Origin: Podarcis filfolensis
Taxonomy: Eukaryota
DNA length: 64,000 bases
NCBI GenBank assembly: GCA_964270895.1
Contig: OZ185442.1
Reading direction: 5' to 3' (one strand)
Position 1 is the first letter of the stretch. Every line of letters starts with the position of its first letter. The position numbers were made by a program, and so were the translations under genes. A model generated the notes under the pieces. The model did not search any database. It was not told where the DNA came from and worked only from the letters and a program-made list of their open reading frames with translations. Shown piece after piece: positions 1 through 64,000 of the stretch.

Positions 1-178
1 ACTCCATCTCTCTGTTTCTCGTTGATTTGGATCACCTCAAAATCACTGGGGTAGTCACTGGCTGGGTTGTTACGGGGTACAATCCTCCAGTTCTCTATGT
101 CACTGCTTTTCAGAGCTCTTGAAATAAATTTGCTTCTGGCTTGGGCTGAGAAGTAACCATTGAAAGCCACAATATACT
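1..178 (-). CDS. MBTPS1: MBTPS1 coding exon 2 (partial)
   Basis: Acceptor tctctttgcag; encodes (E)YIVAFNGYF...[16 protein letters not shown]. Confidence 0.97.
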
Positions 179-768
179 CTGCAAAGAGACCACCACACAT
201 TAGAAAAGACATCTGAATCAGAAGTTGCAAGCATGGCATTTGCAGAGAAAGCTGCGTTATAACCCTTTGTCCCACTTTACAAAAAACAAACTATAATATC
301 CCAGCTCGCATAACCAAGCACAATACCAAGGCATGACAATAACCAGGATTTAGTAATGAGGTTCTCAAAAGGAAGACTCCTGGTTTCAATTTAGCCTCTA
401 GTGACGTAGCACAGATCATGGCACATAACACAGAATTTGAGCAGAGGGATTGGGGTTGGGTAAATTAACAGAAGATAGGAGGGCCTGTCCACACAGCCAT
501 CCTTCCCCTGAACTATTGTTTTTATTAAAAAAAACCGAAGAAAAATACTTTTGGCATTTCCCAGGGACTACAATTAAAACTGGCATAAATGTTAAGTCTC
601 ATTACCATGTTCCACTACCGTCGAAGAAAATTCCACTTTCAGTGTAAGACGGGAGCATTCGGAACACAGGTGGCTCTCATGAGAAGAATTCCCTAGTCTG
701 GTCCCCAGATGTTGTTTGCCGCAGAGAAGGATCGCAGTCAGGAACAACCAGGTGTGTGTAAGCCTCAT
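1..768 (-). CDS. MBTPS1: Membrane-bound transcription factor site-1 protease, 5' part: join(606..768, <1..178); gene continues beyond the window start
   Basis: Spliced translation [22 protein letters not shown]...[14 protein letters not shown]|[55 protein letters not shown] matches the recalled S1P signal peptide and prodomain; GT-AG intron 179..605, phase 1. Confidence 0.97.
606..768 (-). CDS. MBTPS1: MBTPS1 coding exon 1 (163 nt CDS; exon probably begins at 1141)
   Basis: ATG at 768, donor G|GTAAT at 605; upstream acceptor tttttgcag at 1142..1150. Confidence 0.95.
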
Positions 769-2557
769 GGTCATAAAGGAATAAGGTTTCATCCTCAAAA
801 TTCCATGCATCAAGTTACATGTTGTTTTTCCATGAATCAGTTCCCTCTTTTCTTTTTGGTTTCAGAAAACGGTGCCTTTTTAAGTGCTTTTTAAGTGGAT
901 AGTCTTAAGGTTTTGTCCAAGAGAAGCAGAAGTCTTGCCTTCATGGTCTTTACCAGTGAAGCCCAGTAAACAGGCTCATTTCTTTCTGCGTTTTTTCTCC
1001 ATCTTTGATTAAAGGATCCTGTCACTCAGGATTCAACAGCTGAGTCCTGTACTCCATTTTGGATAGGTGATGTAAGGCCAAAGCAGAATTGCCAAGATCT
1101 GTTTTGTTGCTGGGTTGGGGTGGTGTTTTTAGCAATACACCCTGCAAAAATAAACATCCAATTACATAAATGAAATATTTTCTAATTTAATATTTTGACA
1201 AACCACAAGGTGGTAATAAAATACGCTGCAATTTCACACTAAAGTGCAAAACATATGCCTGGATTTTACATCAGGTGGCAGCTAACTTTATGTTCCTCTA
1301 TACAAAAAATAAAATAAAAATCCAACATAGAAAAATAAGTATCAGAGGGAAGGATCCTAGCCTAACCTTCTCCATGGCAGGCTAGTTTTCTATATGCAAG
1401 CAATCTGCACATCAGCAGCAGCAAATTTATTGTAGTAGCTATTTAAAATGCACACCAAAATTTTCCAATATATGAACAGTAACTAATACAATATATAATT
1501 TTTTTGAGACAACAGAATAAAACCTCATTTAAACTAAAACTGAACTGAGCACACTTTTAAACCTCTCAGAACCTACACTGGTTCTTTCTGTTTGGAGTTC
1601 TCTTGCAGCCAAAACATACAGAACTGTTCTATATATAGACTACATATGGGTAAACATCTTCTAGGAGAAAACAGATAATCTCTTGATCAGAGTAGGTTGT
1701 TAAACCAGACAAAATATTTCTCAGGTAGGGGCTCACATGACAAAATGGTTCTCCTTGTACACAAATTACATGCAGGCAAGGTGTTTGTGCAGAGAACCAT
1801 TTTGCCAGGTGAGCTTCCAACTGCAATCTGAAATGGTTTACAACTTTAGTGAGAACAAGACCACAGGGAGAGCAGGGAGATCTGGCAATTAAGAAGCAGA
1901 AGGTGGTGGGGGGGAGAGATATATTGTGTGTTTTCCTTTCATTTCCTTGCCTCGTCTCCTCTTAAGGGCTGCTAAATGCATTATGTTTTTGAGTATATCC
2001 GCAAGTTATCCTAAGACCCCAGCATGTTTTCCAACCATACTGAATTTCTGCTTCCCTTCTTTCTCACTCGTACACTGTCATAGCCACGAACACACACACA
2101 CAACACCATGCCTGCATGATGTTTATCTCTGAGGAGGAACATCCACTGCTTTCTGCCTCACGCCCTTCAAGAAGGCTGCGCTGCGTAGGTGTGCTTAGCT
2201 GCTTACCAGCATAGGACATTTACAAGGGTTATTTTTTGGAGGGGGTGATTTAGCATTTTAGAACATAACCTTAGCCCTCATACATCCCACAAAAGGGAAA
2301 TTTGGTCAAAGAAAACAAGTAAATGCTGATTAATAGAATTCCATTTCTTGCTGCTGTGGTAAACCTGTGCTGGACTGCACTACTTCAGAAATGCGAATGA
2401 GAGGATACCTAGTATCACTGAACCCTCTGCTATGCAAAAAATTTTTAAAAGTCTACACAATGAAAATTAGGTCAAAGTGAAGACCCTGCTAAGAAAACAA
2501 TTTATTACATTTATATGCCATATTTCCTGAAAGGAAGTGGAACAAACACATGGCTCC

Positions 2558-2722
2558 CCACCATCACCATTTTATCCTCATAATGCCTGTGAAACAGACA
2601 TCAGGGATAAGAGATGGCAATGGGCTCAACACTACCAAGTGAGTTTTGTGGCTAAGTGAGGGACTGAACCCAGGTCTCTCCATTCCTGGTCTGACACTTC
2701 AACCACTAAACCGCACTAGCTG
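2558..2722 (-). mobile_element. MIR-like/CORE-type tRNA-derived SINE, degenerate
   Basis: Reverse-complement of the gtggttgaagtgtcagac...cctgggttcagtcc...ttgtgaggataaaa pattern also seen at 39228 and 52296. Confidence 0.6.
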
Positions 2723-3979
2723 ACAAGCTAGTTTTCTGTGTTGTCAGGTTTGTTTATTTATTGAATATGCTTTCCTATTCCCCATCTACCAAAAGCTGCT
2801 AGGTCAGGGGAGACACTACCTTAAGGTACTTTTCCTTGATATGCTAGCTTTCTCTATGTGGGGGAGAGGGAGAGAAGAGAAACAGCGCTCTTCCATGATC
2901 TCTGCTGAGAGGCTAGCTGCCTTCCAAACTGTCACTTTGCAGCAGCCATTCCACTAGAGTAGACTATATAAACTATTTTCATTCTAGCTCACAGTTACAA
3001 GAACTGTAAAAAAAAAATGTCTGATCATGCTTATTTCTTTCTCCCTCCCCATCCCTTTTCACTTGTGCATCGTGTCCCTTTTAAATTGCATGCCTGGGGG
3101 CAGAAACTATCTTAATATCTATTTCTCTATGCTGCTTTGGAAGCCTTTACTGACAAGAGTGGGCTACAAAAAAAAGCTTTAAAACATGTAAGCTATAAAT
3201 AGGGGAAAGTGTTCCACCTGGTTACCCCCCACCCTTGTACAGTACAGCCCAGAGCAGACATTAGTGTTATTTATTATTTACTTAAAGCATTTATACCCCA
3301 GCCTTTGGCCAAAAAGGCTCTTAGGAGTAGCTTACACAAATCAGTGCCAAAACAGACCCTGCCCTCAGGCTCATAATCTCAAAAAGGCATGGACACACAA
3401 GGAAAAAGGAACAGGAGGGAGGAAGTGAAAGCAAACTGTAACCTCTTAACATTTACAGTTCTGATTAGAGTTCTATAGCTCTGTGTATGCAGATTCTGGC
3501 TGTCTAGGTGAAAAGCAACTCCTCACCGAGGAGGAAAGTGGTAGCTCCATCCATCTTGCCCTTGATAAAGAGCAATCTTTCTTTCCTCAGATGCACAGGC
3601 TCTCCCACCACCATCACAGATCCAGGAGCAGAGGCGGTGACAATGTCCAGGCTGAGGAGGCAAGGCAACTGACTCACACACGCCTCTGCAGTTATCACTG
3701 GGCAGAGGAAAGGGAAAGGACAGCAACAGCCTCCACCTGCCTTGGACTCTGGCTTTGGGCCCTTGAGCTGATTGCGCCAAGCGAATGCGCAGCGAGGACA
3801 GGCCCCCACCGGGTCACCTCGGCCCACTCACTCACTTTCTCTCAGCCTCACCTCCCTCACAAGGTGGCTGTGAGGGTGAAGCGGGGGAGAACCATGTACG
3901 CCACCTTGGAGGAAAGGTGGGATGTGAATATACGTAATCCTCTCCTGTCTGCTCTGTCTGCTTTCTGTGGGCTCAGACA

Positions 3980-4990
3980 CCCCTCGAGACGTCGTCGCCA
4001 AACCCCACACGAGAGCCCCCGAGGTGGGCGCCTCTCTCGATGTTGGGGTGCCCCATACCTTGGCGAATCAAGCCGCCGGACCGAAACGTGCCTTCACCCG
4101 GTTTTGGGTGTGACAGGTCCGAACGCTCTTTTAAAAAATAACACCACCACCACCACCACAATAATAATAATACTTTTCGGCTTCTGCGAATTCCCAGGCC
4201 GCTCAGCGCTAGGAAGTCAATGAGGACGAGGGAGCGGGATCCGCTAAGGAACTGCGCCCGGTGCTGCCCCCCCCCCGCCCAGATCCACCCCCCTGAAACC
4301 AGCGGCGGGCCAGGCTCCGGCTGCTTCCTTCCCCCTGCTCCGTGAGAGGGAGGCCCGGGAGGCGGCCACAGAACGGAGACGCCGCGGCTGCTCCCCCTTC
4401 CCGTCCCTGCGGGCCCGAAGCCCCCCTCCAGCAGCTCCCTCGCCCGCGTCGACCCACCGGCCACCGAAGCTTCCGCAGGGCGCCCCGGGGCGTAGCGGCC
4501 TCCCCTGGCAGCCGGGTCCGGAGCTCCGGGTGAGGCGAGTACGACTCCCGTCCCGCAGCCCCCCGCTAACCCCACACCAAGCAGCTGGCCTGGGCTGCGG
4601 AGGAGAAGCCGCCGTCCATGAACGCGAGCCTGGCGCACGCTGGGGCTTGTAGTCTCCGCTGGCCCTCGCTTCGGAGGGCGGGCGGGCGCGATGGACTACA
4701 TTTCCCAGGAGCCTCTGGTGCTCTAGCAGGCTCCTTTGCGGGTCCAACGGACGGAGGCCTCGTTGGTCCCGTCAAAGAAATCGAAACTGCCCTCTCGGAA
4801 GACGTAAACAGAAGTCCTTTGCTCTGACGGCGCCACAAGAAATCTGCGCCTTAAGTGCATGGTAGGATAGGGAGCCTTGCAGGGAGACTCGCGGAGCCCT
4901 TGCACTTTTAAATGCGCGTCTAGGCATTATTTGGAAGTTCCGTAAAGCTAAGGGCACGTGCGATGTAATCCTGTGCCCACGTAGTTGGGG
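3980..4990. promoter_or_regulatory. CpG island, MBTPS1 promoter and non-coding first exon
   Basis: Strongly GC- and CpG-rich stretch upstream of the MBTPS1 coding exons; candidate minus-strand donor AAG|GTATGG at 4058; exon 1 limits not resolved. Confidence 0.8.
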
Positions 4991-4998
4991 AGCTGAAG

Positions 4999-5178
4999 AC
5001 ATAGGAACTGCACTGAATCAGATCGTTGGTCCACCTAGCTCAGAATTGTGACATTGACAAACAGCCTCTCTCCAGGATTTCAGGCACGGTTCTCTCCCAC
5101 CCTGCCTGGAAGTGACAGGGATTGATACTCAGACCTTCTGCATGAAAAGCAGTTGTTCTACCACTAAGCTATGGCCCT
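4999..5178 (-). mobile_element. Squam3-like tRNA-derived SINE
   Basis: On the minus strand: tagcttagtggtagaacaactgct...gagctaggtggaccaacgatctga...cctatgt. Confidence 0.8.
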
Positions 5179-6445
5179 CATCAATTAAAGATTTGCTTAA
5201 ATAACTCCAGCACTTGCTTCTTCATTCTAGAATCCTATGTAAGCCAGTATCTGCAGAACTGGGAAGGGTCTATTCAGCCAGCAATCTCCATCTTAGAATT
5301 TACCGGTAGTCTATAACCTGATCTCATGGCTACAGCATCAGTTTAACTTTCCAATTCCTTGTTTTCCCTCTGCTGCCCAAGCTGCTTCATGTAACATCTT
5401 GCCTGATGAGGAGAACCTGAAAGCTTGTCATGTTTTTATGACATTTTGTTTGTTCTGAATACAGGTTTTACCTATCTATCTATCCATCTTTTAAATGTCA
5501 CAAACACATTTTCCCACACACTGAATGACGAGAGGCACCTAAATATATTTGCGGAATTCAATATAATTGAAACATAGTATAATTCAATATTTGAGTTTAT
5601 AGAGCATCATTTCATGGACAAACAATATATTGTACTATTATTTCTAGCTGGGGAGACCAGTCTTCTCTGGATACAAAAAAGCAGGTGTCTTCCTTCATCA
5701 GTGCTCACAGCTCCAAACTCAGAGCACTACAAAGCACACTGACAGGAGACCACACAGATAGAAGGAAGTCACTAAAAATCACAGTATCTAGAAAGTAGCA
5801 TTTGTTTCCAACTCAGAAAATTGTTTCAGGTGTTCCCGACAAAGCTTCCAGGGAAGAAGTCAAGAATACTCCACTTGAAGAGCAGTACCCAGTTTCAGTG
5901 TAGAAAAAGCCTTTGTCTGCCTGGTGCCCTCCAGATGCTTTGGACTATAGCTCCCATCAGTCCTAGTCACCAGAGCTGTTGCAGTCCAAACCACTTGGAG
6001 GGCACCAAGCTATGCACCACATGACCTCTCTCTGCTGCCAGCTCTTAATGGGGGTTCAGTCCCCAAGCATCCTATTCAACTTCTTTAGAATTCAGGGGAC
6101 CCCAGGATTGCCCACTCATGTCCAAATCAGAAAGACTCTGGCAAGAATCACTCAGTACTATGTAAAAATCAGGACCCCACAGACATCATACAAAAGAATA
6201 TCAGCTTCCTAACAACAGGGTTCCTTTTTACTGCCTGCGTAACATTCTTGATGGGCCCTGCAATGAGATAGGAGCAAGATGAAGTCTCTTTTAAAAGGTA
6301 CATATTATCATCATCATTATCATTGAAGAAAATCCATCCAATGAGAGTGGGGTTTTGTGGTAACTGTCCAACTAGGCTGCTAGATGTTATCTGTTCTCCA
6401 GCTGATATTTTTAATGTAGTTTTTTCCTCCCAAAATTGCATTTTT

Positions 6446-6514
6446 TCAAAATGTGCCCAATCGGCTCACTCCCCTAACCCAGAGCCATTCTGGAATGATC
6501 TGTGCAAAAAAACC
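6446..6514 (-). CDS. HSDL1: HSDL1 last coding exon
   Basis: Acceptor ctcttgtcttccag; [22 protein letters not shown] then TGA. Confidence 0.88.
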   Translation of the reverse strand, partial: GFFAQIIPEWLWVRGVSRLGTF

Positions 6515-9500
6515 CTGGAAGACAAGAGAGGAAACACAGGTTAGAATTAGCACATAAACGTATTCCTTTGGCAACAAGCAATAACAAGATTAAAATATCA
6601 GCATGAAATAAAACCCAAGAAGATCTAACATGAAGAGTCTCCTTCAGACAGTGAATCATCCACATCTCCCATTCCTTCCTTCCAGTTCATAATATAGGAA
6701 GCTGCCTTCTATAGAGCCAGACCATTGATCCATCTAGCTTAATACTGTCAGCACTGGCTGGCAGTGACTCTCTAGGATCTCTGGCAAGGGACATTCCCAG
6801 CCTTGCCCGGAGATTGAACCTGAGACCTTCTGCATGGAAATCACATGCTCTGCCACTGAGCTATGACTCTTCCCCCCTCCAACTATTAATTCTCTTTAAA
6901 AAAAATTTAAGGGATGGAAGTGCAGCAGAAGACACAAATATGCTGGTTTTATACTTTTTTAAAAAAGAACTTTGGGGAAGTTTACTGCTTGAGCACTTCA
7001 GCTATAAAAAATGTTAAAACTTAATAAAGCCAACATTTTGCATGGGTTATTGCAGCTAACCTGGCGTCCTTGTCTATCCCACCTCCTGTAGGCTACCATA
7101 AGTATCGGGTGGTGCACACACCCCTGGTCAAGCACCTGGCATTACAATGATGACAGGTGACCCTTTTTGCCTGCACCAACAATCTGGTGATTAGCACCAC
7201 ATAAGCCCCTTTGGTCCAGCTATGTTCTACTTACCCTGTACCTGATGTTATATAGGACATCAAATGTGGGCCCAATGGGACCTGGGTGACCTAAGTAAGC
7301 CTATGAGCCAGAAGTTCCTCACCTCTCCTGTAAAGCTTTGGACTCTGAACACTGTCACATGTTCTGTGAATCTCCCCACCCTGTTGCGCCATCCTTGCAT
7401 TTGCCAGTACCTTCTGTGGCAAGATTGGTGGCTGAGCATGCGAGGGTCTTCTATATGTGGTGGCACCCCATAGGTGGAACTCATTGCCCTAAGATGTTCA
7501 GCTATCTTCCTCTTCATTTGCATTGCAAACTGAAAACTTTCAAGTGCCCATTACTGGTCAACATATTGAGTACTGCCCTTTGTGTTTTTCTTCATTTGCT
7601 GCTGCTCCTAGCTTGATGATCTGTGTTTTAATGGTGGGGCATGTGTTGTTTGTATGCTTGCTTTTAGATTTGCAAACTCTTTTGAGCAACTTCCTTTAAG
7701 GAGGCGGAAAAGTAGGGTGTAAATGGTTCCGAAGAAATAAAAATGTATGCAGTGCAGTACTAAGAGCAGTAACTGATGCACTAAGGCAGGTGTAGGGAAC
7801 CTTTAGCCCTCCAGGTGTTTCTGAACTACGGTTCTCATCATTCCAGACTATTGGCCATGTTTGCTGGGGATGGTGGGAGTTGCAGCTCAGCAATATCAGG
7901 AAGGTCAAAGGTTCTCCACCCCTGCACTAAGGGAAGAGATGCATTTTCCCACCCACAAGATACTACACAAAGTACCACAGTCTCTGGGTTCAGAGTCAAG
8001 ACAGCTTCATGAAAGAAAAATATGTTGGCCTGCAACACAGAAAATCATACACAGGTTGCAATGTAAGAACAGCACTTTGCTTTCTGTGGTTCTTTTATTT
8101 CTTTTGTTAAGAAAATGAGAATTAAACAAATAAAACTCTATAATAAAATAAACAAAATAGAACACAGCAATAAAATTAAGCAATTAGGTTTCAAGAGCAT
8201 TAGCTGACAGTCAACACACAGGAAGCTGCCTTATACCGAAGCTAGCTCAGTATTGTCTGCACTGACTGGAAGTTTCAGAGGCAGACAGTCTCTCCCAGCT
8301 TTATGTGGAGAGGCTGGGGATTAAATTTAGGGACCTTGTGAAGGCAAGGCAGATGTTCTACCACTGAGCTACATCCCTTCTCCAAGATCACGTTCCCCAA
8401 GATCATGGGTGAACATTTGCTTCAAAAGGCTCATTAAAACCAATCCAGGCTGCATGGTTCAGCCACCAAGTTAAGAAAAGTTAAGAGAAAATGTAACACA
8501 GAAGCAGCTGAATTAATGATATTACCTGGATTGAATGGAGGGAGTATCCTGGAGTCCTTCTGGATAGTCCAAGGGTGGCAATAGCCTGGTGCGCGTATTC
8601 ATCTGCAGAAGGCACAAACAAGCTCTTTTTGGATAACGTGGGGCTGTATTTTGACATGTTGGTGCAGACGAAAGCTGGACATAAGCACTGAACAAAAATG
8701 CCTTGGGGAGCATACTCATAATAAAGCGATCGGCTGAAATGGTCCAGGTAAGCCTGTCAAGGTTAAGAGCAGACAATTAAGATTCTCTGGATTTAACATG
8801 GGGAAAAGGTGTGGAGAACAGACATTGGCAGCTTAGACAACATCTCTTGACTGACGCATGCAAGGCGCAACATAGATGGCTATGGAACAAAGCCTTACCA
8901 AATCAGCACCCATCCCCAGCTCTGTATGTCTTGCTGACTGGCCAATTGCAACTTAATAATAACTGCTTTGGCATAGCTTTGCACAACCAAGTACCCTCCA
9001 GATGATTTGGACTTCAATTCCCATCAGCTCCAGCAGAAACATCTGAAAGACACCAGGTTGGGGAACACTGCTACTGCACATTTAGGCTACAGTTATCTTG
9101 GGAGTCAGTCCCATTGAACTCAAGCAGGGCTTACCATTAAGTAGACATGTACAGAATTGCTCTGTTGGTTCCTTTACGAAACACACACCAGCGCTTTACC
9201 ATTCAGCTAACAGAGCAATCCTGTACATAGTTCCTCTTTAATAAGTTCCCTTAAATTCCCATGTAAGTGTGCATAGGGTTGCAGCCTCAATTTATAAAGC
9301 TGCCTTCACTGGAGCAAAGTAGAACGCTTAAGCCAATACATTCCTGAAGCAGAAAAGCCGCCCTGGCTGCTCCTGAACCCTTTAAATTTTATCCTGCCTT
9401 CCATTCCTGTACATCTCTGAGCCGGATTGTAGGCATCTAATTCAACCCTGCCAGAGCCTTTGCAGCAAGGATGAGGAATCCTTTCCAGGCCAAGGATAGT

Positions 9501-11045
9501 ATATCCTCCATCCAGGCAAGCAAGAGGCATTATCAGACTTCAAGGACATGTTCCAGCTGTTTTAAAACACTTGAAGGGGGTGCAAAGCAGGGCTACTGCG
9601 CGATGGTCTGAGAAGAGTTCTGAGGGCCAGAGAGCTGCATACTTATCCTGGGACCTGAGGTTTCCCACTCCACCTTCAAAAACTTCTAGTTCTCAAAATC
9701 CTTATCCACAGAAACAGAAAAAAACATTTCCATGGAGAAAGGATGCATACCTATCTCTTAGAAATAATGATTCTGATAAGATAGGGGGTAAGAAGCCTTT
9801 CTAGCCTGGCAAGCCAGATTGTTATCTCCCTCCCCCTTTGCAGGCCATGTTTGACAGGTGGGCAGATGCCACAGCAGCCTGTTGCCTGCATGGGTCTTCA
9901 AGTGCCCTGCACTTTGAACATGCAGTGATCAGCCAATTGCTGGATCTTCAGAAGCCCCGTTCACTGCACAGGGCAAAACAGAGCTTTGAAAGGGACTTTG
10001 CAGGCACCATGGTAAAGGGCAGGTGGCTATGGCTTGGCTGAAATGGCCTCATAGGCCAAACAAGGAGACCTTGTGGGCTTGATCAGGGCTGCAGGGCTGG
10101 AGGTTCCCCACCTGTCATAAGAGAACACATATATTTTTATATTTTGAAACTCACCTTGGAGGCTGAATATGCCGTCATTCGTGGGGAGGGGTGGTAAGAG
10201 GACATAGAAGAAACGTTCACGATAGCGCCTTTCTTTCTCTGAACCATTCCTGGCAACACCATGTGCACCATCATATTAGCTGCTCCAATATTGATGTTGA
10301 TGAGATCCCAAATTTTATCCTCTGTCAAATTGGCAAAATAATCCGGGTGATCATAGAACACTCCAACGTTATTCACCAAAATGCCAGTCTCTTTGCCTAG
10401 CAGGGCCTTCTTGATGGCAGGGTACACCTGGCGGCCCCTGCTGAAATCTGCCACAACTACTTCCGTTTCAACCTTGTAGGAATCCTCAATATCTTTGGCA
10501 AGAGCTTCCAACATCTCCTTGTTCCGGCTTATTAAGACAACATTCACCCCGTGGCATGCCAACTCTTTAGCATAGGACTTCCCGATGCCTGAGGTACAAC
10601 CTGGAGCAGATCGAGAGAGCAACAAAGATCATTTTTAGACTCTGAGACTAAATGCATTCACTTAGTCAACCGATAGTTGTAGAGCGTTTACAAAGGGCTT
10701 ATGCATTTTTATGTCAGTATGGGGTCTTCCTAAAAAAAAATCTCAACAACTTTGCAGGTGTCAGGAATTTTAATTTTTGAAATATGGCAACCCTAGAGAA
10801 TCTGTGTGCTCCAACTGTCTCTTACCTGTTACAGCAGCCCAGCTTCCATACAGTTTGACTAAATCAGGCCTGCTGACCAGCCGAGGAATGAAATACAACC
10901 TGATCAGGCTGTACGTGTTGCTTGCAACAGTGAGGGATGTCTTCATTATGTAGAAGGCTCCAATGAAAGCCAATGTCTCTATGACACAGCTGCAGGCCTG
11001 CCCAATCTCTCTGAGCAAGAAGGAAAAGCTGTCCACAGCAGCCAT
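6446..11045 (-). CDS. HSDL1: Hydroxysteroid dehydrogenase-like protein 1 (SDR family), 320 aa: join(10826..11045, 10155..10600, 8526..8753, 6446..6514)
   Basis: MAAVDSF start, TGCTSGIG Rossmann motif, [22 protein letters not shown]; exon sizes 220/446/228 equal the recalled human sizes; lies between MBTPS1 and DNAAF1 as in human. Confidence 0.95.
6694..6874 (-). mobile_element. Squam3-like SINE
   Basis: Same head and tail motifs as the 4999 copy. Confidence 0.8.
7787..7924. mobile_element. hAT-type palindromic MITE
   Basis: TIRs caggtgtagggaacc / ggttctccacccctg; perfect 8-bp TSD CACTAAGG at 7779..7786 and 7925..7932. Confidence 0.85.
8219..8379 (-). mobile_element. Squam3-like SINE with internal deletion
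   Basis: ggaagctgccttatac...tctaccactgagcta motifs shared with the other copies. Confidence 0.75.
8526..8753 (-). CDS. HSDL1: HSDL1 coding exon 3
   Basis: 228 nt, [14 protein letters not shown]...[16 protein letters not shown] bounded. Confidence 0.95.
10155..10600 (-). CDS. HSDL1: HSDL1 coding exon 2
   Basis: 446 nt, (G)[14 protein letters not shown]...RMTAYSASK, donor AAG|GTGAG. Confidence 0.96.
10826..11045 (-). CDS. HSDL1: HSDL1 coding exon 1
   Basis: 220 nt, [15 protein letters not shown]...YGSWAAVT(G); acceptor at 11060..11061, donor CAG|GTAAG. Confidence 0.96.
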
Positions 11046-11953
11046 GGTAAAACAGATGTCTAGAAGGGAAGAAGCAAAAGATGTTTGTAAGGAAGGAAGT
11101 ATGTATTTTTTCCATTGCTTCATTTAGCCAAATCATTGACTTCATATTCCAATAGGTCATAAGATGCTAAAAATAAAAATGACCATTTCATTTTGTTTCA
11201 GGAAAACCCAAGAGCATCTGCCATATATATCTATCATTCTTCGATTAACATAACATATCCCAGTAGAAGTCAAAAGTGGTTGATAACATTCAAAGCACAA
11301 TGAAACAATAATAACAACAACAACAATGATAAACCTCTCAAAAAACAACAGCATGGTAAATAATTAAAACAACCAAGTCAAGATGTAATGCAAATATAAA
11401 TCTAAAGTTTAAAGGAGGATGAGTATTGGAGGAGGGAAGTCACATGGGTGTATTATTTACAATTCTTATTCTTTGCTTCTCTTTCTTTTCTTTTTTGTAC
11501 TGTTTTTATTTTTTGGGATATTATATGTATTTTTTGTCAGCATGAATAAATACTGTTTGTCTGAAAAAAAACAACAACAACCAAGTCAGCTTAAAATACC
11601 AGGGAAACCCCACCAAACTCACACAGTCAACCGTCCTGAACAAAACTGTCTTCATCTGTCTTGCAGCACTGCAGAATGGGATGGCTTTACAAAGCTTTGC
11701 TTTCAGAAAATGCCATTCCAAAATCAAGTATGGAGACTCTGGCTCATGTGTTGCTATTTTACTCTTTTCAATGAGACTTCCACAAAGAGCTTATTACTCC
11801 ATTGCCATTATCATCTCACTGATTTTTATTAGGCCAAATTTTATGCAGCCTTCCTCCTTACAGTCTCAGACAATCTGGCAACAGCAAATTCGGCAAACAC
11901 AGCCAATACCAATAGTGATGCTGCCAGTCAGGATAGACAATAATGAGCTAGAT

Positions 11954-12187
11954 CAGGGGTGTCAAACTCAAATTCATCGGGGGCTGCGGCACCGCTAGAC
12001 GGCAGACGTTCTCTGGCTTGTAGGCTGTCACGCATGCGCTGAAGAGGCGGCTTTCTTGTGTCAAAAAAAAAAGAGCGAGAATAAAAGGTGAAGGCTGGCG
12101 GCTGGCGGTCGGCGGTGGCTACACGGGCCACATGATGAGGTCTGGCGGGCCAGATTCGGCCCGCGGGCCTTGTGTTTGACACCCGTG
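11954..12187. mobile_element. hAT (Charlie-like) MITE nested in a Squam3-like SINE remnant
   Basis: TIRs CAGGGGTGTCAAAC / GTTTGACACCCGTG; perfect TSD AGCTAGAT at 11946..11953 and 12188..12195. Confidence 0.9.
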
Positions 12188-12465
12188 AGCTAGATGGACC
12201 AACAGTCTGACTCAGTGTAAGGCAGTTTCCTATGTTTCCTTGTAACCCCTGCAGGCCATTTTAAAAGGTGAATGGGGCCCCACCTGCCAATCACCTGACA
12301 ACATGCAAAATAATAAAGTCAAGAACCAATGAATAACAAGAATAATGAATTAGTAAGGTTGGATATTGTCACGGCTAAAAATTGGCTGCTGTTTCTTTAA
12401 TGCTAAAATAACTAAGTCAGCATGAGTCAGCGGCCTACAATGCAATCTTTCACCAAATTGTACTT

Positions 12466-12803
12466 GTGGCACTGTGGGTTAAACCACAGAGCCTAGGGCT
12501 TGCCGATCAGAAGGTCTGAGGTTCGAATCCCAAGTGACAGGGTGAGCTCCCGTTGCTCGGTCCCTGCTCCTGCCAACCTAGCAGTTTGAAAGTATGTCAA
12601 AGTGCAAGTAGATAAATAGGTATCGCTCCAGCGGGAAGGTAAACGGCATTTCCGTGCGCTGCTCTGATTTGCCAGAAGCGGCTTAGTCATGCTGGCCACC
12701 GGAAGCTGTATGCCAGCTCCCTTGGGCAATAAAGCGAGATGAGCGCCACAACCCCAGAATCGGTCACGACTGGACCTAATGGTCAGGGGTCCCTTTTCCT
12801 TTT
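12466..12803 (+). mobile_element. Sauria SINE (lacertid type)
   Basis: ctgtgggttaaaccacagagcctagg head through ggtcaggggtcccttt tail; five copies in the window. Confidence 0.92.
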
Positions 12804-12805
12804 TA

Positions 12806-13051
12806 CAGTCATACCTCATGTTACATTTGCTTCAGGTTAAGCGTTTTCAGGTTGCGTCCCAGGGCGACCCGGAAGTACCGGAAAGGGTTACTTCCGAGTT
12901 TCACCGCTCGCGCATGCGCAGACGCACAAAATGACGTCACATGCATGCGCAGAAGCGGTGAATCACGACCCGCGCACGTGCAGGTTGCATTCTGCTCATG
13001 TTGTGAACGGGCCTCCGGAACAGATCCCATTCGCAACCAGAGGTACCACTG
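12806..13051. mobile_element. Tc1/mariner-type MITE, CpG-rich
   Basis: Imperfect TIRs cagtcatacctcatgtt / aaccagaggtaccactg flanked by TA on both sides. Confidence 0.8.
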
Positions 13052-13959
13052 TATATAGAGTGGTCAATGTTAGTGTCGGGTGTGGGTTGGTTGGATGGTA
13101 GAAAGATGGTTGTGTTTGGTGTGTGTAAAAAGCTGTCGGTCGTGGTTGGAGAAGAAGACTTTTTAAGAATAAAAGCAGCAATACTCTACAAGAATACTCT
13201 TTCTCAAAGACTCTTGTGCCAACTAAGGTCTGAGGAGCAAAGGAGTAAAAAGGAGGTCAGAACCTTTGTTTTTTACAAACACCGACAGATATTATCATTA
13301 TTATTATTAACACCACCAACAACAATCTGGTGCCCCCCCAGATGTTTTGGACTACCACATCAGCCCCAGCCAGTATGAAGGGAGTTGTAGTTTAAAGCAT
13401 CTGGAGGGTACCAGGTTAACAAATGTTGTAAAGCCATTTCAGTCTATCCTCTATGCATTTGTCCCTGACCCTTCTGCACCCTTCTTCCATTTTTCTGCAG
13501 CTAAAATCATAACCTAACCTACTTAGGAGTAACCACCACTGACTTCACTTTTACTTAATTCTGAGCAGACAGAATTAAGCAGATTAAACCTAAGCTTAAC
13601 CCATTTTTCATAGAAATTGAAATGCCAGACAATTTTTGTGTATGTGGACTTGCATCATGATCGGATGCATATTTATTCAGAAGTAAGCCTCACTAACGGA
13701 GTTTTGCTTCCATGTAACTGAGGGTACAATTTGCACCCTTGGATGAAACAATAAAGAGAGAGGTCTCTGCTGTTCCAGAAATGATCTGTCAACTTTAAAT
13801 TCCTAATAAATCCAAATAACATTATTAAAGTATGATATTGTTGATTCCCAACCCTCCAACCCCTTCTGACCTTTGAGCTTTTGCTTCTGAGTAATACTAT
13901 AAATGTTTTACAAAAAAACCAACCAACCATTGTCTTTAAAAAGCAAGTAAATCAAATCC

Positions 13960-15420
13960 ATGTCGCCAAACCCGTTTTGCCATATTTCACTTACCTGTTC
14001 GTTTATGCAACCTGCGATGTTTCTGCGCTGCTATCTTAATGACCTGACTTTAGTTCAGTTGGAAGGAAACCTTCCCGTTCTCAGTTCCACCCGACCCTGC
14101 GGCTATGAGGAAAATCTGGGGAGCGGATTTTCAAAATCGCTTGGCAAGTAGGCTAGTCACAAACCTGTCAAGTCGCAATCCAGTTTCCACGTTTTTGTAT
14201 TGCCAGCTTTAGAAGATCAAAAGCCCTTCGTCCGCCCGCACAAGGGAAGGGTCCTGAACGCGCTGTAAAAACGAGCAGCGCAGAAAATGCTGTGTTACTG
14301 CTGTTCCTTGCATGGACACCTCGCTTGTACATAAAATTAGTAAAAGCCACTATCTGTCCCAAAATAAATTTTATCCAGATGAATCTAAGTTTATTATATT
14401 AATGTCAACATACATCTCCTGAAAGGACTCAGAGGCATCACGAAAAGACCACAGAAAGTTAAAGTTTAGCGTCATAACTACACTTCTGAGTTCCAGGCGA
14501 ATGGCTGAGCGGCTTCCATATGCGTGACAATATGATTCCTCCAGCAGCTAAAACTGCAAACAAACCCAGTCGAAATGTTACAAAGAGGGGCTGTGTTCTT
14601 CCGCCCGCCCCCCCTCACAGCACATGCAATTTCAATCTCCTTTTTAAAGCTGTAAGCGACGGGCTACATTCAAATTAATTTGTATAGTATTAAAACCTCA
14701 GCCTAAAAGCGTCAGAGGTTGGATTCGATGGCCTCTGTCGCCCCCTCCAACTTTTATGATTCGTTCTAGCAGTGACTTTGGGTTTGGGGGTCTAGAATCT
14801 TGTGGTCTTTCTTAAATCCCAAATCTCTTATAAAAAGAATCATTAAAAAATCTGAAGGAACCTCAGAGGTCATCCGATCTAACCCCTTGCCTATATTAAT
14901 GTCTGCTTCTTCCTTCGTGACGCTAGGGGCCTTTTCCCGTGATCTGAACTCGGAAAGCTTCACTATAGAGACAACGGGATGCTGCTCTAATTCTTTTTTA
15001 AAATCTCTATAGGACCATTCGGTGGGAGGCGGGGCGGGGCGGGGCTGGAAGCGAGGCCCAAGCGCGTCACCCAACTCTTCTCTCGCGCGTGCGCAGAGCT
15101 GTGCCTTGGTCGGCCCGTCGCCATGGCAACGGGGGGAAGCCGTTGGAAAGGAGCCGTTGAAGGGAGAAGCCGGTGTGGTTGGGTGAAGAAGGGGCTCGGG
15201 CAGCCAGGCTTCCCCCGGTAGCATCTCCTTAGTGAGAGGAAGGATGGCGAAGACACCTTGAGTGGGCAGCGAAGAAGAGAAAGAGAGAAGGGTATTAAAT
15301 GGGGACAGCAAGCTGGGGGGGGGCGTGCGTTTCAAAGAGGTGCTTGGGCTGAGCAGACCTGTCTGGGACCCCATGCTCAGTTACGTGACGTCCGGCTGCA
15401 GCTACTGCTCCCGAGCAGGG
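13960..15420. promoter_or_regulatory. CpG-rich head-to-head promoter region of HSDL1 and DNAAF1
   Basis: CpG enrichment peaking near 15020..15260; GC boxes ggggcgggg at about 15024..15045. Confidence 0.75.
15117..15130 (+). promoter_or_regulatory. RFX X-box GTCGCCATGGCAAC
   Basis: Fits the consensus GTNRCC-N(0-3)-RGYAAC; upstream of the motile-cilia gene DNAAF1. Confidence 0.8.
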
Positions 15421-15496
15421 ATTGTGCTCAGCTTATGCCCAGAGAGGCATCCTGTGTTGCTTACTTTAAGTGGGCTGCTGCATGGCGCAAATCACG

Positions 15497-15634
15497 CAGT
15501 GGTTCTCAGCCTGTGGGTCCCCAAATGTTGTTGGACTACAACTCCCATCATCCCTGAGCTCTGGCCTTGCTAGCTAGGGGTGACGGGAGTTGTAGTTCAA
15601 CAACATCTGGGGACTCGCAGGTTGAGAAAGGCTG
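15497..15634. mobile_element. hAT-type palindromic MITE
   Basis: cagtggttctcagcc...ggactacaactccc / gggagttgtagttc...ggttgagaaaggctg hairpin; no TSD found. Confidence 0.75.
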
Positions 15635-15879
15635 CTGGGGGTGAAATTTAATTTTTGCAAATTTATTCAATGAGTGGTTTTGGGTGCAAGGAATTCAATT
15701 CTGCTATTGTTTTTGTTATTGGACAACATTTAGCTTGGTAAGTTCACATTTGATGAGGAAGCACGTAAACTGCTTCTGGAAAACCAAATAATTTTAATTT
15801 TGCCTTCTGAAAGTATCGGCTAATGCTTAAATTAATAATAACAAATAATATAGCTGCAAGTTCTTGGCAATCATTTTTA

Positions 15880-16190
15880 GGTGACGCTGTGGTCTGAACC
15901 ACAGAGGCTAGGGCTTGCTGATCCCCGCGACAGGGTGAGCTCCTGCCAACCTAGCAGTTCGAAAGAACGTCAAAGTGCAAGTAGATAAATAGGTACTGCT
16001 CTGGCGGGAAGGTAAACAGCGTTTCCGTGCACTGCTCTGTTTTGCCGGAAATGTGGAGTCATGCTGGCCACATGACCCGGAAAGCTGTTTGCGGACAAAC
16101 GCCGGCTCCCTCGGCCAGTAAAGCGAGATGAGTGCCGCAACCCCAAAGTCATCCATGACGGTCTTAATTGTCAGGGGTCCCTTTACCTTT
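15880..16190 (+). mobile_element. Sauria SINE with internal deletions
   Basis: Body and ccctttaccttta tail match the 12466 copy. Confidence 0.9.
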
Positions 16191-16793
16191 ATGCAATTTT
16201 ACTTTTTTACTTACCCCAACAAAACTAAATTATATTAATTTAACCAAAATATATTTTAAATTCCCAAGTCACGTTGCAACTTTTTAGCACCCCTCATTTT
16301 GGGAATTTGAAAGGTGAAAAATTCAACACATGTTGTAGGGGAGCAAGCAGATATATCAACAGTGTTGTGGGCACCTTGAAAAGCAACGAACAACACTACA
16401 TCTCAGAAGTCAGGCGTATAAGTGAGTGTGGGACTGCGGCATAAGGGGCAGACACATACCTAGGAGTAAGCCGCATTGAATGTGATGCCATCTACCATGT
16501 GATGCTGCCCTGTAATGTATTTCTACAGTAGGCTACAAGAGAGGGGAGAGATGGGAACACAGCTCTGCTGGAAGACCAGCAACATTTGGCTCCTCATTCC
16601 AGCTGGCCACTACAAGAATTATGTAACTGAGAAATGGGACTTAGGTTTTACCTGTATTTCTTCCTCCATCCTCCTAGTCCTTTTCCCACCTGTTAAATTA
16701 TGAGCCCAAGTACTTACCATCAATATTTGTAGGCTGTCCTGGGAGCTGCTCTTTGGCAAAAGAGCCAGATAAAAATGCTGTAAATAATAAAAT

Positions 16794-17149
16794 AAGGTAA
16801 AGGTAAAGGGACCCCTGACCATTAGGTCCAGTCGTGACCGACTCTGGGGTTGCGGCGCTCATCTCGCTTTATTGGCCGAGGGAGCTGGCGTACAGCTTCC
16901 GGGTCATGTGGCCAGCATGACTAAGCTGCTTCTGGCAAATCAGAGCAGCGCACAGAAACGCCGTTTACCTTCCCACTGGAGCGGTACCTAGTTATCTACT
17001 TGCACTTTGACGTGCATTCAAACTGCTAGGTTGGCAGGAGCTGGGACCGAGCAACGGGAGCTCACACCGTCGCAGGGATTCAAACCGCCGACCTTCTCAT
17101 CGGCAAGTCCTAGGCTCTGTGGTTTAACCCACAGCGCCACCCACGTCCC
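16794..17149 (-). mobile_element. Sauria SINE, full length
   Basis: Reverse-complement from gggacgtgggtggcgctgtggg to ccctttacctttacc. Confidence 0.93.
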
Positions 17150-17556
17150 TAAATAATAAAATAGTGGACTGTAATTTCTTATTAAACCAATGTACTATTA
17201 GTGGGGCAGAAGAGTTCATGGACCAGCATCTTGCCACCTGTCTGTTTATTTCAGGTATGAAGGGCTTCTGGCCTGTGGGCCTATTATACCCAGCTGGGGT
17301 TCTAATTTGGTCTGCTGTGCTATTTTTCCTTTGCCAAATGCAGGCACATTTATTCATTTACAAGATTTGTATATGGCTTTTCTCACACAATGGTTCTCAA
17401 AGGGGTTCATGGTCATCATACAAAATAATGAAACATTTAATTTAAAACTATGATTTGCACATACAGTTATGCTTGAATGATCTGAATAAATACAAGGTAG
17501 AGAGTTGTGGGGCATGCTGTAACTTTCCTGTTGTCTCTCAGTAGGAACACTTCAAA

Positions 17557-17683
17557 ATGCATCCACTCAATGAAGAACCTGGGTCAGGAGAGGCTGTTGC
17601 AGGGGAAGAGAATGGTCAAGGGATGAAAGACTGCAGGCAGGTGGACACCTATTCCAACAATGAGGACAACTTAACAAAACCAG
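17557..17683 (+). CDS. DNAAF1: DNAAF1 coding exon 1
   Basis: [16 protein letters not shown]...NLTKP, donor CAG|GTAGT, phase 1. Confidence 0.85.
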
Positions 17684-20600
17684 GTAGTTCTTGCAATCGG
17701 AGGCTGTGTGTGTGTGTGTAAGTTTTGAACATGAAGTAATTTTGACAACACATTGGCTAAAATGAATGACAAGGCACAACTTTCTGCCATTTTGTTAATA
17801 TATTTTTTAATTTGGCAAGATTTATATAACGCTTAAAAAACCCTGAAGTGGTTTGCATACAATAATATTAAATACCAATGTTAAGATTTAAATTAATCTA
17901 TTATTTATTATTTTTAATTAAGAATAGTAAGGGGGACTGAGTACTTCCCTGCTTTACTACACAAGCATAGGAGTTTTTGTATAGAACTGAACAAAATGTG
18001 GCCAACTTTGGGAATGTTCACCATTCTTATCGCAATGATGCCCTGTCATTTTCCTGACCTTTTCTTTTCTTGCACTTGTAAAAGCTCCAGCAAGAGAGAG
18101 AGAGCCACATATAAAACTAAATTAATGCAGACATACACTGCAGTGCAAATACAGTCCCTACAGATACAGATTCCTCTGTTGTGAACAGATGTGTATATTC
18201 TGGAATATTACATGCATGCAACAAAATGAAATGAGAGGCCTCCCTCTGGAGTGCCCATCTCTTTGTTTGAGTTAGCAGATTTAAACATCCACTGAGCCTG
18301 TTTCCATCTGTCTGAATTTTAGAACTACAGCCTCAACTCCCAGAAGGAGAACAAGGAACAGAAAAAGATCCTGCCAATGAGCAACTGAAGTCGGAAATTA
18401 TTAGGAATGACTGTGGTAATGGAGAACCAGGTAAATTACATGAAAAATATCAGTACTATAAGTTACAGACCTATGAAAGATATTGCCACATTAAATTTCC
18501 TGTCAGGATCACACACTCCCCCTGGGTGTTACTATGGGGGATTTCTCTGATCCTTAGTCAGCAGGAAAACACTGGGTGCATTGCTTGCCCTCATGCTCGA
18601 AAGCTAGATTAACTGGCTGGTATATGGTGTGATGGACTGGGTGAATGATGGGACCATGTAACTTTTGTTCTCAAGTATTTTCTAGCTGGGTTATTCTACT
18701 CCACAGTTGCATACTGCAGCCACCCTTTGCGCGCGGAGGGGGGGGGCGTGTGGGAGAGAGACTTACTCCTGTGTCTTTACCAACTGTCTTGGTGCTTTTA
18801 AGAGCATAAGAACTGCTTTGCTGGGTCAGACCAAAAATATTGATTTCAAGTCTGTGATCATGGGAGGCTTCAGTTTTCTTGGAATTTAATTCTTTTTTAT
18901 GTTCAATTTCAGGCAAAGGAGTAAGGCCAGTCAGACCATTCATTTCACATAGCAAAGGTGGGAGGAGGCCAGAGAGAGCCTGCAGCAATGTATCTTGTTT
19001 ATTTCTTGATTACATTTTTATCTCCCTTTTCTTCCAAAGAGCTCAGTATGGCATATTGGTTATACTGCAGCTATCAGTAGGTATTACTGTATGTAACAAT
19101 TAGCTCATTGAAGAAACTTTAGTTTCTGCCTTTAAGGTGAATTTCTTGGATCTATACATTTAAAATACATTCTGCAATATACTGTATTTTCACATATAAT
19201 CTCCAAGCACCACAGAAGAGAGGCAGCTCTGTGACCAACATACATCAACAGAATGAGGAAAATAGAAATGGTGACCAAAAGCCGGTGGCTGGCTCATCCT
19301 GTGAACAATCAAACAAACAAGGTGGTTTGAGGTAATTTAGTTTTTATTGGTGGTCTTTAACAAATCAGGGAATTTTTTTATAGTGCTGCCAGTCTCTTAA
19401 CCATGTCAAGGTATTATGAGTAGGCTCACGGGTTACCCTCCCCGACATGAATTCCCCAGTCACTTCCCTTAACATTAGTGTCATGCTATGTCTACAGTGG
19501 TGCTATGGTTAACCAAAGTTAGCTTTTAATTAAAGTTTGAAAACTAGGGTTTTGAAGCTGGATCAGTGTCAGTAATGAACTCGATAACAAAATTATAAAA
19601 TCCAGACTACTTGTTGGTTTTGCACTGAGCCTTTGTGTGAAAATTCTCTCAAGAGAGCATGCATTTTATGCAGCCAGCATAAAATATCACAGATTTCAGA
19701 TACGCAACAGCTGACCAAAAATAATACCCTCTTTATTGCTAAATCTCACCCCTCGGCAAACTTTAAAACAACATTCTTTAGCTATTATTCTGGCTGGATT
19801 CAGTGTTCTGTATGCAGCGCCTCTGCTTCCCCTCTGAAAGTGTAATCCAAGGATTGGGGAACTTTCTGAACCTTGGGGAGGAGGTTAGTGAAAATATCAA
19901 TATTAAGCAGCACATCTACCTTCTAAATAAGCAGGTGGAGCTTCTAGAGTATGTAATCTACTCACACTACTCGTTAATGTTTTAGAATGACCAAAAAGAT
20001 ACTGAGGGACCTCTGCAAACAGCATAAATTGTATGTGACTCCATCCTTGAACGACACCCTCTATCTCCATTACAAAGGTAAGGGCCAATCTGCTAGCTAT
20101 ATTGTAGCAAAAGAACTGAACATGAACACCTGAGAACATAGAAATATAATTTGTTGAAATATTGTAGAATTTAAATCTAGGTCAATGTATACAAATATTT
20201 TATTAAATGTTTCAGAATCAAGTGCACGTTTCAACTCCCATCTGTTCTGGCATTCTTTGTTCAACAACAGCCAGCGGATGCCTCTGGAAGCAAACCAGTA
20301 GAACATGATGGGGATAGTCTTCTCCTTTCTCCAGCATATACCAGTATCTGGTATTGATGCCCACAGTCTTAACAGGGAGGATAATTCTGTGATTTTTGTG
20401 GCAATTCTGTAAGTGAAGATCAAGACTCAAGCTAAAGTTAGTAAGCCCAGGTCCTATGCATCTTTATGGATTAAATCTCACTGAACCAAAAGAAGCTTAT
20501 TCCTTTCTTTATATGAGCCCCTCTCAGTTCAGTGAGATTTAGTTCATCATAAGGATTTATAGCATCTGTAAATGGATCTTTGACAATATATATAATTTTT

Positions 20601-23600
20601 AAAATCAGCTGTGAGAGGTTCAGATTTTAATAGGAGCAGTGGCAGTGGGGAAAGGGGTGTTTAACTCATGGTTTTCCCAATCTGAATTGCTCCTCCTCTC
20701 CCACAGCTGTTAACCCTGCAGGGGCAGGGTGTGGGGGATACTGGTTCAGTGTTGCTTTCAATGTAACTAACTTTCAGTGGAGTGTATTAGCTCGATTGGG
20801 CCCCTGGATCTCCTTACCTGCAGCAAAAATGAAAGCAGGCTCTGCTTCTTTTTTAAGGTCTTCTTCAAATAACAGTTGGCTAGTTGGTTAAGCCAGTATT
20901 TGTGTACCTATGTTTAAGTAATTTTATGTGTGCAATGCAGATATCACCCAACAGAGGGACTTATTTGTTCATGCATTTTGCCAGCTATGACATTCATGAG
21001 TACTTTCTGTTGTGTTTGTAGTTCTGAAATATGGTCCATGTTGCCATTGTGTTTACTGCATTTTTCTTCCTGCAGGATTTGATCGTCTGGAGAACCTGGA
21101 AGAATATACAGGATTGAAGTGCTTATGGCTGGAATGCAATGGCTTGACTAAGATTGAGAACCTGGATGCACAGACAGATTTGCGTTGCCTTTATCTGCAG
21201 CTGAATTTAATAAATAAAATTGAGAATCTTGAACCTTTGGAAAAGCTGGACTCTCTCAACCTCAGCAACAATTATGTCAAGACAATTGAAAACCTCTGTA
21301 AGAATTCTAACTTCACTGAAATAAGATCCATAACCTGAACACAGTGTTATTTAGTGGTGTTACTGTCATACATGTAGGGGCACCAGTGTGTTAAAACTCA
21401 GTGCAAAGCATTTCCACAGCAATTTCTGGTGGCTTCTGTGGAGGCAAATTTTGTTGTTGGCATCTGTCTGTCTTGAGAGACAATGGTGTCCGCCAATGGG
21501 GGTGAAGTCAAATCACTGTTAGCAGCACTGAAGTGACCTCCCTGGGTTGTAAGCCTGGATGGTGTCTATGGAGGTCCAGGGCTGTGCAGACAACAAGACT
21601 CTCTCCTCCCCCATCAGCCTCTCCCCCCCCCATTAGCCTCATTGATGTGCTTCAAAGGAAAGCAGAGCAATATGCACTGAGTCAAAAGGAGCAAGGAAGA
21701 ACATTTTCAGCACTGAAAGTCTTCAGTGCAAACTTTTTCTTTAAATTCCTAACAGTGGAGCGAGCCAGATTCGGAACCAGTCGGGTGTGGGGCATGATAG
21801 TGAATGCTGAAGCATTTTAACCCTTAGCTCCACACAGGGTCCTTATCTCAAACAAGCCCCTGTGCCTGTAATTTGTGAAGGGAATGACACAAGGATGGTA
21901 ACACAAGGGCACAAAATAAAACTTGCACATACTTCGGGCCTGAAAATGAACTAATGTCTATAGTCATATGCCCAAGAGAAGCAATGCTGCAGCCTCATCA
22001 TGAAGTGTATTTATTGATCAACTGCAGAGTAAGATTACTTCCCCCCTACATCTAATCTAAATTCCCCTTCTTGAAATAGACCCCTTGCCCCTTAAACTGT
22101 TGTCATCAGACGTACCTCTATACTTACATTTAACTAACAAGCATTCCTAATTACAGTTCTGTGGCCAGTTAACCTGGACCCCTATACTCTGGGACTGAAC
22201 TGGGCTTTGCGGTTCCAGTTTGGTATGACTGAGGACTTTCCAATGTTTCAGAGGACAATATGTGGGTGGGTGCATTTTAATCTTGTACAGTATACCCACA
22301 AGCAGAACTTTCTGAGAATCTTGCCCCTATGTCTAAAATGGCAACCTTGGTTGGGCTGTAATTGGTCCGGGTAGCGTAATCTTGTTGCCTTTGTTACGAT
22401 TCCTTGATTTATTTGGCAGTCCCATTCATTTTACTTATTCTAACAGTATCCTTACTTTTCAACAGCTTGTTTGAAAGTTCTGCACACTCTACAGATTGCT
22501 CACAATCAGCTGCAAACAGTTGAAGACATACAGCACTTACAGCAATGCCCAAGTATCAGTGTCCTTGACCTGTCTCACAATAGGCTAGATGATCCAAACA
22601 TTTTAGATGTCCTGGAGACCATGCCTGATTTGGTAAGCAAAGAATGACTCTTAAGATTTCTTTAACTGATCCACCATTTCTTAGGCACAGAATGATTCTG
22701 ATCTTACTGTGCTGTGGAAGGATATATGCTGTATCCAGTGCTTCAGGGACATTAACATGCCTTAATAAAATTTAGAGTCGGGTGGTAGGAGAGGGGTTAC
22801 TGTAATAAATTTGCATAATCAGGAAACAAAATCCTTGATGGGTTATGTCAATATGAGTATGCTTGATTCAGACCAGCCTTATGCAAGAAGAACAGGGGCC
22901 ACAAGGAACAGGTAGCAGGTTTAGCTCCTACCCCAGTAATGTTTCTGAGTTCACCTTTTTCCTTTCTTCTGCAGGAGTGAATGAGAAGAAGGTGCAGTTA
23001 CTTCAGTTATGCTTGCAGTGTTGCTATGGGGGTTAAGTGAACAAAAGTTTACTCAAAGCTGATCCTATGAAAATGATTTAAATAGATTTATATTCAACTA
23101 TTTTTAGTTCCAGGATGGCTTCAGATATTGTACAAAAATAATTTCTACTGTTGTATTTTAAATTGAAGCTGTTTTGCTTTTTTTTTTTATTGCAGCGTGT
23201 ATTGAACTTAATGGGAAATGAGGTAATAAAGAAAATTCCTTATTACAGGAGGACACTTACCATCAGATTGAAACATCTGACATATTTGGATGACAGGCCA
23301 GTGTTTCCAAAGGACAGGTAAAGTGGGAAAGGAGAGAGTGAAGAGATGACTAGTCCGAAATATTATTAGTAGCCTAATCAATTTTGACTATGTTGTCTGA
23401 AAAACGGATATATTAACAACTAACTTCATGGGGCTGTTATAATACACACACACACCAGTATGGCCTGTAAGATTCTGATCCTGATCCTAAACAAATTGCT
23501 TCAGTTCACAAATGTGACAACCCCCAAAGCAATCACTTCAGGAGAGCAAGCTTGTGACTGGGGCAACAGAGGTAGCACAATTTAAAGACAGTCTCATTCA

Positions 23601-26600
23601 TTCATTCACTTTGTTTGTATGCCACTTTTTCACACAAGAGTCATGCTCAAAGTGGCTTACAACAAAGAAACGGATACATTTTAAACAAACACTACAAAAA
23701 CAATCTCTTAATAACATAGCAAAACAGAAATATAAGAACACAGAGAAAACCACATTTCAATACACAAATATAACAAGATTACTTAAACAACATGCAGCAT
23801 CCAATAGCAAAAATAGCAAGGGAACTTCACAGTTTCATCTTAGTCCTAGAAACACTCCTCCCTGATGTTACTCCCCCAATACTGACCAATCCAAATTGTA
23901 AAATGTATGGAGGAGGTCCTGCTTGTGGTACTGCCAATGGGTATGATCCAGAGTGGTGGTGGCAGTGACCAAGGACCAGGCTTTCTCTGTTGTGACACCC
24001 TGATTATAGAACACCCTCCCTGATGAAGAGTGAGTTGTTGTTATTTAGACTGAAACTGAGGACCATTTTTGGTCACTGTACATGAATGGAAGGTGGGTGT
24101 CAGGAGGCAGGTAGTTGCTATGTTTTACATGGTTTGAAATATAATTTTGGTAATTTTAATTTTGTAATAATTATATTTATGATGTTGTATAACCATCAGG
24201 CTCCCTCCAGAGGAAGGGTGGAATAGAAATCCAATAAATAATAATAATTTTACAGTCCCACATAGCAGCACTGCTCACACATTTTTTATTACTATTTTAG
24301 TTAGCCACGCCACAACCAAAGTTATCTAAAATCCATATAATGCCATCAAACATAACAATGACAATTAATTAAGCACAAACCAGGGAGAGCAAATTGCCCT
24401 TTCCTGCAAGTGCAGCTGGATGATAGGCCCAACAGCAGTACTGCACACTTTCAGGCTGTGGAAACTGCCAGACATATGAGTCAGTTCATTATGTAGACAT
24501 AAGTTCCACGGAAATTAATGCAACATCATTCCATGTGTCTGATGGTAGTCATCTTTATTCTTTCCAGAGCCTGTGCAGAAGCCTGGGCTAAGGGTGGCCG
24601 TGAAGCTGAACAAAGTGAAAGAGAAACATGGGACACAAAAGAAAGGAAGAAGATCCAAGACAGTATTGATGCTCTTGCCGCAATCCGGCAAAAAGCTGAA
24701 GAGAAGAAAAGGCAGTGGGAAATAGAAGAAAGAGATGGAACATCAGCTGACAGTGAAGAAGGTTTGTGTTTAAACTTTTGAGCAGAACAACTGTGCCACC
24801 ATAGCTCACACACTTCCAATTCGGGGGGGGGGTAGGGTTAGGGGCAGAAGCACACTTGCTGAACTTGTCCCCTCTTTATGCCCCAGTTACTTACTACCTT
24901 CCATGCAGTCAAGGATGAACTTCCCAGAAGAGGAAAACCTTCATATCCTTTTGGAAGAAAACCAGTAAATGGACTAAAGTGACATTGCTCAACAAAAACC
25001 CAAGGATTAGTATTACTTGCATGCACACTTATTCTCTTTTTGTTTTGGGGCTGTTCTAGAGGAAGTGCCATCTTCAAGCAGCAGCGCTGAGACAGACACT
25101 ACAGGAAAGGACTCGTATACTTTGGAAGTGTTGGAAACAAAGGAGAAGATTGATAAATTTGTGAAGGACAGCATGGATGCCCACAAGGAGGCTGTGGCTG
25201 AAGGAGCAATCTTAGGATATCAGTCAGGGAGACCAGAGAGTGGTCATAGAGGTCATCATGAACAGGAAGTACAAGAATCGAGCTTTGACATGCATTCAGA
25301 TTTTACATGCACTGCAGAAGGTATGTATGTATGCATCTATTTAGCTGTTAGTGCATCTTTTATCCTGGAAATCAAGGTGGCCTTCATGGGGACTCCCAGA
25401 CAGTCTCCCATCCAGATACTGACCAACCACAAACCTACTTAGCTTCAGCAAGGTGGCTGCATCATGTTTCCTCAGAACATGCACTAGCAATACTAGTTGA
25501 AACACCATCCAGATTTTGGTTGTAGAGTTGGCTGGGGAAAAGGTTCATCCATTTCATTTCACCAGGGCTCTGAAGCTGGGGTTTGTTTAGTTAGGAAAGT
25601 TTATCCACATATATAGGTAACATTCTATAGGGAGGCTGCAAGAATGCTTGCATATTGCAGCATTCCACAAGAGGGACAATATTTTGTGAGTAACTTTCTA
25701 CATAGTTTTGTCCAATTGACTAGCAGATCTTCATGTCAATTCTGAAGAGTCCCAGGAATGTGCAGCACTCATGTAGAAAATGCCTCTGCAATTAAGATTT
25801 TGTGCAAAGTCAGTCATATAGGTTGCTGTGGGGCACCAGGGCCCCGTGGCATTTGACATCTTTCTGCAGGGCCTGCAAGACAGAGCTGTTGCACCTGGCC
25901 TTTGGCTTGGACTCAGTCTGACCCCTTATATGGGATTTGGTATATAAATTTCCCCCTTTTTTTTTGCTGGCTCATGTAGGACCAGCATGGCTAGCTGACT
26001 CAGGTGAATATCTGATGTTTCCTCCCTTGATGGTCTTGATTTATGGGCTACTACTAGAATGAGGCTGCATTTTAAGCTGTATTTTAAGCCACATTTTAAT
26101 TAACTGTTTTTTCTTTTTTTCTATTACATTTTATTGTAATTTATGTTTGGTGTTAGCCGCCCTGAGCCCAGCGCTGGCCAGGGAGGGCAGGGTATAAATA
26201 AAAAATTAGTAGTAGCAGTAGTAGTAGTAGTAGTAGTGACAGAACAACTTTTTGACAGCTTTTTACTAGGGACAGAGCATAATACAAAAGAGAGAGAGCC
26301 CAGTATGACCTTCCCATTTCTATATTTTTATACCTAGATCTGTTAAGCGTTTTGTCTCTTTCTTTTTTTTAGAGATGCCAGTAGATAAGATGGCTACACC
26401 TGGACTTTTGCTCACTGAACTTGCTGACCCTGCAGAGATAGAACAAATTAAGTTGGATGTTCCAGAGAAACTTTTTCTTGATGTATGTATTAACTGAGGG
26501 AAGAAAGGGTGGGTTATGGCCAATATGAAGCATCTCAGAAATGGGTTTTGTATTTCCACAAACTCTTAAATTTTGTATTTTAAAAATTACTTCAGTAAAC

Positions 26601-29454
26601 TCCAGGATAACTTTAATTTTTAGGAGCTACCTGATTTGGAAGATGTAGATTTGGAAGTCTCACCAGGAGAGATCTTCACTAGAAAGGTGAGTTATTCTAA
26701 TAGCACAGTGCTTTCTTAATCCTGTTTTTTTACAGTTAATTTAGGTATATTCTTAACAGAGCTACAGCCTTTTTTGAAGATCAGGAGACTCTAGAGATAT
26801 TTTAATATCAGCCAATGTGTCACTCTAAAATTCTTTAGCTGATTCCACAGAGTACCTCAAGCACATATAGGAGGTGTAGCAATCATGGCCCAATGGGCAT
26901 GGATGATGGGAGTTATACTTTAGCAGCATCTAGAGGGCCAAAGGTTCACCACACTTACACTAGGTGCTCAGTTGCAAGCCCCACTTTCTGCAGAGATGAG
27001 CTCCTGAATGGAACCAGGTTTATATTTGGTGACCAATGCAAAATCCACTGAGCGCAAGCTCCACTGCTGAGGAAGCATCAGCAGCACAGCTTAAGGTTCT
27101 CACATGTTGCTTTGTCAGACTTTACTGACATCAGATGTGAGAGAGCTAGGCATCACTGGAAAAACTTCCTCATGGGCCAAATTAGAACCACTGGCAGACT
27201 AATTTGGCCCCCTGTTGAGGAGTTAAACTCTCAGTGTGCTTTGGAAAGCAACACCCCTTAGAATAGTGTGAGGGTAGAGAGTATCAAGACTAGACTGGGG
27301 AAAATGTATGGGGCGCCTCAGGGTCAATTTTTTATGGTAGCCCAAATCTCAGTTGTACGGGTGTACAGGTGTATGTATATATCTCAATTTTAACTCATGA
27401 GCTATTGCTGCAGTCTGCTCCAATTGTATATTTTATCTTTATGAATGCTGAATTTATTGTGTTATGTTATGTGAGCTGGTCTTTGACCGTAATAAATTAT
27501 CTATAATCTATGCCAATACAGACATTTTCAAGCTGGGGTTTTTTTTACCTTTATAGCCAAGTTCCCCAAAGATTGAAGTGATTTCTGAAGCAAGTGATGA
27601 CAGAGACTACATAGTTGAAAGAAATACAGACACTTCTAGGAATATAGAGACAGAAGAGATCCCAATCTCTATCTTTTCAAACGCATGTAAGATACCCGAA
27701 GTCTGTCCGAAGGAAGCCATAGAACCCATTGTAACAGACCTTCTAACACAACAAGAGGAAGTATTGGAAGCCAAATTACAACCAGCAAAACCCTTGATCG
27801 AAGAGATTCCAGGACCTTTGAAACCATTAACAGATGATGAAGCAGATGAATTAATCCCAGACATTGTGAAAAACGGAGAGAGCCACATTGTATCTTCTTG
27901 CACAGGTAAATTCACATAGACATGATTTTGGGTCCACCTGCTTGGGTTTTTTAAGATACCTGTTCATTTTTTTTAATAACAGGACAAATCACCATCAGTA
28001 TATGTGCCCTATAGCTTCACAACTAGGCTCTAATCCAACTATGTTCTATTAAAGAAAACAGTTAATGGTAGCTTCATCACTTTTCAGGTCCACACATAGT
28101 TAATGTGGCTGACTTATAATTATAGAATGCTTACACCTAAAGCCTAACTTTATTTATTTTTAAAGTAACTCATTTATTTCAGTGGTGCTATACTTGAAGT
28201 GATACTTGGGGCCTAATTTCAATGAGCTTCTATGGGTGTAGACATGTGCATCTTTCCCTTAAGAGATGTCCATATATGGACATCACATTTACATAGGGGC
28301 TGTGCATAGAAGAGCTGAATATGTCTCGATCTGATACACACAAAGCTTCTCCATATAATGACTACTACAATTATGGATTCTGTAGGCCCTGTGCAAGCAT
28401 GAACATTATGAGTGTAGGCTTCATGCAAACATGGGTTTTTGTTTGGGTTTGCTTGGTTTCATGATGAATTGTTATTGTTTTATTTTTGGTATGGTTCATT
28501 TTTATGTTCACCACTTAGAAATTCTAATTATTAAGCAGTGTATAGATGCCTTAAGTAAATAAATATTATGGCCAATTGGTTGCCACTAGCAAATCTGGAC
28601 AGGGGATAGACATGCACAGTGGGTAAATGACGGACATAATTCCACATACAGAAGTTAGTCTAAACTGAACCTAGAATCTGAGCCTATGGAAGTCTTGATA
28701 CAGCAAAAATCCTCCTATGACTTGTAGGTATTGCAAAGAGGTGCTTCCTAGAGCATAGAATTCACACACTGGTAACTGGTGAGACCCCACCATTGCTGTC
28801 CTAGCTGCACTGGTCCCATTGGATCATTTGGGCTTGCCTGACACCTGCAAAGTCCTGCATCTAGAAGGGTGTTTTAAACAGTGTTTCTGCACAAGGTAAT
28901 TGAGCATTTCCCCTAGTGCTTTAGCTTCTCAAATGTAAACATCCAGAGATTGATTATTATGTTTTGCTGCTTGAGATATGAAGTCTTCACTCATTTTTTA
29001 AGAAATGAAGTTCACAGACACTAATAATAGTTAAGAGCTTTGAGGAAAGGGGCTGTGGATAAGAAATAGTGATTGGCTTAAAGCCATATTGTGGGTCTGT
29101 GGTTGAAGAGAGATTTGACCTGGGGCCTTCCTGGCTCATAAACTCACAATTTTAAGCCTTCACTGCCCTGATAATCCAAATGGTAAAGGGTTTCTTATTG
29201 CGCCCAGTGCTTTCTCTGCTGGGGACCATTCAAGGAATGAACTGCAGTGACTACTGAGCGGTCCAGTTTAGACTGAATCTCAGCTGCCAATCCTGTCTTT
29301 GGAGTAGCTTCTGGCCTAATAACTGGTCCTTCTCTTCAGGAAGGTATTTGGGGAGAGTATAGCTCCTATGTCCAGAAACTAACTGAAATTTCACCTCTTA
29401 ACAGGGAATATCTCTGAAGAAGATACAGAGCAGCATACTCCTGAAAATAAATGA
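17557..29454 (+). CDS. DNAAF1: Dynein axonemal assembly factor 1 (LRRC50), about 662 aa, 13 coding exons
   Basis: Exons chain in frame (1989 nt); MHP start, [52 protein letters not shown] block, [41 protein letters not shown]. Confidence 0.96.
18323..18430 (+). CDS. DNAAF1: DNAAF1 coding exon 2 (108 nt, phase 1-1)
   Basis: ttttag|AACTACAG...CCAG|GTAAA, open acidic frame. Confidence 0.7.
19208..19331 (+). CDS. DNAAF1: DNAAF1 coding exon 3
   Basis: Open frame ending GGL(R), donor AG|GTAAT, phase 1-2; acceptor position less certain. Confidence 0.7.
19986..20077 (+). CDS. DNAAF1: DNAAF1 coding exon 4
   Basis: 92 nt, [30 protein letters not shown]. Confidence 0.95.
21076..21297 (+). CDS. DNAAF1: DNAAF1 coding exon 5 (LRRs)
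   Basis: 222 nt, [23 protein letters not shown]...TIENL. Confidence 0.96.
22466..22632 (+). CDS. DNAAF1: DNAAF1 coding exon 6 (LRRs)
   Basis: 167 nt, [15 protein letters not shown]...LETMPDL. Confidence 0.96.
23196..23317 (+). CDS. DNAAF1: DNAAF1 coding exon 7 (LRR cap)
   Basis: 122 nt, [19 protein letters not shown]...DRPVFPKD. Confidence 0.96.
24568..24761 (+). CDS. DNAAF1: DNAAF1 coding exon 8 (coiled coil)
   Basis: [18 protein letters not shown]...SADSEE, donor AG|GTTTGT. Confidence 0.88.
25060..25320 (+). CDS. DNAAF1: DNAAF1 coding exon 9
   Basis: 261 nt, includes [16 protein letters not shown], donor AAG|GTATGT. Confidence 0.88.
26208..26236. repeat. (TAG)n microsatellite
   Basis: tagtagtagcagtagtagtagtagtagta run. 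Confidence 0.85.
26373..26482 (+). CDS. DNAAF1: DNAAF1 coding exon 10
   Basis: [16 protein letters not shown]...EKLFLD, phase 1-0. Confidence 0.85.
26624..26686 (+). CDS. DNAAF1: DNAAF1 coding exon 11
   Basis: [21 protein letters not shown], donor AAG|GTGAG. Confidence 0.9.
27557..27905 (+). CDS. DNAAF1: DNAAF1 coding exon 12
   Basis: [15 protein letters not shown]...KPLIEEI...SSCT, donor CAG|GTAAA. Confidence 0.9.
29405..29454 (+). CDS. DNAAF1: DNAAF1 probable last coding exon
   Basis: cctcttaacag|GGAATATC..., [16 protein letters not shown] then TGA; phase compatible, little homology support. Confidence 0.6.
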
Positions 29455-32400
29455 AGACGTGTTGTATGAATTTATAAAATAGAAGCCAAGATATTTCCCA
29501 TTGTTCATTAGCATTACTGCATCACAGCGAGTGCTGTAACCCTAACATTAGTCACAAATGTTTTCTGTGACACTACTTGCAGGCAAGCAATCCTGGCAAG
29601 CAAAAGTCCAGTCTCTCTTCAATAGTTGTGCCTTACTTTTACCACACTGTGATCAATGGCAGAGCAGGCAGTGCCATGGTGCAGATGGGGGCCTTATGCA
29701 TTGGTCTTTCCAGGTGCTAAGCAACACGAGCTCACCCACGGTATGCATCTGTGAAAGTTCAATGCCACCAAGTCAGGTAACCAACATTTAAAGTATGAAT
29801 TCAGTTTTCAGTCTATTTTCTTTCATCTGTTGAGAAAAGGTTGTTTAATCAGTAGCATCCAGCAAAAATGAAGATCATTTAAGTCTCATTTATTTTGGTG
29901 AGAGTTGAGCTCATGCTTAACTTTCTCCCCCTGAAATCACACATGCTTCACTTTTGTTGGATTCTGCTCTAAGTTTGTAGAAGGTCATTGCCATTGTTTT
30001 GTTTATTTTGGTTACACGTTTACTTTTATTTGTAATTCAGTCTGAGTAAATGATTTTATTCTCAACTTCTTGCATCATTTGTTATCCGACTTGTGGTGGG
30101 GCGTATTGAACACCCATGACATCAGCATAGACAGAGAAACCCAACAAGCTAGGCTTCACAGAAAGGCACCAGAGGTTTTCACTCAACCCTCTTAAAAGCA
30201 TCCACTCTCAATCTCCAGAACTTTTGGCTAGAGTCCACCTTCCTACAAAAGCTTCCACATTTAGTGCTCTAGTCCCACCCCCACAAAGCATCACAGCTTC
30301 TTTTGTTCATTAGGAGAGTGATGTTAGCTCCTGGCCAGGTCACCATCTTAATTTGGGGGCTCATGATCCTGATATGGCTACAAATATTATTTGTGGTATA
30401 CAAGGCGGCCATTCCCAAAGTACAATCACCTTGCAGACAGGTAGTGTTGCAAGGTCTTTTTAGGCCCTGTGGCTGCTGTGGTCACAGGCTGAAGGACTAT
30501 CTGGTTGAACATTGCTTGTAAATTATAATTTGACAGATGCTTAATGAATGGAATATTTTACAATTGTTTCTGCTTATATGCATCTTTGCAAATCAAAACA
30601 AATGCTAGTAGCATGTGTAAAAGTGTAAGTATCACCACCCTGATCTCCTATGTATATATAATTATAAAAGCACACAGAGTTATGACTGGATGGTTGATGG
30701 CTTCTAACAGAATGCAAGTGAGACATGCAATCCTTCCCCCTATACAAATGCATTAACTGCTATAAAGATTTTTATAGTTTAACCCATGGTGACAATGTTA
30801 AGGTGAAGCAACACAAAAACAACCCACCGCCCCCAACACTGAGTGGGCCTAAACTACCTCACAGGGGTAAATAAAACAGAGTAATCCCATAGATACCTCC
30901 AAGTTTCCTGGAGGAAAGGCAAGATTACAGTAAGGGAAAATAGGGAGGCAAGTCTGTTTATCTAATATAGGAGGCTATTGATATTAATACACAGAGAAAT
31001 GAATCCAAGGAAAATAAAAGGCTGTGAAAGCAGAACTTTGAGGACAAAAGAAAACCTCTTTAATTAGCATACCTTGTAAAACTTTACAAATGTACAGCAT
31101 AGTGCAAAATTGCAGGTTCAGCACATCAACTTCAAGTATAAAATAAAATAAGCATAAAATAAAATAAGCATAAAATAGCCAAGAAAACCAATCACACACA
31201 CCACCTTTCAAGAAAAATTCCTTGAAGCAGAGATAATTCTATTCCCCTTGATTTTCACTTTCTGAAGAAAACTAGATAAGAGGGGTATGCACTCTAGTGA
31301 ATCACTTTATAATCAGAAAAGGGCTGGGAGCTAATTTGTTTCTCAGTCAATATCATTTTTTAAAATGCTGCACCTGTATCATTGCAAGTGGCATCTTAAG
31401 AGAGCTACAAAAATGTATAAAACACTAGATTCTACAAAAATTACAGATTGCTACTAAACAGATTGTGATAAAGCTGCAAAGGGAAGAAAATAATCTTGTC
31501 TACTCTTCAGAAATAATTCTGCCCAGCAAAGTTACGATGTGGAAAATCAGCTGAGAAGCAAGGGTGAGGGCTGTGTGTGTGCATGTACACATGTGCTGCT
31601 GTGTGTTCCAATCTGTAATGTGTCTACACTTTGGTATATAGACAATGTGTGGTGTGTGTGCACTGTGGTATGTGCATTCATATATTGTGTGTGTGTGTCC
31701 ATGTCAGCTGCTAGCATTCAGATCCCAGAGGGGTTGCAATGGAATAAGGAAGCTTTTGGCACAGAAATGGTTAGCTGGCACACATGCTGGTGCTAAAGCA
31801 TTCCTTCTACCTGCCCCTTTACAAATCATCACTACCACTGAGGCTATGCTTAATTTCTAAACTTAGGAGGTGCTAGGGTAAAAATCAGTGCCTCTCTAGT
31901 ACAGGTATGTGTGGGCTGGTGTGCTTACTGAGGAATGAGGAAGGCATGTTGCACATGCTGAGAGGTACTCTGTTATGATATGAGGTACCATGTTCTAGGT
32001 GTAGGTTCTTCTAACAAATAGTTTATCAAGATTTAGCTCTTGTCTAAAATTAATTCTGACCTAAACACATTCATTCTCTGTTCTAAAAGGCCTAACTACT
32101 GACTGGAACTGGCTTAATAGTCATTCTCTCCCCACAAATTACCGGTAACCATGCAAAATCCCATTCTGAGAGGGTGGCATAAGAGAAATCTCAGTATCCT
32201 TACCAAGCTACATGTGCCAGGAATCTAGGGAAACTATAGCCATTAAATTGGCAATAAACCTGATAGAGTTTCAGTATAGAAGCATTGCAGTGTATTAGTA
32301 AGTAAAAATAAGGCTCTGCTGCTCTCAAAGTTTTGTAAACGCCAAGAAAGCCGACTGATGCATTCTCACTCATCAATATATGTCTCACTTTCCCTTTATT

Positions 32401-34573
32401 TTCATCACACACAGTTTAAAGTATCCTGGAGGGAGTTTGTGTAGACATGGAGCATGCACAAATCTACAGCTAACTAGAGGAATTCTGGAGTGACTTCAGC
32501 CCTACAGCTGCCTCCATAAGGGCATTTTATGGGAACAAGCTTTCTAAGAGATAATCCTGAGACAAATGATTTTCCAGGTGTTAGGAATGCTGATCCAATG
32601 TACCAAATTCCTGCAAGCCGACCAGGAACTGTGTTGAATGCCATGTTCATCCTTGCTGGACCACATGGCAGGCAAAGGAATCAACAAGATGATGGTGGAT
32701 GACAGTCCAAAGCAAGGCTTGGCCAGGAATACACACATCAAACATTTTGATGAGTGCCGCTGCTTGTGCTTTTCTTTCAATGCTAAATCATGCAACCCTA
32801 TTACATAGGAAGTTGCTGTCTGGATGCAACATCTCCCAAGGAATCTATCATTATCACTTTACTCCAGCTCAATAAACCATAATGTTATGCAAGATAATCC
32901 CTAGGTAATGATTTATGTAAATATCCCTAAACAGATACATTTTGGGACACCATGTAGCACAATTAGGTGACTAAAAATAACAGTCAAGTCCAGCAAACCA
33001 TGGTTTATAAATCAGATTTCCAGCAAAGCACAACCTGTAAATCAGGAGTAAGTCCTGGAAAGAAATGGTCACTTTTTAAGCTCACCTCTCTGATGCAAAA
33101 TCCCTCCACTTTTTCCTTATTAGCCTTAACCATAATTCAACACATTACATTTGTATCAAAACTAACTATAGTTTAGATTAACCCTGTTCCCTTTTAATCA
33201 GATGTTACCCACTAACATCAAACCAAGGTTTCAAACATTAATTAAGAGAGAAATCTATGTTAGCATTAGTCATGGTTTCAAAGCAAGCAAGCAAGTGGTA
33301 AAGGAGAGAGTAAGAAGAGTTCATATTCCCAAGAATGACCCCGATATCTTGGGTTAATAAGTTCAGGGTAAGATGACAAGGAAGGGTTATTTCAAGAGAG
33401 GAGAAGTTCCATGTGTTCTCAAGGCTGGATCTCACAAATGTATTTTGAACAGCAGGAAATCAGGGCTGCATTTGTAGCCACAGGCCCTATAGATTTCTGC
33501 AAACTGCACTCACACTTGCAATTTTAAGACATGCAATGACTCTCCAAGGATCACCCAGGATTGCAAAGACAGGTGCGAATTGAAAGAAACAAATCACGTA
33601 CTGTACATCCAAAAACTAACAAATTTTCAAAGTTTGCTTTTAGAAATTGAACTTTGCAGGATTTAAAATAAATATAAAGCTACAACAATTATCTGTGAAG
33701 TCGTAACATTTTTTCACATGTTCAAAAAAACAACAATCCCAAATTTAACAATGCCCATAGTTGGGAATGCTGCAAAAAAGTCAAGCTAGAAGAATATATA
33801 TTAGAATTCTCAGCAGCACATCCAATTTTTTATTCAACCCTCCCCAAATAATTTTAATTTTAGCACAGTCCTTTTGTGTGAACGAGTATGACATGCAGCT
33901 GGCTCCAAGCTAGATTTGGCATTTGTCAAGCTAGTCCTGATAATGTCAAGGTTTGGCACAACAGTCAATATAGCACTATATGCTGATGTAACCAGAATGG
34001 GGAATTAGGCACAAATTAGAGACGACCTTTCAGGCTCCAATAGTAAAACAGGAGAGATGAGACAATGACCAGGATAGTCCCTGTGAGATCATGGGACCCA
34101 GACTGAACATGGGAAGATACGTACCTTTTTATTGAGGTCTAAGATATCTCATGAGAAAAAACTGGACACAGAGCATTGGACAGGAGATGTAGGGATCACC
34201 TCCTCACTGATTGTCAGTAGCAGTTCCGAAATAAAAGCTTCATTTGTAGCATGATGGGAGTTTTAAAAACAGACAGATAATCCCTTTGACAGCTAACTGT
34301 CACTCACAACCTTTGACAGAGAAACAAAAATGACTCATCACATTTGTGTATCTGTTATGAGTGACTGACTTCCACTTCTTTACATTCAGGCTGCTAGATG
34401 TCCCCCCCCCCCCCGGGGGGGGAGGGAAGGCATAAATAGTTTAAGCTAAGCAAAAGATCACTCATCATTCTCATTCCGGGAGATCAGGTTCAATGGGATG
34501 TAACTGAGATGGGGATTTTAAAGTCCACAGCAGGAAAGAAGGAAGGTGCTGTTCTAGACCCAGTGTAAAAAGA

Positions 34574-34647
34574 TTAACTGTTTGGTACATTCATAGTGTT
34601 GCTCCTCCAAAAGTGCAGACAGATGCTTTCCAGAATGACGTCTCTCC
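34574..34647 (-). CDS. HSF4: HSF4 tentative last coding exon
   Basis: Strong acceptor ttctatttgtgttcttag; (G)[23 protein letters not shown] then TAA; only GRDxxL resembles human GKDPTL. Confidence 0.35.
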
Positions 34648-37600
34648 CTAAGAACACAAATAGAAAATAGAGAATATTTCTACCAGTGCATCAGTTAACA
34701 TGAATTGGCAGAGATCTAAACAAAATGTGACATAACATCTACTCTCTCAGAGGAGAGGATGAACAATGAATAAGACAGTGGTCCATGTGATAGGTGTCTG
34801 ATACCAAGCAACCTAGCCAATGTTTTTATTTAGATTACTGGATTGCTAAATCTTCGAATATTAGAAGCCAGGCTAGGCTATAACAACATACAGCAACTCA
34901 CTCTAACACAGTGTTTTTCAACCCTGTTTCTATAGAACCTCTGGGTTTCACAATCCTCTAAAAGCTCTGCAAAATTTTACAATGTCCTACCTTAGGCACT
35001 ATACGTTCCCCTCTTGTGCCAGTCCACACACACACCACCCATGACCATGAATCATGGAAAGACACCTAACTCACCAAGTCTCATATGGAAAGGTCCATTC
35101 TGATTTTTTTTAATGAACAATATACATTTATGAATATTCTTGATTTCTTAGCTCCCCAGTGACCTTGAATACTTGCTTGCAACTGACTAGAATTTATAAC
35201 AGCATCTTTGCTTCCCATACGACATCAAGCCAAGATTAGTGGAAATTAAGGGCTGGTTTCACATTCCCAGTTACCATGCATTCACAGCATTCCCAGTGCT
35301 GAGCTTTTAATCCATGTTCACAAAACATTATCCAAAATGCACATTTATCCTGTACTTTGTTATAAAAGACTATTGTTGGATGTATTGTTCCGCAAACCAC
35401 TTCTAATGCACTCCAGTCAAGGGGTGAACCCTTTTGCAGGGGTGAAGACATCCCTGACCTGGCAAGGGTCCAAGGTGCGCACAAAAGCAGAAACAAATCT
35501 GACACTAAGGCAGGTTGATGTGAACTGCTAAGGGCAAAATGCTGTAAAATGCACCCAAAGCATTCTAAGGTGGCAATGTGAATACACCCTAAGATTAAAT
35601 GCTTCTGGAGTCCTGGCTATGCAAGTGTTATGTGCAAACAGAGTTATTGAGATGGGGCTTGCATTGCTGAAAATTGCACAGGAGGTAGAAGGTAGCACAG
35701 GAGGCCAAATGAAAAAGCCAAAAGTTCATTCTCTCTGAAATGTCACAACTTGCTGAATTGCTTGCAAAGAGCTCCTAATTAGGCATGCTTCTGCCAGCAA
35801 AATCAGCCTCTGCATGGTAGACTGTCATTTCTCTGTGTGGAAGGTTAGCTATGAGCAGTACCTGAGCAAGAGGCATTAATTTGGGGATTTAACACTCGGG
35901 AGGACCTCTTATTTGCATTCTTCTCCAGATCCACAGTTGGCATCTGTGTCCTGATGCAAAAACACAAACTACAACAATGCACAATTATACAAAGGCAGGA
36001 AGAGAGGGGGGTTGTGACAGAGAAACCAATCAAGCAGTAACATTACATCTGCTGTCCTGGAAATAGCTGTGCTAGGTAGGCAACTATCATCACTAAATGC
36101 AGACAGAGGCTGTCTAAGGCCCAAAGCAGCTGTGTCTGGGCACGTGGCTACTCTGTTCATGCTATTTTCACTAATATCTTTTGTACATATTACTTGGCTG
36201 GTGAACGGCATTGCAAAATTCAGAGAAGTGCATTTATGGAAGGATGACAGTGTTTTGGTTTGCATATTGTTCAATCTTGTGCAAGTTTAGTGGATTCAAC
36301 ATTAAATGCAAACTAAATCAAATTTCTCTCTCATCCTTAGGCAAATTTTGGGCTCCTAGGCAAAAGCCAACCCAGCCTTCTAGTAAACATACCCCACATC
36401 CAAAAGTATTTAGAGATTCACACTACTCACCTTAGAACATGGGCATAGCCAGGATTTATATTGGGGGGCAGGCTTTACGTTAAGGGGGGCAGAACCTCAG
36501 CTAAGTATTTTGTATTGATTAACTTGATGGTGGGGGGTGACTGCCCTTCCCTACACCCTCCCTTGGCTATGCCCAGGCTCTAGAAATTTTCCCCTCCCCA
36601 CTTTTCATGGGAATGAAGGCCAGGCGAACGTCTGTGTGTTTCTGTTTGTATTGTGTGGAAGGACTTTGTCCGGCCCTATCTCAGAGTCTCCTGCAAGTTC
36701 CTCCCAGTTCAATGCCACAGGTATTTGGTGGTGTTCAGGTGCCACCCCCACCCCTCTCCCATCCTGCACATGCATGTCTTACCGAGGACAAATTGGCCTC
36801 CACATCATTCAAATTCCATTCACTTGCAGATATAGTGGGGTTGAAAACCTAAAACAAACAAGGTGTAAGATGAACCACAGCTAAAAAACATCAGGAGGTT
36901 ATAAGGTTTTTGCTTCATTTGATTCCTGCTCTGCCCACATTGGGGTGGGGGGAAGTAGGCTGTATGTCAAGACCCTTCTTACCCCTAGATCCAGCAAGTA
37001 AGGATTCAAATTCCTGGTGAGGTGATAGCCTAGGCAATGGGCCATTGAGGGAACAAAGGAAGTGCATCTGTGCCAGAAACAAAATGGGTGTGCCTCCCTT
37101 CCTCAACTGGCTGGTAGTTAGAAAAACAAAGGCCAGATGAAGAGTGCAGTGATTTAAGCTAGGAGCTGGAAGCTGGAAAAGTGGCAGGCTTTTAAGTCAG
37201 AGATAGAGAGAACCATGTTTGATTTCTGCTCAAATCCAAGGCTGTGGCTATGGGGGAAGCAAGGCACTATTGGGGTGTTAATGCTGTGAGCCCCCCCCAT
37301 TGTATGCTCAGGTTGTATATATGTATAAATAAACCATATATCCTAAATACATCACAGTCTGCACTGTGCCTCATTCCCAAGGAACCACAAACCCTGGGTA
37401 AGCACCTGGACCCCCTGGAATCTCACTCAGATATCGGGGTGGCATCAAACTGTATAATTCTACAGGCAGGATCTCAGTCACGGTGATTTCTGTTAACAGT
37501 TTTTGCCAATTCTTTAAAAAATATCTGATTAACAACAACAAGAAGAAGAAAAGGGCAAAGAAAGCTATAAAATAAAGTTGATGTAGATATTCTGCAACCC

Positions 37601-39842
37601 CTAGAGGCCTTCAGAGCAGCCTGTGTGGGTGACTGAGCAACCAAATTCCACCTGTCGCTGAATTTTGTTGACTCACCCAAACTCTGTGCACTGGAGGGGG
37701 GCAGGCTAGGAAGAGTGTGGTTGTGATGGGAACACCTTGTGGCAGGGAGTTCCATAAGTTAATAATTGTGTATTGTGTACATTTCTTTCTTTTGCCTGAA
37801 ATTTTCTAAAAGGAAAGGAAATGCCCAAATTTTGCTTACTCAAATTTCATTAGCCAAATTTCTAGGTTAAAAATAATAGGATACTGCTGCTGGAGAGTGC
37901 ATGTTTGCATTAATTTTAATTCCACAGATCTCTGCCAGCTAGTGAGCTTAATTGGGTCAGCCAAGTCTCAACATTTTCCAGCAAAACCCGATAATCTCAA
38001 AGTGTATCTTTTACCATTTACCATTCAGAAACCAGTTAGTTCAATGTGTGTGAGGAGTTTATGGATTTGAAGAATCATATCTGCTCTAAGGGTGGCTTCT
38101 ACAACTTTGAAAAACAAGAATGATGGAACTATAAAACTCTTATCATGATTAGACAAAAGCTTACATCCAAAGGACTGGCAGCTTCGAGATTATACTGCTG
38201 GTTCCTCAGTAGGATCTGAAGGCCTTCCAGATTCAAATCAGCACCATCTAAAGGATCAGAAATTTCTGCTCTGTGAAAACACAAGAGGAACAGTTGCCCA
38301 CTGGGATTCAGGTTAAGCATTTGTATAACAGGTGGATCAACACTCTTTCCCCCCATCTGTTGTCCAAGGAATAAAAGGCAAGGGCATGGTGTTTTGTCTT
38401 CCCCCATTTTATCTTCATAACAAGTTTCTGAAGAAAGTTATAGGATTATCCTATGAGTCTCATGCCAGGATCCACTTCCTAGCTTAACCTTGAATTAGGT
38501 TAAGCTATAGACCAAGAATGGGGAGCCTGTGGCCCTCCAGATGTTGTTGGACTCAAGCTCCCATCATCCCCAGCTGGAATAGCCAATGCTCAAGGATGAT
38601 GGGAATTGTAGTCCAGGTCATACAGAGGGCCACACACTCCCCATCTCCGCCATAGTTCTTTTTGCTGTGATGAGCACCTAAAGAATCAGTGTTTTGCTAG
38701 TTTCATCCTCAGGATCCCCTAAAGCACAAGCAAATATCTGCATAGCTGCAACTACTAAAGCCTTCATGCAATACTCTCCATCCACAAGCAATGCAACAGT
38801 GTGGTGCTAGAGCACATAGTGGTGCTCCTCCCCTCACCTGTCTAGAGGTGCCCTTCTGCCTCTTCTGTCAAGTGTCTGCAAACTTGCTGGCTGTGGCACA
38901 TCGCAGCTCCCTCTGCCGTCTAACACAGACTGAACCATGGCAACAGGCAACACAGGAGGGTCTGAGCAGACATTACAGCCAATCAAGGGGACAGCAGGAT
39001 CTGTGGATGCGGCTTTCTGCTCAGGGCTAATGGGTTCTTCCTTGACCAGCAGGAGGCAGGTTTCCCTGAACCAAAGACAAATTTCAGCGCCACCCTGATG
39101 CTTTTTTCCTTTCAACTCACTCCAGGGCCAAAACTAGGCACACAGCAGAAACCAACGTGTATGAAAGTCAGTTCCTCCCCCATATCAAGGGGAGGGTGCA
39201 AAATGGAGAGGAGAAGCAGTGGGCATGAATACAGTGTGGTATGGTGGTTAGAGTGTTGGACTAAGCCTGAGAGGCCAGGGTTCAAATCTCCAAGCAGCCA
39301 GGAAACTCACTGGGTGACCAATCACTCTCTCTCAACTAGCCTACCTCACAGGGCTGTTGTAAGGATAACATGGGGAAGACAAGAACCATGTACACTGCCC
39401 TGAGCTTGTTGGGGAAAAAAGTGGGAAATAAATGCAATAAAATAAATAAATATTGGAAATGCTAATTGAGACAATGGGGGAGGGGGGACTGAAAGGCAGA
39501 AGTGGCAGGGGGAACCTTTTTCGATATTCTCACTATAGGCAGAGTCCATCCTACAAAAGCAGCATTATAAGCAGACAACTGAGTATAAATCCACCACTAA
39601 TGCATTATTATTGCACCAGTGGTGTAGAATTATAGAATCCTTGAATTGCAGAGTTGGAAGGGATCCCGAGGGTCTTCTAGTCCAACCCCCTGCTATGCAG
39701 CAATCTCAACTAAAGTATCCCACATTTTGCAGAACACACATGGAGGTGGGGTGGGGACAAAAACCACCTGTCTGGAGGAGCCCCTAATGGCAAAGCTGGC
39801 CCTGGCCTATTCAGTCTCCTGTGGCATTTATTTATTTATTTA

Positions 39843-39875
<33 letters not shown>

Positions 39876-42535
39876 CCCACATCTATCCATGTTGCTCACC
39901 AAAACACTTGATTTTTCTTACCTCTCCCTGTTGGAAGTAGGCTGCATGACCACAGCATTAGATGGCGACACTTCAGTAACATCTGATATTATTGGTCCTC
40001 CAGGGACAGCAGGGCTGTTTAAGCACGAAGCAGGTTCTGCAGATGGCTGCAGGCAAGGATGGGGGGAAGGCCATATTTTTTAACACCACCCTTGCACCCC
40101 AAATCTAAAAATCTAAAAGGCAATTCTATTTTTTAGAAACTGGATTAGAACACGCCCCCTCTGAGGCCACAGATAATGAAAAGCCAAAAGGCCTGGTGAA
40201 ACAGAAATGTGCTGCCTACAAGTTGCTTTTGCAAAACATGGAGGCATTCTTGAGTGGAACAATCTGATTTAAATGAATTAGAATTTAAATTTAACTGAAT
40301 AATTGATTAAATTTGCATAGATGCGAACATGAATAAAGCAACTACTGTATCTTGAAGGGGGGGCAGAAGCATGACTCCTTTGCTTTGAGATGAAGTACAC
40401 AGGCCCTTGTTTCAGCATTTGAAAAGAGGAAATGTATCCTATATGTGAAAAAATGTCTGCTTCTTCATAGATGGCACCTGCTGTCACTCACAGTGTTTGC
40501 AAGTATCTGTACTGAAAGGGTAACCTAGTGCGATAAAGCATGTGTTTCCCGTGCAGTAAGTCCCAGGTTCACTTCCTGGCATCTCTAGTAAGGGCTGGAG
40601 AAGTCTACCGTCTGAAATCCCAGAGAGCTGCTGCCACTCAGTGCTGTACACAACAAATACTGAGCAAGATAGATCAGCGATCTGACTCAGAGAAAAGACA
40701 GCTTCAGATGTATCTTTAAAAATAATTAAAACTTTTTTAAAAAAAAAGTTTGATTAATTGCTAGCACCTTGCAAATAAATAAGAGCAGGCAAGAAGACTA
40801 AATTAGATGGACGCCATCCCAAACTCACCGACTGGATGAAATAGGAGTCATGAATGGGATCCAAAGACAAATGCTTCCTGAACTTTGTCATTTGTGGAGT
40901 AGAGTTGCCATCATCCAGCATAAGAGGTCTGTTGAGAGAATGAAGCCCAAATCCTTAATCTCAGTCACTCAGCTGTGGGACTTGTAAGAACGCTATCACA
41001 AGCTCACTGGTTCTGGGGGTGAGTGTTGAATCTTTCCGGGGCAGCTAGAGGAAAGAACAGCTGGCGTTTCTTTGGGCCTTTAGGAGGCTTCTCAGCTGAT
41101 CAGGTGGCACTTGGAAACACAAACACACGGAAACTGCTCCATGAAGTCTAGGCTCCCCACTCATTCAAAGCAATTTCCACAACACCAGCCTTCTTCAACC
41201 TGGTGCCCTCCAGATGCCATCAGCCCCTGCCAACACTAGTCACACCACCCCTCGCTCACAAATACAGCAGCTTGTCCTCTGAGCCCAGAGCTGTGGGGTT
41301 GCTACTCCTGTAACTAGAGTCCTAAATTAGACCTCCCCTTGGTCTACTTCCAGCAAGGCAACTCTAATGTTCCTAGGCTGTCCATAAGGCAAACCATCAC
41401 AGGCCTTCTTTAGACTTTGCATCTGTTTACAGCCACCTAATAAGCTCACCTAATAGGCTTGGCAGTCCCATAGGTGCACCTCCCTCCCCCACCCCCACCC
41501 CCTGTAATGATATTACTGGAAAACCTCTCTGTGGTTTCCACAGGGGACCTTGCCTCCACTCCCCTTTCTCTTCAAATTTTCTTCTTTCAATCCCCTGTAT
41601 ACCACTAAAACAAAGGTCACAGCAAGCTGACAGGGTGGTTCTCCAAGGGCACTGAATGAGACCTGTCAGCAGCTCTGACTCATCAGTTCCCAGCCCCATT
41701 CATTTTTCTGTCACCATGGTGCCCAGGTCTGGTGACCTACCACGCCACTTGGAGCTGAGCTGGGGGGGGGGGTAAAATGAAGGGTGAGCCCCCAACTAGT
41801 TTCTTGCCCGTGCATGTCCATGCAGTCACATGAGGGTACTTACAGCTTTCTCTTTATTCCAGCATTGCTGGGGCTGGATTGGAGCTGGCCGAAGAGAAAC
41901 TGAATCAGCTGTCAGGGGAAATCAAGGTCAGGTGTTTGTCAGTCAGCACAGTGATTCAGCACTCCACCATCCACCTCTCTGCTCACACAAGGAGGAGCTC
42001 CCTTCCGGGGGAAGGAGGGCTGCAAGCATCTGCTTTGCATGGAGAAGATCCAGGTTCAATCCCCAATGTCTGTAGGTAGTGCTTTGAGAAACTCCCTAAC
42101 CTGCAATCCTGGAGAGTCACATCCAGTCTGTGTAGACAACACAGAGCTAGATGGAGCAATGATCTGACTTGATGTAAGGCAACTTCTATATAAGGTAACT
42201 TTCAAGTTTCCAAAAATGAAGGACAGGGGCAGGCAAGATGAGACAGACATGGCCATCTTCCTCGACATGAATGTAAGCATACATCAAAAGTGTGCACTCT
42301 TATATGAATGCAGTGAACATGCAACACTTGGAATAGGAAGGGACACTTGGGGAGGGTGGTCATATTGATAGATGCTACCCTGCCCAGGGACAACAGAAGG
42401 CACCCCAACTTTGTGCCACATTGGATCAGAAACTTGGGTGATTCCTGACATGAAATGTAGCTACACTGGTCCTGAAGCATCTGCACAAATTCAGAAAGTT
42501 TGTCTTCTTCAGGCTGTGAGGGCAAGGACAGGTGG

Positions 42536-42590
<55 letters not shown>

Positions 42591-44024
42591 CATGAGGCTT
42601 TGCATGGCTGGAATGTAGCCTATTGTGCAGAGGCAAGAGTCCATTCTATTGCTCCACCCACTTTTGCCTCTAACGCTGCCCAGTGTTGGCATGTGGCACC
42701 TAAGAGGTTCCCATGTGGGAATGCTGCTCATGAGGAAATATGCCCTTTGGGTTGAAAAAGTTTCCCACTCCTGTATCAGATGAGCCCATCTGCCACACAG
42801 AACCACATTCCCCCGAGTTCCTTGAGAAAGTCCTGACCATTGACCATGTGCCAATTTCAGTGAAGCCAACCACCCCCCAATCTGCAAGTAGCAAATACCC
42901 CCCACCACATAATTGGCATCAACAGAAACGTTACCTTGTTGATCACTTTCTCATGCTGTGAATGATTCTGCCTGAGACACACAACTTCCCTCCACAATAC
43001 TTCATTCTGCCTGGAAAGAATAGAGAGCGGCAGGCTGAGGGCACAGTCTCTCAATGAATCACAGGAAACAGTGAATGTGCACTTGTAGGCCTTTGTGATT
43101 CTGGCAGCAATCTCAAACACACCTACGACGGAATAAGCACCACTGACCTAATCTGGAAATCATAAGGGCCAGTAACTTTTGTTTCCCTTACTAAAGGGAG
43201 GGGAAGGTTGTCCTTAGAGCACCTTTAGAGTTTTATATATAGATATCTAACTATGAGGCTGCATCAATTTTTGTTGTCTTCTCTCTTTGGGTCCATTCGG
43301 ACCCCTGCCACAACTCCTGCCGAGATTGGGCACAGGCCTTGGGCTCTTGCGCTCACCCAAACTGGAGAGAGTCTACAGTTATTTGAATGTCAGGCCTTAA
43401 TCTTTGACATAGAAATTGTAGGTTTGACACCTGGAGTAAAGATGGGCCCATATTCAGGTAACTGCCATAGAATCATAGCACTGTGGAGCTGGAAGGGACC
43501 CCCGAGGGTCATCTAGTTCTACCCCCTGCAATGCCAGGATGCTTCTGGTAGCATTCACTTACTGCTTCATGTCCTGCACCTGACACTCCATTGTCTCTTG
43601 CTGACCCCGGAGGATCTGGATCTCGTACAGTAATCTGCTAAGGTCTTCTTGGCGCATCTTGGTTTCTTCACTTTTCACAATGGATACCTGAAGAAACAAC
43701 CAAAGAAAGAAGCAGAAATAGAAGGATACATTGTGCAAATGTGTGAGGTAGGAAACACAATCCAGGGAACGCTAAATGCAACTAAGGCCCTCTTCACCCA
43801 GTGCATTCCTGAGCTTTTGCAAGCGTACTCCTAAAAATGCAGTGGGTGAATGTCAGGGAAACATAAATACATTTGCTGGCAAGTGTTATTTTTATCTGGT
43901 GAGGACACCTTCCCTTGTCCAGAGCCTGGACTATGGCAGGGGCAATCCCTGATGTCACATGATCTCTCCCAGGTTTAGATAATCCTACAGAGCTCAAGCT
44001 GGGAAGGAGGGTGGAAAATAAAAT

Positions 44025-44066
<42 letters not shown>

Positions 44067-47000
44067 AATATAATGCTTGCTGTTTTAATGGGTTTGTTCA
44101 CTGAATATTTTAATTGTGGATATTGATTTTAATGTTTTGATGCAATTATTTATTGCATATTTTAATGATGTGTAACTATATTTTGGTAATTGGTTTTATA
44201 CTTGTAAATCGCTTAGAAGCTGTTTTGGCAATTAACTGGTATCTAAATAAAATATAATAATGATAATACCATGTAGTGTATGCAGCTGCCCTAAGTCCCA
44301 TTGGACTCAATGCTGCTTTCACTAGGACTTGATGGGGATGAATGTTTTCTTTTTTTTGTATTGGGCTACTCTTACGTTGGGGGACGTGGGTGGCGCTGTG
44401 GGTTAAACCACAGAGCCTAGGACTTGTCAATTGGAATGTTGACGGTTTGAGCTCCCATTGCTTGGTCCCTGCTCCTGCCAACCTAGGAGTTGGAAAGCAC
44501 ATCAAAGTGTAAGTTGATAAATAGGTACCGCTCTGGTGGGAAGTTAAACGGCGTTTCCGTGCGCTGCTCTGGTTCGCCAGAAGTGGCTTAGTCATGCTGG
44601 CCACATGACCCGGAAGCTGTAAGCCGGCTCCCTCGGCCAATAAAGCGAGATGAGCGCCGCAACCCCAGAGTCGGCCACAACTGGACCTAATGGTCAGCGG
44701 TCCCTTTACCTTTACTCTTATGTTATGTATATGCCACCTGCATGGTAAGAGGTAATTCCTATCCTCTCCCAAGCAGGCCGTACGTACACATGATCACAAC
44801 AGCCTAATAGTTACTTGCATTTCCTACCTTCCTTTTGATGTGCTCTAGGAGGTGTTCATGGCCTTGTAGGAAATAAAGGTGCTGGAACTCAGTGTCATCA
44901 CGTTCAGGCTTGACAAGGCCGCCTTGTTCAATGTTCACCACTTTCCTAAAGCCATCTAAATGGACAAACAGAAGCCTGGTGAGAAGCAGGAGGATGGGTG
45001 GGGCGGGGTGCTGATTTACACATTAGGTATACATCTATGACTGCACAAAAGTGTGGATGTGGCAAACATGTGCTTGCGAATCAGTGTGCCAGTTCTAGAG
45101 GACAGAGAAAAAAAGCATCTGTCAAAATCCCAGATCAGCAATAAGTCTACATCTTCAATATTTCCACTATTCCCACTTTGTGTGGAGCCCCCAAGAAGGT
45201 GGGAGGCAGTGGAGAATTCTCAGTGTGCCTGCCCTGCCTCTTCCAGATTAAAGGAGTCCCTGGCTGTGGACCCAGAAAAGCGAGAGACCAGTGGTCTCTC
45301 TCCCCGCCCCGCCCCCCGTCTCTTGCTTCCTTCATGTTGAACTCTTGATAGCTGCTGATATATAACTTTTTATTTATGTCACTATTATTTTTATCTCAAT
45401 TCTTTGAAGAGAAGTGAGATTTAAAAACTGGTATCCCGTTTATTTCACCTTCAAACTGTGCCTCTTTGTGATGCTGCTCACCAGTACAGAGTACCTGGCA
45501 CCTTTTTTTTTTCTTCTTTTGCTGCTCTTGGCAGCCATTGTATGTGAATATATCATAAACTTAAATGCCTCTAACAAACATTAACTTACTAGGTTGCCAA
45601 ATACATAAGTTCAGCTCTAGTGCTACTGCTTTTTAGGTCTGGCAACGTACTAAAACCACATTTTAAAAGTACAAAATTCATTTTAATCATGACATTTCCT
45701 CCATCATACAAGCAAGACTGTACTTTCTAAATCTTGGGAATGTTACTTACACATGTTCAGTTGTCGCACAAAGCTGGCCATGTTGTTGTGTTTGAAATAC
45801 TTAGGCAGCACCTCCTTGGCAAACCGGCTCTGATCAAAAACATGGAAGCTGGAACCATTCTTTAAAGGAAAAAAAAAGAGTTAAACAATGTTAGCTACCT
45901 GCTCATTACTGTAAGGCTCTAATGCTAAACAGATTCTACAAATATGTGAAACCGGATTAATAACAAACCACCATTTTCAAACAAAGGACACGCTGAAATT
46001 TGCATCCTGCCTGCCATTTCTGAGGTGTGTTTGTTGGCGCTTTAATTCACATTTAAATACTTGAAAATCTAAGAGTGAAGCTTGTGGTGCCTTAGAGATG
46101 TAACAATATTTTATCATGACATTTCAGGGAGTCAAGCTCACTTTGTCAGATCCATTAAGCAATATCTTAGTGGGCAAGTATAGAAAGGAGAAAACTGTAT
46201 GTTGAATGACAATGCAATGCAAAAATCGCAGTCACTAACAAACAATGCCTCTTGGCAGAGAACCACAGGCGACGAATGTGTGGGGCTGTGGGTGCTCCAG
46301 CCCCCACAACTTTCCCCATGAAGAGGCAGGGGACCCACAATTTTTTGTGCAGGACCATGCACGTCACAGATGCAGGTGTGGGTGCACCTGATGTCAGCAT
46401 GCCTAGCTCACCCCCCCCCCAGGAAACCCATTGCGCCCAGCCCAGCCAGGCACACTGAACGAACCATCTTGTAAGCCAGGTTTTATTTTCTCAGGTGTGA
46501 AATTTGGTACCTCAGCACCAGACAGGCACTTAAGTCTGCTGTCTTCATCGTGAAACACCAACCCATAAGCAGACCTCATTGCTGCAACATCCTACCTGAT
46601 TTTTCTACCAAAATAATAAAATCTCCATCCAACCCCCGTCCTTCCCACTTTGTGTATCATTTTGCCTGATGGAAGTTTTGAAGAACTGGAAAGGTTGCCA
46701 CATTTTTGTGACTTCTTGGTTTGTCCTAATAAAATTACAGTATCCCTTATCTTTGGAACTTTTTTCTTATGGACCACAAGGCTTCCCTTGGTTTTTTTTT
46801 TTATTATGATCTGCCAACAATACAAACACTGTAGCGTGTAATTAACTGCGGTTCAGTGTCAGCGGTTCGAATCCCCATGACGGGGTGAACTCCCGTTGCT
46901 CGGTCCCTGCTCCTGCCAACCTAGCAGTTTGAAAGCACGTCAAAGTGCAAGTAGATAAATAGGTACCACTCTGGCAGGAAGGTAAACGGTGTTTCCATGC

Positions 47001-50000
47001 GCTGCTCTGGTTCGCCAGAAGAGGCTTAGTCATGCTGGCCACATGACCCGGAAGCTGTACGCTGGCCTCCTAGGCCAGTAAAGCAAGATGAGCGCTGCAA
47101 CCCCAGAGTCGGCCACAACTGGACCTAATGGTCAGGGGTCCCTTTATCTTTATGTCTGTTTCTTAGTGAAGTGTGTTATTTATTTAAAATCCCAAAATGT
47201 GTACACACAGATACTCTGCATATATGTATGTAGATATAACACATACTCTTAACTGTGGACTCGTTCACACTTTGCTCATCCTGCACCTAGAAAGCGTGAG
47301 TCCAAGAGGTTTTTCACTTGTGCTGTGCTTCCTAGGCACAGATCTGAGTGGTTTTTTGTTTGCCTCACAGGTTTCCCTGGGAAAACACGCTATTTACTGC
47401 TAAATCAGAACAAACAGCAATCCGCAGAAAACCTGATTGCCATTTGGGCCGACTCGGCACTAAACCGTGGGTTTTCTCTGGGCAATGTGCCTGGGCAAAT
47501 GGAAGCATGAACAGGCCCAGTGTGTGGATATCAATATAGCTCCTCTTCCCAATTATATATCTCGGCACATTACACACTACTAGTTTCCAACTCTAAATAG
47601 GGATCAAGCTTCCTTGCTAGAAGGTGGTGGTAGAACAAGCCCCCCCCCCCCGCCGATACCCATTCAGCAGTAATTGTGTCCACCACAATCTGAGGGAGTC
47701 CGCTCCACTGTTGAGCAGCTCTTACCATTAAAAAGCTCTTCCTTTACTGATGGCTGCAAGAGTTGTTATAGCTAGGAAGTGGAAGTAGCAAAGTGAATAT
47801 AAAATGGAAGAATGGTATATAGAGGTGTGGGATATAGCTATTAATGATAAATTAACATGTGCTATTAAGGTAAAACAGAAAATATGCAGGAGAAATTATT
47901 CTGAGGAAATATGGAAGGTATTTGTAGAATTTGTACTGTTAAAACGGAAATGGGTCAAACCACCGCAAGAGGGGTTGAATTTTTGGGAGGGTGGATATTT
48001 AACAATGGAATGGTCTTGGGGGTGAGGTGCACATTTTTATTTTATTTTTATTTACTATTATTACTTTGTTAAATAAGTGTCTTCCTAATGTTTCTGACCT
48101 CCTTAGTCAGCAGTGAAAGTTAGCAGTCCTCCAGTGAACTGCTGCTGTTCAGACCCCAGTAACCCCAGTACTGACAAAATACCGTAATTTTCGCTCCAAA
48201 ACACGCACTTTTTTGCTCCTAGAAAGTAAGGGAAAATGCCTGTGCGTGTTATGGAGCGAATGCACGGATCGGAGCCATGGCTGCCATCAGTCAAGCAAAG
48301 CGGGAGCCGCTTACACACTCTACGAGGCTCTCGCTTTGCTTGCTTTAAAGCGACCTGGAGCCGGGGAGGAGGGAGGGAAGGAGAGTCATGGCAGCAAAGC
48401 CGGCAGCAGCCGCTTACACGGGAGGAGGGACGGAGCTAGCAAAAGTCCGTGCGCTCTCTAAACAGAGCAGTGAGGCTGCAGAGGGATGGCAGGAAAGATA
48501 AAATTTAAGCAACCAGCAGCAAAATAAAACCAACCTCGAGCTCTGAGCCAGCGCAGTGAAAACCAGGAAGTAAAAAAAAAGGCTGGGGAGGGCATGAGGG
48601 AGAGGGGGAAACTTCGCATATCCCCCTCCCCCCGCGTCTCAGCTGATCCGCGGGGACGGAGCAGCTTATTTTCAGGCAGGATAGATTTGAGCATTGTCTG
48701 GGTCCTAGTGCCCCTACCGCTTTTTTGTGCTCCATTCTATTGCTGCTGGTGGCTGCTTATCATTCAGGCTGCAAGGAGGAGCGCTTTTACACAGCTAATG
48801 GCGAATCCCCTGCAATCCAAGTCCTCCTCACTTGCTCAAATCTATTCTGCCTCAAAACAAGGAGCGGAAGGAAAAGGCTGCAAACTGTTAAATGGAAAAA
48901 AAACCCAGGCACAGGGCAAATACCTTAAGTATACCTTTAAAGCAACAGTGCTCTTCCCCCCCCCCCCCCCCGCTCAGCTCGCAGAAAAGCTCCTTCTCCA
49001 CACACCCCACGCGTGCTCCTTGTCCCTTGAGTTCTTTTCCTTCCCTCCCCACTTAAAACGTGGTTACAAAGCATGGATCCACATGGATCCTCAGGATTTT
49101 TGCACTGGGTCACCCCAAATTCACCATCAGATCACATAGCATTTCCATGGCTATAGCCTGCACCAAAAAACACACACGCACCCACTGTTGCCTGGGGCCG
49201 CAATGGCGCAAAAACGTTACAAAGCATGGATCCACATGGATCCTCAGGATTTTTGTATTGGGCTACCCCAAACTCACTGTCAGATCACATGTCTGTGGCC
49301 ACAGCATGAACCATAAAAATCATACATCCACTGTTTCGTTTAGAATATTTTTTCCTTGTTTTCCTCCTCTAAAAACTACATGCGTGTTATGGTCAGATGC
49401 GTGTTATAGAGCGAAAAATACGGTAAGTTTTACTCAGTTCTTTTTTCTTTAAAAAATGTTTATGGGTACTCTCATTTTCCTACTCATATTGAAACACTGC
49501 CCCCTCAATGAGACCAAACTTAGATTCACAAAATGTTTAGGGGTTTGCGTACCCCTGCATACCCCCAGAAAAAAAGAACTGGTTTTACTGGCTGCCGCAG
49601 TCAAGTGTAATTCTATAGTGCTAAAGGAAAGCAAGTAGCCCACAAGCTTCTGTGAAATATGCACCTCCACTATTTTATCAAATGGTCCATTAAACAAACT
49701 TTAATAAAATGAGGTCTACCGTATTTTAGTAGACGGCAAGAGACTGAACTGACCCCAGAGGGACTCATCAGGTAAGGGTGGAACTGGGCAATTCCATGAA
49801 AAAGTCAAGTTACAGAACCATTTTTCATTTCCATATATAGTTATGGTGTTCTGTATCCCTGTAAAAATAATTTCCCAGTTTCATTATCTGAAAACAGTTT
49901 TTCCAAGTAGCATCCAGCTGCATGGGACACAAGGTGACCCAGAATGTCTCTATTTCCCCATCTAATCTTCAGTTAAAGACCTCTCCAAGTAAATAGACAA

Positions 50001-53000
50001 TAGGCTCATAATCCTTTATTGTATTGACAGTTTTGCTTTCCCATTTGGTAAACTGAGAAGAAAATTTGTGTTAGGAACACAGTCAGATGAGTTTAGGACA
50101 ATAAAACCTAGTTGGTTGAGTGGCTTACGTTGGTCAGAAAAACACATGCTCTCCCCCCACCACCACCAAATGAAAATAAAAGTGATGTTCTGGTTTAACT
50201 TTATTCTCTTCTTTGATTTCATTAGCATCAGGATGTGATGCTCCCTGAAATGTGTTTTACATGCAAAGTTCTTGTGATCAACATTACTCCATAATGTGCA
50301 ACTTACATAGCATATATGTTTATGTGTGTGATTTAACTCCCAATTCATACTTGCCTAACATCTCATGTTATGTAAGACAACAGATGTGTGTGGCAGGGGC
50401 CAGTTTGACATAGCTTCTCCAAAAGGGAGAAGTTTGGGGTGAAGGCTGTAAAGGGTCTTCTAGGCACAGGAAGAGCTTTTAAACCCCATGTCACTGTCCT
50501 AGATTATCCCTGCTCTTCCTCCTTAAGCAGGTAGAGAACTTGGGAAACTTTTGACCATGGCTTGCCATGCCGTACAGATTCAAAACTGGGGCTAACAAGC
50601 AAGTTTCAGAAACCACAGTTTCAAAGGTGGCTTGTTTGAAATTAGGACTACTTAATGTTAACCACAGTTTATTGATTCAGACAAAACACACTGCAGTTGA
50701 CTAGAAGCAAATGCTTTTAAGTCCTCCTGCGATCATGGAAGAGGCTGGAGAGGATGATAGGTTCATTTACATCTTACCAATCCGTAGTTTAGTGAGGCAG
50801 TGGGAAACCTCCAGCATGTTCAGCCTAATTAGACCCACATCATCAGGGCGCACTGGGCAAATCCCACCCAACTTTTCAAGGCCTATCATCATGTATGACA
50901 TCAAGTATGGAAAAGTTCAAGCCATGGCCAAAAAGAAGAACTGGGAATGCACATCAAGTGTACTCCTAATTCTTTTCTTTAAAGTCGAGTCACCCAGTGT
51001 TGTGGTGACATCAGGTTACTGGCGAGTGCAAGAGCACAACATCCAGTCTGCTGGCCGGATCCTCTTAAACACCCACAGTTTACTGGGATGTCCAAGTGCA
51101 GTATGAGGGAGATCAACTCAGTCCCAAGTAGGATTAAACATTTGTCAACACATCATATTTGTGTGCTTGTGGACATATATGTATCTAGAGCAAAACAGTG
51201 CATTTTAAACTTTTTTTTAAAAAAGTACCGTTAAAACGGTTTTGCAAAAGGACAGCATTCTATGTTAGTCATGGAGCAGACCGACATAAATCATTGTGTT
51301 TACATAAGTAAAGTCTGTTGGTTTCAATGGGTCTAAGTATGACTTAGCTGAGCACCACCCAATGTTTCAGAATTTACATTTAATGTATTTTTTACTTTTA
51401 TGGAATACAGTTATCCATATTGAGAATGATAAAACCAGACCATGAACCAGTTCTCAGTTAGAATTTGCTCAAGATGCAGGCAGGATTTTTTCTCTTTTAA
51501 ATTCACAAACAAGAGTGGTCTGAAAGGAGGGAAGAGAATGAACCAAGGAAAGTACCCCGGCTCACTTTCTCTCTTTCCATCATTACTCCCAACACAGAGT
51601 TAAAACATCCACCCTGAAAATATGATTTAAAAATTATCACCCACAAATTTAACTACTGATTCTAAAGTCTGGGTTGAGACATTTAGTGGGTAATTTTATA
51701 GAAAAGTCCTGCAGATTTGAGCACCGCCACACTTAGAGGCATTCAAGACGTATATCCCATGTTCAGAGGTCAGGTGAAACTAGTTAAATCCTACTAATTT
51801 CTGCTTCCAACAAAAACAAAAACAACCCCCCAACCCCGCCCCCCCAGCAAACATTATATTTTCTCCATATCAGGCAATGACCATTGACACACTTCATTAT
51901 CTGTAATCAGAATAAACTAGCAGCACTTTTAAGTTATAAGATAAATGAAACAGCGGCCAGTAACGTGCAAAAACTAATTTTTACAGCCATCAAGAAATGC
52001 TTCACAAGCTATTAAAATGTAGCAAGTGAAAGTATAACTGATTGGAAATTAAAATCACCATGGAAAAATAACCTTTGTGCATACCCTCCAACATTTCTCC
52101 AGTGAAAATAGGGACATCCTAAGGAAAAGTGGGACATTCCAGGATCAAATCAGAAACCAGGGCAGCTTCTCTAAAGCTGGGACGTCCCTGGAAAATAGGG
52201 ACAATTGGGGGGGTCTGTCTGTGTGCTGCACTGATCCTCACAGCTTCCCCTTGCCCAACATGGTGTCCTCCTGATATTGCTGGGCCCCAGCTTCCAGTGA
52301 GCCAGGGTGGTTTAGTGGTTAAGTTAAAGTCTCAGACTAGGACCTGGGAGACCAAGGTTTAAATCTCCCACAAAGCTCACTGGGTGACTTTGGGCCAGTC
52401 ACTGCCACTCAGTCTAGCCTACCTCACACAGTTGTTGTGGGGTTAGATGAGGAGGGAGAGAACAGTGTATGTCACACTGAGCTCCTTGGCAGTATGACCA
52501 ATGGTCACAGATTATCAGGCAGCCAAAGAAGGTATTTGGAAGGCACCAGGTTGAGAAAGGCGGGAAGGCCCATTGCCTTCCTATGCAAGATGACAGCTAT
52601 GAACAAACAGTTGTGAAATAAACAAACAGGTGATCAAAAGAGCTCCAGGAACAACTTGATAGGGGAAGGCAGCTACAATTTCATGCAAACAGTAGGGATG
52701 GGCAAATCTGACAAATGTCAATTTCTCATTTAGTTTTTTGCATCAGTTTGCAATTTGTTGGCATTTCAGTGCAAGTTTCTCCTAGTATGCACATTTTTGC
52801 AAAACAATGTTCCTTAATATTTGTATATTAATTATTATTTGTGTAATTATTTTAACTAATATATACATTCTTGTGTGCACTTTACCAATTTTTTGCAAAC
52901 ATTCCTTGGCTGGAGAATTTCATTGCAAAATTTGGAGAATTATGAATTTGAAGGATGGCCATGTCTTGGTTCACATATTGTTTAGGAAAGTGAGAATGAG

Positions 53001-53710
53001 TTTAAGCTCACCTTTAAATGTGAACCAAATTGAATTTCTCCCCCCTCACCAGTAGACAAGCAACTGATGCAGAATGAAGTGCTGGGGTTCTGGCCCACAG
53101 ATTGTAGGTGGGGAGTTGCATTTCCAAGTGCTCCCCAGTGGGGAAAGCTCTTCACAGACAACAAATGAGCACATCAAGCTTAGCACACAGCCTTCTCCCT
53201 CAGAGGTAGAGTTTTCTCCCCAATATACTAAGCTTATTACATTCAGGAAACTTATGCTGGGAACATGGAACAAACCAGCTTGACACTCCAGCCCACCTAC
53301 AGTCTGAAGCACTGTAGCCCAGAATTCCATCATCTCAAGTCTGTCTGATGCACAAACTAGACCTCACATTTGAGTAACCCCCACTGAACTCAACACGGCA
53401 TAGAAGTAAACATGCATAAGACTGGTTAGGTTAGGTACCTGAAAAATACCAGTTGTACACATCACTCTCGGAGACCACTGCGTGGTTTCTGGCTAACGAA
53501 GCCCCTGTAAGTTGTGCATGACACACAGTGTCCTACAAGGGCTTGTCAAACACCAAACTAGCAGCTCCCAACATTAGTTGTACTCACAATACTCCAGCAG
53601 ATGAGATGGTTGGTCTCAGGATCTTCTACCAATGTCCACAGCTTGGTGAGGAACGCTGGTACGTTGCTGGGGTAGCCATCCATAGCCAAGGAAGTGGATG
53701 AGTCCTGCAT
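34574..53710 (-). CDS. HSF4: Heat shock factor 4 (HSF4b-type); 11 well-supported coding exons plus 2 tentative 3' exons, about 468 aa
   Basis: DNA-binding domain [15 protein letters not shown]...[53 protein letters not shown]; exon sizes 123/109/128/125/76/65/100/125/228/106/66 follow the recalled human structure; downstream of FBXL8 on the same strand as in human. Confidence 0.95.
35862..35943 (-). CDS. HSF4: HSF4 tentative coding exon 12
   Basis: cacag|[30 protein letters not shown], phase 0-1; weak donor GTACTG. Confidence 0.55.
36438..36577. mobile_element. Small hAT-type MITE
   Basis: TIRs catgggcatagcc / ggctatgcccagg; imperfect TSD ccttagaa / ctctagaa. Confidence 0.7.
36783..36848 (-). 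CDS. HSF4: HSF4 coding exon 11
   Basis: 66 nt, [22 protein letters not shown], similar to recalled human [22 protein letters not shown]. Confidence 0.9.
36965..37449 (+). mobile_element. Solo LTR, antisense within HSF4 intron 10
   Basis: Starts TGTCAAG, ends ...ggcatcaaa; perfect 5-bp TSD CTGTA at 36960..36964 and 37450..37454; AATAAA at 37328..37333. Confidence 0.75.
38165..38270 (-). CDS. HSF4: HSF4 coding exon 10
   Basis: 106 nt, [21 protein letters not shown]...ASPLD. Confidence 0.9.
38513..38649. mobile_element. hAT-type palindromic MITE (same family as 7787 and 15497)
   Basis: ggggagcctgtggccctc / gagggccacacactcccc inverted ends. Confidence 0.75.
38838..39065 (-). CDS. HSF4: HSF4 coding exon 9
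   Basis: 228 nt, [14 protein letters not shown]...[15 protein letters not shown]. Confidence 0.94.
39228..39452 (+). mobile_element. MIR-like/CORE-type SINE
   Basis: tRNA-like head gtggttagagtgttggac...gggttcaaatc, core cctacctcacagggctgttgt, A-rich tail. Confidence 0.7.
39630..39720 (-). mobile_element. CR1 LINE 3'-end fragment
   Basis: atagaatc...gagttggaagggatcc...tctagtccaacccc; a similar fragment lies at about 43468..43540. Confidence 0.6.
39922..40046 (-). CDS. HSF4: HSF4 coding exon 8
   Basis: [25 protein letters not shown]... Confidence 0.93.
40518..40712 (+). mobile_element. Squam3-like SINE, degenerate
   Basis: gtcccaggttcacttcctggcatctc...aatactgagcaagat...ctgactcag. Confidence 0.7.
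40829..40928 (-). CDS. HSF4: HSF4 coding exon 7
   Basis: [16 protein letters not shown]...DSYFIQS. Confidence 0.93.
41844..41908 (-). CDS. HSF4: HSF4 coding exon 6
   Basis: [21 protein letters not shown]. Confidence 0.95.
42010..42192 (+). mobile_element. Squam3-like SINE
   Basis: gcatctgctttgcatg...ggttcaatccc...gagctagatgga...gtaaggcaactt. Confidence 0.75.
42538..42587. repeat. (GT)25 microsatellite
   Basis: Pure dinucleotide run. Confidence 0.95.
42935..43010 (-). CDS. HSF4: HSF4 coding exon 5
   Basis: [25 protein letters not shown]. Confidence 0.96.
43563..43687 (-). CDS. HSF4: HSF4 coding exon 4
   Basis: [31 protein letters not shown]...DMK. Confidence 0.95.
44025..44063. repeat. 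(AAC)13 microsatellite
   Basis: Pure trinucleotide run followed by (AAT)n. Confidence 0.95.
44381..44714 (+). mobile_element. Sauria SINE with internal deletion
   Basis: gggacgtgggtggcgctgtgggttaaacc head through ccctttaccttta tail. Confidence 0.92.
44828..44955 (-). CDS. HSF4: HSF4 coding exon 3
   Basis: (Y)[25 protein letters not shown]...HIKRK. Confidence 0.97.
45751..45859 (-). CDS. HSF4: HSF4 coding exon 2
   Basis: [36 protein letters not shown]. Confidence 0.97.
46858..47152 (+). mobile_element. Sauria SINE, 5'-truncated
   Basis: gcggttcgaatcccc...ggtcaggggtccctttatcttta. Confidence 0.9.
47790..48075 (+). mobile_element. 5'-truncated L1 (LINE-1) fragment, ORF2 C-terminus plus 3' UTR
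   Basis: ORF 47804..48025 [15 protein letters not shown]...[10 protein letters not shown] fits the W...(E/D)KLT...W..F C-terminal pattern of non-mammalian L1 ORF2, followed by a T-rich UTR. Confidence 0.65.
48182..49423. mobile_element. Non-autonomous Tc1/mariner-pogo-type DNA transposon, about 1.24 kb
   Basis: TIRs ccgtaattttcgctccaaaacacgca / tgcgtgttatagagcgaaaaatacgg, TA on both flanks; no recognisable transposase. Confidence 0.85.
52080..52217. mobile_element. hAT-type MITE with GGGAC subterminal repeats
   Basis: cataccctccaa / ttgggggggtctg ends; repeated gggaca motifs; TSD imperfect. Confidence 0.6.
52296..52485 (+). mobile_element. MIR-like/CORE-type SINE
   Basis: ctgggtgactttgggccagtcac...gcctacctcaca...gttgttgtg. 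Confidence 0.7.
53588..53710 (-). CDS. HSF4: HSF4 coding exon 1
   Basis: [41 protein letters not shown], donor GTGAGT; likely acceptor at 53781..53782. Confidence 0.96.
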
Positions 53711-56055
53711 AGTTTTTTGTGGCGCTCTGACTACACTAGTGCCATGATCTCTTGCCCCACAGCAAAGCTCCCTTTCCTTTCTGTGCGTGTGTCAGAGGGA
53801 GAAACAAAACCATTTAGCGATCCAGGCAGAGCCGAGAAAACATCCTCCTCCCACAAAAATCACATCAGCAATGCTGCTGGCTCTCTCCCAAGCCCAGCAC
53901 AATGGGCAGGCATGGCCAACCCTCGGGATGAACAATGCACAGAATGAAAACGCACCGCTATTTGCATTGCACAATGCCGTGAATAAAGATGCAGCATCAT
54001 GGAAAGAGAATACACTTGCTTGCACAAACACAGTAGGCCAGGAGGTCAGCAAAAGCCCTGGAAAGGGCCAAGGGTGGCTCTTTCGCCTTCCCCATGGCAC
54101 AACTTGGAGGAAGCGATAGTGGAAGCAGACCTACCTGAAGGCCACCTTAAGTTTTATTTCATTTGTTCTTTCAGCTTCTAGGCTGCTTTTCTTGTAGTTT
54201 CCAGGAGGACAAACACAGCAAGGAGAATTCCAACAGTAAGGAAAATGTTTCAAAGTATTTATTACAATAGAGACAATTCACAGTAGCAGAATTGAAGGTG
54301 TGCCACCTGGAGACTAGTGTCACTAAGCAGAGTGACTGACAGTTGAGGCAGTGAACAACATCCCTGTAAGTGCCTCAGAGCCCACCCTCTGAATCTGATG
54401 CCCCTGCTCACAAGCAGCTCTTCCTCCATCCAGCCATCAGCTAAGGGCTCATCCACACTTACCGTTCCTCTGCTCTTTCCAGGCACATTATGTGATTTAA
54501 AGCTCCATGTCTGAGCGCCCCCCCCTTTGTTGCTCCAGAACTCTCCTTGTAAAAACCTGCTCTTTAAAGCTCAATCAGAGTAAACATCAATCTGCGGAAA
54601 ACCCGAATTGAAGTTTACTCCGATTCAGTTCTAAAGAGTGGGTTTTCGCGGGAAAAGCTCAGGGCAAAAGGTAAATGTGGATAGGCCCTAATTGACTGCA
54701 GGAACCTTGGACTCAGCTGGTTTCAGAGCCATGATCTGCAAATACAAGAGCCCTAAGCAGATGTCCCAAACTCCCAGTTACACACAGAAGGCAGAGAGAT
54801 GGGAAGAACTCAATGACTGTGTTATTCCCACCTATCTTCCATAGTGGGAACTGATGCATGTAATTCCATCCAGAAATGATGTCCAAAGCTTGGGTGTATG
54901 GACACCATTTCTGGATGGAGATACATGCATCAGTTCCCACTAGAAAGTAACGTGCACCCACGTCTGCTGCCACAGCAGAAATTCAAAAAGTGCCATTTGC
55001 CCATACCCCCATCTTTATGGGAGAGCTGCATCTATAGGATTTCAGCCTGTGATGCTGCCATTCCAGGCAGCCATCCTCTTGACAAGGAAGATAATTGGCA
55101 CCCTAACCAGGTAGACCTCAAAATTCTCAGAAACTGAAATAGTGACCTGACACTTTGACTATCCGGGATCAGAGACACTCCTGAAGATAAGTCAGATCTC
55201 CAGATCAGAGCTGCAGTCTTTGGATAGCATACTTCTAAACCCTGGGTTGCATGTAGCTCAGTTCTACCTCAAAGCAGACCCATTAAATTACAGGACTCCA
55301 TTTAGTCACATCCATTAATTTTGATGTGTCTACTCTGGAATAGAACTTAGCTGCATACAAAATGAGTTCTGCTAAAAACCGATGGTAGGGGAGTTTGGAA
55401 TGGTATTGCCACCAGAGTTCAGAAAGTGACTGACATACAGTGAATGAAGAACATGTTTCCTTCTTGGCAAGGCTTTAAAAAATACAACAAAGCTTAAAAG
55501 TAACTAACACGAACAGACCTTTTACAAACCTCTGTAAGTCAACTGTAGGACAAAAGAGCTCCTGCTCATTTCTGCCCCTTGAACCATCACACCACCTTGG
55601 ACTTACTATGGTTGAGAATATATACTGCAAAATAAAGTTAGGTTCTTACCAAAACAGAATATCAAGTAAAGTGTTTAAAATTGTTTTATGTGCAGATCTT
55701 GGTGAACTGTGATAAATGCTATCTGTGATGTCCGAGTTGCAGGGGGGATACTAAAATCTGCAGTTGTATAAAATTTAAAATATACTGTATCCAGGAGACT
55801 AAGAGAGACTTCAGTGTTATTCACACTGATTTCAAGTAATATGCTTTTATCTTCAACTCTAGGTTGGGCTTGTGGGTTTAAAATTTATAGCTACCCATAG
55901 GACTGACTCCTGCCCTGCCTATCTGTGTCCATATTGTGGCTCTGGAACAGGAGACTCAGTGGAAACAGTAACCGAGTACTTTTATGCTGTTTATGCCAAA
56001 TAATGTTGCTGCTCTTTCAGGGCACAAGTGTGCATGAACTCTCATTTTGGTCAAA

Positions 56056-57031
56056 TCACGGAACGACTGCTGGTGGAATATCAAAAGAGAACTTCTGTGC
56101 TGACAGGGTGTATTTTTTCAAACCTGGGCAGTGTAAAATAAAAGCTTCTACCACTGCTTCGCTAACTGCAGAGTAACAGTGAACCTCTTTCAGATGCACA
56201 CACTTTCCTGCCAGTTCTATTAGTGAAGCGTTGAGGTCAGCAGAGGGGGCGTTGTAAAGGACCAGCCTCTCCAAAGTCCTGCTGTAGGTGCTGGCAATGA
56301 ACTTAACCTGATCAGCCATGTGCAGAGGTGTGTCAAAATGCAAAGCGGCCACGGGGATGGTTGGCTTCAGTACCACAAGCATCTTCCTTATAGGGACTGT
56401 TGGAGCAAACTCCAGCCTCACGCGGAACTGTGGGTGCTTCTCACTCACCATAGCCCAAAGCTCTTTGGGAATGTTGACGTCCAGGCCTTCATAGAAAAGG
56501 TCCAGAAACCGGAACGGCCCTCTGTTCGGTTTCAGCAGTTCCCAAAACATCTTCTCAGATAAGCTGGCATAGCAGACCCCCAAGGCAGATAACTTAGGGC
56601 AGGTCCTCAGAACATCAGAGATGGTGTCTGGCTTGAGAATCATTGGACCAGGTGCTTGGTTGTTGATGAACAAGGTGTGCAGGTTTGGGCTGCTGGATGC
56701 AATCATCTGAACAGTCCCATTGTCCAGAGTGAAAGGCATTTGCCGGAAGTCAATATACTGGAGAGCAATCCCATTCCTGCTCTGGCAGATACTCCGGATG
56801 CTATGCAGGACATCTTGGCCGGAATAGAAATAGGGGCTTATTCCCAGGCATACAATACAGAGCCCCTGCAACCTGCAGCTCCGACAGGCCAACGTGTCCA
56901 AGATGCCTGTGGCTTGTCTCCGGTTCAGGTCCAGGGACTGCTCAACCACCAACTGCAGGTGTCTGATGAGGCCTAGGAACGGCTGTAACCACTGCAACAG
57001 GCACTCGTCGTCCTCATCCTCTGTGTCAAAA
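56056..57031 (-). CDS. FBXL8: FBXL8 large coding exon (LRRs)
   Basis: Acceptor ctcttgtttcag, 976 nt open to TGA. Confidence 0.95.
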
Positions 57032-58574
57032 CTGAAACAAGAGGTTGGGGAGAAGCCGTGAACTCCTGCAGTGCTGAATTTGAGTTGCAGCAGATGAACA
57101 CTTCTACTATGTTCTCTGGAACACTAATTTGTATTTCTTCTAGATCTAGGAGCAAGTTAGACAACTCTACAGCTGTAGCATCACCCCCTGGCAACCTTTT
57201 ATTTAACTATGCTTAATAGCTTTTCTTCCAAGGAGCTTGAGGCAATATCCATGCTTCTTCCCCGCCCCCTTCAATTTACCCTCAGAACAACCCTGTGAGG
57301 TGGGTTCTGCTGAGAGATATCGTGACTGTCCCAAGGTCAGCCTGTAAGCATAATACTTTGACCAACTATTAAGTCTGAGCTTTAACCGTTTTCAGGTATA
57401 CTTTGTGCCTCCCCCCCCCCCCCCCATTTTAGAGGGAGAAATGTACACTTAACGCTAATTTGGATTTTTCTAGTTATAAACAGTGTGGCTTGGAACATGT
57501 TTCAGCTTTCCAGGTTTAGAATGAGTCAGGGAGGACCGACTATCATTGTATTATAACCAGACACCTCTAGCAAATAGAGTTTGCACATGCTGTGAGCAAA
57601 AATAAATGCTTGTTTGTGGACACTACTGCAAATGTGCACTCAAAACCATGCAGGAAATGGAACCCACCAGTTACAACATGCTCTCCATGCAGCTTGATTT
57701 AATCCTGCACTAGGACACTGTCCTCTATTATGACACACACCGTGTTTTTACTGCAAGGTGCAAAAAAAAATTTCATAAACAATTTTTGTACTTTTCAATT
57801 AATTTGGGACCTTTGCCAAATTCCTAGGATCTGGCTTTCCAGGAAGTACTCTCACCATTTCAATACACCTGTGAAGGTGTCCCAATGTCTTTCATTACAC
57901 CCACAGCAAGTGTCAGGGACTGGCAGGCCGCCGCCAAGTGCTCCCTGGGAGCAGGTGGGCTGGAGTCTGGCACAGGAGAGGGGGCCACTGGTATATGGGA
58001 ACATGCATCAGCCAGGAGGCAAGAATCAGAGGCAGGGGAAGCTTAGAAGCTGGAGGGTGGAGCACAGGATGGGTCAGAAGTAGAGGGGGCAAGAGGCAGG
58101 TCAGGCAAGCGCAAGGGCCAGGTGCTTCCCACCCTCTCATGCACCACTGTCCCCCAGAACTAGGAGGGAATTGAAAAGCAATGAGCAGAGGAAGTTTCCA
58201 CACAGGCGCAGTCTCCATACATGCAGCCTGTCAGAGGAAGGCACATAAACTGGTAGAGGGGGAGTGCCCCCCCCCGCCGTTGCTGCAAGCACTAACCTGG
58301 GAATAGCTGCCTAGATGCTAAATTGGAGTGCGTAGATATCCAGAGCTGTAGAAGCGCCTGTATTATTTTTGACAGATAACTACAGTATCTGATGTGTGCA
58401 TTCCTTGGCTGGGAAGCGCCCTTGACAGCAAGAAGGGGAGACTGGGGGCAGGGCGGGGCGTTCCTGTGGCGTTCCAGATGTTGTTTGGCTACAACTCCCA
58501 GCACCCTTAACGGCTGACCGTGCTAACTGGTGCCTGATGAAAACTACATCTTCATCAACATCAACATCAACAAC

Positions 58575-58620
<46 letters not shown>

Positions 58621-58862
58621 TTGTTAGCAGGAAAGGTCAATAACGTACATGTTCCTTTTTGACTCTACAAGCAACCAGCCACAAATGCTGCCTCTTACCC
58701 GATTTCTGTAAAATCCCAAACAGAACTGGAATGCATTTCTGAGGCCCAGCGCTCACACACATGCACAACGCTGTATCTGTCTCTGGCAGGCAAGAAGGAA
58801 AATATGTGGGCCAGAATTTCCCCTGGGATACAGTTCCAAAGGACTTTTGCCAGCTTAGGCAT
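56056..58862 (-). CDS. FBXL8: F-box/LRR-repeat protein 8, 379 aa: join(58699..58862, 56056..57031)
   Basis: F-box IPGEILAHIFSFLPARDRYSVVHVCERW; large exon with GQDVLHSI, FTLDNG, PVAAL, LNASLIELA, LKEVHC, FILHCPGLKKYTL matching recalled FBXL8; phase-2 intron; synteny with HSF4. Confidence 0.93.
58579..58618. repeat. (AC)20 microsatellite
   Basis: Pure dinucleotide run. Confidence 0.95.
58699..58862 (-). CDS. FBXL8: FBXL8 F-box coding exon (exon 58699..58907)
   Basis: MPKLAKVLWNCIPGEILAHIF...VWDFTEI, donor GG|GTAAG. Confidence 0.93.
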
Positions 58863-59250
58863 CCTCTGGAACAGCTGACTGAAGACTCTAGAGTGCCGCC
58901 TTCCTCACTGAAAGACAATATCCCAAAGATGAAAGGCATCAGTTCAGTACTGTCAACACTGACTGGCAGCAGCTCCACAGGTTTCCCAGCATGTGACTAC
59001 TACAAGCCCTACCTGAAAAGGTCAGGGATGGAACAGCGTCAAAATTCGTCAGAATACATCTTCCAATTTTAAAACCTGAGGCATCGCATTTCTAAGTCAG
59101 ATTGCATGCACGCTTTCTGAAGCAGTGGGGTGAAATTAAAATGACAAGTTGTAAAGCATGGAGCAGATGGGAGAGGAAGGAATTATTACATCTATAGTCC
59201 ACCTTTACCCCCAAGGAATTCAAGGTGGCACAAATGGTTCTAGTTCTCTC

Positions 59251-59802
59251 CATCATCTAGGCAAACTAAGACCTGGGGGCTGGATCCGGCCCAATCACCT
59301 TCTAAATCTGGCCCACAGACAGTCTGGGAACCAGCGTGTATTTTACATGAGCAGAATGTGTCCTTTTATTTAAAATGCATCTTTGGGTTATTTGTGGGGC
59401 CTGCCTGGTGATTTTACATGAGTAGAATGTGTGCTTTTACAGTGGTACCTCGGGTTAAGAACTTAATTCATTCTGGAGGTGCATTCTTAACCTGAAACTG
59501 TTCTTAACCTGAGGTACCACTTTAGCTAATGGGGCCTCCCACTGCTGCCGTGCCGCCCGTATGCGATTTCTGTTCTCATCCTGAAGCAAAGTTCTTACCC
59601 CGAGGTACTATTTCTGGGTTAGCGGAGTCTGCAACCTGAAGCGTCTGCAACCCGAGGTACCACTGTATTTAAAATGCACTCTGGGTTATTTGTGGGGCAT
59701 AGGAATTTGTTCATTATTTTTTTTCCAAAATATAGTCCAGCCCCCCACAAGGTCTGAGGGACAGTGGACCGGCCCCCTGCTGTAAAAGTTTGCTGACCCC
59801 TG
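59251..59802. mobile_element. hAT-type MITE with an internal ~60-bp duplication, interrupted by a mariner MITE
   Basis: ggcaaactaagacc...gtttgctgacccctg ends; duplicated aatgtgt...tttaaaatgca...gggttatttgtggggc unit. Confidence 0.75.
59440..59665. mobile_element. Tc1/mariner-type MITE
   Basis: TIRs cagtggtacctcgggtt / aacccgaggtaccactg, TA TSD. Confidence 0.9.
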
Positions 59803-60359
59803 ATCTACAGCTCTATGAGGTAGGCTGGGCTGAAAGCCAGTGACTAAGCCAAGGTCACCCAGGGCTGAAGCAGAATGACTTGAAACTCCAGAGAAGCAGT
59901 CCAGTTACTCCAACCACACAGAGAAACTTCAATTGCATACTTATGTTTTATGTAAACCACTTGAGAGAGCTTGCCCATTAAATAAATAGCAATAAAGGGA
60001 ATAATTACTGAAGCGATGTCACCCACCCACCCAGGGGTGCCAACTTGAATAAAATATTGGGGGAGGGGTTAGAGCCAGGTAAGTCCCACCCCACAAAAAT
60101 CGATCACATGACATGGCACACACGCACCATTTGAATGGCAACACCCATCAACTTTTGGGGGGGGCGGTCCCCTCAAATATTTTCGGGGGAGAGCCCAAAG
60201 TACCTCAGCCCTTAGACTCCAACGCACACAGCCATCTAAAGGAGCTTCCGAGTTTCCTTCCGTCCAGGTTCACAGAAGTTACACAATTTGAAATTATCGT
60301 TTGATTTGTAATTCTGCAGGGCTGCCCATTTCATGCCACTCAGCGTGTTAGGGAAACCT

Positions 60360-60880
60360 GACAGGAGCAAGCACTGAATCCGTCTTAGACAGAAGCGAGT
60401 CGGAAACGCCCAGAAAGCAAACGGCACACTTTCCCTGAAAGAACCCCTTCACCTTAATCTCGGAAGCAGCAGGGAAGCCCGGCCAACAGCGTCGCTTGCA
60501 GCAACCTGAAGAGCGAGCGACTGCAACGACGCCCACCCCGCACCCAGCAGTAGCCCAGCACGAAGTGAGCACGGCGCGCCGCGCGCGCTCTTTTTCAGCC
60601 GGAGCTCCGCGTGCCTCTCCCGCCACACCTGCGCGCAATTAACACCTGACCGCGAGGCGGCAGCCTGAAGTACGCGTGCGCGGGGCGGGGGGGGTGGTGG
60701 TGGTGAAAGAAGCGCCTCACCTGAAGAGTTAACTCTGTCGCTTCCGGGCAACAGGAATTGACCACGAGGGTTCGCTACGCCGAGAGGACGGTAGAAAAGA
60801 AACAAAGCAAACTTTGGTCAGATGCTGTAATTTGTTCTGTGCCCACCTCAGAAAAGGGTGGTGAGGGCGGCTCCGGCTGT
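60360..60880. promoter_or_regulatory. CpG island, FBXL8 promoter and non-coding exon 1
   Basis: CpG-dense; minus-strand donor CAG|GTGAG at 60720; ETS-like cttccgg at 60741; GC box. Confidence 0.8.
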
Positions 60881-60889
60881 ACTTGAAGG

Positions 60890-61537
60890 CAGGGCCGGAT
60901 TTAGGTTTGATGAAGCCCTAAACTACTGAAGGTAATGGGGCCCTTTATATGTCCAGCTGTCCTTTCCCAACAACAAAATGTCACTGTTTTTTTGTGTTGA
61001 ATATATGCTATATGGTAATTTATGGACCTAATAGATATCTAAAGTCATTTGCACATAACAAAATATGTATTTTATCAAAGCAATTGTTGAACTGATACTG
61101 AAATACAATTCCCTACATCATAGGAGCCTACACAACACAAAACACTGTTGCTGTTTGTAGGTTTTATTTTGTTTTTTATCTTATATTTTGGAAATGTACA
61201 TCCAGGTGTTTTTTCTTTAAATTTTTTTGCGGCCCCCAAGAGAGTGGGGCCCTTGGCTATAGCTTGTTTAGCTTATACAGTGGTACCTCGGGTTACATAC
61301 ACTTCAGGTTACATACGCTTCAGGTTACAGACTCCGCTAACCCAGAAATACTACCTCGGGTTAAGAATTTTGCTTCAGGATGAGAACAGAAATTGTGCTC
61401 CGGCGGCACGGCAGCAGCAGGAGGCCCCATTAGCTAAAGTGGTGCTTCAGGTTAAGAACAGTTTCAGATTAAAAACACACCACCAGAACGAATTAAGTTC
61501 TTAACCCGAGGTACAACCGTACATAAATCCAGCACTG
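60890..61537. mobile_element. hAT-type non-autonomous element interrupted by a mariner MITE
   Basis: TIRs cagggccggattta / taaatccagcactg; TSD cttgaagg / cttggagg (7 of 8). Confidence 0.85.
61278..61519. mobile_element. Tc1/mariner-type MITE (same family as 59440, opposite orientation)
   Basis: cagtggtacctcgggtta ... ttaacccgaggtacaaccg, TA flanks. Confidence 0.88.
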
Positions 61538-62718
61538 CTTGGAGGCTCCGCAATCATTGTTGAGGGGTGGGACATTTAGGGGTGCAACCACAAAAGTGAA
61601 ACACATTTTTAGCATTCAGAAGAAAATAGATGCAGAGCCAATTTTCATTAGTCCAGTAGATACTTACTTGAGAGTAAACCCCATGGAACTCAGTGGAGCT
61701 TACTTCTGCGTAGAAACAAATTGACAGCCAGTGCAGCTATTTTGGAGCAAGGGATTATACACGTCCCAAGGCAAACCCAGCCAATAATCTGGCCGCTGCA
61801 TTTTGGGCCATTTTGAGTTGTCTCCAAGGGCAGCCATGTGCAGAGCACATTGCAACGATCCGCTCTGTCTCTTCTCGGAAACAAGTCCTGTTGTGTTCTT
61901 CCCCAACCCCCACGTCTTTTTCTCTGTACAACAGGAGCTTGCACTTTGCAGGAGTTCTTATTTTGTATTTAAAGAAAACTCTGGATGTTTGGATAATTGA
62001 TATTATCTATGATAGTTTAAATACATTGCTCCTGGCCAGGGCAGTTCTATCTCTGCCTACCAGGGGAATAAATAAGCCAGGTGTGGCTTACATAGAAGTA
62101 GCTCGTCATGATAATATTTGCTGTTTTATTCAAAGGACTGATGGCACCTCGTATATGTGATGATTATATTGAGCACAAGCCCAGCTCCCTGCTTGCATCA
62201 GGTGGGGGTGATGTTCCTGAGACTTCTTGCCTCAGTTAGGGGGAAGGAAGCCTTACACATCATGGGGGCAACAGGAGAATGTGAGCTTGGCTTTGAAGGA
62301 TTCCTTAATCCTCGTTTGTTAGGCTGCAGCGCCCCCTTGTGCCTTTACACCATTCTTGTATGCCTCCAATGTGTCCCCCCCTTTTTTTGTTTTAATTTAG
62401 AAGCTTTTTAGTTTAGTTTAGACCACTTGGGCACTTGTGCCCCTCCCCCCCCCTCCAGGATGCTAGACTCCACTCCAACTCCCATCATCCCCGGCCATGA
62501 GTCATGCTTACAAAGGCTAATGGGAACTGAGTCCAGCTTACAAACCAAGAAAAAGTTCCTCTTGCACCATTATTACATGTCTTTAGGCACCAGGCAATAA
62601 CATTCCTCTTTATCCAGGCATCTGGCCATTAAATAATCTATGGCCTGTTAAAGGGATGGGGCTGTTGTCACGATTGTTTTATCATTATGCTGCCTATCAT
62701 TGTGTTTTGTATTGTGTT

Positions 62719-63238
62719 CATAGCTGTCAAGTTACAGATTTGAAAATAAGGGACCAGCAGCCTCAAAAATAAGGGATCAGCAGCCAAAATAAGGGATTTT
62801 CCAAGCACAGGTATGTTCAACTTCTGAGCCCCTCCGAGCCAAAGGCAGAAAGCCCAGCCAGCAGCCAAAAGAAGCCTCAAGTGGTGGTTCCCACAGCACA
62901 GCAACCCGGCAAAGGGGATGCAGCAAGGGAAACCACCGTCACCTCTCTGCTGGGAAGCCCTGAGCAAAGGTGAGTCCCCAGGCAACGCGGCCGATTTGAT
63001 CGGCACAAGGCATGCAAGCTCCACCCCGCCCAGTCGTTCTTAGACTCTTTATTGGGTGAGCAACGCAGCCAAGCAACACAGTTGGAGCCTCCCTCCTCCC
63101 TGGCTGGGAGGGAGGGAGAGGAGCTGCTTCCTTTGCAACCCGGGAAATTTAAGGGACATCATCAATAAGGGACAACAGCGGGACACGGTGCTGGGATAAG
63201 GGACTTTCCCGCCAAATAAGGGACAGTTGACAGCTATG
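62719..63238. mobile_element. hAT non-autonomous element with AATAAGGGA(C) subterminal repeats
   Basis: Perfect 12-bp TIR CATAGCTGTCAA / TTGACAGCTATG; perfect TSD ATTGTGTT at 62711..62718 and 63239..63246. Confidence 0.92.
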
Positions 63239-64000
63239 ATTGTGTTTTTATGATGATTCTCCATAAAATGTCTTCTTAATGTTGTACACTGCCCAGGGAT
63301 CTTTCGATAAAGGACAGTATATAAATTGAATAAAAATAAAAATTTCTGATCTTCCCTGACACCACCCCGATGAAGAGGATTTGAACTTGAGAGAGGGGGC
63401 CCAAGCTGCACGATAGTCATGTTTCTGACAAAAAAATCCCCATATCAATATTATTAAGCAGAACTATAAAAACGCTGTATTTCGTATACAAATATTTATT
63501 GTGAATTATGATCATATCACAGATTTAAAGTGCTATGATTTTGCAAGAATCTGAAAAATATATGCCACTCTGTAAACATTGTTCACCTGTTTCTAGGGCA
63601 AAGACTGTGATTTGTTCACACTAATAGGTAATGGGACTTAGGATGCAGTCCTAACCCTACTTACCTGGGAGTAAGCCCCACTGAATACAGTAGCACTTGG
63701 AGCACAATCTTAGCCATATCAGCTGAGAAGTGTGTAATTCTATTTGGATTCTGTGTTTACCCATCTTACTCCTGAGCAGTTGCCTACTCCAGCAGTAAAT
63801 TTAGCAACAAAGTGAGAGGAAATGGAATTGCACCACAATCCTAACCATGCCAACTCTGGAGTAAGTAAGTGGGGTTTACTCAGAGGTTAGCAGAGCTAGG
63901 ATTGCAGCCTCAGTGGTGCAGACAGTACTGAAATGTACACCCCGGACACTACCAAAGGCCTAAACTGCTACTGTCCGAGAGGATAGGTGTGAATGTGCCT

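Follow-up and report, generated by a model that had tools for sequence, protein, structure and literature searches.

HSD17B12 and HSD17B3 are active, Tyr-bearing classical SDRs that carry an N-terminal membrane anchor, reside in the ER and have known substrates. Together with HSDL1 they constitute SDR family 12C (PMC3184775), in which HSD17B12 (3-ketoacyl-CoA reductase) and HSD17B3 form paralogue groups separate from that of HSDL1. The features that set HSDL1 apart from these two are the C-terminal motif GYW.H..Q...PEWLW and, in human, its location: the human protein is signal-anchored in the outer mitochondrial membrane (bioRxiv 10.1101/2022.09.15.508165; 10.64898/2026.04.03.716438). The label "inactive" on human HSDL1 traces to Meier et al. 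2009 (PMID 19026618), and it covers only the substrates tested, as one paper cautions (PMC11209984). A full-text literature search for HSDL1 in combination with F218Y, with pseudoenzyme or with Phe-Tyr yielded nothing useful. The F218Y mutant of human HSDL1 is said to have gained activity in the 2009 work of Meier et al.

The HSDL1 protein of the lizard Podarcis filfolensis resembles the human one in its N-terminal anchor, the GxxxGxG and NNVG motifs, Asn177, Ser205, Lys222 and the residue numbering (320 aa in the lizard vs 330 aa in human). The two differ in that human HSDL1 has Phe218 and Ser73, whereas the lizard protein has Tyr218 and Thr73. Phe218 of the human protein, as stated in the sequence-only reading of this DNA, is indeed present in NP_113651.4. 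This substitution defines the human "inactive" class; the lizard protein lacks it, its codon 218 being a read-supported TAT that encodes Tyr. The sequence-only reading had proposed that a pseudo-enzyme conserved across vertebrates was reverted to an active SDR in this lineage, with a retained ancestral Tyr as the alternative. The account favored here, in which we have high confidence as a whole, is that the gene is a spliced, probably single-copy HSDL1 orthologue with an ancestral Tyr218 that did not arise by back-mutation of Phe, and that its product would be an SDR oxidoreductase.

The gene model was built using tblastn with Podarcis muralis HSDL1 as the query, followed by a check of the exon borders for splice sites. 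A product of 320 aa is encoded by four coding exons, all on the minus strand of the analysed stretch of 64,000 nt (further referred to as the window):

10826..11045, minus strand: coding exon 1, 220 nt, M1..T73 and the first base of G74
10155..10600, minus strand: coding exon 2, 446 nt, G74..K222, Rossmann core
8526..8753, minus strand: coding exon 3, 228 nt, A223..Q298
6446..6514, minus strand: coding exon 4, 69 nt, G299..F320 and the TGA stop codon at 6448..6446

The start codon is the ATG at 11045 on the minus strand, and exon 1 encodes a hydrophobic signal-anchor segment at the N-terminus. All splice junctions of the model are GT..AG, with the donor GTAAGA at exon 1 and GTGAGT at exon 2, the latter directly after the K222 codon. 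The identity of individual exons to P. muralis HSDL1 is 96–100% (tblastn).

Reads from four runs were compared over the interval 8400..11200. Two were DNA-type runs of organism A, one with 100% of the sampled words and the other an independent sample; the RNA data were a contig set and raw stranded reads, both from the related organism F. RNA depth over exons 1–3 was 63–137 reads (exon 1, about 83; exon 2, 89–137; exon 3, 63–90) and 0 over unique intron sequence. Two joints were each seen both in reads and in a contig, 8752->10154 (83 reads) and 10598->10824 (46 reads); both are CT..AC on the plus strand, that is, GT..AG on the minus strand. Further, 58 RNA reads continue from exon 3 into letters matching the beginning of exon 4. 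In this library, every first mate maps to the plus strand, which, as in most stranded libraries, indicates minus-strand RNA. The HSDL1 gene of the lizard is transcribed and correctly spliced. An antisense open reading frame at 10191..10400 on the plus strand was also considered and was rejected, given that the stranded RNA points to the minus strand.

At 10167..10169 no letters other than TAT were found in the four runs (two DNA-type, two RNA). The closest deviation in the reads lies at 10170, where 109 of 109 RNA reads have C instead of T; this change is synonymous (GCA>GCG, Ala217). The codon for Tyr218 is real and transcribed, and the TTT or TTC that the sequence-only reading had named as the mark of an assembly error did not appear in the reads, so that TAT stands.

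Past approximately 11061 on the minus strand, 45 RNA reads extend into sequence outside the interval 8400..11200. Their continuation points to at least one non-coding 5' exon upstream, spliced to the first coding exon. Introns 1 and 2 contain high-copy interspersed repeats (8964..9057, 9434..9621 and 10732..10796), where the word depth in the DNA runs reaches thousands to tens of thousands vs about 31 in unique sequence; these repeats recruit unrelated RNA contigs.

In classical SDRs, a basic residue after beta-2 marks a preference for NADP(H). The positions of this residue and of the other cofactor and active-site elements in the window are as follows:

10827..10829, minus strand: codon of T73 of the TGxxxGxG motif, in exon 1
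10581..10600, minus strand: part of the TGxxxGxG cofactor motif in exon 2 (G74 in part, C75..G80)
10524..10526, minus strand: codon of Arg99, the basic residue after beta-2 (LISRN)
10362..10373, minus strand: NNVG motif, N150..G153
10290..10292, minus strand: codon of Asn177, the Asn of the catalytic tetrad, aligned with its Asn counterpart in the solved SDR 4bmv
10206..10208, minus strand: TCT codon of Ser205, the catalytic serine
10167..10169, minus strand: TAT codon of Tyr218, the catalytic Tyr of the SDR YxxxK motif
10155..10157, minus strand: AAG codon of Lys222, the final codon of exon 2

Read across the boundary of exons 1 and 2, the cofactor motif is T73-G74-C-T-S-G78-I-G80. The catalytic tetrad N177, S205, Y218 and K222 is complete, with the spacing S205-x12-Y218-x3-K222, and its residues align with their counterparts in 4bmv. 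The S-x12-Y-x3-K motif described in the sequence-only reading was thereby recovered codon by codon on the minus strand; the residue number 218 given there is exact (220 + 446 nt puts the Lys at 222), and the TGxxxGxG motif, the NNVG motif and the basic residue after beta-2 (R99) are intact, as it had stated. Exon 2 alone matches the Pfam family PF00106 (adh_short) with 106.5 bits (cut-off 26.6) and E = 1.6e-30, which excludes a chance open reading frame. It also aligns residue for residue with active SDRs of solved structure, namely 4bmv and FabG-type reductases. Structures of HSDL1, HSD17B12 or HSD17B3 were absent from the best 60 PDB sequence matches.

Taken together, T73-G74-x3-G78-x-G80, Arg99 and N150-N151-V-G153 make up a full cofactor site of the classical SDR type, and Asn177, Ser205, Tyr218 and Lys222 a full catalytic tetrad. 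By these motifs, the protein is predicted to be an NADP(H)-preferring oxidoreductase with an N-terminal anchor. The lizard protein keeps the hydrophobic segment at its N-terminus, and by homology with human HSDL1 it is probably located on the outer mitochondrial membrane. Candidate substrates suggested by the paralogues may be 3-ketoacyl, steroid or retinoid carbonyls.

The gene tree was constructed by IQ-TREE (model LG+C20+F+G4, 66 rows, rooted on the invertebrate rows) and follows the species phylogeny. The lizard HSDL1 is sister to that of P. muralis, an amphisbaenian row branches next, and the clades around the lizard sequence are the squamates (support 100) and the sauropsids (support 99), in which every row has Tyr218. 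By this placement the lizard gene is the HSDL1 orthologue (SDR12C3), in agreement with the name given to it from the sequence alone. The orthology call was based on the tree. Among proteins of close relatives, HSDL1 of P. raffonei (XP_053255469.1) differs from the lizard one by one residue at position 293 (Phe in P. raffonei vs Ser), that of P. lilfordi by four, and two P. muralis entries by five and eight; identity among Podarcis HSDL1 is 98–99.7% (P. muralis entry XP_028595378). HSDL1 of Lacerta agilis and Zootoca vivipara are 18–19 residues away. Other sauropsid HSDL1 (P. raffonei, P. muralis, Tiliqua, bird entries) have Tyr218 and the full tetrad, as the lizard does. Matches of lower score in the HMMER scan described below have 45–50% identity over exon 2 and a length of 310–330 aa, and probably represent the HSD17B12/HSD17B3 type.

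The codon of residue 293 (8540..8542, minus strand) lies within the conserved C-terminal GYW.H motif of HSDL1. The motif reads GYSLH in P. filfolensis, P. muralis, P. lilfordi, Lacerta and Zootoca, and GYFLH in P. raffonei; hence lacertids have lost the tryptophan that other vertebrates keep.

One HSDL1 locus per lacertid species was found, as counted in the 90% protein cluster only. Over the HSDL1 exons, the DNA word depth is the same as in the unique flanks (about 31–33 and about 14 in the two DNA runs), and this flat depth gives no sign of a collapsed duplicate. A paralogue or a processed copy was rejected on the grounds of the sister position to Podarcis HSDL1, the presence of introns, RNA splicing and the single-copy depth.

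Human HSDL1 is arranged head-to-head with DNAAF1. In the window, an SDS22-type LRR exon with three leucine-rich repeats and a Pfam LRR_4 match was observed at 21054..21332 on the plus strand, opposite to that of HSDL1 and about 10 kb upstream of where the latter starts. The cluster "Dynein assembly factor 1" appeared for this exon at rank 29 only in a protein-cluster search (Atlas). The exon is consistent with a head-to-head DNAAF1 neighbor, DNAAF1 being a candidate name only. Nine long open reading frames elsewhere in the 64,000 nt contained no Pfam domains, and no neighboring genes were found in the Rhineura HSDL1 locus with 10-kb flanks.

A HMMER scan with exon 2 over 1.84 billion representative proteins returned full-length HSDL1. 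Three further word-indexed searches used skink, mammalian and bowfin HSDL1 as queries, and one look-up of cluster members was added; about 280 HSDL1 sequences were aligned in total. In the first word-indexed search, 115 of the 121 clusters had Tyr218. All 117 sauropsids have it, including squamates (22), both tuatara entries, turtles, gharial and approximately 90 bird clusters. Outside sauropsids, Tyr218 was found in tetrapods (echidna, wallaby, opossum, two caecilians and a salamander cluster), in fishes (lungfish, coelacanth, eight sharks and rays, bichir, gar, sturgeons and paddlefish) and in all four invertebrate homologues. Phe218 is present in human, all other primates, colugo, tree shrew, rodents except Peromyscus (Ile218), cetartiodactyls, horse, pangolin, most bats, meerkat, panda, tenrec and anteater. 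Non-placental vertebrates with Phe218 are the newt Lissotriton and basal teleosts (eels, tarpon, bonefish, osteoglossomorphs). The remaining sampled teleosts (salmonid, cyprinids, characins, gymnotiforms) have Leu218. In bowfin, residue 218 is Ser, and the site is otherwise largely intact.

On the 66-row tree, residue 218 changes seven times overall and zero times on the path to the lizard. Given the absence of changes on this path and the all-Tyr sauropsid clade, Tyr218 of the lizard HSDL1 is, by this reconstruction, plesiomorphic and was never lost on its line. The mapping thus bears out the alternative of a retained ancestral state and goes against the proposed reversion: the lizard is placed within all-Tyr squamates, and Tyr is shared by 117 of 117 sauropsids and by almost all sampled vertebrates other than placentals and teleosts. 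Phe218 is derived in most placentals, human among them, and in one newt, and the decayed fish version is likewise derived; since Phe218 is confined to these and to basal teleosts, the premise of a pseudo-enzyme conserved across vertebrates did not hold either.

The teleost Hsdl1 is an orthologue of the lizard HSDL1 with the same overall length and C-terminus, but it is degenerate: residue 218 is Phe or Leu, residue 222 is Thr, GxxxGxG is replaced by G-A-S-E-A-x-A, and NNVG by NS/C-x-D. Teleosts have lost G78, G80, G153, Y218 and K222 and have retained the gene. Judged by these residues, the teleost Hsdl1 is a genuine pseudo-enzyme, in contrast to HSDL1 of the lizard. In the 2009 work of Meier et al., zebrafish HSDL1 reportedly has Phe218; the sampled cyprinids have Leu218 and Thr222, not Phe218.

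Tree lengths and numbers of changes at residue 218 were calculated on a 176-row FastTree. Sauropsids show zero changes over approximately 13 substitutions per site, and 54 placentals show five changes over 1.8 substitutions per site. The functional positions other than 218 are conserved in 93–100% of sauropsids: T73, G74, G80, N150 and S205 in 117 of 117, N177 in 116, G78 and K222 in 115 each, G153 in 113, N151 in 111, and R99 in 109. Placentals keep all these positions apart from Tyr218, with T73 replaced by Ser. As Phe218 is found in 43 placentals, the fold tolerates Phe; its absence from sauropsids then speaks for selection on the hydroxyl itself in this group. Considering this conservation, we regard it as fairly probable that the lizard HSDL1 is catalytically competent and has a real enzymatic activity.

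Several other readings were weighed against the favored one. The chance that TAT stems from faulty assembly or sequencing, or that the locus is a paralogue or a processed copy with the true orthologue elsewhere, is negligible. Nothing was found in favor of this reading; the codon was seen in all four runs, which represent two or more organisms and include independent samples, and introns, RNA splicing, flat single-copy DNA depth and the sister position to Podarcis HSDL1 all speak for a genuine locus. Only marginally less improbable is the reading in which an ancestor had an inactive Phe218 and a TTT>TAT back-mutation reactivated the pseudo-enzyme. The codons for Phe and Tyr are one transversion apart, and placentals seem to provide examples of such back-changes (Tyr of caniform carnivores and of phyllostomid bats among Phe lineages). 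However, Phe218 was found in none of the 117 sauropsids, Tyr is the residue in all outgroups as far out as the invertebrates, and the lizard is situated deep within an all-Tyr clade, so that an unobserved Phe stage would be required.

A more serious competitor, which we nevertheless hold to be unlikely, accepts the ancestral Tyr218 and supposes that HSDL1 is non-catalytic in all vertebrates. The protein would then act at the outer membrane, perhaps binding NADP(H), and Tyr would be kept for contact with the cofactor or for fold stability. The human protein is reported as inactive (title of PMID 19026618). The gene is kept intact in lineages that have no Tyr218 (most placentals, newt, bowfin and teleosts), the placental Phe forms retain every other motif, and teleosts lost the motifs and still have the gene. 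The loss of Tyr218 with retention of the gene implies a conserved role of HSDL1 that needs no tyrosine, and hence Tyr of sauropsids could serve cofactor binding or packing instead of catalysis. This is opposed by the fact that Phe, structurally tolerated in placentals, was never seen across the sauropsid part of the tree, while Ser205, Asn177 and Lys222 are near-invariant, the pattern expected of an active tetrad. The reported gain of activity by human F218Y would likewise imply that the site is otherwise competent.

Under the favored account, the lizard HSDL1 is an ordinary gene, already annotated in close relatives, and Tyr218 is the default state. The name "inactive" rests on the Phe of part of placentals and on the decay in teleosts and thus is not evidence of inactivity in sauropsids; on reptile and bird orthologues it is probably a name transferred by homology.

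Within placentals, Tyr218 was observed in three lagomorph genera, a shrew, canids, mustelids, pinnipeds and two phyllostomid bats. Their ordinal neighbors have Phe (rodents, primates, other bats, meerkat, panda, pangolin, horse and cetartiodactyls), and so do Xenarthra and Afrotheria. Changes at 218 were counted by hand on the accepted placental tree, giving about six with a Phe ancestor and about seven with a Tyr ancestor. Under either ancestor, phyllostomids and caniforms with Tyr are surrounded by Phe lineages, which suggests a minimum of two or three real back-changes from Phe to Tyr. Genuine back-changes of this kind probably occurred in mammals, and not in this lizard.

These observations allow a wider scenario, which we put forward tentatively and consider somewhat less probable than its negation. 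The Tyr-bearing HSDL1 of sauropsids, sharks, lobe-finned fishes, monotremes and marsupials may be a working NADP(H) oxidoreductase of the outer mitochondrial membrane, whose catalysis would have been lost independently at least four times (in placentals, either on their stem or later, and in a newt, bowfin and teleosts) and regained in some placentals. The regains, by Phe-to-Tyr back-mutation, would have occurred in caniform carnivores, phyllostomid bats and probably lagomorphs and a shrew. If the scenario is true, the lizard protein is a natural active form for finding the long-missing HSDL1 substrate. For de-orphanising HSDL1, natural Tyr218 forms (lizard, chicken, dog, rabbit) are better suited than the human protein, and the placental patchwork of Phe and Tyr provides natural matched pairs for comparison of activity.

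Minor deviations at other positions were seen in a few entries. Birds have Gly at residue 219. Tuatara is represented by two differing HSDL1-like entries, the second of which is without the SASK residues; python has Ser instead of the second Gly in GxxxGxG; and a catshark entry and a relative have Gln instead of Lys222.
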